Positions 1 to 64,000 of a stretch of DNA of 64,000 nucleotides are shown piece by piece. Location: contig NW_025767080.1 of NCBI RefSeq assembly GCF_003918875.1, positions 2,108,001-2,172,000 on the forward strand, in the 5' to 3' direction. Under the pieces are notes generated by a model that was not told the origin of the DNA, ran no database searches, and was given only the letters and a program-made list of their open reading frames with translations. Every line of letters starts with the position of its first letter. Position 1 is the stretch's first letter. Origin of the DNA: Haliotis rubra. Taxonomy: Eukaryota. A program made the position numbers and the translations under genes.

Positions 1-384
1 TTTGAATAATGACCAGACTAAATACAACTTAGATATGGTGTTGGAATAATGACCAGACTAAATACAACTTAGATATGGTGTTGGAATAATGACGAGACTA
101 AATACAACTTAGATATGGTGTTGGAATAATGACCAGACTAAATACAACTTAGACATGGTGTTTGAATAATGACCAGACTAAATACAACTTAGATATGGTG
201 TTGGAATAATGACCAGACTATATACAACTTAGATATGGTGTTGGAATAATGACCAGACTAAATACAACTTAGATATGGTGTTTGAATAATGACCAGACTA
301 AATACAACTTAGATATGGTGTTGGAATAATGACCAGACTAAATACAACTTAGATATGGTGTTGGAATAATGACCAGACTAAATA
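1..384. repeat. 40-bp minisatellite (~9.5 copies, truncated by window start), intronic in annexin gene 1
   Basis: Unit TTGGAATAATGACCAGACTAAATACAACTTAGATATGGTG repeated head-to-tail with few substitutions. Confidence 0.97.
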
Positions 385-1136
385 TAACATGAAACTTCAT
401 GCTCGGTGTTCTGTTTCAAAATAATTTACTGATGTGAAGTCTTGAGGTAATGTAGCTTTGCATTGAAAACACAGTAGGTACATCTGCTAAATCACTCATT
501 AACTCACTCAAGCATTCAGAGTTGTAATTTGGAAGAGTTGTAATTTGTTGTGTTCATGCAACAAGTCATTCTAAGCAAATAACTTCCATTTGTTTACTCA
601 TAGGTTAGGAATGTTTTCCAATAATTTCTGATGATTATGAAAACCAGAATTTCTGCTGATCACACTGTATTTCACATAACTTCTGTTGCCATTGGGAGTA
701 GGTTGCCTAGCAACACCATCACTAAGTGAGTGACAATTGAAAAAACAATAAGGTATACTCCAGCCAAATGAAAATCACACATTATTTAAAATCTGTGTTG
801 GCGTATTAGCGTCTGACAAAGAGGTGTTTTTTTAACTTTGTCAAAGACGTCTCTGGAGATTTCATTATGCTAATAAAATGAAGTACATTTTCAGTTACAC
901 AAGAGTTCAATCAATTCTCTTGACTTGTTTTTCATTAAATCTAAATTTTGCAAAAGTACCTCCTAAAAATAAACTCAAATAGTCCTTTACGTAAAATTGT
1001 TTTATACAGTTTTGAACATATCACTCCTAATGAAGTTAAGAGAAGTTAAGAAAATTATGCAAGTTTTACAACTGAAGAGTCTATCATTCCATGAAAATAT
1101 TTGAGAAAAATAATATTGTCCAAATAAACAAGCCAG

Positions 1137-1243
1137 GGCCCGATTCCTCAAAGCGATCGTCGCACCACTACAGTCATAGGTTTATGTTTAAGTATGGAAG
1201 TTACGATCATCTTAGCGCTACGATCGCTTTTTGGAACGGGGCC
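1137..1243. mobile_element. Short MITE, PIF/Harbinger-like (CAG target duplication)
   Basis: Imperfect TIRs GGCCCGATTCCTCAAAGCGATCGT / ACGATCGCTTTTTGGAACGGGGCC flanked by CAG on both sides (1134-1136, 1244-1246). Confidence 0.65.
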
Positions 1244-1865
1244 CAGGACTTAATCTTCTAATGTTGCCAGACCAAAAAGGGTTTAAAGCCATTGTTTGTC
1301 TAGAAGTGACATAAAAAGCTAGACTATGTGTCAATGATACAGAGATGACTGTTCCTGTTCTCATGTACATAACAGAATCAGTAGCAAAGTAGCAAAGAAA
1401 ATAGAATAACACATGTTACTGACACAGACTGAAACACTCCCATCAAAGACTTGATGTCATATAGTCTCAAAGTGCAAATGTTGCCTTGGAGATTCAGGAT
1501 GCCAAACACCTATTTCCTTCTGAGCATCTTAGCAGCTCCTGATGTCCTCTTGACATATTGATGAAGAAAAATCTGTTTTAAAAAGACCCCAAATAATTAA
1601 CCCTGAACTTGTGAACATTATACTCCAAACTCCAATTTGCCATAGGTTCATAGAATACACATGTAGTTTATGTCTAGAATACAGCTGAAATGTTTGCCAC
1701 ATGATGAATAACCTAAAACATATGTTCTTCATACCGAAATGACCCAAGTACTTTTGTATGATATATGATTTTGGACAGGCAGGCAATCATGCTTAGAACT
1801 TTGTAGGTGCTCAGTTTCATCAGCCAGAATCTAAAAATGTAATGAAATGAGAAATTTTCTTTCAG

Positions 1866-1978
1866 CTAAAGCACTTGAGGACCCAATCAAGTTTTATGCT
1901 GCTCGCCTACACGAAGGTTTCAAGGGGCTTGGCACTAATGATACTCAACTTATTAGGATTCTTGTGTCAAGGTCGGAG
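1866..1978 (+). CDS. Annexin gene 1, penultimate coding exon (repeat IV first half)
   Basis: tttcag| ... |gtaagg, 113 nt; encodes AKALEDPIKFYAARLHEGFKGLGTNDTQLIRILVSRSE with the annexin KGxGT loop and IRILVSRSE signature. Confidence 0.95.
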
Positions 1979-2780
1979 GTAAGGGGAGATAATTACACTG
2001 GAGTTATTAAGCTGACCTGTAGCAGATAGCATGTTAACTACATTGATGAGATTAGCCTACATGTGGATAGTTCAAATTTCAAGTGACCTTTGTATACAGT
2101 TTTGTTAATTCAACTAATGTCTCTTGAATATAAGTTTGGAAGTTATGCTTTCAGTTTTTGAGTGCATCAGTGAGTTGAGTGTTTATTCTTATACAGTCAA
2201 ACACTATTTTGACAACTTTTCGAGTGTCTTGGTCCATCTGTATTCCTTATTCAGTCGTCATATTGAACCTGAGATATCTGGAGGTATTTATGTTGGTCCT
2301 TTCAATGTCGACACATCAGCGTTTGATGGTGTATTCTTTTGTCTTACATGTTCTCTTTTCATAGATAAATGCAGAAAAATTGTGCTGTCTACACCATATT
2401 TTCTTTTTTTGCAAATAGCAATAATAAGACAAACAGGTGCAGCCTTCCTTATGTGTTACAGATCTCCAAAACATAAATTACACCATAGAGGATGGAACAT
2501 GTATATTTTGGGCACATTATACCGTTCACAAGAGGATGTATCTAACACTTCATATAATTATGTAATTGTAATGTATAGTAGAAAGCTCAGTTTCTTTGCC
2601 AAATTAACTTGCTTTATGATGCTAAAGCATATGTAATTGAAATAACAAAACAAATTGTATTTGTACTTATATTGGATGTACAGTCGGAAGTGAACAATTT
2701 ACATGGCTTTTAGCAGAGTTTTCTTATGGATGTTGATAGGGGTTTGTCACTTTTTTATATTTAACTGTTATGTATCACAG

Positions 2781-2906
2781 ATTGACCTGGCTGACATTAA
2801 AGCCAAGTATGCTGAGCTGTATGGAAAGACTCTCAAGGAGAAAGTTGAAGCGGAATGTTCTGGTCACTACAAGCGGACATTGCTGACCATTCTCGGGGAG
2901 AAGTAA
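2781..2906 (+). CDS. Annexin gene 1, last coding exon
   Basis: tcacag| IDLADIKAKYAELYGKTLKEKVEAECSGHYKRTLLTILGEK-TAA; phase 0 join to the previous exon gives the canonical RSE|IDL. Confidence 0.95.
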   Translation: MDLADIKAKYAELYGKTLKEKVEAECSGHYKRTLLTILGEK

Positions 2907-3223
2907 GACCGGCAGCCATCTTGAATGTCACATCCACCTTGTGTCAGACAGCACCTCACCTTCTGTCCATGTCTTCTTAACTGTGTATTGTCATGGCAAC
3001 CAGAATATGAAGCTGTTTTGAATTAGCAGCCTTAATATTAGAATGTATATTTTATATAATACTTTGGTTCCATACAGGGCAAATTTCTTTAGCAAGGTTT
3101 ATTGAGTTGTTTAATAGAGTTTTATATACCCACCTATTAAGTCTGTGAAAAACATTTTAGAAGTAATAATATTAGAATTTGAAAACAAATGTGTAAAGTA
3201 ATGATGTATGAAACCAAAACATC

Positions 3224-3267
<44 letters not shown>

Positions 3268-4800
3268 CAGTTGGAGGACATGGACATGTTTGATGTTGTA
3301 ATGTTTGATGTACTACAGCAACAGCATGGCCTTCAATGCAATTTGTTGTCTTGCACAGATGTGTACCACACTATGTCTAACTGTGATATACCCGATAATG
3401 TTGTGAAATGTTGCCCATTTGAATGACACTGACTTAATGTTGCACATAAACAGATGACAGTGTATGACATGGAATATTGTGGTATTCAAGCAATGAATGC
3501 CTATGGTGTCATCACGATGTGCATTACGCATTATATTCACAATACTATACTCTAGTGTCATAACATATCATACCTAGACTGAATATATAGACTGTTTTAT
3601 ATTTCCATCAGATTATGTTGCTTCAATAATCAAATGTGAGTGACGTGATGTTGAATGTTAAAAATCACACAATTCCAAATATTTATTATCATAAAGAAGT
3701 TTTATTTTATTTTTTTGTTAGGTCTACATTATCATAATAGTGTATATATATTTATTTAAGCTGACTTTTCAGTCAGTATTTGTATGTAAGCTGCAAAGCT
3801 CTGCACAATGTCAATAAGGGCCTTTAAGTCTGAGATGCTGCAACTCATTTTATCAAAACCATTCTATGCTATAGTCAGAATGCAAATTCCAAAATATTAT
3901 TACATCAGCGTGCTAAAATTCATAGATACAGTAAGTAAAAGTAAGTCGTTGAATGGCATTTAGAAGTCCTACACATAAGGAAGAGAATTTATGATGATAA
4001 GGAATACAAAATGTTTCAGAGTATACGTTTAATCTTTTATCTGTTCAATGAAGGAATCAGCATATACTCCTAATAACTGTGTTGCTTATAATAAAAAAGT
4101 TGACATCCATGGATTGTCTTTGTAAGTAAAACAGCAACCAATAAAATAGGTGTACTATTTTTTCATTGATGCCCAAACATAGTTTTAAAATTGGTTTGAT
4201 CTTGAAACAGAAACAAGCCCAGTAATTTTTTTTATAAAAACGTGTTTGTATGATGTCTTATGTGCTTGTATTTTTTATTTGACATATTGATGGCTTTCGT
4301 CTGTGAATCTGGCCACAGTTGTGTATGAGTTGGAATGTTATTCTTGTATTTTTAAAACTTTATTTAAGCTTTAACCTATATCTAAATCTTTGTTCACATG
4401 TTTTGTCAGTTTTGTGTTCCTCCTTGTGTATGAAGTGCCAATGTTTTTCAGAAAATATATAAAAAATGGTAATATTTTGAATAAATTCTTTGCCAAATCA
4501 GTAAACAGTATAACTGTATTCAAATTTGCCAAACATAAAGCTTGGAGTGTTCAAGCTGCTGCTGTTGCATAAAAAGTAGAACTTGAAGTTTTCCTTGCTG
4601 ATAAAAATCACTAAAACAATATGCCAAGAAACATAATAGTCAAAGTTAATTTGGTTATATTCCCGAACACTTCAGGTATGCTTGCCATAACATTCATGAA
4701 TGTTCTTTGCACAAACCAATCTTCACTTTGAACGTTGAACATTGGCACTTCCAGAAATTCATTTTGTGATATCAATATTTTAGTGTTTTTTTCAATAAAA
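2907..4800 (+). other. Probable 3' UTR of annexin gene 1 (end uncertain)
   Basis: AT/TG-rich sequence after the stop, with AATAAA hexamers near 4090, 4139, 4480 and 4794. Confidence 0.5.
3224..3265. repeat. (GAT)n microsatellite in the annexin 1 3' UTR
   Basis: About 14 perfect ATG/GAT triplets. Confidence 0.95.
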
Positions 4801-5030
4801 TATTCAGTCTGTTTTCATTTGCTTCTGTTATATAGAATTCATTTATGTAAATGTTGAAATTGACATGAATTTGCTTTATGTTTACTGTTGAATATTCATA
4901 AGTACTATTTACCCCAACAATGTTTCTATTTGCAAACTGATATTTGAGAGTACTGTTAAAATTCACAATGGTTCTGGTAAGAAATGCAACTTTTCAAACT
5001 TTTGCCTAATTGTTGTATGTCTTTATGTGT

Positions 5031-5196
5031 GGCATGGTATCTCAGTGGGCTAGCACTATAAAACCAGCTTAAGTCTGGGCTAGCACAAGCAGCCGCACAT
5101 ACACATACACACGCATGCATGTCGGCATATGAGCGAAATATTCTCAAGCACGACGTAAAACCCAATTTCACCTCACCTCACCTCACCTCACCTCAC
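5031..5196 (+). mobile_element. 5'-truncated SINE, family A ((CACCT)n tail)
   Basis: Matches the 3' half of the 12434 and 24976 copies; TSD CTTTATGTGT at 5021-5030 and 5197-5206. Confidence 0.9.
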
Positions 5197-5936
5197 CTTT
5201 ATGTGTAATATACATGTACCACCTCTATATGGAATACTTATGTGTGCCACTTGTAAGTTCAACTCACCTTTCCGAGTAAACTGGATCTCTCAAGTTCAGA
5301 ATATAGCTGTAAAAGGGTTGAGCCAGTGTTGTAGGGGAACTGAGATGCCCCTACGGTGCCCAGTGTGCTAATTCAAAATATCAAGATCCGAGAGAAATGT
5401 TCCTCCATAAGAGACACCACACTCTAGAATATTTAATGATTATACATAGAACATAAGTAACATAAATAACATAAGTTATGAGTGAATATAAGTAATGATC
5501 ACGAACAAGTGTTCACAAGAGTTCAACATGTCTCGCCCTAGCGACAGCCAGTCACCATTGTCATGTACAGTTGGTTTGTGGACACTATGTTTTCCAGTTG
5601 TTGCGTTTCTGTGATCTGTTCGAAATGAAAAGGAGGGACTATTTGACTTCAGCGAGTGAGAGAATATTCAGCAGCTCTTCACTGTACTAGGGCAGGTCAT
5701 GCTTATACTTTTCGCAAACACCTAGTATCATCCCTATTTGATATTACCATAGCTAACCTCTCATCGCGTGACAAATTAACTGAATAACTGCTAGCAATAT
5801 TCGGGTGTTATACCTTGTCCGTGGTGCATTGTGTTTGCCTTTGTTCATAACTTGTTGTCTCAACCTGTGAATAATCAACATGCTTTATCCTTCCTTTCGT
5901 GAGTGTCCATAGCTCAGTATACATGTACATATGTTA

Positions 5937-6212
5937 GGTCACCTAAAAAAATCTTCTTGTTTCTCATTACTTTTTAAAAAAAATTTTAGGTCAGACGGGC
6001 GAATTTTATTTTTTATTTTTATTTATTTTATATCCAAAACCACTTGATTTCTATGGAAATATACAACTTTTCAAAATCTAAACTTAGAAGTGAGAAAAGA
6101 ATTCATGCACATTTTGAGAGTCAAAGTTGCATTTTCTCTAGTGTAAAAAAATAAACAAAAATCTTTTTGTGTCGGGTGGTAATGAGAAACAAGACTATTT
6201 TTACATATGGCC
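5937..6212. mobile_element. MITE, PIF/Harbinger-like
   Basis: ~34-bp imperfect TIRs (GGTCACCTAAAAAAATCTTCTTGTTTCTCATTAC / GTAATGAGAAACAAGACTATTTTTACATATGGCC), flanked by TTA and TAA. Confidence 0.75.
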
Positions 6213-6735
6213 TAAAGATGAGATTCAAATTTTGATTCCTCAGTGGTCCATTTGTTAAATCAAGTCTACAGGAAGATCCCTAAAATTTCGAAACTCAGCC
6301 CTCGCGGCACTGTTACGACCAACAATTGGGCATAGTCGCAGAACCGTGAGAAAACACATGGTTCCATTTGGGCTTCGTATTGTCTCGAACACCAGTTCTC
6401 TGTAAACCTACACCCAGTGATATGAAAGAAATGCCAACATCAACTTGACCGTATAAACACACATGCTTCCATTTCGTTATCTTTTGAAATCTGAACCAAT
6501 TAGTGCCACGCGGATCACATCATGACGTACATTGCCTTCTAGAAAAAAAGACAAAGAAAAAATCCAATTTAACATCATCATTACTAAGAATGTTTTTCTA
6601 TCTCAAAGTGTTTTTATAACAGCTACAATGCTGATTTTATCATATGTCATATCTTTAAACCTTTCCCAAGAAGTCAGAAACGAGATGTTAAGCTGAAATT
6701 AATACAACTGAACAATACATTGCCTATGCTTCTCG

Positions 6736-6975
6736 ACCGCCTACGGGGTCTAGTAGACAGAGTATCTGACATTAGAGGCGGGCGGTTGCGTAGGCGATTC
6801 GATTCTCGACCGCGTCAAACCAAAGTTTTTCTTACCCTGCCGGCATTTAAGGAATAAAACATGGGCTCGGGGGCTCGTTATCAGTCTACTCAGTATGTGT
6901 GGGGCATCCATGTTAAACTGTCACATGGTGTGGGGACACCACAAATGGGGTTCACACTTTGTACCTATGTGGGCT
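6736..6975. mobile_element. Decayed family-A SINE (+) abutting a family-B SINE fragment (-)
   Basis: ACCGCC start, TTCGATTCTCGACCGCGTCAAACCAAAG core, then the reverse complement of family-B CCCCATTTGTGGTGTCCCC. Confidence 0.55.
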
Positions 6976-9199
6976 AGCGCTATTGACCGACGTTACATTA
7001 GTATAGCTGCCTCTCCCCAACATATGCAATGTATACTGACATAATTACTACATTTATTTTATACACGCTATTTAAAAGGGCCAGGTTAGATTGCAAGACT
7101 GCAGCATTACTCAGTGTAGGTGTGTCGGAGGGGATGCATGTTGTGGCATTGGAGGATCCACTCCATCCCCAACCTCCAACAACCGGCATCTTTGTAAATA
7201 TAGTGTTAATTAAATTTTTTTAACAACATCCCTTTATATAATCCTTCATCCGCCTCTGCCTATTCGTATACAATTACATGATACATAAATAACCAATGTG
7301 TTCACTCGTTGACATCAAAGTTGGCTTCAGTTGAATAAATGCTGATTGTCTTGCCATATGCTCTCTCCAGAACAATCCATGATATACGATCACAAGTGTG
7401 CAGTGGTTGATGGACACGGGTTGTAATAATTGTGTGGGCTCAGAACGCCAACTCTCGCCTTGTCTGAATATCTTCGTAATGAGATATTGGGTGGCCGCTC
7501 AGTTATCCAAGCCATCAAGCGTTTTATTTCAAACAGAACCCCTCTTTATAGGAGGATTTCTTTCAACTAGTTTATACTGGTTGAAAGTTGATTCCTGTGG
7601 AGGTTCGTTCAGGACTTTCGTTTGGGGGAGATTATCTTTCAATCTGTGCTGAAATCATTCAGATTTTGTCTCTGGAAGTAGAAGTCAAACACTGTTTTTT
7701 TTAACGTTTTTCAGAACATGAACCATTAGTGGTTATGAAACTTGAGACATTTTTTGGATCTTTTCAGGGGAGACTTATCTCCTCTCAAAGGTGGCCACTG
7801 TCATAATGTACACCCCAGTGGCCAAGGCGCTGTTAGGGGCTGAACTGAGCTGCGTGCCATTGTAGTGAATCTCAGAATCCTTTGATCGATGGTTTGAAGC
7901 CAAGAATCGCCCCGATTCACTCAAGGCTTATGAACAGCACAGCACCCCAGGGTTAAAAACTCAAAGCAGAAGACCATTACGGCTTATCTAATTAAACATA
8001 ACAAACCCTTTTTCTCATGAGCATAATAAATACGTACCAAAGTACATTCTGCGATGCGGAGCATATGTTTATAACTTAGTGACACCAGAAGTTCGCGAAA
8101 AGGTGACCGGATCCTGCGGTTGTTGGCACCTGTAATAAACACATGCAAAAGCAAGTCAGTTCTCCACCTGTTGTGCAAATCAAAATATGGAAGTTTATCG
8201 GACATTTTTTCCGTCATTGAAGCGCCACACTTGAAGTGCCCTCCAGATATGTACCATAAAACTATTATTTTGTTATGAAATATATATTGTGTTAGGCAAA
8301 ATTCAAGGCCCGAAGGAAGCAGAGAAAAACGAAACCCGAGCATGTTAAAATTGTGTTAAAATTACATGTTTCCAACCTCAATGTCGAACGTGGGTGCAAT
8401 TTGCAGACAGGGATATGTTTTTATTTGACTTATATTGATCGTGGATTTTTTCCATGTCAATAACTAAGCTCATCCAACGCCACACACAGTGTCAGGTTGC
8501 AATTACGGAGACCCCAGAGAGGGGATGCCTTACCACGATGGCACACAGAACATGACTAAATATGATTATTTCTGGTGAGAATATAAGAAGACGGAACTTT
8601 AAATATGAATTCATTTAAGTATCGGATGGGGGCGGGAAAAACGATATATAGTAAACGCGATGTGAGTAATGCCTAAGAGACGTTGGTCTTACGACTTTGT
8701 TGACACGTAAGGCGACGTGAAGCATGGCGTGAGCGGATCGGGCCATCGTTCTGGCATCGCGATGTCTGTAATTAGAAGTTCTATACTGCGCCCTGACATG
8801 GCTAAATACAATTTATATCCCGACATGACGTCGGGGGAATATGCAAGGAGATCGAAAGCGGTCTTTTCACGATAAATTGAATTATTTTACGTTCTTCGTC
8901 AAGTTACAATTAGACATTGGCGATGTGTACGGTGTAAGCAGCACAAATTGCAGTGTTTTTACACATGGTGTGTGTTTCACGATATCCATATAATGCATTT
9001 TGATTTTAACGCTTTGGTTCGGATTAGGCTTGGATTGTGATCAACTGAATGGAGTCAGATATCACCTCTTTAAGCTGACTAGAGTTTATCTGACATTTTT
9101 TAATATATTCATAATCGCTATTATTTGTACATTAGGTAGGACATACAGTGAGGGTATCATTTGATATGTATGTCTATTGATAGTATACTGCCAAACAAT

Positions 9200-10140
9200 A
9201 TTACACTTGAGGCGGAATGAGCCGGGATACTGTAAGAATGAAAATTTCTGAAGATTCCTGGAAAATCGAACTGAATTCTAAAACTTCATACTACATTCCG
9301 AATGCATTCCAACTATTCGAACATACTGCATTCCGAATGCATTCCAACTATTCGAACATATTGCATTCCGAATGCATTCCAACTATTCGAACGTGTTCAA
9401 AACTTTGGAAAAATATCGAACGGCATTTGAGGTGCATTCGAACTGCATTCTCAGTAAACTTACTGCATTCTAATTGCATCCTAAGTATACTTACTGCATT
9501 ATAACTGCATTCTAAGTATTCAAATTCAATTCAAATTCAAACTTTTATTCCGTATAAAGTCCATAGGCCCAAGTACAAAATAATAATGCAAGTGACAAAA
9601 TGGTTTGATACACCTTTTAAGCACTTCTTAACCTTAAAGCTTCTTTTACAAATTTTGCTAAGTTAATTAGGATATTCACTTTGTCACAACTTAATAACAT
9701 GTTAAATTTATAAATAGAGGGATCTAAGTATTCTGAACATATTTGAGGGAGAATTGAAAAGACAAGCCACTTCAAATCCCGTCAGAATGTCTCGAAAGCG
9801 CCTCGAATTGTATTTCGATTGCTACTGGACTTCAGGTGGAATATTCTTTAAATGTATAGGAATATTTCGATTGAAGTCGGAATACAGCTCGAATGTACCT
9901 GGAATACATTCAGAACTTCCCGAATGCTCTTCAAATGAGCCCTGGCGTGATCAGAACGGCGCCGCACGGCATAAAAACGTGGCCACCTGTCACTGGAACG
10001 TCATATAGCATTTGTTAGTTACATTCTTACAAATTGTTTATTTTGACATTCCCGAATGCGGTTCGAGTTTTGGAAATATTTTTTTTCTGGCTGATTCTCC
10101 TTGATTCCTGTTGATTCGAAATAAGTGTGAAGGAGCCTTT
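9200..10140. mobile_element. Non-autonomous DNA transposon-like element with internal GCATTCCGAATGCATTCCAACTATTCGAAC repeats, interrupted by a LINE end
   Basis: Three near-tandem internal repeats at 9290-9395, TTCGAA-rich body, weakly inverted termini. Confidence 0.5.
9522..9722 (-). mobile_element. 5'-truncated CR1-like LINE 3' end
   Basis: Minus strand encodes PSIYKFNMLLSCDKVNILINLAKFVKEALRLRSA*, then AATAAA and a (TTTGAA)n tail; 11-bp TSD TCTAAGTATTC at 9511-9521 and 9723-9733. Confidence 0.8.
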
Positions 10141-12071
10141 AATCTTTTGTAAAAGGCGGAGCCCTTGAGTAGCATAGTCTCTTACGGCAACGTAGTTTGC
10201 CGTGCTGGGTTACCTCCCTTAGCCGTACTAGGCCAGTCGTGATTTTGAATTCTTGTTACGTTCCGATTGAATTCCCCAGTGTATCGTTACCAAACTCGTG
10301 CTAGCAGGTGGGTTTCCTTTATTTTTAAAAGCATATCTGTAGACCAACTATATCATGTTTGAAACGTATTTGTTTGACGTAATCTACAGCGTCTTCTATT
10401 CTCCCTGACGTAACGTAATGTTCGTGGCGACGGCGGGAGCGGGTTGTCAGGCTCCATGACTTGGCTGTGGTACATCATCGTTCCCCGTTTGTGTTGTCAA
10501 CACGGTATACTGCTTTAAACACGGAACCAACAAAATAAAATAAAACATCTGATGAAGTTTCGAAAAGAGCTAAGCAGCATTCGATGCATACATAAATCGT
10601 GTCCTGTTTAATTATGCCGTTCCTTGTCGTCAAGCGCACAATATATATATTACCTTGATGACTGCTGAAATGTATCTTATCCAGATCGGAGTGGCTGCGG
10701 TGGGTTATGTTCTCAATATTTACAAAATTCTCGATATTCCACTACATCAATGAGAGGACTCACTAATAAGATGATCGGTTTTGATTCCCATTTAGCTTGG
10801 TCACTTTAACCTTTCCTCCAACAATATAGCTGACATCCGGAAATATTTCTGAAATACTCTCACTCAGACTCATGCCAAAATAGGCTCTCACACAGTCTAT
10901 GACTTAGACTCGCTGACCTGGTTGACTGCGTGTCATCGTATGCCGACGTGTGGGGTGCTGCTCATGCTATTAACCACTAGTTTGTTCGGTCCAGACTCGT
11001 TTGCTTACAGGCCGCCGTCAAGCAGCTGCCATTTAACGAATAATGCATTGAACACAAAACTTAAGCCAAAACATGTTGATCCAGTATATGTGATAATCAT
11101 TTGACTCTGATATTCTAAATGCGGCATAAAACACCAAACAAAGTCAAACAATATTCCATAGAACAATGGTTGTCGTCCATCATATTGATGGAACTAACAT
11201 TCCCCATCCCCTCCATGTAATCTGAGCCGACACCGTCACTCAATAATACAGGCATTGCAAATGAGACAACTGCACGCTTTTATTTATATCAATTGTTTTA
11301 TTTGGGGCTCGTATGATTGACTCTACTGCGGCAGTGCTCAATGTTTTATTACAATGTGATATTGTTCGGCGTGGTCGCCACACGGAGAGTTAACCCCCTG
11401 GCATTATAACTGCCGACATTACGTGGGTGGTACAACACGTGATGTAGTCTCAGGAGATGGACGTGTATTGATGCGGTGTTCCGATAGCTGCAGAAAGGGG
11501 TTGTGACTTACGGATGGAAATACGTTACAATTTGAAATCCGACCATACTGACTTATTGGGAGGTCATTTAAGACTAAACCCAATGGATTGGGTGCTTTCG
11601 TGTCAAGAAGCCAAAACTCAATAGATCTTGGTAAAAATAGGTAGTCCGCGTACATATAGGCTGTATGTCTTTACGAAAGGCTAGATCTGATTTATTGAGG
11701 CTACTTTGTGAATAGAATAGAACAAATAATCTAGTGCTGCACAAAAAAATCTGTTGAATACGTTATTGTCGGGTGTTGAACCTGTCTCGTCTATATTATA
11801 CCCATTGTCATACAGGTTTAACTGACAAAACATTTTTGTGTTGTGATATTAAGTTTGCATTCTGAATAATAACGATTTGTGTATTGAAGAAAGTTTCCAC
11901 TTTTCAGTGTTTTATGTTGCCGGTAACCTAGAAACCGATTAATATACTTTTTCCGTCAGACGTGGAAGATCAGAAGTCCCATTATCAGATTCAAGTCAGG
12001 GAATCTTTCTGGCAACTGGCATTCATTTGATGATAGCATGACCTCTAACTTTGACCTTTAACTTCTTACAG

Positions 12072-12378
12072 TAACGACTCATCAAAAGATGACAAAGCAA
12101 AGGCTAAAAACGAGAAGAAGAAAGCTGGTGAAAAGTCTGAGAAGAAAAGCGTTTACTTAAACAATGGCCCCAGTACAAAGGAGAATGCTAAAAATACGAA
12201 GGGGAACAAAATCAAATCAAAGTCAGAGAAGTCCATAGATGAAAAAAAGAAGTCTGGCTCCAAGACACCGATGCTGGCAGAAAGAAGATCACCCGATGGA
12301 CAGAGCGATGAAATAAATGATAAGAAAACTAAAGAAAAAGATGAAGCGAAGGAAGACAATGCATGGGAAACAATGGAG
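12072..12378 (+). CDS. Annexin gene 2, Lys/Glu-rich N-terminal tail exon
   Basis: cttcttacag|T AAC...GAG|gtgtgt, 307 nt, open in one frame: NDSSKDDKAKAKNEKKKAGEKSEKK...KEKDEAKEDNAWETME; phase 0 join to the 16732 exon. Confidence 0.7.
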
Positions 12379-12433
12379 GTGTGTATCATATGACAATATC
12401 ATTGCGTAGTATATTCCTCTTATGATATTTTTG

Positions 12434-12794
12434 ACCGCCTCCGTGGTGTAGTGGTTAGAGCGTTCGCCCGGAGAGCGGAAGGTCACGGGTTCGATCCCCG
12501 GCTGCGTCATACCAAAAGACGTTAAAATATAGTACTTGTTGGTCCCTGCCTGGCGCTTGGCATTAATGGGTACATGAAGGGCTGGTCTGCTCGGAGTCAG
12601 TATAATGTGTCTGAGTGGGGTATTCATGCTTCACTGCGGCATAGTATCTCAGTGAGCTAGCACTATAAAACCAGCTTCAGTCTGGGCTAGTACAAGCAGC
12701 CGCACATACACATATACAGACATGCACGTCGTCATATGAGCGAAATATTCTCAAGCACGACGTTAAACCCAATTTCACCTCACCTCACCTCACC
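12434..12794 (+). mobile_element. Full-length tRNA-derived SINE, family A (Meta-domain-like core)
   Basis: A box GTGGTGTAGTGG, B box GGTTCGATCCC, core GTCATACCAAAAGACGTTAAAA...GGCATTAA, (CACCT)n tail; TSD TATGATATTTTT at 12421-12432 and 12795-12806. Confidence 0.92.
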
Positions 12795-13397
12795 TATGAT
12801 ATTTTTTGTATAAGCACAAATGTGTGTATCAAACCATTAAGGGTATGTCATCCATGTTCTAGCTGATTTCAGTATACGAAACGCCATTATCTGTAATGGT
12901 ATACTGAAAAAGTAACATGTAAAAGTGTATTCCATGTATACTCAGACAGCGTCGTTTCAAAGTTGAAGGGGCCTACGTTAATACTGCGAGTTATCTGAGG
13001 TTCGTCACTACCGAAAAATAAACAAAGAAAGGAAGAATACGAAGTGACCAGGTTTTTACTTTGACACACGTTGGTCACATCAAAGTTGGACATAACGATG
13101 TTTGACTGTGTACATCTGACTGCAGCACATGCACCAGTTAAAAGACAGTGATTGATGAGAAATAATCCACCAGCCTAGTTAACTGAGGACCGAGTATAAC
13201 CTGGAATCACGTATGGACTGTTCAGGAAAAAATGGTCAACTTTTTACAAAATATCCAAGAAAGGTGATGTTTGGATTTTTTTTGAGGTATTTATAAAACC
13301 AATAGGTTCACACCCCGTTGAGTTGTGCAGCCTTTACCTCAAAGAACTAAAGTTATACCAGGATCTCAAAATGGACCTCACAGTCTTGATATATGAG

Positions 13398-13541
13398 CAG
13401 GGGCGTAGCTACAATTATAGAAAAAGCCCGGGCTTACTCATGATTGTTGCTAAAAAAGTAAGGCAAGCCCACAATACTATCTAAATATAATGCCTTGCAA
13501 CCTATCGGACTTACACGAAAAAATTGGTTGCTACGCGCCTG
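13398..13541. mobile_element. hAT-like MITE with 5-bp TSD
   Basis: TIRs CAGGGGCGTAGC / GCTACGCGCCTG; ATGAG on both sides (13393-13397, 13542-13546). Confidence 0.75.
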
Positions 13542-14379
13542 ATGAGTAATCGCTAACTACACAGTTGTTTACCCATGTAATCCGCTCAGCGACGTCTGTG
13601 CCACAACTCATTGCCCACACTCATACCCCGTCTAGGTGACACATTTACGTTGAGATAGATTTATTTTCAGGAGAAATCCTCTGTCTCAAATACAAAAATG
13701 GTCAATTTCACACGCTGCTTAATCAATTAAAATGGATGTTTGTGCTGATATCCACTGGATGTGTAGACTTGTAAGATATATGATTTTATATCATGCATAT
13801 TGTCAGTGCTCAGTTAAGCGGTCCATTGTGGGTGATACATATTTGTATTGTTGTGTGATAAATACTGTCCCCAAAACATGGTACTCATCTGTAATATTCT
13901 TCTCAAAGCGTAACTTAAAAAACATTTATCTGTAAATAAGAGATGTGGTGAGGCAAAATAGGCATCAAGATTATTGCACTTTTGTAGAGACAGTAAACAA
14001 GAAATCGAATCCATAGCTGTATATGTCCCTTCTACTGGACCTGATTAAACACAACAACAACGGAAACAAGTACAGGCTGACAGTAATATAACAGGGTAGT
14101 TTTAAGAGTGGGCTATCACCATGCGCTTAAATACATTTAACACACCGCTGTTGTAATTGCTTCTCCGCAAATAGAAAACAACCAACAAATTATTCTTCAT
14201 TACGTCCAATCTCGAGTCATTATAATTCAGTCACTCCAAGATCAAAGCCACGTGGACCTTCCATCATTACCAGCGTCCTTTGTATTCTATAAATTTCCTT
14301 CAACATGTCTCACTTTAATCTCTTCACGTAATTACTAAAACCTCTGAAAAAAGGCTAAATAGCGCCATTTCAGTACCAG

Positions 14380-14715
14380 GGCACAATTTGAGTCAAGATC
14401 CTGTCTCGCAGATCAAATATGTCCAATATTTGTCCGGAGTGTAGGCAAAGCATTAAAATCCATTTAAGTCATCCTCCCTGTTCCTGTCGTGAGTTGCGAA
14501 CAAACAGTTTGGGGCAAAACTCCACGTCCCTGTTCGATAAGACCATAATCCTTCCCACTGTGAGCTCTTGCGCTAACTGTGTGGGCAGAGACTCCCATCA
14601 GTCGTGCTGCTTTGGTATTTGCGCTCATTGGATCGGGCTGGTATTGGAATTGCTTTGTGCCGCACAGGCGACACCATATCATACAAATAAACGTGTAATT
14701 TGAACTACGTCTCAA
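14380..14715 (-). pseudogene. Decayed IS630/Tc1/mariner-type transposase N-terminus (HTH)
   Basis: Minus-strand peptide ...KAARLMGVSAHTVS... resembles a transposase helix-turn-helix; stops follow. Confidence 0.35.
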
Positions 14716-15285
14716 GGGATAAAACCCATCTAAAGTTCAAGATAGTCGACAAAAGCATTAAAATGCAATCTCTGAGCGTAATACTCGCGGAGAAAGCAAA
14801 TTTCATGACACAAATATATTTTCTGCTGTACAAACATATGATTTGCAAGCGGGTTCAACTGTTTCTACGCTTTGCAAATACGCTTAGCCTGAAGATGATC
14901 TGTTTGTAAGTTAGTTAGGTGCTTGTAAATATGCAGGATATCTCTTCATGCAGTACTCGACCTTGCTGAGCTTCGGTCGCTCCAGAAATATGATTTAGAA
15001 AAATATGATTTATTCTTCTAGAGCTAATAGACATTTTTAGATCCGGCAGGAATCATGGATCTCGTTTGGGGAATTTGATCCGAATGTTGAGTCCCTTAAT
15101 GACTTAATTCACTGTTATGCATTACGGCGGCCATGACAAGGCGGAGATCCGTTCCGCAAATACTTGGTGTCATATCATCAATTAACAATGTGTATGCATT
15201 GAAATTTGAGGCTTCATTTGTTTGAGGGGAATTGAGTCCCGATGGGTCAAATCAGCGACTGATGACGTGATGTTCAGTTCTTCTG

Positions 15286-16447
15286 GGGCCGTGGTGTAGT
15301 GGATAGGGACGTCGTGTAGTGGAGAGAGCGTATGTCATGAGCACGGAAGGTCGGTGGTTCGATCCCTGGCACCGTTATTAAAGAAACATAAAGTTGGTAA
15401 TTGAAACCTTACCTGGCTCTCGAAGTTGGGAGGATATGACAAATTTGTTCGATCCCTGGCACCGTTATTAAAGAAACGTAAAGTTGGTAATTGAAACCTT
15501 GCCTGGCTCTCGAAGTTGGGAGGATATGACAAAGTAGTTCGATCCCTGGCACCGTTATTAAAGAAACATAAAGTTGGTACTTGAAACCTTACCTAGCTCT
15601 CGAAGTTGGGAGGATATGACAAAGTAGTTCGATCCCTGGCACCGTTATTAAAGAAACATAAAGTTGGTACTTGAAACCTTGCCTGGCTCTCGAAGTTGGG
15701 AGGATATGACAAAGTAGTTCGATCCCTGGCACCGTTATTAAAGAAACATAAAGTTGGTACTTGAAACCTTACCTGGCTCTCGAAGTTGGGAGGATATGAC
15801 AAAGTAGTTCGATCCCTGGCACCGTTATTAAAGAAACATAAAGTTGGTACTTGAAACCTTGCCTGGCTGTCGAAGTTGGGAGGATATGACAAAGTAGTTC
15901 GATCCCTGGCACCGTTATTAAAGAAACATAAAGTTGGTACTTGAAACCTTGCCTGGCTCTCGAAGTTGGGAGGATATGACAAAGTAGTTCGATCCCTGGC
16001 ACCGTTATTAAAGAAACATAAAGTTGGTACTTGAAACCTTGCCTGGCTCTCGAAGTTGGGAGGATATGACAAAGTAGTTCGATCCCTGGCACCGTTATTA
16101 AAGAAACATAAAGTTGGTACTTGAAACCTTGCCTGGCTCTCGAAGTTGGGAGGATATGACAAAGTAGTTCGATCCCGGTAGCAGTATTCCAAAACACATA
16201 AACTTTGTACTTGTAACCTTCCCTGGCACTCGAAGTTGAGAGGATATAACAAAGTTGGTTCAGTGTAAGTACACTGGAAGGTATCCATGTTGTCATGCGA
16301 CCTGGGTTTACAATGTGCTAGCACTATAAACATCCGCACAAGGCAGGACTAGTACAGGCAGCCACGCACCCACACTAAAGACAGATTTCGCTATGTTTAT
16401 GCAGTAATCTTAAACGTAAGTTAAACCCCATTTCACCTCACCTCACC
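15286..16447 (+). mobile_element. Divergent family-A-type SINE carrying an internal 90-bp tandem amplification
   Basis: A-box head GCCGTGGTGTAGTGG, then 10 B-box-containing units, then the family-A 3' body (GCTAGCACTATAAA...CTAGTACA...) and TTTCACCTCACCTCACC tail. Confidence 0.85.
15357..16260 (+). repeat. 90-bp minisatellite, 10 units (last one divergent)
   Basis: GTTCGATCCC starts at 15357, 15447, 15537 ... 16167 with exact 90-bp period. Confidence 0.97.
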
Positions 16448-16731
16448 ACTTTCCTTGCTTAAAAAGGTTTATTTTTTTCATTTTAATCAATTTTGATCAC
16501 AAAAGTCCCAATCGAGCCGTTCACGAAAACCACAGCCACATGGTAAGGATTCTTGCCCGACAACCTTAAAAGGTTATATTCATTTGACTGAGTTATGTTC
16601 GAAAGATTTGGTTTTGTCAGCCCCCCGTGTATTCACATAAAGAATTTGTCTCTGAGATGTTTTTCGCTCAACTTGTGTCTGCCACACTTAAACAGTCAAA
16701 CCGATTCTTGATGCCTCCATGTCTTTTCTAG

Positions 16732-16813
16732 CCGACAGGAACGATCAAGGCGGCGACAGACTTCAAGCCGGAAGAACAGTGCAAGATACTGTATAACGCG
16801 ATGGATGGAATCG
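16732..16813 (+). CDS. Annexin gene 2 exon (start of repeat I)
   Basis: ttttctag| PTGTIKAATDFKPEEQCKILYNAMDGIG |gtaagg, 82 nt. Confidence 0.93.
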
Positions 16814-17163
16814 GTAAGGCTGGGAACTCTTGTACTGTGAAATGAAGTCTGTTGTGGAGAAGACATACATGTAATCAGATTTGTCCGCTATGATGGTTAC
16901 AACACTTATACAGAAAGCATGTGTAAAGTTTTAACCATTGCATCGTTCACCTTCGCCAACCCAAATACCCTTAGTGTCTACCCTACCTTACACTACACAG
17001 TGTTTAACATTATAGTGAGTTAATATTTAACGTCACATCGGCAGTATTTCAGCAATATTGTGCCGTTTAACGTTATAAGACAGGAAGAAGAAGCAGGAGA
17101 GGAAGAAGGAGAAGAATAGTCACAATGTAGGTGATTAATTAGCGATTCATTTCATTACGGAGT

Positions 17164-17318
17164 GGGGACAGTGGGTAGCCGCGTTCGCTCGTCACGCCGA
17201 AGACCCGGGTTCGATTCCCCACATGGGTACCATGTGTGAAACCGATTTCTATTGTCCCCCGCCGTGATATTGCTGTAAAATTGCTAAAAGCGGCACGAAA
17301 CTAAATTCACTCACTCAC
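17164..17318 (+). mobile_element. tRNA-derived SINE, family B (short; (TCAC)n tail)
   Basis: GCGTTCGCTCGTCACGCCGAAGACCCGGGTTCGATTCCCCACATGGG...CCGTGATATTGCT...; same family as 43814 and 55567. Confidence 0.88.
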
Positions 17319-17516
17319 CACTCATGATGGAAAGTGAGTAGTTTTGTTACCACTTTGCTTTCCTACATACGGGGAGATTCTCACATAGCACACGATAATC
17401 CTTGCGTTGAACGCAGAGGTTCCTATTCTCAGTATTTCATCACAGCATATGACACAGCTGTAAATGCCCTGTTGATACAACTACGAATTCGTCATAGAAT
17501 GTGTTTGTACGAATAG

Positions 17517-17611
17517 GTACGGACGAAGAGGCCATCATCACTGTCCTGACATCTTGCAATAATTCTCAGAGACAACAACTGAAGAAAACGTACAAGAAAA
17601 CATACAAGAAG
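17517..17611 (+). CDS. Annexin gene 2 exon (repeat I)
   Basis: gaatag| (G)TDEEAIITVLTSCNNSQRQQLKKTYKKTYKK |gtgagt, 95 nt. Confidence 0.93.
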
Positions 17612-18056
17612 GTGAGTCGGGGTCCGTTATATGCCATTTATGAATAATGCTTCAACGTCATGTATATATGATATACGCCATGTCTCTTGAACGAGAGTCC
17701 CGTTACTTGACGGCTACACTGGCTTCCATAAGAGTAACTATGACAAATCATCTTGTAACGTTCGGTTAATAGTGCTTCGTCTGAAACTTTCAGCCATAAC
17801 GTCATATTACTAGTATGGCTATTCATATCTTTAAATGCCGAACGAGTTTTCATAAAGATTATTTTAGGTTTACAGTGATGTTTTGCTTCATGAAAACTCT
17901 CACAGTTAGACACAGTCATGTCATTATCATTCACTGTGCTGATTATTTGTAGCTTAATCTATGATGGCCGATGAAATAACAACGTTAACCCTACTTGAAG
18001 TAATGGAAACTTTCAGTCATATCTCAAAGTGAACGATATCACAGTGACTGAAATGA

Positions 18057-18121
18057 CAGATCTTCATCACACACACAGATCTTCATCACACACACAGATC
18101 TTCATCACACACACAGATCTT
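18057..18121. repeat. 19-bp tandem repeat, ~3.3 copies
   Basis: CAGATCTTCATCACACACA repeated. Confidence 0.9.
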
Positions 18122-19222
18122 AAATTAGAACGTATCGTGAAGAAGATCTGGGTTCTACTCCTCCCATGACCACGAATGGTTCATATATATCATATTTTCA
18201 TATTATCCAAACGTAGAAAAATCCCCCGACTTCCTCCTCCTCTTGGAGTCTACTGTGAATGGCGTGGAAGTATAGTATAGCAGTATAGCTGGGTCCAGAC
18301 AAACAAAGTGATGCTAGTTCTGCGTTTATTGTTTTAGCTGTGAGTCTCCTCTTTCATCAAGCCCGGGCCTGGGAGCCATTTTCATGAAGAGGCCCATTAA
18401 TACAAACCGACAAACACTTAGATCAGAACTGTATGTCTTTTGTATGTACATGCATTCTACTTTTGGCATTTCGAAGCCGCCATCCATTACTGTAATGCAT
18501 GTGTTCTCCCTAACAGTTAGTCGAATGAAGTCGTTCACTTACTGATAAATAGAAAGAAAACAAGGGGGACAACCGACTTATCACAGATGTGGTGTAGGTA
18601 ATATACTTGGGTTCTGTATATATACGAGATAATCATTATGCTGTTTTGAAATTGCAGGCGTTGGCGTAAAGTAACGTCTTTCGCAACACCATGTCAACGA
18701 CGTTAGCACGAAATTTTAGCGGTGATTTCCTTTTTTCTTTTGTCATTATGATATTTAACGAGGAAAGTATTTACACGTGGAGAATAATCCAGTCCCTTGC
18801 TTTCCGTCCATTGTAAAGACGTTTTAGACCAATCAGAATGCAGCTCCATTGAAACTTCTGAATACACAATTGCATAATATCATCTTGTGATGCAGGACTG
18901 TTAGACTTAAGTTTTATAATCTAACGGTTGTGAGTGATGTAACGCTGCTTGGATTGTACTGTAGCTACATCATGGTGTCAGCTGGATGTGGGAGATAAGC
19001 ATCAAGTGATGCCGGTCTTTGATGTTCACTACTTTAGTCAAACCCACGAGTTCAGTTATGTTGACACCTAACATAGACAGAGCGAACCGAGCACCTGCTG
19101 CCTGGATTAACCCCTCGCTCTAACTGTCCATTGCACTCAGCAGTCAGCGCCAATTAACCACTGGCTTCCCTTGGTGTTATCTTATCACTATTGTGGTTTC
19201 ACGTGTACTTATACAGGTATCT

Positions 19223-19339
19223 CGGGTTCGAATCCCCACATGGGTACATTGTGTGAAGCCCATTTTTGGTGTGCCCCGCCGTGATGTTGCTGGAATATTG
19301 CTAAAAGCGGCGTAAAACCAAACTCAGTCAATCAGTCAG
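19223..19339 (+). mobile_element. 5'-truncated family-B SINE
   Basis: Starts at the B box; TSD TATA(C/T)AGGTATCT at 19210-19222 and 19340-19352. Confidence 0.88.
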
Positions 19340-19371
19340 TATATAGGTATCTGTGTCCTATTTTTTACATT

Positions 19372-19450
19372 CACCTGATGAACGGAGTAAGAATACACTC
19401 CGAAACGTGTTCCTCAAAAGACGTTGACATCCATAAAATTCTTGCCTTCA
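19372..19450 (+). mobile_element. Penelope-like terminal fragment with degenerate minimal hammerhead motif
   Basis: CAC-CTGATGA-(GGAGT loop ACTCC)-GAAACGT, followed by GTTGACATCCATAAAA shared with other fragments in the window. Confidence 0.55.
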
Positions 19451-20422
19451 CTCTTGGTCTGTCAGTCGGATCCGTGATAGCGGTGAACTAATTCATCTGC
19501 ACTCTACAACCTATCGTTTATTATTGACCGGAAACATTGCGTTGGCTGGCACGTGCAACTCTCGCCTTGAAGCAAGGTCGCAGTAAGAAAACATTAAACG
19601 GTAGAATTTATGTACTGACATGACTTTGATTTGCTATATATTCTATATTTGACATATAGAAACAATACGCCCGGAATAATATGATCTTGGGTTTCATATT
19701 TAGTGTGATTTAGAAAGAGATTATCTGTTTTTACAAGTCTAATATTATCTGTTCATGACATTTCATAAAAGACGAGACTGAGGCGACGCTATAATGATGA
19801 CCAACAAAAGAAAATTGACCCAAAATGATTTGTTCCAATAACGTGACTCACCAATTTTAAGGTGGCGATCACTATTCACCTATCACATGCTCACTATCAC
19901 AAACCGAATAGCTTGCAGTATACTGATCCCGACTGAATTGTAAATGTAATAAAGCGATGGCTGAAACAAACGTGAGTGAAAACTAAATCACTCTGTGAAT
20001 GATTTCCGTTATAACACACAAGATGTTACTGTTGGTGAGGTCACTGTGCGAAAACAAGGGCCGGTGGATATGACCCCTTCTATGTTTGTCCTGGCCCCAT
20101 CAGAGGTCCCATCAGAGGTCTAGTTGTCTTCCTTCATTTGGCATTATGATCCAGTTTTCGTCTGTTGTTGCATCGTACTATGACTTACCGATTAGCAATA
20201 ACAAAGAATAAACGATAGATATAAAACATTAACTATCATACAACTGTATGACTAAGGTGATGACTTAGAAGTTTCCCGTGGTCAGTTTTGCCTAATTATC
20301 AAACAATACACCTGCAGCTTTCGGTGTCTACAGTTTGCACCTGTTCAGCTGATCATGCCCTGTCTACCAAAATGTAAAGCATCACACGGTTTTTGCTCAA
20401 AAGTTTACACAATCAGTATTGG

Positions 20423-20640
20423 TTTGTTCGTTTCCTGTTAAACGAGGCACTCAGCACTGTTCGAGCTGTACGACGACGGTTTCTTAAGGCAGATCAGTCA
20501 AACGAATGATTGATATTGTGAGCAAACTTTCATCGTTGGGTAAAGTAAAGTCACCGAGCCTAACCACAGATTCATTTAGTCTCCTAATACGACAGCCATG
20601 GGCTGGTTGTGGTCTAGTCTAAACAGAATCCCCAGGGAAT
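20423..20640 (-). mobile_element. Decayed V-SINE-like element (family C)
   Basis: GCACTCAGCA...GAGCCTAACCAC...TACGACAGCCATGGG, similar to the 51088 copy. Confidence 0.55.
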
Positions 20641-21732
20641 CAGGTGAGATAAAATAGTACAAAACCCGGAATAGACTTATCATTCTGGACGCAGACTACC
20701 CAGCTGGGAGGAATCCTAAAGGATGCTGTTCCCATATATCCCACTTCAGCGAGTAATGCTGTACCAGGCTATAGCGTGTTGGACTAAATCTACCTACTGA
20801 CCATGAGTGTAATATTCGGTTTCCACCATCCTGTCAGTGAAATGTATAGTCTTCCAGCACAGCTATAGTCCAGCCGATTAGTATTGACCAGTCCAGTGAG
20901 AGTCTTCATGAGGACGAGTTAGCGAGTAAATTCAATAAGGAAATGTGTGTTTAGGTGAGAATCAGTTTGTTAACTGTTGAACCCTTGAAACGTCGGGCGT
21001 TGATTACCTTGGGAAATTGATTTCCTAAGTCCTTATTCCCAAATGAAACCAACTCATCAGCGTCATTCTGAGGTGTAAGTGAACCGTCTCGGGGCCACAG
21101 TTCCAAAAAAGCTTTTCCTGGATCTGTGATGTGGGTTAAAAGTTCATTCTTGTGTAAGGATTCGATACAATTCGTGGTCTATCTGATTTAGTTATTGTAT
21201 TAAATCCTGCTTCATTTGATGACTTGACATTATCAGACAATTTTGTCTGGTCAGGGTGTTGCGGGTTATTGTATAACAGGAAGAGCCCGTTGTTTATTAT
21301 ACTCTTTTTCAATGTTAGACAGTATGTGATTATAGTTTATTGAAAAGAGTGCTTTGTATCTGTCGGGAAAATTTGGCCGGATGTAGAATGATCAACGCCG
21401 CTCACCAAACGGGTGCATGCTTGTCTGTTGACATCACTTGACCAACATTCCAAAGCAGTTGCATGTATGTATTTAATGACAATTAGAACTGATAACATAT
21501 GGAAGAGAATCGTGTGGGTGTCAGATTATAATGTGTTGTGGGGAAGACAGTATTTCAGAGTAAATGCTTAGTACTCCATCAGTTGAATGGATCATTTTCA
21601 CCAGATGAAGGAGTAAATATATATTCCAAAACTGTGTGTTCCTAATAACAAAGAATTTGCAATAAATGAATTCACTCCCCCATTTAAATTTATGTTTACG
21701 TTTGGTGAGTTTACTTTCCTTTTGCTTTGCAG

Positions 21733-21909
21733 GAACTGATGGCCCATTTAAAAGGGGAGCTTACCGGGGACTTGGAGGAAACGGTGGTCTTGCTGCTTAT
21801 GGAACCAACAGAGTTTGCTGTCGAGGGAATGCATCGAGCCATGGATGGAGTTGGAACTGACGAGAGGCTTTTGCTGTATGCCTCCCTTGTCCACAGCACT
21901 ACAGCACAG
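21733..21909 (+). CDS. Annexin gene 2 exon (end of repeat I, start of repeat II)
   Basis: tttgcag| ELMAHLKGELTGDLEETVVLLLMEPTEFAVEGMHRAMDGVGTDERLLLYASLVHSTTAQ |gtagat, 177 nt; phase 0 matches the 26123 exon. The 3' boundary is the first of five identical donors. Confidence 0.85.
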
Positions 21910-22205
21910 GTAGATAATGATGTATTTGCAAAAGTCACACTTGTCCACAACACTATACCACAGGTAGATAATGATATATTTGCAACAGTCACGCTTGTCC
22001 ACAACACTATACCACAGGTAGATAATGATATATTTGCAACAGTCGCACTTGTCCACAACACTATACCACAGGTAGATAATGATATATTTGCAACAGTCAC
22101 ACTTGTCCACAACACTATACCACAGGTAGATAATGACATATTTGCCAAAGTCACACTTGTCGACAGCCCTACACAACAGGCATTTATTGATATATTTGCA
22201 CACCA
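21886..22205 (+). repeat. 54-bp minisatellite spanning the exon/intron junction
   Basis: Unit CTTGTCCACAACACTATACCACAG|GTAGATAATGATATATTTGCAACAGTCACA, ~6 copies. Confidence 0.95.
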
Positions 22206-22836
22206 CAGATAGATAGTGTTGGATAAGCAATAACCACCATTGTCCACTGTGCTTGCGTGCGTGCGTGCGTGCGTGTGTGGAATAATCTACGTCGCACTCA
22301 CGAATAAAAGAAGTTGTTATCCATAAAGTATGTTCTATAAATCGTTCTTCGGACAAATAGGTAAGGTTGTAGGAATGAAGACAAGAGTTATTTATATCAA
22401 TCTCAACAACACATTCGAAACATGGATAGCCGCTATTTTTCATTTTGTCATCAGTGAAGGGTCATGAAATCGCTCTGTGAATCTTGCCTCCACAGAACCA
22501 CCTAAGCTCGCTGCTCTTGCTTTAATGCAGCATTTGTGATCCGACTGGGAATACCTCATCTAGTCGTGATGAACGCCTAAGGCCTACTGGCATGCTTCAA
22601 GATGGAAGACCGTAGCGTGGGGTAGCCAGTATGTTCAGTGTGTCTCAGTCTGTAATTTGCAGACACATGAAGTAAAATATAGAACCCCCGAAAACCAAAC
22701 ACATCGATGTTTACTCGCGTCAGGTCACTATAACTATAGACTGACAAGACGATAAGAAATTGTCTTTATGTTCGGCGACCACTTCTAGTACCATCATTAC
22801 ACACGGACACTGACAGAATCACCGAAGGTCTCGTGT

Positions 22837-22893
22837 GATGGATGTGGACGTGGACGTGGACGTGGACGTGGACGTGGACGTGGACGTGGACGT
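22837..22893. repeat. (GTGGAC)n microsatellite
   Basis: About 9 hexamer copies. Confidence 0.95.
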
Positions 22894-22894
22894 G

Positions 22895-23340
22895 TATGGA
22901 GACGTCCTGTACAACGTCAGTTTAAGGCAACATGTCATATCTGAGGCTATGTCTGTTGTGATATTGGGCGGTATCATTATAACTGCAAGGATGCCCCTGC
23001 AAATTGTCCATGGACAATGCAACCGAGACAACTTACTGGCGCCAAAAGTTTTGCCGTTTGCGTGCCACGCCGACCCACGCGTTGTATTTCAAGACAATTT
23101 AGGCTCGATCCCACCCCGCACTTAAAGCAACTGACTACCTGCAGCAGCAAGACATCCCCAGAACACGGTTCCCGCCATGAATCCTGCCCTTTTCTAATAC
23201 AGCACGCCCGGGACATGATCGAGTTGCGTGAACGCCGACGTCAAAGACCACCAACTTCGTTACGGGCCTAGGCGCTGCAAGATGAGCGGACAAGACATTG
23301 GTTGAGCTTAATTCGGGCCATGTCATGCTGTATGAAAAAA
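22895..23340 (+). pseudogene. Decayed Tc1-type transposase remnant
   Basis: SVVILGGIIITARMPLQIVHG...RDNLLAPKVLPF...VFQDN parallels the 40578 transposase (SVMIWGGITARQRTPLVIVQG...RDQILRPVAIPF...FQQDN); frameshifted. Confidence 0.75.
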
Positions 23341-24975
23341 AGTTGACCAACCTGAACTGTTTAACTTCTCATCTCTGTCGTCTACATCCTTACGACAGAC
23401 AGCCAACATGGTCTACTCATTGTGTAACACATGGTCCTTTCTATTCCATATCCATCTATGGCTATAACTCATGTACTACTGTACTACATCATAACTGCAC
23501 AGAACAGCAATACATTACAATGTTATCCTATTGGCATTTTTGAAACAGTATAGGAACTCGGTCTCAAATAACACACTTATGGTGGGAAGATGCCATTTAA
23601 AAAATAGACTAGGCTAACGGGACGCTGTGGCCTGTGGCCTGACCAGTTCCATCACACACAATACTAGGATGCGTTCAGGGGTTTGTGTGTTCTAGGCCTG
23701 ATTAGTCCCAGGATGCTGGAATAGTGCTGAATGTGGCATTGCACAACATTCAGTCAATGAAACTATGATTCGCCGTTATATCTGGAGCTACACGGAAACC
23801 ACACATATCCAGATTTGAATACTAAATGTTAATATTAAAAGTTGAGTTATTTGAACTATAGGGTTAAGTGACTATTATCCAGCCTTATGAACATGAGCAG
23901 GCTGTTCTTCAGTCTATCGATCTCCTCTCCTCCTCTCCAAGTAATCCCCATGCATCTTTCAATCTTCTGAATCCTCAGTTCACTGCTGACAGCATCTAGT
24001 GATTCCACTTTCAGCGCACACAATGAGATCAGTATTCAATATCGCTTAAACAGCCTATCATTAAAGATACAAACATATCTGATAGCATTATTTGTGTCGG
24101 GAGCTTGGTGTTGACACGACTTGAAAGGAGAGAAGCTCTATCGACGATGTTTGTCAGGGGAACTCAAGTATGGAAACCTTGCAATGCCAAGGCGCCATCT
24201 TAACTTGTCGTTGTGTACGAGCGAGTCTCTGCCTTTGGCTGTCGATGTGGCTCCTTGCCCTTTTCATCTGTCCCGGGGTGAGAAGCTGACATAGTTATCG
24301 CTTTCATGTCTGGATCCAGGGGGTCATGAGTAATCCCCAGCATCTTCGTTCTCTCCAGCAACTCCACCAATTAGCTTTCTTGTTTGAAGGCTCGAGTGTT
24401 GTCATATGTTCTTTGATTCAATTGCAAGAAAAGGCAATATTCATTTATGGATTTAAGGAGCTAACACTCGCTCTATTGATAAATCCATCTGTATTGTCGA
24501 CATATGTATTTTGTGTTCATCATTGATCAACCAGAGGTTGACAGCATGAACAACTATCCACCAGCTTGGCTTCATGATGCTTTCAGCTACATCAGCTGGA
24601 GGAAAGCCCAAAGTGACGCCCGTATTAGACATTTAACACATGAAACCCACAAACAAACACGTTTCTGACACACCTATAAACATAACCATGGCGAATGTGG
24701 CGTTCGAACACACGACTAAATCAGCGAATTGTCACGCCTTGGACTATTAGGCCATCCGTACCCTGCTTGGTCTGGTGTGACGATTTTTGTTGTTAAACAC
24801 AGCAGTAGTCCATTAATACGACGGCATTCTGTCAATAATCAAACCAAGACCATATAACATTTGACTAAAGTACAACAGGTAGTAATTCTTGACATTTAAA
24901 GAGTAGTCGAAGAAATGACGATACTAGCTGTTAGTACAGCAACACGTTCCCGATTTGTACTTTTGATGAGTGTAA

Positions 24976-25325
24976 CCGCCTCCGTGGTGCAGTGGTTAGA
25001 GCGTCCGCCCGGAGAGCGGAAGGTCGCGGGTTCGATCCCCGACCGCGTCATACCAAAAGACGTTAAAATATGGTATTTGTTGGTCCCTGCCTGGCGCTCG
25101 GCATTAATGGGTACAACAAGGACTGGTCGGCTCGGAGTCAGTATAATGTGTCTGAGTGGGGTATTCATACTTCACTGCGGCATGGTATCTTAGTGGGCTA
25201 GCACTACAAAACCAGCTTAAGTCTGGGCTAGTACAAGCAGCCGCACATACACATACACACGCATGCAAGCCGTCATATGAGCGAAATATTCTCAAGCACG
25301 ACGAAAACCCAATTTCACCTCACCT
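24976..25325 (+). mobile_element. Full-length family-A SINE
   Basis: Closely similar to 12434-12794; 16-bp TSD CTTTTGATGAGTGTAA at 24960-24975 and 25326-25341. Confidence 0.93.
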
Positions 25326-26122
25326 CTTTTGATGAGTGTAATCGGGCAACATGTCTGGTACAGATGTACGTGCACACTGTGAGTGTTGGAGCTAGCTGTC
25401 TTCGCCGCCGTCGAGTGTTGTCTAGGGCGCCGTAGTTCGGTGCGCAATGCCCTTCATGGGTCCCTGGAATTGTCTGATGAGAACCATCCACATGAATGTT
25501 GGTTTCACCAAAGTGGTGAACGTCTAAGACTTGCTCTGGATATTGTTCCAATCGGCGTTCAACCCAACCGAATCTCTGACTAACATTGAGGGCCCTTTTC
25601 TATGGTATGGAATTGGTATCTTGCATCCTACAATTATATACCCCTGTGCTATCAACGCTGTGTCGGTTGAACTTGAATTCAATACAATTCTGCCTGCAGA
25701 CTCAAATTCCATCCGATTATTACTTTGTCGGAATCATTAACTGTCATAAATGTCAAGTATCTGTGTCATGGGGCCACTTGTAATGGATACAACAGAAGGT
25801 CACTGGCTCCATTTTTTGACCATAGAAAAAACGTTGAAAGATGGCACAACCCCTCCAGCAATTGACCAACATCTACATATATACGGACTGTCGAGAAACA
25901 GATTTTATAATTTTATATCATTTTAGTTTAATATTGATAACAAATGCCTAGGCTTAATAATATACGTTTTGTTTTGTCCAGCCCATTCGTCTTGTAAAAT
26001 CCCATTCATAGTGATAAGTCATAAGTTGATGTTTGATATTTACAGTTAGCAAAGTTTAGCCGTTTTGGTTTCGTGATAATTTACATTCACAAACATGATA
26101 ATAAATCGTTGTTATTTTTCAG

Positions 26123-26156
26123 GATCTGAAGAGTCTGTGCAAGAAGTATAAAGAAG
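26123..26156 (+). CDS. Annexin gene 2, 34-nt micro-exon (repeat II)
   Basis: tttttcag| DLKSLCKKYKE(A) |gtgagt; aligns with the annexin 'EIxxIxxxYxx' helix. Confidence 0.88.
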
Positions 26157-26379
26157 GTGAGTCAGCTATGCATTATATGCATGGAGGTTTTACAGATACC
26201 ATGTGTCATACCAACGTCTCATAAACAATCCTGGACTTCTTGCAAACAGTAATATTTCCATGCCACTATAGCTCTTCGCTGGCTTCGTACAATCAGTAAT
26301 ATTGCCAAAACTACTGGATAGGAAGACGCGTGCAACTTGGCAGTTTGCTCAGGTTGGATGGGATTCTCGTCAAATGCAA

Positions 26380-26468
26380 CATGTGTTATATTTGGGATTA
26401 AACTTTTTCATTAAAGATTCTAGTACTTTGTTAGGTTGAGTCACATCTGGGGTTCGAACCCACACTCT
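26380..26468 (-). mobile_element. Family-D SINE 3' fragment
   Basis: Reverse complement of GTGTGGGTTCGAA...ACTCAACC...AAAGTACTAGAATCT...AATCCCAAATATAACA seen at 54278. Confidence 0.7.
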
Positions 26469-26733
26469 AGTTGTACGTGGTCCGTGATCTAGACTACCAG
26501 TTTTTACCCAGTCATATGTCGCAGACGTAATCAGGACGAATCTGGAATACGAAAAACACGATCACTAGTTCCTCTTACCCTACGGGACGCAACTCTACAC
26601 AGAGAACTGCAACACTGAAGACGAATGGGTCCTAGGAAACATTGGTTTGTGTAGAAAGTAATTGTTTGTTTCTTCTGAAGGGCATCCTGACTCTATCGCG
26701 TATCACCTTATATATCATTTATTTAATCTCCAG

Positions 26734-26882
26734 CGCACAAGAAGGACCTGAGTAAAGCGGTTTCGTCCGAGACCAGTGGCCTGATTCAAAAAGTTCTTCT
26801 CAACATTTTGGCGGGAAAACGTTCGCAGACGACACAAGTCAAGGAAAAAGATGTTGAAGAATCAGCCAAGAAACTTTATGGA
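26734..26882 (+). CDS. Annexin gene 2 exon (end of repeat II, linker, start of repeat III)
   Basis: ctccag| (A)HKKDLSKAVSSETSGLIQKVLLNILAGKRSQTTQVKEKDVEESAKKLYG |gtatgt, 149 nt. Confidence 0.93.
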
Positions 26883-28930
26883 GTATGTAGTTTTGCTTCT
26901 CTGTTTTGTTTGAAATCTTTGAATTCTGAACATCGGCAAAGCGTCATCAATATTCTGACAATTGCTTTTTTTAAAAATCAGAATTACTATGGATACGTTC
27001 ATATCACTTGACCCCGTTACAAAGCAGTATATAAAAGCTTTTATCCCAACGGCGCCTCGTACCGCTTAAAACTGGTTCGTATGGTGTGAATGGACCTTAA
27101 GGTTTGGGGAGTAATACGTCTGCTGGAGAACTGGAGTTACGCCAAACATTACATTAATATCATTGTAGCTAAACTGCATCATCTCGGTGTGAGATACTGT
27201 ACCAGCCGCCCAACACCGCTTGTACAAATCTCATTGTATTCACCACATGATTGTATTTACGCAAACCTGCACTGTCTCTCAGACGACTACAACAAACGGA
27301 TCTCGTGTAACGTTGTTCCATCGTGACAACCCAGCGTGTTTCCACGTCAAAGACGATACTATTTAATTATTATACGTGCATAAACACAGTGGTGCAAAAA
27401 ACGATGTACCTTGAAACTACAGAAAATGAATTTTTGGAAATGTTGATATGTTCAATGAAATTGTATTTCAAAGCGAATCCTACCAGGGATCCATGTCGTG
27501 ATTCCAGTGTGTCAAATTGACAAATGTTTGCTCAAAGTGTTTTTCATAACCACGATTAAGATCCCATGCAATGTTTGTTGTAAAACAATGAAGATATAAT
27601 GTTTCTTATACACCTGTAGGTGAGAAACCCATGGGAGAAAACTGGTATCAAACATATGTGTGATATCGATTTCTAAGGCTGTGATTGGCTACTCCATGAG
27701 GATGACCTAGGGTCAGATTATGACGGACTCTTTTCCTGATGACATTTCATTGAAAAGTTACTCATGCTTCAACCAAACCTGTTACTCGTGCCAAGCATTA
27801 TTACACTTACCTGTTATTTCGGTGATTGTAACGTAAACAGAGGATTATTTTTATGTTAACAAATTCACTCATGACAATCAGAAACAAAACACTCTGGGTG
27901 AAATAAGGTACAACGTGAAACGTGTGTTGCAAATGGCGACACATAGCATTTCGAATCAGTTCCACATCTACAGGCACAGTATATCTCCACAATTAGCCCA
28001 TGCAGGATGTAATCAACTCACATTTCATCCTCGCAATACCGTAACATCAGTAGCATCATAAGTGGCAGTTTAGGGCTCTGTAAAAACAAGATGGCTGTGG
28101 CAAAGAAGAGTAGTCCCCCCTCGACAGTGAACGTCACTTCCCCAATGTCACATTCGAGCACTCGGATTACACTTTATTGAGACACTAAATATTTTTGACT
28201 CCGGGCCATCGGAGAACATTGAATGTCATCTTTTACACAAGTACAGATCTCCAATGTGCAAAGATATCCAAACAATCTACCGATGACAACAACTATATCC
28301 AAAGTCAATGAGCGACACTACAAAACTATTATAATGACGCCACACGCTCAATTAGTGTTTGCTTGCAAGATGTAAAATCACCTACGTCAAAATGGCAACG
28401 TCGTCGTTTATGGGTGTTTATTCAATTGTCATTGATCTTATCTAGTTTGAATTGTCATCATCGTCTTGATAATACACAAATGTGGCAGAAACCTTTTTGT
28501 GGAGGGTCACCTTGGAGATGAGTAATGATTGGGAAGCCAAGCGACGTCACTCATTCATAAACGTTGTGTTGTGTATTAAATTGCGGTACTATGAGAAAAT
28601 ATGAAATTGTATCTATTCAACTATGAAATGGTGCGATTTTATGGTGTATAAGAAACAGATTACTGTGCTCGTGTCTGTCAGATACCATTTATCTTACAAC
28701 TCGTTTATCAAAACGTATCTAACTCGCTTTCGCTTTAGATGCGTTCACATAAATGGTTTTCTCACAGACATTCGTGTAGGAATATCTCTATATGTATGTT
28801 CTTATTCATCTTTAGCGGAAGAAAAACCGACAGCCGCTTTAACCGATGAATTGTGTACGTGGTATTGGGGTCTTTTTCTAAATTACCAATCGATAAGATA
28901 AGGCAAATATCTAATATCAACATATTTTAG

Positions 28931-29030
28931 AGTGAGTGAGTGAGTAGAGATTCACACCGCCTTTTTAGCAATGTACAAGACACTAGAAATGGGCTTCATG
29001 GGACTGTACCCATGTGGAAAGTCGAAACCA
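28931..29030 (-). mobile_element. Decayed family-B SINE
   Basis: (GTGA)n tail, TTTTAGCAAT, AGAAATGGGCTTCA, TGTACCCATGTGG in reverse orientation. Confidence 0.65.
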
Positions 29031-31986
29031 CCAAATCTCTCTCTCAGAGTAGATGGACACTTTGACATTGTATCAGGTCATGGTACAGAACCCAACGTTA
29101 CTATATGGTTTCTCGTGTCTCCTCAGACTTGGTGATGACGTAATCGGTGGGACGCAGTTTGTGATGTAGACGTAGGTGGGTCGCAACAGTCGCCGGCGTC
29201 TTGTTTTATTCTTAGGTTTTGCTTATCGCAGTAAAGCCTGTTCGGCATTCAACTCTGTCAGCCCGCCATGTCGCTGGAATATTGCTGAGTGCGGCGCTAT
29301 CCAGCCAACTATCGTCGCTGTTAATCGTGGATCCTATGTGGTAGCTTTACATAAATTAGACTGTTTTGGAGAGAACAACTAATTTGTGAGGTTTTGTATG
29401 TGGATGAATATTCATATTTCCTGACACGAATTGAAGTCTTTGTATATACTGACTCAGGAATATATCGTGTACATATATGATGTATATTTGTTTATACCAA
29501 ACGTCGCAACTACTACTGCAACAAAGAAGTTGTCTATCCATAAAATGTGTTCCACTTCATCATACCAGCTTGTAAATGCCACTTAAGGAAGTTATGTACG
29601 TTTGCCACTACGTAAATAAGTACTAAACGTGGAAGGACCTGTGCTACTTCCAGCATGAAACTGACACAACGTGATACTGAAATACTGAAACACCTTAATC
29701 ACTGCAACAACTGTATATTATTAATATGGACTGTTTCTGGAATGCCACCTCGAAACCGGTAATTACTCGATAATGTGATTGTACACGATACAGCAGGTAT
29801 CATAATTAATCAACTCTAAAGTTGGGTACTGCAGATATATGTCTCTTGATAGTTTCTGGCTAAATAAGAACGTATTGGAGTAGAACATTTCTGTTATTTC
29901 AGTACCATAACCAGATGAAACAGACTAATGGATCATACGATTTCACATAAATAGTTATATAAATGGTCAATGAAGTGGTTACATGTAGGTACCCATCTGA
30001 TATACACATGGTTTCCAGTGAAATGAAAAGATTTCGTCAAATACATTGATGGCAGCTACGACATGCGTGCGTTTAAGAAATAAACGACAAAGTGGAGGTG
30101 TTTATCTCACAATAAAACACTGCAGGATTAAATATACAAGGTGTGCGGTCTTCAGTGGATTTTTTTTTCCAATGCAGTGTGTTAATGTACGACAGACAAC
30201 GTTCGTATGATAAACAACTCTTTTCAACAGGGGTTAAGTTTGGTATTATCTGAATATTCTCAATAACACTACAACACTTGACAGCCATTTTCTGTAAACT
30301 TTTCCCAGACAGATTGCTATATCTTGCCTACTTTTGGTTGCGATTGTTCGCCCAATGCATTGCCCAGCAACAACTCATCGTCCTAAAATATAGCGTTGAC
30401 CAATTTAAGAGGTCTTCAGGTTGTAATCATATGTCCAAATGTTCAGACACAACATCATGACAGAACAATGTTTGATCGTGAAATATACCCCGTTTTTTCG
30501 TCCCCGTCCTTTGACGTTTATATATATCGCTGTCATATATCTGGTACATCCTGCATTTGCGTGACAATCTTGTTTCGTAGGTCTGCAATCGTGTCCACTG
30601 TATCTGTAACAATATTGTCACTGTCCTATTTGTATAAATTGTAATGTCTACCGTATGTAGCAACCATTGGCGGATCAAAACCACAATCGCAACTGTGGAG
30701 GCAAGGACAGGGGACAAACAACCTTTTAAATAGTTGTCGCTTTCGTATTACAGACTAATGACAAAGAACACAACCTTTGGGACCCTTAGGAACCCTAATA
30801 CTGACCTTGGTTACAGAAAGAGCCTTTATAGTGCTGTCAGTGCTCCTCCTCCATGACTGACCATGACCTGGCATGTCACACAAATAACTGCTCGTGAGCC
30901 TATGTCAACTAGCAGAAACACCTACCCACATCAAAAACAAACAAACAGCTGTCCCCATAATATCAGTTGAGGTTCGAAATCGGCGCATCAGTAAACCAAA
31001 CAACGTAAGCACAACACGGTATCTGTCTGTCATAGTGAGTATAGTTTACAATGCCTTTATCAATATCCCATTAATATCAATACCGCCGACATTGAAACGG
31101 TCGCGTACCGATCCGTCGATTTTTTGATTTCAGAGTAGTAACCGCAATCAAGGTGAAGGAATGAAACCTATGGCTTTAGTATAACGAGCAAACACTATAG
31201 CCAGATGGCCTCTCCACCCATCCCTACATAAAAGGTCAGATGACCAGGAAACAACACAATTGGTGAAGACAACTCTAACTTGTTGTCGTCTTGAATTGAT
31301 TGTCCAGACATAAGCCTGACCAATGTTGGCGTGATAAATGTTGACCTGTACAGATAGCAAATTCATCGAGCTGAGAGTGGCTGATCTTTATTGGTCTGGG
31401 AGACCGAGGTCATGTCCAGTCGGGGAGATAAAACAAGACCCACTAATCTCCCACTCTGGCGTACATTTCGGTGAATGACTTCATGGTGAAGAATATAGTT
31501 CGGGAATATAAAGATTAATCACGTGACAAATGACCGACACAAAGGGTATCGTCTGATATGTCAAGACATATAAAATCCCGTAATGGATATTTTCCCGATT
31601 TGATAAACACATTTAACGAGATTCTGACCACCTTTTGCCCCATTCTTTTGTTTTATAATGACTGGGTAAGAAAATGCGACAAACGAAACTATGACTTACA
31701 GTCTACCATAAGTATAGATGTGATATTAAATTACCCTATACAGATCATCTTCAAGATGGCTTGCTGAATAGTCAAGCAGAGCTTGATTGAATTGGGTTTT
31801 CGTATCAAGGCTCTTTCTGGTCTGCTATTGGAAATTGAATAATTCAGTTATATCAAACAAATAAGGTTCTCCCAAATGAAATGTCGGAAGGCCCAGATTA
31901 CACACCATAACAATCTCTTGTCTAGACATGGTATTGGAATACAAGCCCGACAGAGACAAGGATGATCATGGTGGACATGCTGTAGA

Positions 31987-32222
31987 GGTAGGTTGGTTGT
32001 TCAAAGCCACACTCAGCAATATTCCAGCTATATGGCAGCCGTCTGTAAATAATCGAGTCTGGACCAGACAATCCAGTGATCAACAACATGAGCATCGATC
32101 AACGAAATTGGGATACGCTGACACGTGTCAACCAAATCAGCGAGCCTGACCACCCGATCCCGTTAGTCGAATCTTTCGACTATCATTGGTAACAGAAGAC
32201 CAATTCTAACCCCGATCTTCAC
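31987..32222 (-). mobile_element. V-SINE-like element (family C, RUDI-like)
   Basis: Minus strand contains GATCACTGGATTGTCTGGTCCAGACTCGATTATTTACAGAC (V-domain-like); homologous to 51088. Confidence 0.85.
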
Positions 32223-32864
32223 TCACATGCTGCACAGAGCCAGACGAGCAAGGGTTTGGGTTTGATGCTAATATTTTACATTTTGATAATAAATTGGGAT
32301 GGTAATAATGGTATCGATGATTCTACAATGACTAAAATATGTGCTTCATGTTCCCAACCCATTTTAGGTTTATTCGACTTAAACAGTATGCAAAAAATCT
32401 CTCTTCGGGTGAAAGTTTCCTATTACCCTGTCGTATGGTTGCGTCATGAGTGTCAACCACATGGGCCTGGTTATCATGTTTAAACGCCAGGATGTAGACC
32501 TAACTTGATTCTGTGAAAATGATACAAGACATCTCTTATGAGCATTATAGACAAGTCCGGTCGTGTTATCGGGTACTGCTTCGTGTACATATGAAACCAA
32601 GGTTTTCCGCGAACAGACTTTTCAACACCCCAGACAATGTCTGTACCAAGTGTGCGTGTATTGAATGTCTTTAAGTCTTTATTCAGCATTGGATGCCTCG
32701 TGGCCCAGATTACAAGCTGTGTTGAAATACAAATTTCTGTGTGGAAGATATTTCTGATAAGTACAATGATAACACATGTAGAAAAAATAGTTATATTGTA
32801 CAAGAAATGATAATGCAGTTTATATAACATATGAAATCATGTTACGGCAAAAACTGGGAATCAT

Positions 32865-33560
32865 TTTGCATAAAGATTTCTTTTTAAATCAATGCAAGTC
32901 CCATCAAAATATCAACATTTGTTGAAGACATAAGTTGTTGTTGTTTTCCCCGGGAAGGATAGTGATGAAAAATAATTTGGAATTAATTTTATTTCTGCTA
33001 ATATTATAGTAAGGACAACCCAAAATAAAATGAAATTCATCTTCGACAGCCATATTGTCACACTTATCACATATTAGGGCAGATCGGTCAACGCTCTCTT
33101 TACTTTTCTTATAACGTTAGTTCTGAATCTTCATGTTATGAGAAAGTATACGAAACTTCGTGAGAACAACTTTTAAATCTTATCTGTAGAATTTGATAAT
33201 ACATAAAATTCTGAAATTCGTCAAAGGCATTTAGAAGTTGGTGTAGTAATACAAGACAAATCTTATGGATAACAACTTCTTGATCTATTTTTCATAAAGT
33301 TTCTGGGCTAGTTCTTGCCCCTTCTTCAGGTGTTGAATGTCATTATCCACCTGAAGAAGAGGCAAGAACTAGCCAGGAAACGTTGTGAAAAATAAATCAG
33401 AAGGTTTTTATCCATAAAGTAAAATTCTGTAGTTAGTAATGATTTATAAGAACTATAGCGGCAAAGAAATCTTGTGTTGATTTTTTGACACCAATTCTGA
33501 ATTTCTAAACCTATGCATCGCCGTTTGAACAATCTTGGAAAATATTTCCTATCTCCACAA
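32865..33560 (-). mobile_element. Decayed CR1-like LINE ORF2 C-terminal fragment
   Basis: Minus strand LTKFRILSHNMKI...RY...ICDKCDNMAVEDEFHFILGCPYYN, the CCHC-type motif typical of CR1/Zenon-like ORF2 ends. Confidence 0.8.
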
Positions 33561-34255
33561 TCTTGGGCGATATAGATATATGAGAATTTGTACTGCCGTG
33601 CTCATCTTGATCTTTCATCATAGTATAACAAGCGTGTGGGTATCTATTCGAATTCATACGGATCAGTCTGCACCAACAGCGAACGCATTTACAAAAGTAA
33701 TTTGCACAAAGTTATGCCGCCCAATCTCTCCCAGTACTGCGCTGGATGAGCAGTAATTACTTATACCAAGGTATCTTTTAAAGCATCTTTTATTGAATGG
33801 CTGGTTGTGATTAATGTAACACAGTGATGGGGAATTGTTTTGTATAATTACCGCTGTAGGTACAACGTACGCAGAGACCAGCTGATATTGACAACATACA
33901 GTGTATTAATTGTCTTTCATGAACTTTAAGCATTGGCAAGCGAAAACAATTAAACACGGAAACCCGTATCTTGAGGCTGACTATGATATACTTGGAAATA
34001 CCAATACTGTTCCAAACGTCAAGAAATCGGCTTTTTCATGCCATGCTATGGTTCCCCAGTGTGTCGATTCGTCCAGGACTAAACTGACCAGTCGACCTTG
34101 TCAACACAGGCGGAAGAGCTACTGAAAACTGGGACTGTGGTAGTGACGTGCGAATTCTTTAACCACTGGGATACCCAATTGCTACAGCATACTTCCAGAA
34201 TCACTCCATTTGTATTCCATCGCATGAAGACGACACTTGCCTTCGCGTGACTCCA

Positions 34256-34440
34256 TTTTTATGGATAGACAACTTCTTTAATGCAATAGATGCGACGTTT
34301 GGTGTAGATGCTAGCATCTATATCAAACAAATACTACGCCGAAACGTTGCATCTATTGCCATAAAAAGTTGTCTATCCATTAGAATTGTTCCTCTTCATT
34401 ATACCAGCTTATAAATGTCACTTGAAGAAGGTCATGTGCC
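34256..34440. mobile_element. Penelope-like terminal fragments in inverted arrangement
   Basis: 34257-34310 is the reverse complement of 34333-34385 (CCGAAACGTTGCATCTATTGC...AAGTTGTCTATCCAT); related direct copy at 29495-29600. Confidence 0.55.
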
Positions 34441-34790
34441 TCAACCATTCTTGGATAAATTGTAAAAACACACTCACTCACTCACTTTCCACATTGAACG
34501 AACACTGTGTGGTATGTAAGAGTTAGTTCCAAATGCCCTTAACATGCTGTTAGTTAATATGTGTGATACAAATGTGCGATTCATACTACAGCATGAAAAC
34601 ACAAACCTTGCTGACCTTGGTATAGCTTGAGGATGAGATGGGAGGAGAAAGGAGGGGAGTGGCCCTGGTGGTTTTCACAAACTTACTGACATTCTTACAA
34701 CTAGAGCCTCCATTTAACCGCAGTACACGTTCTCTGTTCATCGTATCATGTTTAGGATGTTTCTATTTGCTGTATGTTGTCTCTTCATAG

Positions 34791-34892
34791 GATGGTGAAA
34801 ACGCATTCAAATATGACGTGGAATACTGCGCTGACCTGCTCACCACCCTCAGCCCGAGTCAAGCCAAGGCTGTGTTCTCCCGGTACAAGGAG
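34791..34892 (+). CDS. Annexin gene 2 exon (repeat III)
   Basis: cttcatag| DGENAFKYDVEYCADLLTTLSPSQAKAVFSRYKE |gtaagg, 102 nt; aligns with the annexin 'AGExxWGTDE..F..IL..RS..QL..VF..Y' segment. Confidence 0.88.
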
Positions 34893-35993
34893 GTAAGGTG
34901 CAATCAATACCCATAGGCGCAATATGGTGGCATTGATTGAGAGAAAGCCATTGCAAAATCCTCGGAACGTTCTTCATCATTTTACTTTACATTTTCGTTC
35001 GCAATTTACAGTGGTGTTTTTTAGAAAGTTTGTTTATAGAGAGCCAGTCGATTCACGACCCATTGCAAATTGACGTGCAAATGATTACTTCCTGGTTTAC
35101 TCTTTGGAAAATTTTAAAGGATTCGTTTTGTTGGAAATCGATGTTATTTGTTTTGTGCATCTGGACGGAAGTTTGCAGTTACTGAGAGATAGTTATTTTC
35201 AATATATTGCGCTCTCAATCTGTGCAATGATAATCATATATAGGCTTGTGGTGACAATGTTTGTATCAGCAGTGTTAAATGAAATGACAAAACAGGATAA
35301 GCATAAACTAGTTTTAATTTTTACACTTTAAGATTTAAACATTCCCGCTCTAACACCACCCTGCTGAACCACAAACTGTACTGTCCCCAGGCAGTTCTGA
35401 ATCATGTGATCGGCCATTTTGCGGAAAATAGACCTCGTGGCCATTGTCATCCAGAACTAAATTTGACCAGTCGACCTTGCCAGCACAGGCGGAAAAGCTA
35501 CTCAAAACTGGTAGTGTGGTAGTTGTATGTGCTTAGTGGTAATGAAAGGTGACGGATCACCAATATAGTTCTAGCCAATCCCGTGACTACTTGCGGTGAA
35601 TGCTAGCTATGATCACATGGGGTAGCGCCACCTATGTTTCTTAATATTTATACCCCCTCGAGCATCTTCCATTTCCAACATTCAAATCCGAATAATGTTT
35701 TATTACGGAAAGGGGCAAGATTTGCCGATTTTTTCAAACTATAATTACAATCCACTATGGATGGGATACCACAAAAGCTCATTATTAATAGATAAAACCA
35801 TCAGCGTGTCACTGGTAAATGTCACGCCGGCCTATATTAGAAGGGGAGTGGCTCAGATGGATGACTACAGGGGCCTATTGCGTATGGGTTGTCACAGTAC
35901 GCTATAAAGATGGATAATAGCAACAACTTATTAGAGATGAATGACTACAGTTATTCATGATAGACGGGTATCCATAGTTTCTAATTATAGACA

Positions 35994-36056
35994 CGTCGTC
36001 ATATGAGCGAAATATTCTTAAGCACCACGTTAAACCCAATTTCACCTCACCTCACC
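35994..36056 (+). mobile_element. Extremely 5'-truncated family-A SINE
   Basis: CGTCGTCATATGAGCGAAATATTC...TTTCACCTCACCTCACC; TSD TCT(A/G)ATTATAGACA on both sides. Confidence 0.85.
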
Positions 36057-36999
36057 TCTGATTATAGACAGCAGTAAACTAGCTAAATTCCTTGAAAGTT
36101 CGGCAACCCATGAGTGTTAAGTCAGGGTTTAAGCAGTATAATAATATGATTTACATCCCAGCTAAACAGATTAATGTGTAGGGATATTTGGATGGCTCGG
36201 ACCGGTGACAATCGGAGATGATACGGTTACACCAAGAAACATAAACCTCGGATAAATCTGTGATTCGAACCTACGACACGCTGATCCTGGTATTACCGTA
36301 GCCGCTGACATTCAGCAAGGGCTGGAGGAAGACTCATTGATTTGCCTGCCTTTGGGGGTCGGCGTAATTGCTGCTGCAGCTGACGATGATGACGCAAAGC
36401 TCCATCACAAATTGAGCAAAAATAGAAATGAGGAAAACATGCACAGCTTTATTCTATTACAGCATTTAATTTACACATCGCTTCACAGAGCCCATCGGGC
36501 CTTGAGCGGTTTAAGATAAATATTTACATAGTCTTACATCTCATGGAATGGCGATATGGTGACAACGATCACATGTCGTGCAAGGCACCTCTACAGTTCC
36601 TTTCAAAAACATCGCTAAAGGTCAGCATCTTGTTGATGGTCTCCAGGCGGCCGTGGTGCTATTTTAGACCCGATGTCAGAAACAAAACAACTCACCAAGA
36701 CTCGGATACTTCATGTGTTTGTTTTGAAAGCAATGCCAGCGCATACACTACTTTGTGTTTAACCGCATACTTTCAATCTTTCAAACTAGTATGGATCTCT
36801 GTGAGATCCGCTTAAAAAAGTACCGGGTAGTTGTCTGGGATAAAACAGTTACGGATCTAGAGGCACCGAATTCATGCCCTACACATCGTACGGCCCCTAT
36901 ACATATTGGTGGGTGGGAACTGTAGATTCATCCACAGTGACACGCAAGCTCTCAACCCTTTAAGCACTGTTTGTGATCAGACTGTGAATACATCATCTA

Positions 37000-37720
37000 C
37001 AACGAGTTATACGCCTGAAGGCCATTGGAATGTTTCAATCTAGTAGAACTCAGCGGGAAGCAGTCAATGTTCACAATGTATCCAAGTGAATCATTTGCAG
37101 ACTTGGGAAAGGTTTTCTGCTGACACAAATTGCTAATGATCTGCCCCTCACAACAGCATAGTTCGTTGGTCGATTAATCAGAAACCAGGCTTGAAGAAAC
37201 AACGCACAGAAAGTCAAACCGCTGTTCTCCACTTGCCACTCGTGATATGTTACTGACCAGACGAATGGAAATCGTCTGGGTGTAGGCAATATGTTTGCCC
37301 AGGGACCACATCTTGTACCACTGAAGGAATCGCAGACAGCCTCGTGTAGCTGTTTCAGATTGGTCAAGATTCACTCTGGACTTTACTGGTCGTGTCCGAA
37401 GGCGTCCCTGACAAACATCATGCGAATGGCAACGCGAGTCAACGTGAAAGGCTTCGGGGTGGATGTATAATGATCTGGGACAGGATCGCAATGACTGCCA
37501 CAACGCAACTGCTTATTGTCCATGGAAGTGTTATCGGACAAGACTAGCGACACAAAATACTTTCACCCGTAGTTGTGTTGGTGCGCCATGCTGGTCCACC
37601 TTTGAGGAGTGGACAAGACTCTCTTAGGTTGTCACTGGGAGATTGATTTCGACATTACGACGCCGTACAAACGAATGTTTGACCAGAAGTAGAATTAAGA
37701 CGAATTATTGATCACATCTC
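37000..37720 (+). pseudogene. Heavily decayed Tc1-type transposase remnant
   Basis: Recognisable FSDWSRFTLD and GGCIMIW...TQLLIVHG...KILSPVV segments matching Tc1 DDE-domain motifs. Confidence 0.65.
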
Positions 37721-38959
37721 ACATCTTGTCGACGTTTTGCACCCTTACAATTAACACGTCCTGTTTATTCCATGTTACAGTCGTTTCACTGTTCAGTACC
37801 ATCACTCGAGGTGTATTGCTGAAATCATCTGTTATTTACGATTATCTATCCCTTACTTATTCTGTAGAGTATACATCAAACCATGTTAACTGAATGTTTA
37901 TGTTGAGATATAATACACCACCTTACCAAACATAGGTGTAGTGCTGCCCAACTAAGAAACAGGACAGGTATGTGTAGGTGTGTAGGTGTGTGTAGATGTG
38001 CCTAGATCACTGTAGGTCTGTGTAGGTCCTGTTGGTTTTTCTAAGGTCATGGTGAGTCCTTGCAGTCCCCGATAGGTCAGGGTAGGTCAGTGTGGGTACT
38101 TATGGTTCTGTTCAGATCCGCGCTGTCGAAAATGTTCCCGATGTTGTAATCTCATATGATGCAGACAGTTCAGGCTGTGTGTCTAACAGTCGAAATTGCT
38201 GTCTTGATGTTACCCTGATGGTGTTGTGAGTGTGCTATGGAAGCGTTGCTGTATTCCAGCTGTATGCATTTATCCACAAATGCTCTGATACCTTAGTGAA
38301 GACGTTAGAACTTAGATAATATCAAATTTCCCTCCCTGCTGACACCTACTCTGATAGAGACCAGATTGTATGCTGGTGACTTCCGGAACTATCTCTGCGC
38401 TAAAAGCAGTTGGTAATGGTTGCTGTCGTTTTTCCTTTTCTTCTCAGTGTACGCTTTATGAGATTCTTTGGGCGTCAAGTTGATATGACTGGTGTTGTCG
38501 AAACCATATCACATTAGAGGAAATTACTTAGAGAATAACATATCAGCTTCGCGTGATTATAGATTATCTGTCCTGAGCAATGTCATTATTGTACAGACGA
38601 GATGATAATCCCTAATTCATTGTTGCTCGAAGCATTTCCTGTATACTTCCAGTTCTTTTCTGAGAACATGTAGAAAAAAGTGTGTTTTACATAAATCCTT
38701 TCTGATATCATGAAAAGAAGTTCTTCAGTTTGATCTTAATTGCTCGCATAAATTTGGCATAGACTTCAAACTGTGAAGCATGGAATGCGGGAGAAGGACA
38801 TATAGTGTATAAAGGATTGGTTTAGGGGAATTAACTCGATTCCAGTAACAAACGCATCTCAACCGTAACTTCGAAAGTTTAGATCGTTTACAATAATAGT
38901 GGGAACAATATGTCTGATTGAAGATGATTAAAGCTTGACTCCACGAGGGCCATACAGTG

Positions 38960-39260
38960 TCGTTTGCTCCTTGTATTATCGTCTACTCCTCGTATTGTCG
39001 TCTACTCGTATTATCGTCTGCGCCCCGTAGTGTCGTCTGCCTCCGTATTGACGCTCAATTTACTGTTGTCTGTTCGCCGTTTTGTCATCTACTCCACGTA
39101 TGATCGTCTCCTCTCCGGAGTGTTGTCTGCGTCCGAATTACCGTCTGCACCCTGTACTGTCATCTGCCCCAGTATTTTCGTCTGCTCGTCGTGTGGTCGT
39201 CTGCTCTGCTTACTGATCTCGCTATTGTCTCGTACAGACTTACTCATATTGAATCTTTTG
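38960..39260. repeat. Degenerate ~20-bp tandem repeat (TCGTCT-C-C...GTATT)
   Basis: Recurring TCGTCTACTC / TCGTCTGC motifs at roughly 20-bp spacing. Confidence 0.65.
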
Positions 39261-40103
39261 CTTTCACTGATTCAGTGAGTTTCTTTCAAACGAGTCGCGT
39301 CCTCTGATCGCCGGCTATCCCGCTGCATGTGATCCCTTTTCTCGCTGCATGTAATTAACAACCGACTGGAAATAATCGATGCCAATAGTTTGATCTTCAT
39401 TTAATAGCTATATTACAGCCTTCTTGTAAAGGTATGGTTAACGTTTCATGTAGCACTGTATCAGTGTTCAATATTTTATGAGTCTCAAAAGTGTTTCTCC
39501 CGAAGAGAAGGGATCATTTTGACAAAAGTCTTCAATACCTGCGATTTGTGTATATTAAATGAAACAGCATGTGTGGCTAGCAAAACGTAGATCGTATGCA
39601 TTATTTATGTCCTGGTTGATGGAGATGTCGTTGTGGGAGATGATTGATGTAGTTGCTGGTGTACATGTAGCTGATGAGGATGTCTATAGAAGTTTCAGCA
39701 GACAGTATCAGTGTATTCGGGTCAGGAAAGGGGTTTGTTTTCTTTAAGAAACTGGCTTGTTATTGATAACTTTCGCAAAGGTGAATAATTTGATAATGTT
39801 AATTCTGGCTCAAGCCTTTCAGACGATCTTGTTGGAATTGTCTGTAGTAAAAAATACACCATTCTCTTAATCCGGAACTGGTTAGACGGCTAAGTTTCTC
39901 TGGAAAACATGCCCGTGTGTGTTATGTGTTTCAGATGTGACAAGCCGTGTAATCTGGTATGTGTTTTATGGCGTACAATAGATAAGAGCGTATAATCATC
40001 TTTACGGGGTGGTTTACACTGAATATAGAGTCACACCAAAGTCTGTACATTAGGAAGCTCATATTGCTGTCAACAGTGAGGTCAGAGTGTACACAGACAT
40101 TAA

Positions 40104-40231
40104 CGCTGACTTCGTGTACTTGAGATGAGGTGCCTGAGAATGTGGGTTCGAATCCCGGATTGGACTCAACCCAACAAAAGTACTGAAATCTGTACTGTAC
40201 TGTGAAGTGTAACCTCAAATATATCATATGT
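40104..40231 (+). mobile_element. Family-D SINE, 5'-degraded
   Basis: AGGTGCCTGA...GTGGGTTCGAATCCCGGATTGGACTCAACCCAA...AAAGTACT...CATATGT homologous to 54278. Confidence 0.8.
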
Positions 40232-40287
40232 GTACTTTGTTACAACAGCCACAGGACCACAATTTAACATTGTGTACATGAATTATA

Positions 40288-41744
40288 TACTAGGCACAAA
40301 AAGAAACTGTGCATACAAAAATCTAAACTTATCAAACCTGTGTAGACACATAAGGATTTAAACTCAGCGATTAGTGACATGTATCCAACATGCATGCACG
40401 TGCCACGTTCCGTGACGTCAGTGGGTTCGTCCTTGAGACGTGCAATACGTTGTTGCACGTGCATTCCGGGAAAGAGAAACAGAGCAAATGAATGCCACAC
40501 AATACTTTCACTTTGGAAAGCTCAACCCCTGCCCTTGCGATCGTTCAAAAAATTAAACGGCTATTGAAACGCATAGCATACCAAGGCTCACGTCTGCACA
40601 ACGTCATGAGGCCATTGGCATGGTCCGTGGGGGAATGTCTCAACGACAAGTAGCTGCACATTTCCACTGCCACCGGAACACCATTACTGCACTGGTGAGA
40701 CGCTACCAGAACACAAATGACGTCATCGATCGGCCACGTTCTGGACGTCCACGTGTAACAACGCCAACACAGGACATATGGATAAGGGTGACCCATCTTC
40801 GCCACAGGTTTCAGACTGCAGTGATGACTGCCCGAACCATCCCAGGACTTCGCCGTATCCACCCCAACACAGTTTGACAACCTGACACAACGTCATCGAC
40901 AAGCTCGCCGAATGTGGTGCCGAAATCATGTCCGCAGACCCTTCTTTTTGGTGGAGAGATGTTGTTTTTACAGATGAGTCCAGGTTTAACATTTCCCATA
41001 GTGATGGACGTCAACGTGCCTATAGACGCGTGGGAGAACGTTATGCACAGGCCTGTGTCTTGGAGAGGAATCGCTTTGGTGGTGGTTCCGTGATGATTTG
41101 GGGTGGAATAACAGCACGCCAAAGAACTCCTTTGGTGATTGTTCAGGGCAACTTAACTGGTGTGGGCTACAGGGATCAGATTCTTCGACCTGTGGCAATT
41201 CCTTTTTCTGCAACGTCATGGCCCTGGGTTAACATTCCAACAGGACAATGCCCGCCCTCATACGGCAAGGGTTGCTATGGATTTCTTGCAACACCACAAC
41301 GTTGACTTACTGCCTTGGCCTGCAAATTCACCGAATCTCTCCCCGATAGAGCATGTTTTGGACGAGATGGGTCGACGTCTACGCCGATTTCCTCATCCGC
41401 CAGATAACGTCCTTGACCTTGCAACAGAACTTTAGAGAATCTGGCGTGACATCCCACCAGCCTTCATTGCACGTTTGATATGCTCTATGCGTCGTCGATG
41501 CACTGCTGTTCTCAATGCCGATGGTGGACATACCCGTTATTGAGCTTGTGACATGGTCGTTTGACCCCTGTCCCGCTTGTGGACTCGTGGCGTCATTGTG
41601 ATTGACTTTTCAATTGAAATTCTCCCGACTTGTTATGGTCTCATGATCCCTCCATTAAAGTTTATATGTACCTTTGACATCGTTATCGTACTTATCAACT
41701 GGGATAATATTTTGACAATGAGCAGTTTCTTTATGTGGCTAGTA
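40288..41744 (+). mobile_element. Near full-length Tc1 DNA transposon (DD34E), inactive
   Basis: TIRs TACTAGGCACAAAAAGAAACTG / CAGTTTCTTTATGTGGCTAGTA (2 mismatches) flanked by TA; internal transposase pseudogene. Confidence 0.93.
40578..41543 (+). pseudogene. Tc1 transposase pseudogene
   Basis: Start ATG>ATA (PRLTSAQRHEAIGM...), DRPRSGRPR linker, FTDES, QQDNARPH, SPNLSPIE (34 residues between second D and E), GGHTRY*; broken by stops, a deletion and frameshifts. Confidence 0.93.
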
Positions 41745-42257
41745 TATATATACAGTGGCATATAAGAGCATGGTAACAATATATATTTATTGTGTATACA
41801 GTGGCCAAAACAGAGTGCATGGTAACAATTTGCAGTACAGTCTCTGTGCAAACCTAGTAAATCATCGTATTCAGAGATTGCTTTGACAGCCTTGAGTCCA
41901 TAATGCTTTCTGGCATTTTCCCACAATCCTAGCGACTTCGTCGACAAGGTGGGCGTTTTAAGGTCGAACAACACAGACTGCCAAGATGGAACAGGTGTTG
42001 TTGGGTCCTAGCTAATGGTTATAAAAACAGGTTATTGTTTATATAAAGTCGTTAACATGCTGGGGGGCCTCTAAAACACATCAATCGTGTGAGTGGGCGC
42101 TCCCAGACAGATATAATTGCAGACAGATGATGTTAGCGGTTACTCGATAAGACCCGAGATGGGTTACACGGTCATTGCTTAAGCTGGGAAAAGTAAGTGT
42201 TCTCATGAAAATTATGTTATAAAGTTTGTTACTGATCTGAAGAGAAGGTCTAGTTTA

Positions 42258-42380
42258 TTAGCAGTATTCAACGGCGGTGGACACTAGAAATGGGCTTTTC
42301 GCAGTGTGCCCATGAGGGGAATCGAACCAAGGTCTTTGGCGTAACGAGCTAACGCTTAAACCACTCTAACCCAGCTGCCG
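42258..42380 (-). mobile_element. Decayed family-B SINE
   Basis: Reverse complement of the family-B head and body (GGGGAATCGAACC, GGCGTAACGAGC, AGAAATGGGCTT). Confidence 0.75.
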
Positions 42381-42849
42381 TGAATGAGTGAGTGAGCAAG
42401 TGGAGTCCAGTTACATGGTGGTAGCACTGTTGCATACATACGTCGACGAGCACATATTATGAACGAAACACCCCCAAAACAGAGATTGACATGCAACTAC
42501 ACACAATTGTACAATTGGTGTTCCTTAAAGCGCTACAAGCAGGTTAATCAAAGTGATAGTAAATAATACAGTTGTGTATGATCTGGTTTAATAAATACAA
42601 GGTATTGTGTCAATATGGGTTCCGCTTTGATCATATGTTGAAGATACATCGCGAAAAGAGTCCGTGTTAAGCAGATTCCGCTGTATGTTACACCGTGTGC
42701 CATATTGTTAGCTATGTTTTTCGTCTTTGAAACAGAATTTCGACGAAATGAATGTCACAGGAACAAGCATTTAATTTGCTATTTTTATTGCCAAGCAACC
42801 CCTTCTTGTGTGACTTCAACGACCATCTTCTACATTTTTGTTAAGAAAC

Positions 42850-43170
42850 CATTAGAGGTGGCCATCGATCAATCAACGGTGTCACGACGGGTTTCACGCT
42901 TTGTACACGACACCGCTGTTACAACGAACACACAACACCTCGACTGAACAGAACATTCAAAAGAAGGAAACTTGCTCGAAACAGTTATTACAGCACAGTC
43001 AGTCGCATGCTGACAGTATGGATATATTTAAAGTGAATAGAGTGAAGAATATTCTACTTGAAGTATCCATGATCTGTCCCTCATGAATTGACGTTGAACG
43101 ACCCCGTCGAAACTCCAGCCTGCAACAATACTTGCCTCGCAACAGACACTGCGTATTACATTATCTGTGG
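42850..43170 (+). pseudogene. Possible Harbinger-type transposase remnant
   Basis: IDQSTVSRRVSRFV and LATDTAY resemble the 'SQSTVSR' and 'GDxAY' motifs; very degraded. Confidence 0.3.
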
Positions 43171-43813
43171 TCTGTTTCACAGAATCTGCTTGTGGTTTTT
43201 CAATCGCACGGATAATGTATTAAGCAAGATTGAACTAACCTATGTTGACAAAATGATATGTAATCCTCATGACGGTCACGTGAGCTAAATCCGTTTGTCT
43301 ATCTTGTTAACATCTGTGTCAATCCAATTGGTTTAAAATGGTATTTATACACGGTCAGGTCCCTTGTGTTTCCCTTATGACAAGGCATCTGTGTTTTCAG
43401 CAATGACCATGTTAAAAATAGGTTTGTGCAGGTGCTTCGAGACCGATTCTTGGTTAATGTGGTTATTTTTGTTACGTTTCCCCAGAAAATTAACACTGGC
43501 AGTACTATCTCGAGTATATCAATCCTAGATTAGCAGAAGAATAACTTTCAGGGTTATAGTCGGGGACTATCACTAAGAGTTAAATAAGAAAATGGGTGTA
43601 AACCAGCGCTTATTTTCCAGATCATTTCACGAAAAAACATAGTTTTACCAGTGGCAATTGCAACACTGACAACACAGCATAGACGTATTGGAAGAATTTC
43701 AGTCAAAGAGAAGGCATATGTTTTCTTAATGTATTCGAACTTCTATCTTTTTTAACTCCACACTGAAATAGAATGAATTTGAGATGTCGCTGTGCCTTTG
43801 CCTGTGGCATGTG

Positions 43814-43972
43814 GGGGCGGTGGGGTAGCCTAGTGGTTAAAGCGTTGGCTCGTCACGCCGAAGACCCGGGTTCGATTCCCCACATGGGCACAATGTGTTA
43901 AGCCCATTTCTGGTGTCCCCCGCCGTGATATTGCTGGAATATTGCTAAAAGCGGCGTAAAACTAAACTCAGT
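43814..43972 (+). mobile_element. Full-length family-B SINE
   Basis: A box TAGCCTAGTGG, B box GGTTCGATTCC; TSD CTGTG(G/A)CATGTG at 43802-43813 and 43973-43984. Confidence 0.93.
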
Positions 43973-44017
43973 CTGTGACATGTGACAGAGTAACACTTTC
44001 ACACTACCTGCATCATA

Positions 44018-44235
44018 AACTGACGTTCAAAAGAAAGTACACACCTGGTGTTTTGGGATTATTTGAAAAGTATTGTGATTTTGACTGGCAACTTCGCATC
44101 TGTGGTGTTTTGGCAACATATTAGGAAAGTCTGTGACTTTTATATCACTTTAAAAAATGATTTCAAAACATTTACGTCGCTTTTTTTAAAGTAATCCAAA
44201 AGCACCGGGTGTATACTTTCTTTTGTACGTCAGTG
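44018..44235. mobile_element. Tc1/mariner-type MITE
   Basis: ~50-bp TIRs (AACTGACGTTCAAAAGAAAGTACACACCTGGTG... / ...CACCGGGTGTATACTTTCTTTTGTACGTCAGTG), TA on both sides. Confidence 0.85.
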
Positions 44236-44440
44236 TATATTCAAATAGCTGTCAACCTTGCAGGACCTGTCCAAGGTTTCAAACTGCTGCCTTATGGCCC
44301 AGCTGGTTCCTTCATTGGAGAGAATCATAGTTTTGGCAGACATTTTTGTGCTCCATACAATACACTACAAGAACGATGATATACTGAGATGTAGTGAGAA
44401 TAAAGGAACAAGCCAGTGACCTCATGTTTTTTTGTTGCAG

Positions 44441-44516
44441 CTTTCTGGAGAGGATGTGACGAAATCTATAGAGAAACACATGGCGGGTTATCCTGAAATG
44501 GCTTGCCTATCGGTTG
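44441..44516 (+). CDS. Annexin gene 2 exon (end of repeat III)
   Basis: tgttgcag| LSGEDVTKSIEKHMAGYPEMACLSV(A) |gtaagt, 76 nt. Confidence 0.9.
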
Positions 44517-45041
44517 GTAAGTCAGCTATGGCTGTCACACCCGGGATAGTATTCATAAACTGAGGGGCAAAAGAATGCACCGACTTTTATTATGTAATGG
44601 AAACTTGAAAGACTTCCTGCAATAGTTTGTTTGTCAAATGTAATCCGTGGCTTGGCTATTTTGTGTAAACAGTGGTTTATTGAAGATTGAGGTATAGAAA
44701 GTCGGTGCAACGGACCAGCCAGTCCTGACTATATATCCCCCGAAACAAACCCAGGGGGGTTGTAAAGGGGAAATAGCTGTGACAGTTACATAAATAGGTC
44801 ACTGAAAATCAGTGATGACACCAGTGTTGATTTTTCAAGCTTAAGGCTTTTAAATAAAAGCAATATTTATCTAAAAATATTACGTAGAGATAGTCCTTGA
44901 TATCTGACTAATTCTTGGTTTGTGATAAAATCGGTTGAGAGATTTTATCTTTTCCCTAAGTTTATCTGCATCTGTATCTGTTTTCAACACTCCCTATCAA
45001 TCGGTATATTTGCATAGGTAACACTGCCACATTTATTACAG

Positions 45042-45154
45042 CGCGCTACCTTCAAAGCCCATATCTGTACACAGCGCACGTGCTGCACGAGGCAACCAGC
45101 GGCACCGGCACCAACGACAATCTATTGATGGCCGTCATCGTCGGCAGGTCAGAG
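45042..45154 (+). CDS. Annexin gene 2 penultimate exon (repeat IV)
   Basis: attacag| (A)RYLQSPYLYTAHVLHEATSGTGTNDNLLMAVIVGRSE |gtgagt, 113 nt, same length and phases as exon 1866-1978. Confidence 0.94.
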
Positions 45155-46141
45155 GTGAGTTGACCCAAAAGTGAGTGAGTGAGTTTGGTTTCACGCCGCT
45201 TTTAGCAATATCAAAAATGAATCCCTACCCTTTAGTATATCTCCACAAACACTACTACATACTACACTACTTATATCATACATGTACTCTTATAACATTC
45301 AGTACCTATCGGACATGTACCTATGGGTATTGTGCGTGGAATGCTTTGGTCAAACGAGAGTCGTAACGGTGACTGATACTATAGATCGTGGGGTAAACGC
45401 TGACCTTGAATTCAAGTGGAGGGAAAAAAGCTCATAATATCAAAGACTTGTTTGAATGGATTCGACTTGATTATAGAGCTGTGATAGAGCTGATATTATG
45501 CTGTCAAAGATGTAAAATATCACATACATATCGACTTTTGTCTGTTTACTTCACAATTGTATGCACTCGTGTGAAATCAAATTGTCGCAAGGGTATGCCT
45601 TTGGTGTTGGACGATACTGACTCCAACATGGCGTATTCAGACTTACACTGCACTTTAGTTGTACGTGCCTTCAAACTACTCGTGGAAGCACTTACTTCGA
45701 AAACCTGTTTACTTACGAGCTCGTACACCGTCATTAAAGAACAGTATTCTGGACAAAGAAAACATTCTTTGGCCAAAGAAATTTAATGTCATTGCCTTTT
45801 TTTCGTGCGATAGATAATATTGAAGAACATGCACTGTTTCACTGATCATATATGACCTTATCGTTTATCATTAATCATTCATAAGAAATATGATATGTTT
45901 TTCTTTCATTTATCAGTCTGCTCCTTAATATAGACGCATCAGGTATCAATTTCGAGTGACCTGATTATTATATCCATAAAACGATCAAAGACCTTTCTAA
46001 AGATGAAGCTCTTGTGCCACGTGTCGGAAAGATTGTCGAAGCCGATGAAACTAGTCTAACCAAGTTACAATAATCATTGTCACACAACTAATAATGCAAG
46101 CAGCATATATTGATACAATTAAACTTGATTATCTTTAACAG

Positions 46142-46270
46142 ATCGACCTGGTAAACATCATGATGGCCTACAAAGCTATCTTTAAGAAGTCCCTGGAAGA
46201 TGTCGTGCAGAGCGAGTGCAGTGGAGATTACCGGAAGCTGCTGTCCGCCATTTTGAAATATCAATCTTGA
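46142..46270 (+). CDS. Annexin gene 2 last coding exon
   Basis: tttaacag| IDLVNIMMAYKAIFKKSLEDVVQSECSGDYRKLLSAILKYQS-TGA. Confidence 0.94.
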   Translation: MDLVNIMMAYKAIFKKSLEDVVQSECSGDYRKLLSAILKYQS

Positions 46271-47169
46271 CTTGCGAAATATCCCGGATGTAGCATTCCC
46301 CATCTGCAAAGACGCTAAATGAAAGACGACAACTCTGTAAGATATGCTGGATCACATGTGCCCTATATAAGCACATTACTGAAAGCGTCAATTTTATATT
46401 TACTTAGTATCAAAGAACGTATCGTATGGCGTTCAGATTCATTAGGGGAAATGTAGCGCATGTTTCTGTGAAAAACAACCACGAAGTCATCTGTCTAATG
46501 GGTTTTCCATTAAAAGCTAATACTGAAGCACATACAACAGCATCATGTTCCGAGAAACATCGATTTTGTGTAAAAATATCTCGAAGAAAAGCATTACTTC
46601 TAAGCAAAATAGCGAAATATATTGATATTACTGATTTGAATCCTTTTACTGAAATATGTTTATAATCACAGGCCAGTGTTTACTCATTTGTTTGTTTATT
46701 CCATCGTTGAAGTATATTTGTTTCATATTTCTCGGTATGTATGTACATAGAAACAGATTAAATGAAGTCAGTCGGTATAACCATATGACCTTTTCTGCCA
46801 GATTGAAATTGAATTTTTATAATATTTCATTCAGGTACATGGATGAAATATATCAGGTTATATTGTAGCGGATTAACAGCTCATGTGGATTCGGGGTCGC
46901 CCACCCAAACATTTATATTCTTGATCCGTTGATACTGTTTGATACCGTCTGTTCGTCTGAAGGTTGGAGCACACATTTCCTCACCCTCGGTTTACCCGCA
47001 TCCGTTACACAATGTATATCGATTAAAGGATTTAATGCCTAACTGACGTCAAATGTATAAAGAGACCCTTAGTAATTGAAATATGTACTACCGACAAAAG
47101 GGGGACTGATGAAATGATAATGAAGGTGTAATAACAAAAGAGGTCTGTAAAATATATTTCGGGCGCGTT

Positions 47170-47520
47170 GATCAATGTCTGGTGCGTCCATCATGATGGG
47201 CAAGACATGTAGGACACATTGATGGTATGGTGTTGATTAACTTGCATTGGCGCCATTGGCGTAACATGATGAGCTTCACAAGCTGGGCAACGTCGGTCGC
47301 TCTCTGGCGTACCCTCTCGGGTGACCTGCCAGAGGACACTCCGGAGATAACAATTGAAAACCTGGGCCGATGTGGCCTGGAATTGCCGTCGTCTTACAGT
47401 ACAGAATTTCTGCTGATAATGCTAGCGAATAGGACAACGACACGGCGCACAGTTTCGTCAACGTAGCGGTTGAAAGACAAATGTCCTCACCAGTTCGCCT
47501 TTCGCCTACCTGATTGTGCG
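47170..47520 (-). pseudogene. Decayed Tc1 transposase C-terminal remnant
   Basis: Minus strand RYVDETVRRVVVLF...DDGNSRPHR...HDGRTRH*, parallel to Tc1 'YRDxILRP...DNARPH...GGHTRY*'. Confidence 0.6.
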
Positions 47521-47576
47521 GGAGTATCTACTGATAACAGGTGATTTGATTAAATTGCCTAGTGTAAACAATGTAC

Positions 47577-47899
47577 AGGACCGTTCATAATTTATGGCTA
47601 GTGGGGGTGATGATGACCTTTATGGAGAAGCATGTACAATGTGAGTGACTCCCCCCTAAAATTTATGTACAAAGTAAGTGACTCCCCTCCGTGTCATGTA
47701 CAAATCAATGTCCCCGTCCCCTTCCCATATTTTTTAAGCATAATGTTTTAATATTCCATGTACAAAATTGCTGCCCCCTCCCTAGTACATGTGTACGATA
47801 TTGATGACCCCTCTACCTCCCCAGAACAAAATGATCCCCCCCACCGCAACCCCCATTAAAATCATCATCACCCCCTAGCCATAAATTATGAACGGTCCC
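47577..47899. mobile_element. MITE, PIF/Harbinger-like, with internal CATGTACAAA...CCCC repeats
   Basis: ~40-bp TIRs GGACCGTTCATAATTTATGGCTAG(T)GGGGGTGATGATGA / TCATCATCACCCCCTAGCCATAAATTATGAACGGTCCC. Confidence 0.88.
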
Positions 47900-50800
47900 T
47901 AATGATACGATCTTTTCAAGGTCTCAATCCGCCTTCCACTACTTGTCCAAAGGGGGAAAATTACATTTGTTGACAAACAGATGGTTGACATAGACGTCCT
48001 CGCCTCGGTCTTACAACAATTCGCCATTTTGTCTATATATTCAGATACTGTCTCTGAGTCATTTCTAACAGTGCACACGCAATTTGGCTTGTATGTGCGC
48101 GTGCATCACGTGCTGGTCATGCACGTGATGTGGAATTTCAGTGTGGCTTTAGATTCAAGGCCACGGTATTGTAAATATACCCCTTAACCACATCAAATCA
48201 TTAGTTCCCTGTTCATTATCGGTAGTACGTCAAGTTTATTGCAGGTGAAGAGTATATCACCCTCAGTCTTGATGCGGTCATTACACTTAGAAAAACACCC
48301 ATTGCTGAAATCGCCACATTATAAACCTTCAAATTGTTCATATTTAATAATATCTACGCGATATTTCTTCTATATTACCTATAACCACGCGACTGTCGCC
48401 AGTCACTCAGGTAATACCAGCCAGTATTTGGTGGAAGGATATCGGATGTGTATTTATTAGTTTCACTCGTTTACGTGCTGTTAATACGACGCAATCTGGC
48501 GGCAGTCGTTACCGTTACATGATTGGTGCTCGATACACATTTCATACGTTTTTTTCTGTGTATGATAGAATATGCCTTTTTCAAATATATGACGTCACTT
48601 TCCAGCAACTACATGAGGCGGATTGGTGATGCGATTTTCAGTATCATTACTCCATTTTCCGAATTATTGTCGTAATATGTAACGTCAACGCCAGAATTGA
48701 GTGTTACTCAGTGTTATCAAGTGTTATTCAGTGTTATCGATAGATGCTTCTGAAATTACAAATCAAAAACGGAATTTGACGAAAAAAACCGAGTTGACCG
48801 GAAGGTACTGATTGCATCAACTACGCTAAACTACAGTTTATAACGAATCAAGAGACTCATTTGTAACACACTATTAATATCACGATTTCATTCTTGAGAC
48901 CATCTGCTTTGTGTCAAACAAGGGAACTTGTTGTTTTCGGGTTAATTCTAGAATACCTTCACAAACTGACATTTCAGACACGGGAGACACTTTTTATTGA
49001 TTTAGTTATTCCACAAGGGAGATCAAATCAGGGTAATCATATTTTCATCTAAATATATCGAGTTTGTGTATTCCATCGACGTTCTCTGAGCATAAATACA
49101 TGTAATGTACAATGACAATAGGATATATTGGTCTATAATTTAGTGGACAGTGTTAATGTTTTATGTTTCTCTGCATGTGAAATTGTTTATAGGTAAATGT
49201 TTGATTTTACACAATTATGCATTCAGTTACCGTATTAAAATATTTTTTAAACAAATCAATATACGTACATTGTTATTAAATTGTGACTGTAAATATGTGC
49301 ACGGAACTGAAAATATCCGTCCAGATCAATGTTGATCAAGCATTACCTAAAATACGAATCAAATATGAAAATAATGTAGCCACTCTTGTGTAAATATAAA
49401 AAAACCCAACAAACTATTGTCTCGATTTATTGCATATATGTCTTATTATTTTCCATATATTGCATAATAATGGACCTATTTAAGTAATAACCTTAAATCT
49501 TGACATTCGTTGTGGGCCAATTGGAACCGTTGTTCTACCTTGTAGAATGGATGAAACAAATGGATGAAACAGGATATAGGCTCTATGTGTTCAAATCAAC
49601 GTAAATAACGATGTGGCCGAGGAAAGGTGACTCGTTTCTAGTCTGATTCTTTTCCCAATATAAATATGTTAATTTCCCGAAAGGAGCAGTCCCGAACAAA
49701 AAGGAGGTCAGGAATTCAGGGTCTTTGTGTTTAGTTAACTGCAATGTGCAATGAATGACAAATTTCACGATTGTTTCGTGGTAGCATTATGCATGGTGTA
49801 CAGCATTACAGACAACACGCCAGTCTGTTGTAAGGTATTATAACACATTCACCTGTTTGCAATAACTATGGTTTCATCTTCCTTGAATGATCTACATGAT
49901 GTTTTTGAATGAATATTGAGTGTTTACTACTAAACAGATGAAAGTATAAATGCCATAGATATTTTGCCAACGTATAACTGTAAATTGGATTTATTTTGAA
50001 TGTGTCAATATTTTCATGCATAAGGTACACACACATGGCTATTTGCGTCAATACATATGTTTGCAGTGTTACATGTTCTTTGGGGGATTTCTTTGAATGG
50101 TGTTTGCCATGTTTACGAATTGCTTAAATATTTTTTGTTGTGATATTAAAAAAATCACAAAAACGTCACACAAAACAAACAAACTTGGATTAATTCGAAC
50201 TTATAACAGTACACAGCATGTTTTCAATCGTTAGTGTTATCATGCATAAGGTTAACTACTAGAGCTTTTTTCATTGTTCATTGTCCTATTTTTTATGTAT
50301 TAAAATACGAGATTCCAATGCTAATACTAGAGCCAGTTTGTTGAGAGTAGGGTAAAACACCACATGTGGTTGTGCCAGCTATATTAGTATGTTGTTATTT
50401 TCATAATCCATTTGACCAGGCCAGTGAGGGAATTATCACATGAACGGAAATATACTAGATTTATCTTCTCCGTTCAGTTTCAGTTGTACGTCTCCAGACA
50501 TCAATATTTGTGTGACATTAAGATGTTGATGACAATGACTGTAGTTGAAGTAAATATCAATTTGTTTACTACTAGATCAAAGGCAATCATATACCCCTTC
50601 ATTACCTGTCGCCCAAAGTCATTCTTAGTCACTTCATGCATATTCATTACAATACCGGATGTTACGTCAGTATAGACTTCCGGTACAGAAACCAGTTTGG
50701 TCGAGTGACTATTCCATGTGTTACAGAACAAACACTGTTCAGGGAACATAAGGCTCATGGTGTTTTGCTCGATGGAAACAAACCTGTAATGACGCAGGGT

Positions 50801-51087
50801 TAGTAAAAGAACTGCATGCAGGTGGACTTATTGAAGTACCGATATAGCGGACATGGAAAGGAATCTTATCAGTCCCCTTGTATGATGTATGTACACTGAT
50901 GTAGATGACAACCATACCTGTGATGCCAGTATTACTGAAGTGTTCGTTTATTCTTTATATATTTACTGTTGTTAATATCGCATGCCGTGTTGAAAAGATT
51001 TATCTACACCATCTGTCAGCATTTTTGAATAAACTATATCTGATAATTATGTGTTCTTCTGCTAAATGATCATTACTCAGGGCACTA

Positions 51088-51337
51088 GTGAGTGAGTGGG
51101 TTTAGTTTTACGCCGCACTCAGCAATATTCCAGCTATATGGCGGCGTTCTGTAACTTTAATAATCGAATTCGAACCAGACAACCCAGTGATCAACAACAT
51201 GAGCATCGATCTACGCATTTGGGAACCGATGACATGTGTCAACCAAGTCAGCGAGCCTGACCACCCGATCCCGTTAGTCGCCTCGTACGACAAGCATGGG
51301 TTACTGAAGATCAATTCTAACCCGGATCTTCACGGGT
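51088..51337 (-). mobile_element. V-SINE-like element (family C, RUDI-like)
   Basis: Minus strand ACCCGTGAAGATCCGGGTTAGAA...CCCATGCTTGTCGT...GGTCAGGCTCGCTGACTTGGTTGAC...(CTCA)n tail; TSD TCAGGGCA(C/A)TA at 51077-51087 and 51338-51348. Confidence 0.9.
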
Positions 51338-51789
51338 TCAGGGCAATACAATCTCCTTTTACATTATGAGGAAAACGGCGATTGTTAGTAATACCAACCA
51401 GCGCCAGTTAACTACTGCTTTTCCCTGTCAAGTGTCCAACACTGTTATCTTATCACTGTAATGTCCACTTATGTGCATATAGAAGTACGTATTCATTCAC
51501 CTGGTGAAGGAGCAGGAATATATTTGGAAACTTCGTGTTTCTTTACCTTAATTGCAAGTCTTTGCTGTTGTATTACCCAAGCCCAATTAGCGTTGCCATT
51601 CTGATATTGGCAGTAACATGTTAGTCTGACGTTGACAGATTGCTGATCTCAGATGGAGGTCGTGAGACTGACGTTACAAAACTGAGGTTAGACTGATGGA
51701 TGCTGAGAAAACGCTTTCATATAGCTGTAACATTGCTGAGGGCGGCGTTATACAATAACTAAAACTATGTTTAATCCTTGTGTATAGTT

Positions 51790-52197
51790 TCATGAACAGT
51801 ATATTAAAAATGAGAAGAAAGGTCAATTTCTTGAAGAGTATATTAAAGGTGAGAAGAAAGGTCAATTTCTTGAAGAGTATATTAAAGGTGAGAAGTAAGG
51901 TCAATTTCTTGAAGAGTATATTAAAGGTGAGAAGTAAGGTCAATTTCTTGAAGAGTATATTAAAGGTGAGAAGTAAGGTCAATTTCTTGAAGAGTATATT
52001 AAAGGTGAGAAGTAAGGTCAATTTCTTGAAGAGTATATTAAAGGTGAGAAGTAAGGTCAATTTCTTGAAGAAGTAAGGTCAATTTCTTGAAGAGTATATT
52101 AAAGGTGAGAAGTAAGGTCAATTTCTTGAAGAGTATATTAAAGGTGAGAAGTAAGGTCAATTTCTTGAAGAGTATATTAAAGGTGAAAAGAAGGTCA
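51790..52197. repeat. 39-bp minisatellite, ~10 copies with one internally deleted unit
   Basis: Unit AGGTCAATTTCTTGAAGAGTATATTAAAGGTGAGAAGTA; the unit near 52055-52075 is shortened between two GAAG microhomologies. Confidence 0.96.
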
Positions 52198-52853
52198 GTT
52201 CAGTTATGATTCAATGAATAATTTTAATTCAGCGAGTCTTTGCCTGTCATTTAGGGGTTCACTCCCATTGACTTAATTATAAGACAGTAGCAGTTATTTC
52301 AGAAAATCGCTCAATTACAAATGGAAATGAAGTCAGTGGTGAATTCCTTTCACTTATGTAAGAGCCGACCAGTCTGATATTTCCGGCGCTGTGTTGCTAA
52401 AGGAACATAGCCACTAACTTTAAACAGAGTAGTTTTTTATCAAAGAGGCAAACCTTCTCACAAGAATTAGAAACGCATCTATCATCACGTTCGTTGCAGC
52501 TTTAACGATCCAGCAAAGTGACATTTATGAGCATCAGAACCAGTAAACAGAACTGGCACGGCACTGACTGACACCTATGTTGCGCTTCCGCATTCGGAGA
52601 AAAATCTATCATAAAGGAAGTTAATACGCATGCGTGAGGATATTCATAAGGCAAACTATCACGTTCACAGGATCCTGTTGTGCAAATGTGTGTGAAGGAA
52701 GCTGTATATGCCAGGTTGTTTCAAGTATGCGAGAAAATTATCAAAGCGGTAGATTTAACAGTTTCGTGTAATCATATTGGGGGAATGTCAAGGTATCTCC
52801 TTCGTGCCATTACATATGAGAATCCCAAATCATGTGTGTTTTTAAACGGATCT

Positions 52854-53012
52854 ATACTATACAATTACATGTATAGACTGGTGATTAGGTCAATACCTGT
52901 CTTTATGGACCCGCGAAAAGCAATATTGACCGAGGACGAAGTCAATATTGCTTTTCGCGGGTCCATTAAAACAGGTATTGACCGAATTCGCCAGTCTATA
53001 ATTGTATAGTAT
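52854..53012. repeat. Long hairpin/palindrome, copy 1
   Basis: ~70-bp inverted arms around a 10-nt spacer CGAGGACGAA. Confidence 0.92.
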
Positions 53013-53171
53013 GTAATGTATGTACCAAAAAGACACATGATATCTTATAAGTAATATGTATTTTTCCATAGACCTTCCTTAGTTTCACATAATGGTGGAT
53101 TGTTATTCAAGGAGCTTAATGATAAGTATTTATGTGGTACATTTTACATACTGGTGAGAGGAAGGGATTTC

Positions 53172-53605
53172 TATACAATTATAGACTGGTGATGAGGTCA
53201 ATACCTGTTTTTATGGACCCGCGAAAAGCAATATTGACCGAGGACGAAGTCAATATTGCTTTTCGCGGATCCATAAAAACAGGTATTGACCGAATTCGCC
53301 ACTCTATAATTGTTTTATTATGTAATTACCGAAAAAAAGCTTCTTAAATCCAAAACATGTCCATTTAGTCAAAAAAAAAGTAATTTTATTTTCACTGCAA
53401 ACCAATAACGTTGTGTCAACAATGCTGTGACATGTAAACAACATAATGACGTCATAGCTTGACGTGAATGACGTCATAGCTTGACATCATAGTAACTCAG
53501 GTCAATATGACTTTTGGTTGGAGTCAATATGCTTTCTGTCGATGGTCACGTGACCACCGCCTCTCGACCAATTAGGTAGTCGGAAAAATATGCTTGCATA
53601 ATAAA
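53172..53605 (+). mobile_element. Hairpin-headed non-autonomous element (copy 2 of the palindrome plus 3' body); possibly Crypton-like
   Basis: Same palindrome at 53172-53313, then a body ending GACCAATTAG...GCATAATAA; a similar end (GACCAATCAGA...GCATAATA) occurs near 18828-18878. Superfamily call is tentative. Confidence 0.6.
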
Positions 53606-54151
53606 CATATTTATTCCTGACCCCATACTTTTGAGTTTACAAAATACCTAGAAACGTTCAGCAGTCTCTACAGAACACAACTGTACAGTAGGACATTAAG
53701 TTAATGGTGTTGAACTACCATCTCTGGTCATGTGCCTCATCTAGTGAATCGTTATAGGTTCATGTGATTTAAATCAATCTGAAATCTGATGTCAACGTTA
53801 ATATTGTCTCACAAACTGTTGAGTGGCTGTGTACTCACGATTATAATTGAGGAAATTCCTTTCATCTTTATTTCAGCAAACATCAAACATTGCTCGTTTT
53901 GAAATTTTCCGCTTGAAGGTTTAATGTCTCCGGATAATTACCGTGAGGTCTCTGATATGGCCTTACGCTGTTGGTGTGCGACTTGTAAAATCGGACGGTG
54001 TACTGTAATTTGACTTTTCCCCTAAAATTCTATTTGTGGAGACCAAAACACATCTACACTTTCTCTCTAGTATTAATATTTACATCGTTCTTTTTACATA
54101 AAAGATGTATAGTTTTTTCAGGTACACAATGCCATTTTAGAAAGTGGTCAA

Positions 54152-54248
54152 ATGTCTAGACCGCGGACTTTGTGTACCCCTTTCAGCTGTGGGAACCGTG
54201 CCAATTAACACTTATGAGAGGGGTACACAAAATCCGCTGTCTAGACTA
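54152..54248. mobile_element. Mini inverted-repeat element (~97 bp)
   Basis: GTCTAGACCGCGGACTTTGTGTACCCCT / AGGGGTACACAAAATCCGCTGTCTAGAC, 28-bp arms with 2 mismatches. Confidence 0.8.
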
Positions 54249-54277
54249 CTAGTTGTCCGACTTCCATTTTTGTGGAA

Positions 54278-54435
54278 GCCGCGGTGGCTGAGTGGTCTAG
54301 GCGTCTGACTTTGTGTGTTGGCGATTAGGTGCCTGACTCTGAGAGTGTGGGTTCGAATCCCGGATGGGACTCAACCCAAAAAGTACTAGAATCTGTACTT
54401 TACTAAGAACGTGTAATCCCAAATATAACATATGT
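54278..54435 (+). mobile_element. tRNA(Leu/Ser-like)-derived SINE, family D
   Basis: A box TGGCTGAGTGG, long variable region, B box GGTTCGAATCC, non-tRNA 3' body; related copies at 40104 and 26380. Confidence 0.82.
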
Positions 54436-54728
54436 TAGGTTTTTCAGGGCCCATCATTGACGAGATTGCGCCAAAACACGTCCACGAATTGGAGATCTAT
54501 TGACTGACAATTTGATGTTTGCATTAAGATGGTTTGAGAAGTGTCTTCATGCGAGAATCCGTTTTATTGGAATATGATAGGATTTCTCTGGACCAAATCG
54601 TTTGTGATCGCGACCCTGTGTGACGTAGGGGCCACATGAGATGCTCATCAAATTAACCGGGAGTAACATGGTTAGACAAATGCCATGATAAATTAATACC
54701 TCCAACGCGAGGGAGTAATTAGTTTCGA

Positions 54729-55517
54729 ATACCTGTCGAAACAGATTCCATGGGGGGTTAAAGGCAAAATGGTGACGGAAATATTGTTAATGGATCACTA
54801 CACATCAATGATGACTCCAGGATGAGTAATTAGACAACAGCAACATTTCAAGGACACAGCATGGGCAATTCTCTTCCCACAGAGGTTACTCCTGTCATAT
54901 CTTCCTACGTAACCTCTGTTCTAATACGGCCCTTTCATGGTGTGAGCGTTCAAGACTCGTGATTGGAGGCAATCAGATTTAGTTGTGCAATCAGCGACGT
55001 TGTTTCAAAAGTGATCATTCGCAAGGCCTCGGTAATTTCCGTATACTTCGAGAAAACTAAACCTCTTCCCCTGCGCGATGCGCAACGTTTCTGCTAGACA
55101 GAACTCAGTCATGTTATGGCGGATCAGTGGCGTCTCCATCGCCCTCGTTGACAACGGACAAGCTAGCCATTAAACATCTTGTGTGTAACTTCAACACAAG
55201 TCCCCGGCAGATGGGGGATATTTGTGGCCTCACATTTGCTTGTGTTAGTCAAGTTGAATCTAAGTCGATGTAACACGTGTTCTGATTGGATAGAAAGAAG
55301 GGAGATAATTCGTGTTGCGATCTTTTGCCGCTAGGGGATTTTACGAGAACCGGGAAATATGGCCGTATTAGAACAGAGGTTCGTAGGAAGATATCACAAG
55401 TAACCTCTGTGGGAAGAGAATGAGCATGGGCTAGCATCACACATATTGCTGACAAGCTGTGTGTCGATTTAAGTAATTACCCCGAACTATCATTAATTGT
55501 CTTAGTTTCGACAGATA
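54729..55517. mobile_element. Non-autonomous DNA transposon with long inverted repeats
   Basis: 54868-54932 (ATTCTCTTCCCACAGAGGTTACT...CTCTGTTCTAATACGGCC) is inverted at 55361-55420; outer ends TACCTGTCGAAAC / GTTTCGACAGATA. Confidence 0.7.
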
Positions 55518-55566
55518 TATTTTCAATCAAGAAATGCAGCAACCCACACATATATCTGAATATTTA

Positions 55567-55738
55567 GGGGCGGTGGGGTAGCTTAATGGTTTAAGCGTTG
55601 GCTCGTCACGCCGAAGACCCGGGCTCGAATCCCCACATGGTTACAATGTGAGAAGCCCATTTCTGGTGTCCCCCGCCGTGATGTTGCTGGAATATTGCTA
55701 TAAAAGCGGCGTAAAACCAAACTCAGTCAGTCAGTCAG
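55567..55738 (+). mobile_element. Full-length family-B SINE
   Basis: Homologous to 43814; (TCAG)n tail; TSD TATCTGAATATTT at 55553-55565 and 55739-55751. Confidence 0.93.
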
Positions 55739-56439
55739 TATCTGAATATTTCTCGGTAGGGCTACTTTAAGTCTTAACAAATTAATCACACGCATTAACA
55801 TCTGCAATAATATGAAATTACCTTTGTTGGATACAAAAGCCCCTCTCTCTGATATGAGAATTTTAAGGGTGCAGATGGGTGCAGAAATCAATGTTTCTCA
55901 AACCTGAACACACATCTTTCTGTGACCAGCTGACCGGAGTAGGAGGGCACGCTATTGTCAACAATATTCCAGTCGTGTTTGCAGCTGTACATAATCCTGT
56001 GGTTGACACCACGAGCACTGGCTCTGACCGTCTGGGCACTATGACACGCCATCTGGCAGATCAGTCAATGTAAACCCCGCTCCTCCGTAAACCAGTCGGC
56101 TGTCAGGACAGGCAGAACCTACTGAAGATACATATCTGATGAGATCTGCATCTTGGACTCGTGTTCATGTACACGGTTATATCTACATTGTTTATACTCT
56201 ATGAATTCGAATGATGTAACACATTAGCACCTCAAAACAGTGGAAAACATTGGCACTCGAACAACTTCCCTGATATTGTACTCATTTTCATCGGCATTAT
56301 CATCCAAGTCATATACACGGCCAATGATTAGCACTTCACAAGTAACCACACCTGATTTTCAATTCTAAAATCTGTATACAACCCATTGGCTAAAGCTAGT
56401 GACTGAGAGTCACTTATCGCCTCAGTATGCAATATTTAG

Positions 56440-56760
56440 ATAAAACTGTTATATAACGGCTTCTGTGTGTTGCTCTCCGTGGTTGTGTAGCGTGTTGGTT
56501 TAATTAGCAGCAGCGGCAAATGCATTGTGTGCGTGATGAAGCTAATAGATTGTAAATATGTTGTGTTGGCATTTTGGACAAATAAGTAGTAAATATGTTT
56601 CGTGTGGGATAAATAAGTGGTAAATGCATTCTTAGGGTATTGGTCTGTCAACTGATACGTGTCGTGTTTCCAATATAGAACCAATGGTAAATGCCTTCTG
56701 TGTGTGTTCAGATAATAGATGGAAAATATTTTGTGTTTGCGTAAGTAACAAGTCATTGTT
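56440..56760. repeat. Old degenerate ~38-bp tandem repeat
   Basis: Recurring ...ATAAGTGGTAAATGC/AT...TGTGTGTT motifs. Confidence 0.55.
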
Positions 56761-56816
56761 GTACTCACACTTTGAAGGAAAGAATAAGAGAGACATGACT
56801 GCGTTTGCCAAACGCT

Positions 56817-56822
56817 TTTATT
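56817..56822 (-). terminator. Candidate distal polyadenylation signal of PCSK2 (implies ~2.2-kb 3' UTR)
   Basis: AATAAA on the minus strand at the end of a TE-free, UTR-like stretch; a proximal AATAAA also occurs at 58861-58866. Confidence 0.5.
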
Positions 56823-58993
56823 TCACTCAACAGTTTTTACATCACAGAAAGTTACAAATATACAGCTAGTGACAACTGATGTTATAAGCGAGACATTGAT
56901 CTTGGTCGTCTAGTGAGTGTGGTCAGGCGGGGCACGAAGAGGTGGATCTGTCGTCACTATCAGCATTGTTTGAAAAATAACTCTTAAACAGGATAATCAA
57001 ATAATTTTTGATTTAGGATCAACCAGAAAACGGTACATCTAGGATGTTTTCAGATTCAGACGATGGTGACAAGATGGACTACCGGAACAGCCGGGCGAGC
57101 TCACCGATACAGCAGAGTTGAACATGGGGACATACTGTTGTGCACTGGACAACTTTGTCATAACAAGTCGAGCACAACCAGCTGTACCAGGGGACTAGGA
57201 GTAGTCTTGAGCACAACCATACAATACCAACAACTTAGCAACTATATGCTAAATAACAGTTCCTGTGATGGTGACTGTAGAAGCGGTAGATTTGTTCACC
57301 TAAGTCAAACGAGCGTTAAGGGTATGAAATTGGTTCCTGTGAAACATACCAGGAAAATAGTGCGCTGGGTTCGCAAATATTTAGCACAGTAGAATTGGTC
57401 TTTGGGCACAGAAGAGTCTACGAATACAGGAACATGGGTAATGCAAGCAGAAAAAGACGCACTGTGGGCGCACCTATCAGCAGTCGGGAGGTGCGGGTGT
57501 GACAGGGTGGCTTAGTGTGGGTAGGGCAAACAGGGGTGGGACTGAGCATTACGGGCTGAACTAATGCACATATGCAACTTGAAATTCAAGTGCTTGAGTC
57601 ACGACCACATTGTTCCATAGAAAACATAGATATATATATACCTATTGCAAATATATACGTCGATGGCAAATAGATTATGATCAATGCTGTAAAATTTCAC
57701 AGAATAATTGCCTAAAATAGTAAAATATGTATCTAGGCAGTGTTTCGAAATGATTAATGTATTTTCGGAGAATATCACGATTTGCTAGCAAGTTCAAGTA
57801 GTTGACAATAACACACCGCGACATACAATGACTATTTATAGAACACAGCCAGGTGAGCTAAATTTGACATGTACAAAGGACGTGGTGGAGAACACACAAC
57901 ATATATAGCTAACCTCGCAGCTTATTGCCTCAACAGTGAATGTGCAATGCGCAACACAGAAACGCCGTCGTAAAACTCCACACTCTGCCAAATGTTTAAA
58001 GTATGCAGTTTTGGTTTTAAAAATAATACTTTGTGTAAATAATTTCGATATGCACACTCTCTCTCTCATTCCTCCCTTTCACTTTTCGTTCGTGCAATTT
58101 CGGTTCTTTACGCCACATTCGGACGTGTTCGTTACCATATTATCACTCGTGATTTTCCGGAATGCAATGAACGGAAAAATACGTGTGGTGGCGAATGGTT
58201 CATTTCGGATTTGTTCGAAAGTTGCGGAAAGAACCGGAGTTGACGACCATGATATAGTACCTCCTTGCGGTATGAATGGCTGCATAATATTGTGTGAAAT
58301 CTGATTCTATAACAGGAAAATAATGTAATAATATGTTATATATTGTTTGTACAGTTTCAGTGCAATAGTCATAAACAAAAAATACAGTATTACACTGAAA
58401 TTATCACATGTGATAAAATTATAACGATAACAATTGCAGAAACCGAGCCAGAGCTTTTATAAGGAATTATTACAACCAGTTTCTAACAAAAATAGTATAT
58501 TTGTATGTTTCTTCTGAAAACTTAAAAATGGAAATGTGAAAAATGTTGATTGATGAATTTCCATCAATATGAGAAATAAGTGAAAAATCTCTTTGAAGAA
58601 TGGCAAAATATATAAATATTTAATTCATATCATCAAAGATTGTCATAATTTTTTTTGGAAATAAGACTGCCATTTTAGATAATTCAATTTCGTTGGCACT
58701 TCCATGTGATCTTAACTTAAAACGGTATCACAAATATCCAAGTTTTAAAAGAAATACCATTTCGACAATTTTGACAATGAATCACCCAAATTAGAAGGAT
58801 TGTTTAAAATACGATGTTTCGTTTAATAACAATTGAACAAATTTTGTAACTCGATAATATTTTATTTCCTTGCTGTCAGAACGCTGAAACGCAATACCTG
58901 CCCTAAGCATCGAGACACTGGCTGTGACGGTAACCGTCAAAGCAAGAGAGCTGTCAGCCATTATGTCCAATGCAACGGGGGGTAACTCTGCGT

Positions 58994-59297
58994 TTACTTC
59001 CGGAAAGCAATGCCACTAGCATGCTGTCTCTTGACCTTGTACAGCTTCTGATGTTTTGCCTTGTTTACAGGCTGGTCCCTGTAGGGCTGTTCCTTAGATC
59101 CATGGAGGACTAGGGTCCATTCCTTGAAGACTCCTTCCTCGTGGTTGGTCTTCAGACCGATGATTGGTTCCAGGATAACGTCCAAGGTCCAGCGGCCATG
59201 GGGCATCTCGGCCCAGGTGTGTGTAGTCATGAAGGGCCATCGGGTGAAGCCGTTCTTGCTGTCGTCGTCGTTGGGTCGCTGGCTCAAGATCATCGAT
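58994..59297 (-). CDS. PCSK2: Prohormone convertase 2, last coding exon (P domain end and C-terminal tail)
   Basis: tccatag| SMILSQRPNDDDSKNGFTRWPFMTTHTWAE...FKEWTLVLHGS...AFRK-TAA; 'DDDSKxGFxxWPFMTTHTW' is PC2-typical. Confidence 0.95.
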
Positions 59298-59615
59298 CTA
59301 TGGACAGAGAAGGATACAACTACTGCCTGAAGTGAATAGGGAATTGTGGGCCACAAGGTTCTCTTCGTTTCCTGTTGCGTTCGAGCATAATCACAACATT
59401 TTCAAGATTATATTTGAGATTGGGTCGGTATTCACAAACAAATCATCTGTTTACGAAAAGGAATTGTCGAAATACATCATTGATTGATGATCGGTGGAAT
59501 GTGAACGTTAATAGTCCAAATAGTACAAATATGTGTTCTACGTTCTTGTTCTATTTGTAAACAACTAAAATAAAGTTGATAATTTGTTATTTCGGTGGCT
59601 ACTGGTCTCACTCAC

Positions 59616-59780
59616 GTGGTATTCATGGGAGAGGTGAGGTAGATGGTGACGGTCCCTCGGAACGTTGCTCGCAGAGTGACGAACGACTGCACATGCTCCA
59701 AGTAGTTGACTTCGCTGTCACTTCCGGCACAACCGTCGGTGTCAATGGTGATACGGATGGGGTTGGTCATATCGAAATAC
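59616..59780 (-). CDS. PCSK2: Prohormone convertase 2 exon (P domain)
   Basis: tttcag| YFDMTNPIRITIDTDGCAGSDSEVNYLEHVQSFVTLRATFRGTVTIYLTSPMNT |gtgagt, 165 nt. Confidence 0.95.
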
Positions 59781-60377
59781 CTGAAAATGACAAACATTGT
59801 AACTTTTTGGAGGGTATCAAATATCGGTGATTTAGTTCAATGAAACCATCAGTTGTGCCTGTGTGTTGGTGGAAGGTATAAATGTTGACTTATTGTGTAA
59901 ATACTGTTGATACACGGTTCTTGACCAAGAAGTCTAACCTCAATACAAATAAAATGTATCTACATGCTCTCCAACCGAGTGACTTCGTCTTAGCGTCGTT
60001 TTAAATGGTATTCCAGTTATATCACGACGAGTCATCTTGGTGTTGTTTTCAAACGTAGTAGTCACACAGGTAGTAAGTATATTATAATAAAATACCTAAA
60101 GTGCAAATAGACCAAGCAGATGATATGAACGTGTCTGTGATTGTTTGAAGCGATAGGCTCTTGAAGAGGAAATGTGAAAAACAGATACTCGAGAATACTC
60201 GCGATATATTTTGGGACCAAAACAGATTGCATGATGAACTTCCATCTACGACTATAGTGAGGTCAAGGTTATATGACAAGGAATAAAGGGAGGTCAATCC
60301 TTTACGACACATGCTAGACGATGTATTATCTCCCCCTTGCCTGGTCACTACGTGGTTCATGCCTCACATATATTTAC

Positions 60378-60611
60378 CTCTCAGTGCTGTCGGATCCGGC
60401 GGTACAGTGGAAACGTTCGGGAAGTCCCTTCCAAGTGCGGGCCAGATCCACCATGGCGGCAGCGTCAAGCACGCCGTAGCCGAAGAGGTGGTTGAACTCC
60501 AGGCCGGCGCCGTTGTACTTCCATTCGTGGACTCCGTTGGAGTCGTAGAGTGAGTTCCTCTTGGAGGTGAGAACAGTCAGGTGCTGAATGTCACGCCACG
60601 TCAGATTCCGG
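60378..60611 (-). CDS. PCSK2: Prohormone convertase 2 exon (end of catalytic domain)
   Basis: gtacag| RNLTWRDIQHLTVLTSKRNSLYD...NGAGLEFNHLFGYGVLDA...PERFHC |gtaaat, 234 nt; LTVLTSKRN and LEFNHLFG are PC2 signatures. Confidence 0.96.
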
Positions 60612-61009
60612 CTGTACAACAAGTGAACGGATGTGACAGTACATCGTCAAGGGAAATAAGGATCTGTTAGCGACCTTCACAAGGGTGATTGGATTTTAAC
60701 GCATGACATGTTATCCTCTGAATCCCTATCACCCGCAGAGGAGGAGGGTGATGCTACTTAACCTACTTACACCACATGGTGTACGAACACGATATACTTT
60801 ACACAGTGATGCTAAACCTCAACCAAGGCTTACTCAAATCTCATCAAAATCCTATCTTGTGCACATTCTAGATATTACAAAGAAAAGCAACCTTCGGAGA
60901 CAAATGATCATAACGCACCCTAGTTTGTTGATATGACATATGGTTAGTATTGCAGGATACGGGAGAATAGGGACAGCAATGTAACCAATTGTCAACAACG
61001 AGAATGCTG

Positions 61010-61699
61010 TTTGATATTGTCAACAGTGGAACACTGTATGGTATTGTCAACAATGAAGCACTGTACGACATTGTCAACAATGGAGCACTGTATGATATTG
61101 TCAACAATGGAGCACTGTATGATATTGTCAACAATGGAGCACTGTATGATATTGTCTACAGTGGAGCACTGTACGATATTGTCAACAATGGAGCATTGTA
61201 TGATATTGTCAACAATGGAGCACTGTACGATATTCTCAACAATGGAGCACTGTATGATATTGTCAACAGTGGAGCACTGTACGATATTGTCAACAATGGA
61301 GCACTGTGGTCAACAATGATATTGTATTGTTAACAATGGAGCACTGTACGATATTGTCTACAGTGGAGCACTGTATGATATTGTCAACAATGGAGCACTG
61401 TATGATATTGTCAACAGTGGAGCACTGTACGATATTGTCAACAATGGAGCACTGTATGATATTGTCAACAATGGAGCACTGTACGGTATTGTTAACAATG
61501 GAGCACTGTACGATATTGTCAACAATGGAGCACTGTACGATATTGTCAACAATGGAGCACTGTACGATATTGTCAACAATGGAGCACTGTACGATATTGT
61601 CAACAATGGAGCACTGTACGATATTGTCAACAATGGAGCACTGTACGATATTGTCAACAATGGAGCACTGTATGATATTGTCAACAGTGGAGCACTGTA
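61010..61699. repeat. 27-bp minisatellite, ~25 copies, in a PCSK2 intron
   Basis: Unit GATATTGTCAACAATGGAGCACTGTA(C/T), with one phase break near 61308-61322. Confidence 0.97.
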
Positions 61700-62372
61700 A
61701 CATACTGACAACAAAGGAAGTTCTGTATAATCTTTTCAACAAAATGAGTACTGTAGCATATTGTCATCTGGGAACTGTAACATATCGCCAAAGGGAGAGG
61801 CTCGGCAACACTGTGTATAATGCGAGTGCTATGACTTATTGTAAAGAAATAGGTATCACGTGAACTTATAGATGGCTAGTAGGAGGTTAATTCACCATAC
61901 TGACAACAAGGGACCCTAGGGATCGTATGTTTCGTTACCTATACGATACTTTATCCATTATGTCTTTCCGCAAAGGCTACGTATACAAACTATACATTTA
62001 GAATGTATTTTCAGATGAACAAGGGATTCGCATAGCACTGTGAGTGCCATTTTACTGCCGGGCGATGAAACTCCCGGGACACAATATTCACTTTTTCTCA
62101 GTATTCTCAGACTATTGTTTAACTTCGACCTAATGACAGAACAGGAACAGTTCCAGGAGTACAATATTCCAAGGAGACAGGTATGGTCTTCAGCGAGACA
62201 AATGTCATTCCGCTTTGATTGCAAGAGCAAATCCAGTGAACCCGAGGCAACTATCTATGGCTCAGGGTTTTCTGAATTGAATTTCAACTTGCCAGGGTCC
62301 TCATCTATCTGAGCGTAATGGGGTCGAGCTAACAGAGTTTGTGGAAGGGGAATGAGGAAAAGGTCAACTCAC

Positions 62373-62473
62373 TTGGCTTCAAGGGCTAGAGCGAAAACTC
62401 CAGCTGCCTCAGGGGCTGCTGCTGATGTTCCGGAGTGGCTGGCGGTGCAGTTGCCGTACAGGTCGGTGGTCGC
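62373..62473 (-). CDS. PCSK2: Prohormone convertase 2 exon containing the catalytic Ser
   Basis: cttccag| [33 protein letters not shown](N) |gtgagt, 101 nt; subtilase GTS motif. Upstream exons lie beyond the window. Confidence 0.96.
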
Positions 62474-64000
62474 CTGGAAGATGAAGATGACATATATAAT
62501 ACTTTACTTTTTTAATTTCCGAAATACAAATACTCGCTTTTTCAAACCATGGCCACCGATTCACCCACTCTGACCACTGTAGGGAAAATTAATGATTCTG
62601 GCTGAGAACGAAATTTGCTGTTTTTCAGAGTGTAATTAACGCCGTCACAACCTATTACGTTCCTGATGGATTGCTGACGTGTCCACCGCGACATTAACAG
62701 CACTGACCCACGATTTGATGGAGAGCGCCAATGGATTGCGAGCTGTCTCTTACGGATTTTCTTTCAAAATCGGATGTAACGACGTGAGAAGAATAACTGA
62801 CGCAAATTTACGTACATTTTTGAGGACTCATATAACACGATTATTGATTTTGAGGATGTGGAATTGAGATAACACTGGTCTGGGGGCAACTACTTTGGTA
62901 TGACGGAAAACCCTGGGTGAATGACACATAAGGAAAGCAATCGCCCTGTCCACATACCAAACTGTTGCTTTTGATTATTACATTTTGCCATCTCCAAAAT
63001 TATTCGTATTTACTATATTTACAACAGCAAACTCTTATATTATATTGACAAACTAAACAGAAATTTGTGAAATTTGTATCAATTTGAAACAATTAAAAAA
63101 TATACAAAGTCAACGCTAGATAATACCCAGGATTATCGAAACAGATTCCGTTAAAAAGCAAGACAGAGGTGAAATTTATGTAAATAAACAACTGGAATTC
63201 ACCAGGTGTTTTCGATTGTCCTGCCCGATCAGTGCTTTCTGTGCGTACCAAAACAGAGATTGTCAGTAGTACTGATTTCTTCATGAGGTGATAAAGAGAG
63301 TATGGATAAAGTGGTTTCGCTGAAGTGTTAATGGTGTTCAGCAAACAATATTTCCTCTCACTGCGACAGAAAAGTGGAAACGGCAGTAAAGCACGGCAAT
63401 AAACCGTCAATAATCCTGCCATGCAGCATCTGTCATGCTTTGACACTAATACACTCACTGTAGCGTTTGTAGATTGTGGCTATTACGCCATTTCGCATAG
63501 CCTACCCGTGATAACACGTACGTCAAGTAAAGGAGTATGACGTCACTTCCTCGTTATTTATGGCATTCCGCCATTGACTCCGAACGTGCAGAACAAGAAT
63601 TCTGTTTGATGTAGTTATCATGTTAACAAGGTTCCCAGATCCCTTTATGGATATTGCGCAATATTATTGTTCTGTTATTGCTCCAGACATGCCCCTCTCA
63701 ACCTGGCGTCACCAAGACAGACACCATGCTCCTGTGATATTTGTTGACATTACCCATAATTCCCCTGTGATCAGTTTGATAGAGTTTTCCATCAAATTTT
63801 CCCCTAAGATCATTCGTTTTGAAGCCCTCACTGTGCTCAGTGCACAATAACGTTTCCGGTCAGCTGCATTGTGGGAGAGCGCAAAAGCTCCGAACAGCGA
63901 CTGATATATTAACAGTGGGACTTCCTTCGGGATGACATTACACGCCATGATAGACAGAATGAGTAAGTGCTTGTTTAAAAGACAATGATAGGAGTTATTA

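Follow-up and report, generated by a model that had tools for sequence, protein, structure and literature searches.

In one described class of minisatellites, the first monomer lies across an exon-intron boundary, so that the donor site is repeated inside the intron (Borensztajn et al. 2006, PMC1557585). In human F7 intron 7 (IVS7; 37 bp unit, 5-9 copies), experiments have shown that only the first donor is used: the pseudo-donors are identical to it and functional yet silent, and when the first site is inactivated splicing moves to the next one (PMC1557585). The first donor alone is also used in human LMNB2 (100 bp unit, 10-15 copies) and PDGF (81 bp unit, 16-18 copies), and the next two pseudo-sites are additionally used in IFI6-16 (IFI6, intron 2; 25 pseudo-sites) and in CBS intron 13 (15-20 repeats), two arrays in which constitutive use of the first one or two pseudo-sites is thus possible (PMC1557585). 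In amphioxus, Adh3 and the globin genes BflGb6 and BflGb9 carry "mirage" minisatellites that leave splicing undisturbed (PMC3087553).

Our analysis confirmed an array of five identical 5' splice sites in a 64,000-nucleotide stretch of Haliotis rubra DNA (hereafter the window), running from the end of an annexin exon into the intron that follows (Table 1). This abalone array belongs to the known junction-spanning ("mirage", F7-IVS7-type) class of minisatellites: it is arranged in tandem, its first monomer spans the boundary, its pseudo-donors are identical to the authentic donor, and its inner units are homogenized while its boundary units are diverged. As in F7 intron 7, a boundary-spanning first monomer is followed by identical pseudo-donors with a single acceptor in common, the donor is sub-optimal, and no masking RNA structure has been found. 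The two arrays differ in their units (54 bp with 24 exon bases in abalone, 37 bp with 4 in F7) and in reading frame, all abalone sites being in-frame and stop-free whereas most F7 pseudo-sites shift the frame; moreover, use of the first site is an experimental result in F7, while in abalone we infer it. IFI6 (6-16) intron 2 and CBS intron 13 are likewise described as junction-spanning arrays of reiterated donors, but with many more copies and with documented use of pseudo-sites, and no such transcript is known for abalone. With the amphioxus mirages the array shares an invertebrate tandem duplication of an exon-intron boundary, inner units that evolve in concert and boundary units that are excluded from homogenization (PMC3087553). 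The amphioxus genes keep normal splicing despite the AG/GT signals present in the copies. They are different genes in a different phylum, with units of 10-160 bp, and their arrays have been shown to vary in length both between alleles and somatically (PMC3087553).

Table 1. Features of the minisatellite and of its host gene in the window (a slash marks the splice point).
Feature	Coordinates	Strand	Evidence or remark
Junction-spanning minisatellite, units U1-U6	21886..22200	+	Tandem Repeats Finder (TRF), units in register, identity matrix, genome uniqueness
Authentic donor D1, CAG/GTAGATAA (GT at 21910)	21907..21917	+	Used in RefSeq model; junction search
Four pseudo-donors D2-D5 (GT at 21964, 22018, 22072, 22126)	21961..22133	+	
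Dead sixth site in U6, CAG/GCATTTAT (CAG/GCATTT at 22180)	22177..22187	+	U1 duplex -4.5 kcal/mol
Decayed array tail: truncated unit CCACAG-ATAGAT (donor G lost), then start of another unit, ATTGTCCACTGTGCT	22201..22250	+	
Exon (start unnamed)	ends 1978		tblastn, junction search
Exon	2781-2902		tblastn, junction search
Lys-rich linker exon	12072-12378		tblastn, junction search
Exon	16732-16813		tblastn, junction search
Preceding exon, repeat I of core 3, donor AAG/GTGAGT	17517..17611	+	tblastn, junction search
Annexin exon, 177 nt, 59 codons, phase 0-0	21733..21909	+	tblastn; junctions 17611 to 21733 and 21909 to 26123
Next exon, 34 nt (DLKSLCKKYKE + 1 nt)	26123..26156	+	tblastn, junction search
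Following exon (AHKKDL...KKLYG)	26734..26882	+	tblastn, junction search
Exon	34791-34892		tblastn, junction search
Exon	44441-44516		tblastn, junction search
Exon	45042-45154		tblastn, junction search
Exon	46142-46270		tblastn, junction search

TRF scored the array as 5.8 copies of a 54-nt period (91% matches, 0% indels, score 497). When the units were placed in register, unit U1 proved to be made of the final 24 nt of the exon and the initial 30 nt of the intron, which upholds the claim of an earlier note on this DNA that an exon end and an intron start had been amplified together. The donor recurs in each of U1-U5, and D2-D5 equal D1 letter for letter from -3 to +8 at a spacing of 54 nt. Since the exon is 177 nt long its donor lies in phase 0; D2-D5 are also all in phase 0, and each step would add 18 codons if used. 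The five identical phase-0 donors and the degenerate sixth CAG/GC previously described are therefore present, and so is the 54-nt, 18-codon, stop-free unit, as the annexin frame stays open over 21709-22209 (167 codons), with stops in every array unit in both other frames. The extent first given for the array was right as to the 54-nt units that begin at 21886, but decayed units continue to about 22250, in a tail that resembles units V1, V2 and V4 of the array in a contig from a distant congener (L002), and these degenerate extra units make the array longer and older than its 5.8 scored copies. No second copy of the 411-nt array region was found in the 1.38-Gb genome; the region therefore does not belong to a transposon family, and a satellite carried by a transposable element was ruled out.

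The surroundings of the array are also repetitive. A (TGCG)n microsatellite (22250-22275) directly adjoins the decayed end of the array, and 600 nt beyond it TRF detected a hexamer repeat, (TGGACG)x9.3, at 22839-22894. The 4.2-kb intron and its surroundings hold high-copy interspersed repeats (22285-22504, 24858-25400, and 26306-26486), at which read depth exceeded that of the flanks by a factor of thousands in each of four runs, two of them RNA-like and from a related species. A tRNA-like GGTTCGAACCC motif at about 26440-26500 suggests a SINE in that stretch.

The host protein was reached by a phmmer search with the 157-residue read-through of the array, followed by a second search. It is XP_046579891.1 (P0248; 1464 aa), named "titin homolog [Haliotis rubra]" in RefSeq, and it matches the window exons at 98-100% identity (tblastn). 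According to Pfam marks, this protein carries a CFAP97 domain at its N-terminal end and, besides it, three annexin cores, and the minisatellite-bearing exon belongs to the third of them. The earlier note had correctly recognized an annexin exon, but this exon sits in no stand-alone annexin gene: it encodes part of a long multi-annexin protein, and a search for stand-alone orthologues of 175-556 aa yielded nothing closer than 41% identity. In XP_046579891.1 the Lys-rich linker exon joins annexin core 2 (the exon ending at 1978 and the next one) to core 3, and the two apparent annexin genes in window positions 1-46270 are one gene. The second of them thus requires neither a start codon nor a myristoylation leader of its own. 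The corresponding gene ranges in H. rufescens, H. cracherodii, and H. asinina are 111-146 kb. PF00191 was matched at 17510-17611 and 46142-46252 of the window, and the phmmer matches comprised many annexins.

The third core has the four repeats of five helices and the G-x-G-T loop of annexins. An AlphaFold2 model of residues 1147-1464 (the 318-residue core; pLDDT 93.7, pTM 0.90) contains 20 helices in the annexin pattern, with G98, G100, and T101 invariant across the underlying alignment. Helices D-E of repeat I and helices A-B of repeat II come from the minisatellite-bearing exon, which stops two residues into helix C. In the model, helix B of repeat II covers residues 103-113 and helix C residues 117-131, and the splice junction follows residue 118, at the helix B-C turn and not in mid-helix; the placement of the array inside annexin repeat II, already proposed from the DNA, agrees with this.

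Comparison with the congener contig gave the array a relative date. Identity between contig and window is 87% for the exon, 78% for the upstream intron, and 70% for the intronic half of unit 1. At the same junction the contig carries two 54-nt units and two longer, decayed ones that are 67-76% alike, with the donor-like sites CAG/GTAAAT, AAG/GTAAAT, and CAG/GTACAT and a dead CGG/GG; both copy number and units differ from those of H. rubra. A degenerate array at the same junction in this congener implies that the duplication of the junction predates the split of these lineages. Within H. rubra, identity is 96-98% for U2-U4, 93-94% for U5, 89-91% for U1, and about 80% for U6. As read from these identities, the middle of the array is the recently expanded and homogenized part and the edges are apparently older, and this pattern of inner and edge units is the usual minisatellite turnover.

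Neither the few differences between units nor the congener identity gave a sign that the array is selected to encode protein. In its intronic half, unit 1 is conserved no better than intron, which, set against the values for exon and upstream intron, shows no sign of coding constraint. By chance, the unit length would be divisible by 3 with a probability of 1/3 and ten intronic codons would stay open with a probability of about 0.6, roughly 0.2 jointly, so that an in-frame, stop-free unit is unremarkable and is not evidence of selection.

Two local patterns of variation were observed at the junction. In the congener contig (L002:1324-1431), units V1 and V2 are only 67% identical overall, yet over the donor 13 consecutive nt (AGGTAAATAGTGC) are the same in both; a match this long has a chance of about 0.08, and it could hint at donor-core conservation or conversion, or be a coincidence. 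In the exon itself, 6 of the last 13 codons (21871-21909) vary among four Haliotis species and the congener contig, compared with 5 of the first 46, and identity to the congener falls from 89% over the rest of the exon to 75% over its last 24 nt, which form part of the repeat unit. This variable end may reflect a relaxed helix B, or minisatellite turnover that drags the exon end along, the numbers being small.

The donors were then compared by their pairing with U1 snRNA, whose genes in the H. rubra genome have the canonical 5' end ATACTTACCTG. The predicted duplex is -8.0 kcal/mol for each of D1-D5 and -8.2 to -10.8 kcal/mol for the other donors of the host gene; we judge D1-D5 to be adequate but sub-optimal, within the range of the real donors of the gene, and sub-optimal because they lack a G at +5. 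In competition experiments, sub-optimal donors of this kind favor mixed use. Folding of 21733-22260 revealed no unusual RNA structure (z = +0.57), so that nothing indicates or requires that the later donors be masked, and the idea that RNA structure hides them was rejected. The U1 snRNA genes form long tandem arrays in which they recur about every 627 bp (G000 contigs C727, C1200, and C2497; L003-L005), and at least 42 genome matches were found, most with identical scores.

Annotation points to the first donor. The junction search found that 21909 to 26123 is the sole junction that reproduces the annotated protein, and the acceptor at its end (TTTTTCAG/) is common to all possible donors. The H. 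rubra RefSeq protein reads ...LVHSTTAQ/DLKSLCKKYKE, which is the product of the first donor, and the RefSeq models of H. rufescens (isoforms X1-X3), H. cracherodii, and H. asinina are joined at the homologous point. In these models, which may partly rest on protein homology and do not necessarily report minor isoforms, the isoforms differ solely in an N-terminal Lys-rich region. The protein cluster of H. rubra has a single member. A phmmer search with the read-through (157 aa) against 1.84 billion representatives returned no insert-bearing protein except P0002, and P0002 was also the only hit for array-encoded words among 5.8 billion proteins, in a word search that covers 86-275 aa and is silent on longer proteins. 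P0002 itself is an ORF predicted from a genomic contig of 1683 nt with the upstream intron included, and hence is not a transcript. The read runs were DNA-like, under four organism labels, together with two small RNA-like runs from a related species (X11 and X12); over 21600-27000 the latter had zero depth at the exons 21733-21909, 26123-26156, and 26734-26882, and their coverage was confined to the high-copy repeats at 22143-22504, 24858-25400, and 26306-26486.

From the annotation and from analogy with the described systems, the whole array is probably spliced out as intron, mainly or only from the first donor. The earlier note had argued that, if this were so, something must suppress the later, equally strong donors. 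That premise is unnecessary: the pseudo-donors of F7 IVS7 are silent as the most upstream site wins, so position alone suffices and no suppressor is required (PMC1557585). Some considerations run against splicing from the first donor alone: the donor is of the sub-optimal kind that favors mixed use, in-frame products of later donors would escape nonsense-mediated decay, and two of the five human precedents (IFI6-16 and CBS) use the first two pseudo-sites.

The same precedents lend some plausibility to the view that one or more of D2-D5 are used along with D1, inserting one to four modules of 18 residues each at the turn between helices B and C of repeat II, with a possible number of isoforms set by the copy number of the allele. 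In favor of this view, the insertion site lies at a turn in the AlphaFold2 model, every product would be in-frame and stop-free, and each unit ends in LVHNTIPQ, which restores the local context ahead of helix C; moreover, the donors have the same sequence and equal pairing with U1, and the congener array is likewise open through two further donor-like sites. We nevertheless regard this as unlikely. The insert is absent from the annotated isoforms of four species and from the databases within the scope of the searches above, the intronic half of the unit evolves like intron, the open frame has the chance probability already given, and the identical pseudo-sites of F7, at 37-nt spacing, are silent (PMC1557585). 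If the exon instead extended through the repeats, with the last good donor (22125/22126) used constitutively, the open frame would be accounted for, and duplicated-donor constructs do sometimes favor the downstream copy, nearest to the acceptor, in the debate as summarized in PMC1557585. This is highly improbable, given that the orthologues of four species lack the insert, that the core of 318 residues adopts a canonical annexin fold in its absence, that the congener units are decayed and vary in both sequence and length, and that the RefSeq model uses D1.

An error of assembly, in which the copy number or the entire array was built from a single junction, would agree with the short-read contigs of run X1, which break in the array at 21962 and resume at 22310; the DNA contig of that run matches 21600-21962 without a difference, and given the break the copy number is not independently confirmed by short-read contigs. 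Several observations make such an error a very remote prospect: the differences between units fall at specific positions and are ordered, with diverged edges, the independent congener contig carries an array at the same junction, read depth over 21962-22142 in run X3 (from a related species) is 61 compared with about 14, the roughly 4-fold excess expected of a collapsed repeat, and 315 nt of array is far shorter than long reads. The donor could also lie elsewhere, for example at CT/GTATGC (21875/21876) followed by an unseen micro-exon, where a GT is present. Its predicted U1 duplex is only -1.9 kcal/mol, however, and the residues encoded by 21876-21909 (LYASLVHSTTAQ) are matched in all orthologues (LMYSTLVHSAKPQ and LMYATLVHSATPQ) and complete helix B in the model; with the protein reproduced solely by the junction 21909 to 26123, we consider the chance of such a donor negligible.

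The array probably began with an ancestral tandem duplication that took in the last 24 nt of the exon and the 30 nt of intron that follow. The inner units were probably expanded and homogenized later, in the H. rubra lineage, by replication slippage or unequal exchange, leaving the edge units diverged, and the outcome is five identical 5' splice sites at 54-nt intervals. Splicing probably runs mainly or only from the most upstream donor (21909/21910) to the acceptor at 26123, with the array removed entire as intron to give the annotated protein. The later donors are probably competent but lose by position, the first suitable donor past the acceptor and enhancers of the exon being the one taken.

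As it stands, the array is an ordinary intronic repeat, for which no effect on the protein has been shown, and it adds a mollusc example, dated by means of a congener, to the known donor-reiterating minisatellites. Use of the pseudo-donors at a measurable level is doubtful. If it did occur, there would be variants of the annexin core in which repeat II is lengthened at its helix B-C turn by one to four modules of 18 residues each, in a range of isoforms set by the inherited repeat number, and peptides containing VDNDIFATVTLVHNTIPQ would mark the products of later donors. Because mRNAs from later donors would escape nonsense-mediated decay, even minor use would be easy to see, and the choice among identical tandem 5' splice sites could be measured in an invertebrate system free of such decay. 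With every pseudo-donor in-frame, any use would give stable mRNAs, which would let this abalone gene serve as a clean natural experiment on positional (first-come) choice among 5' splice sites in a non-mammalian animal.
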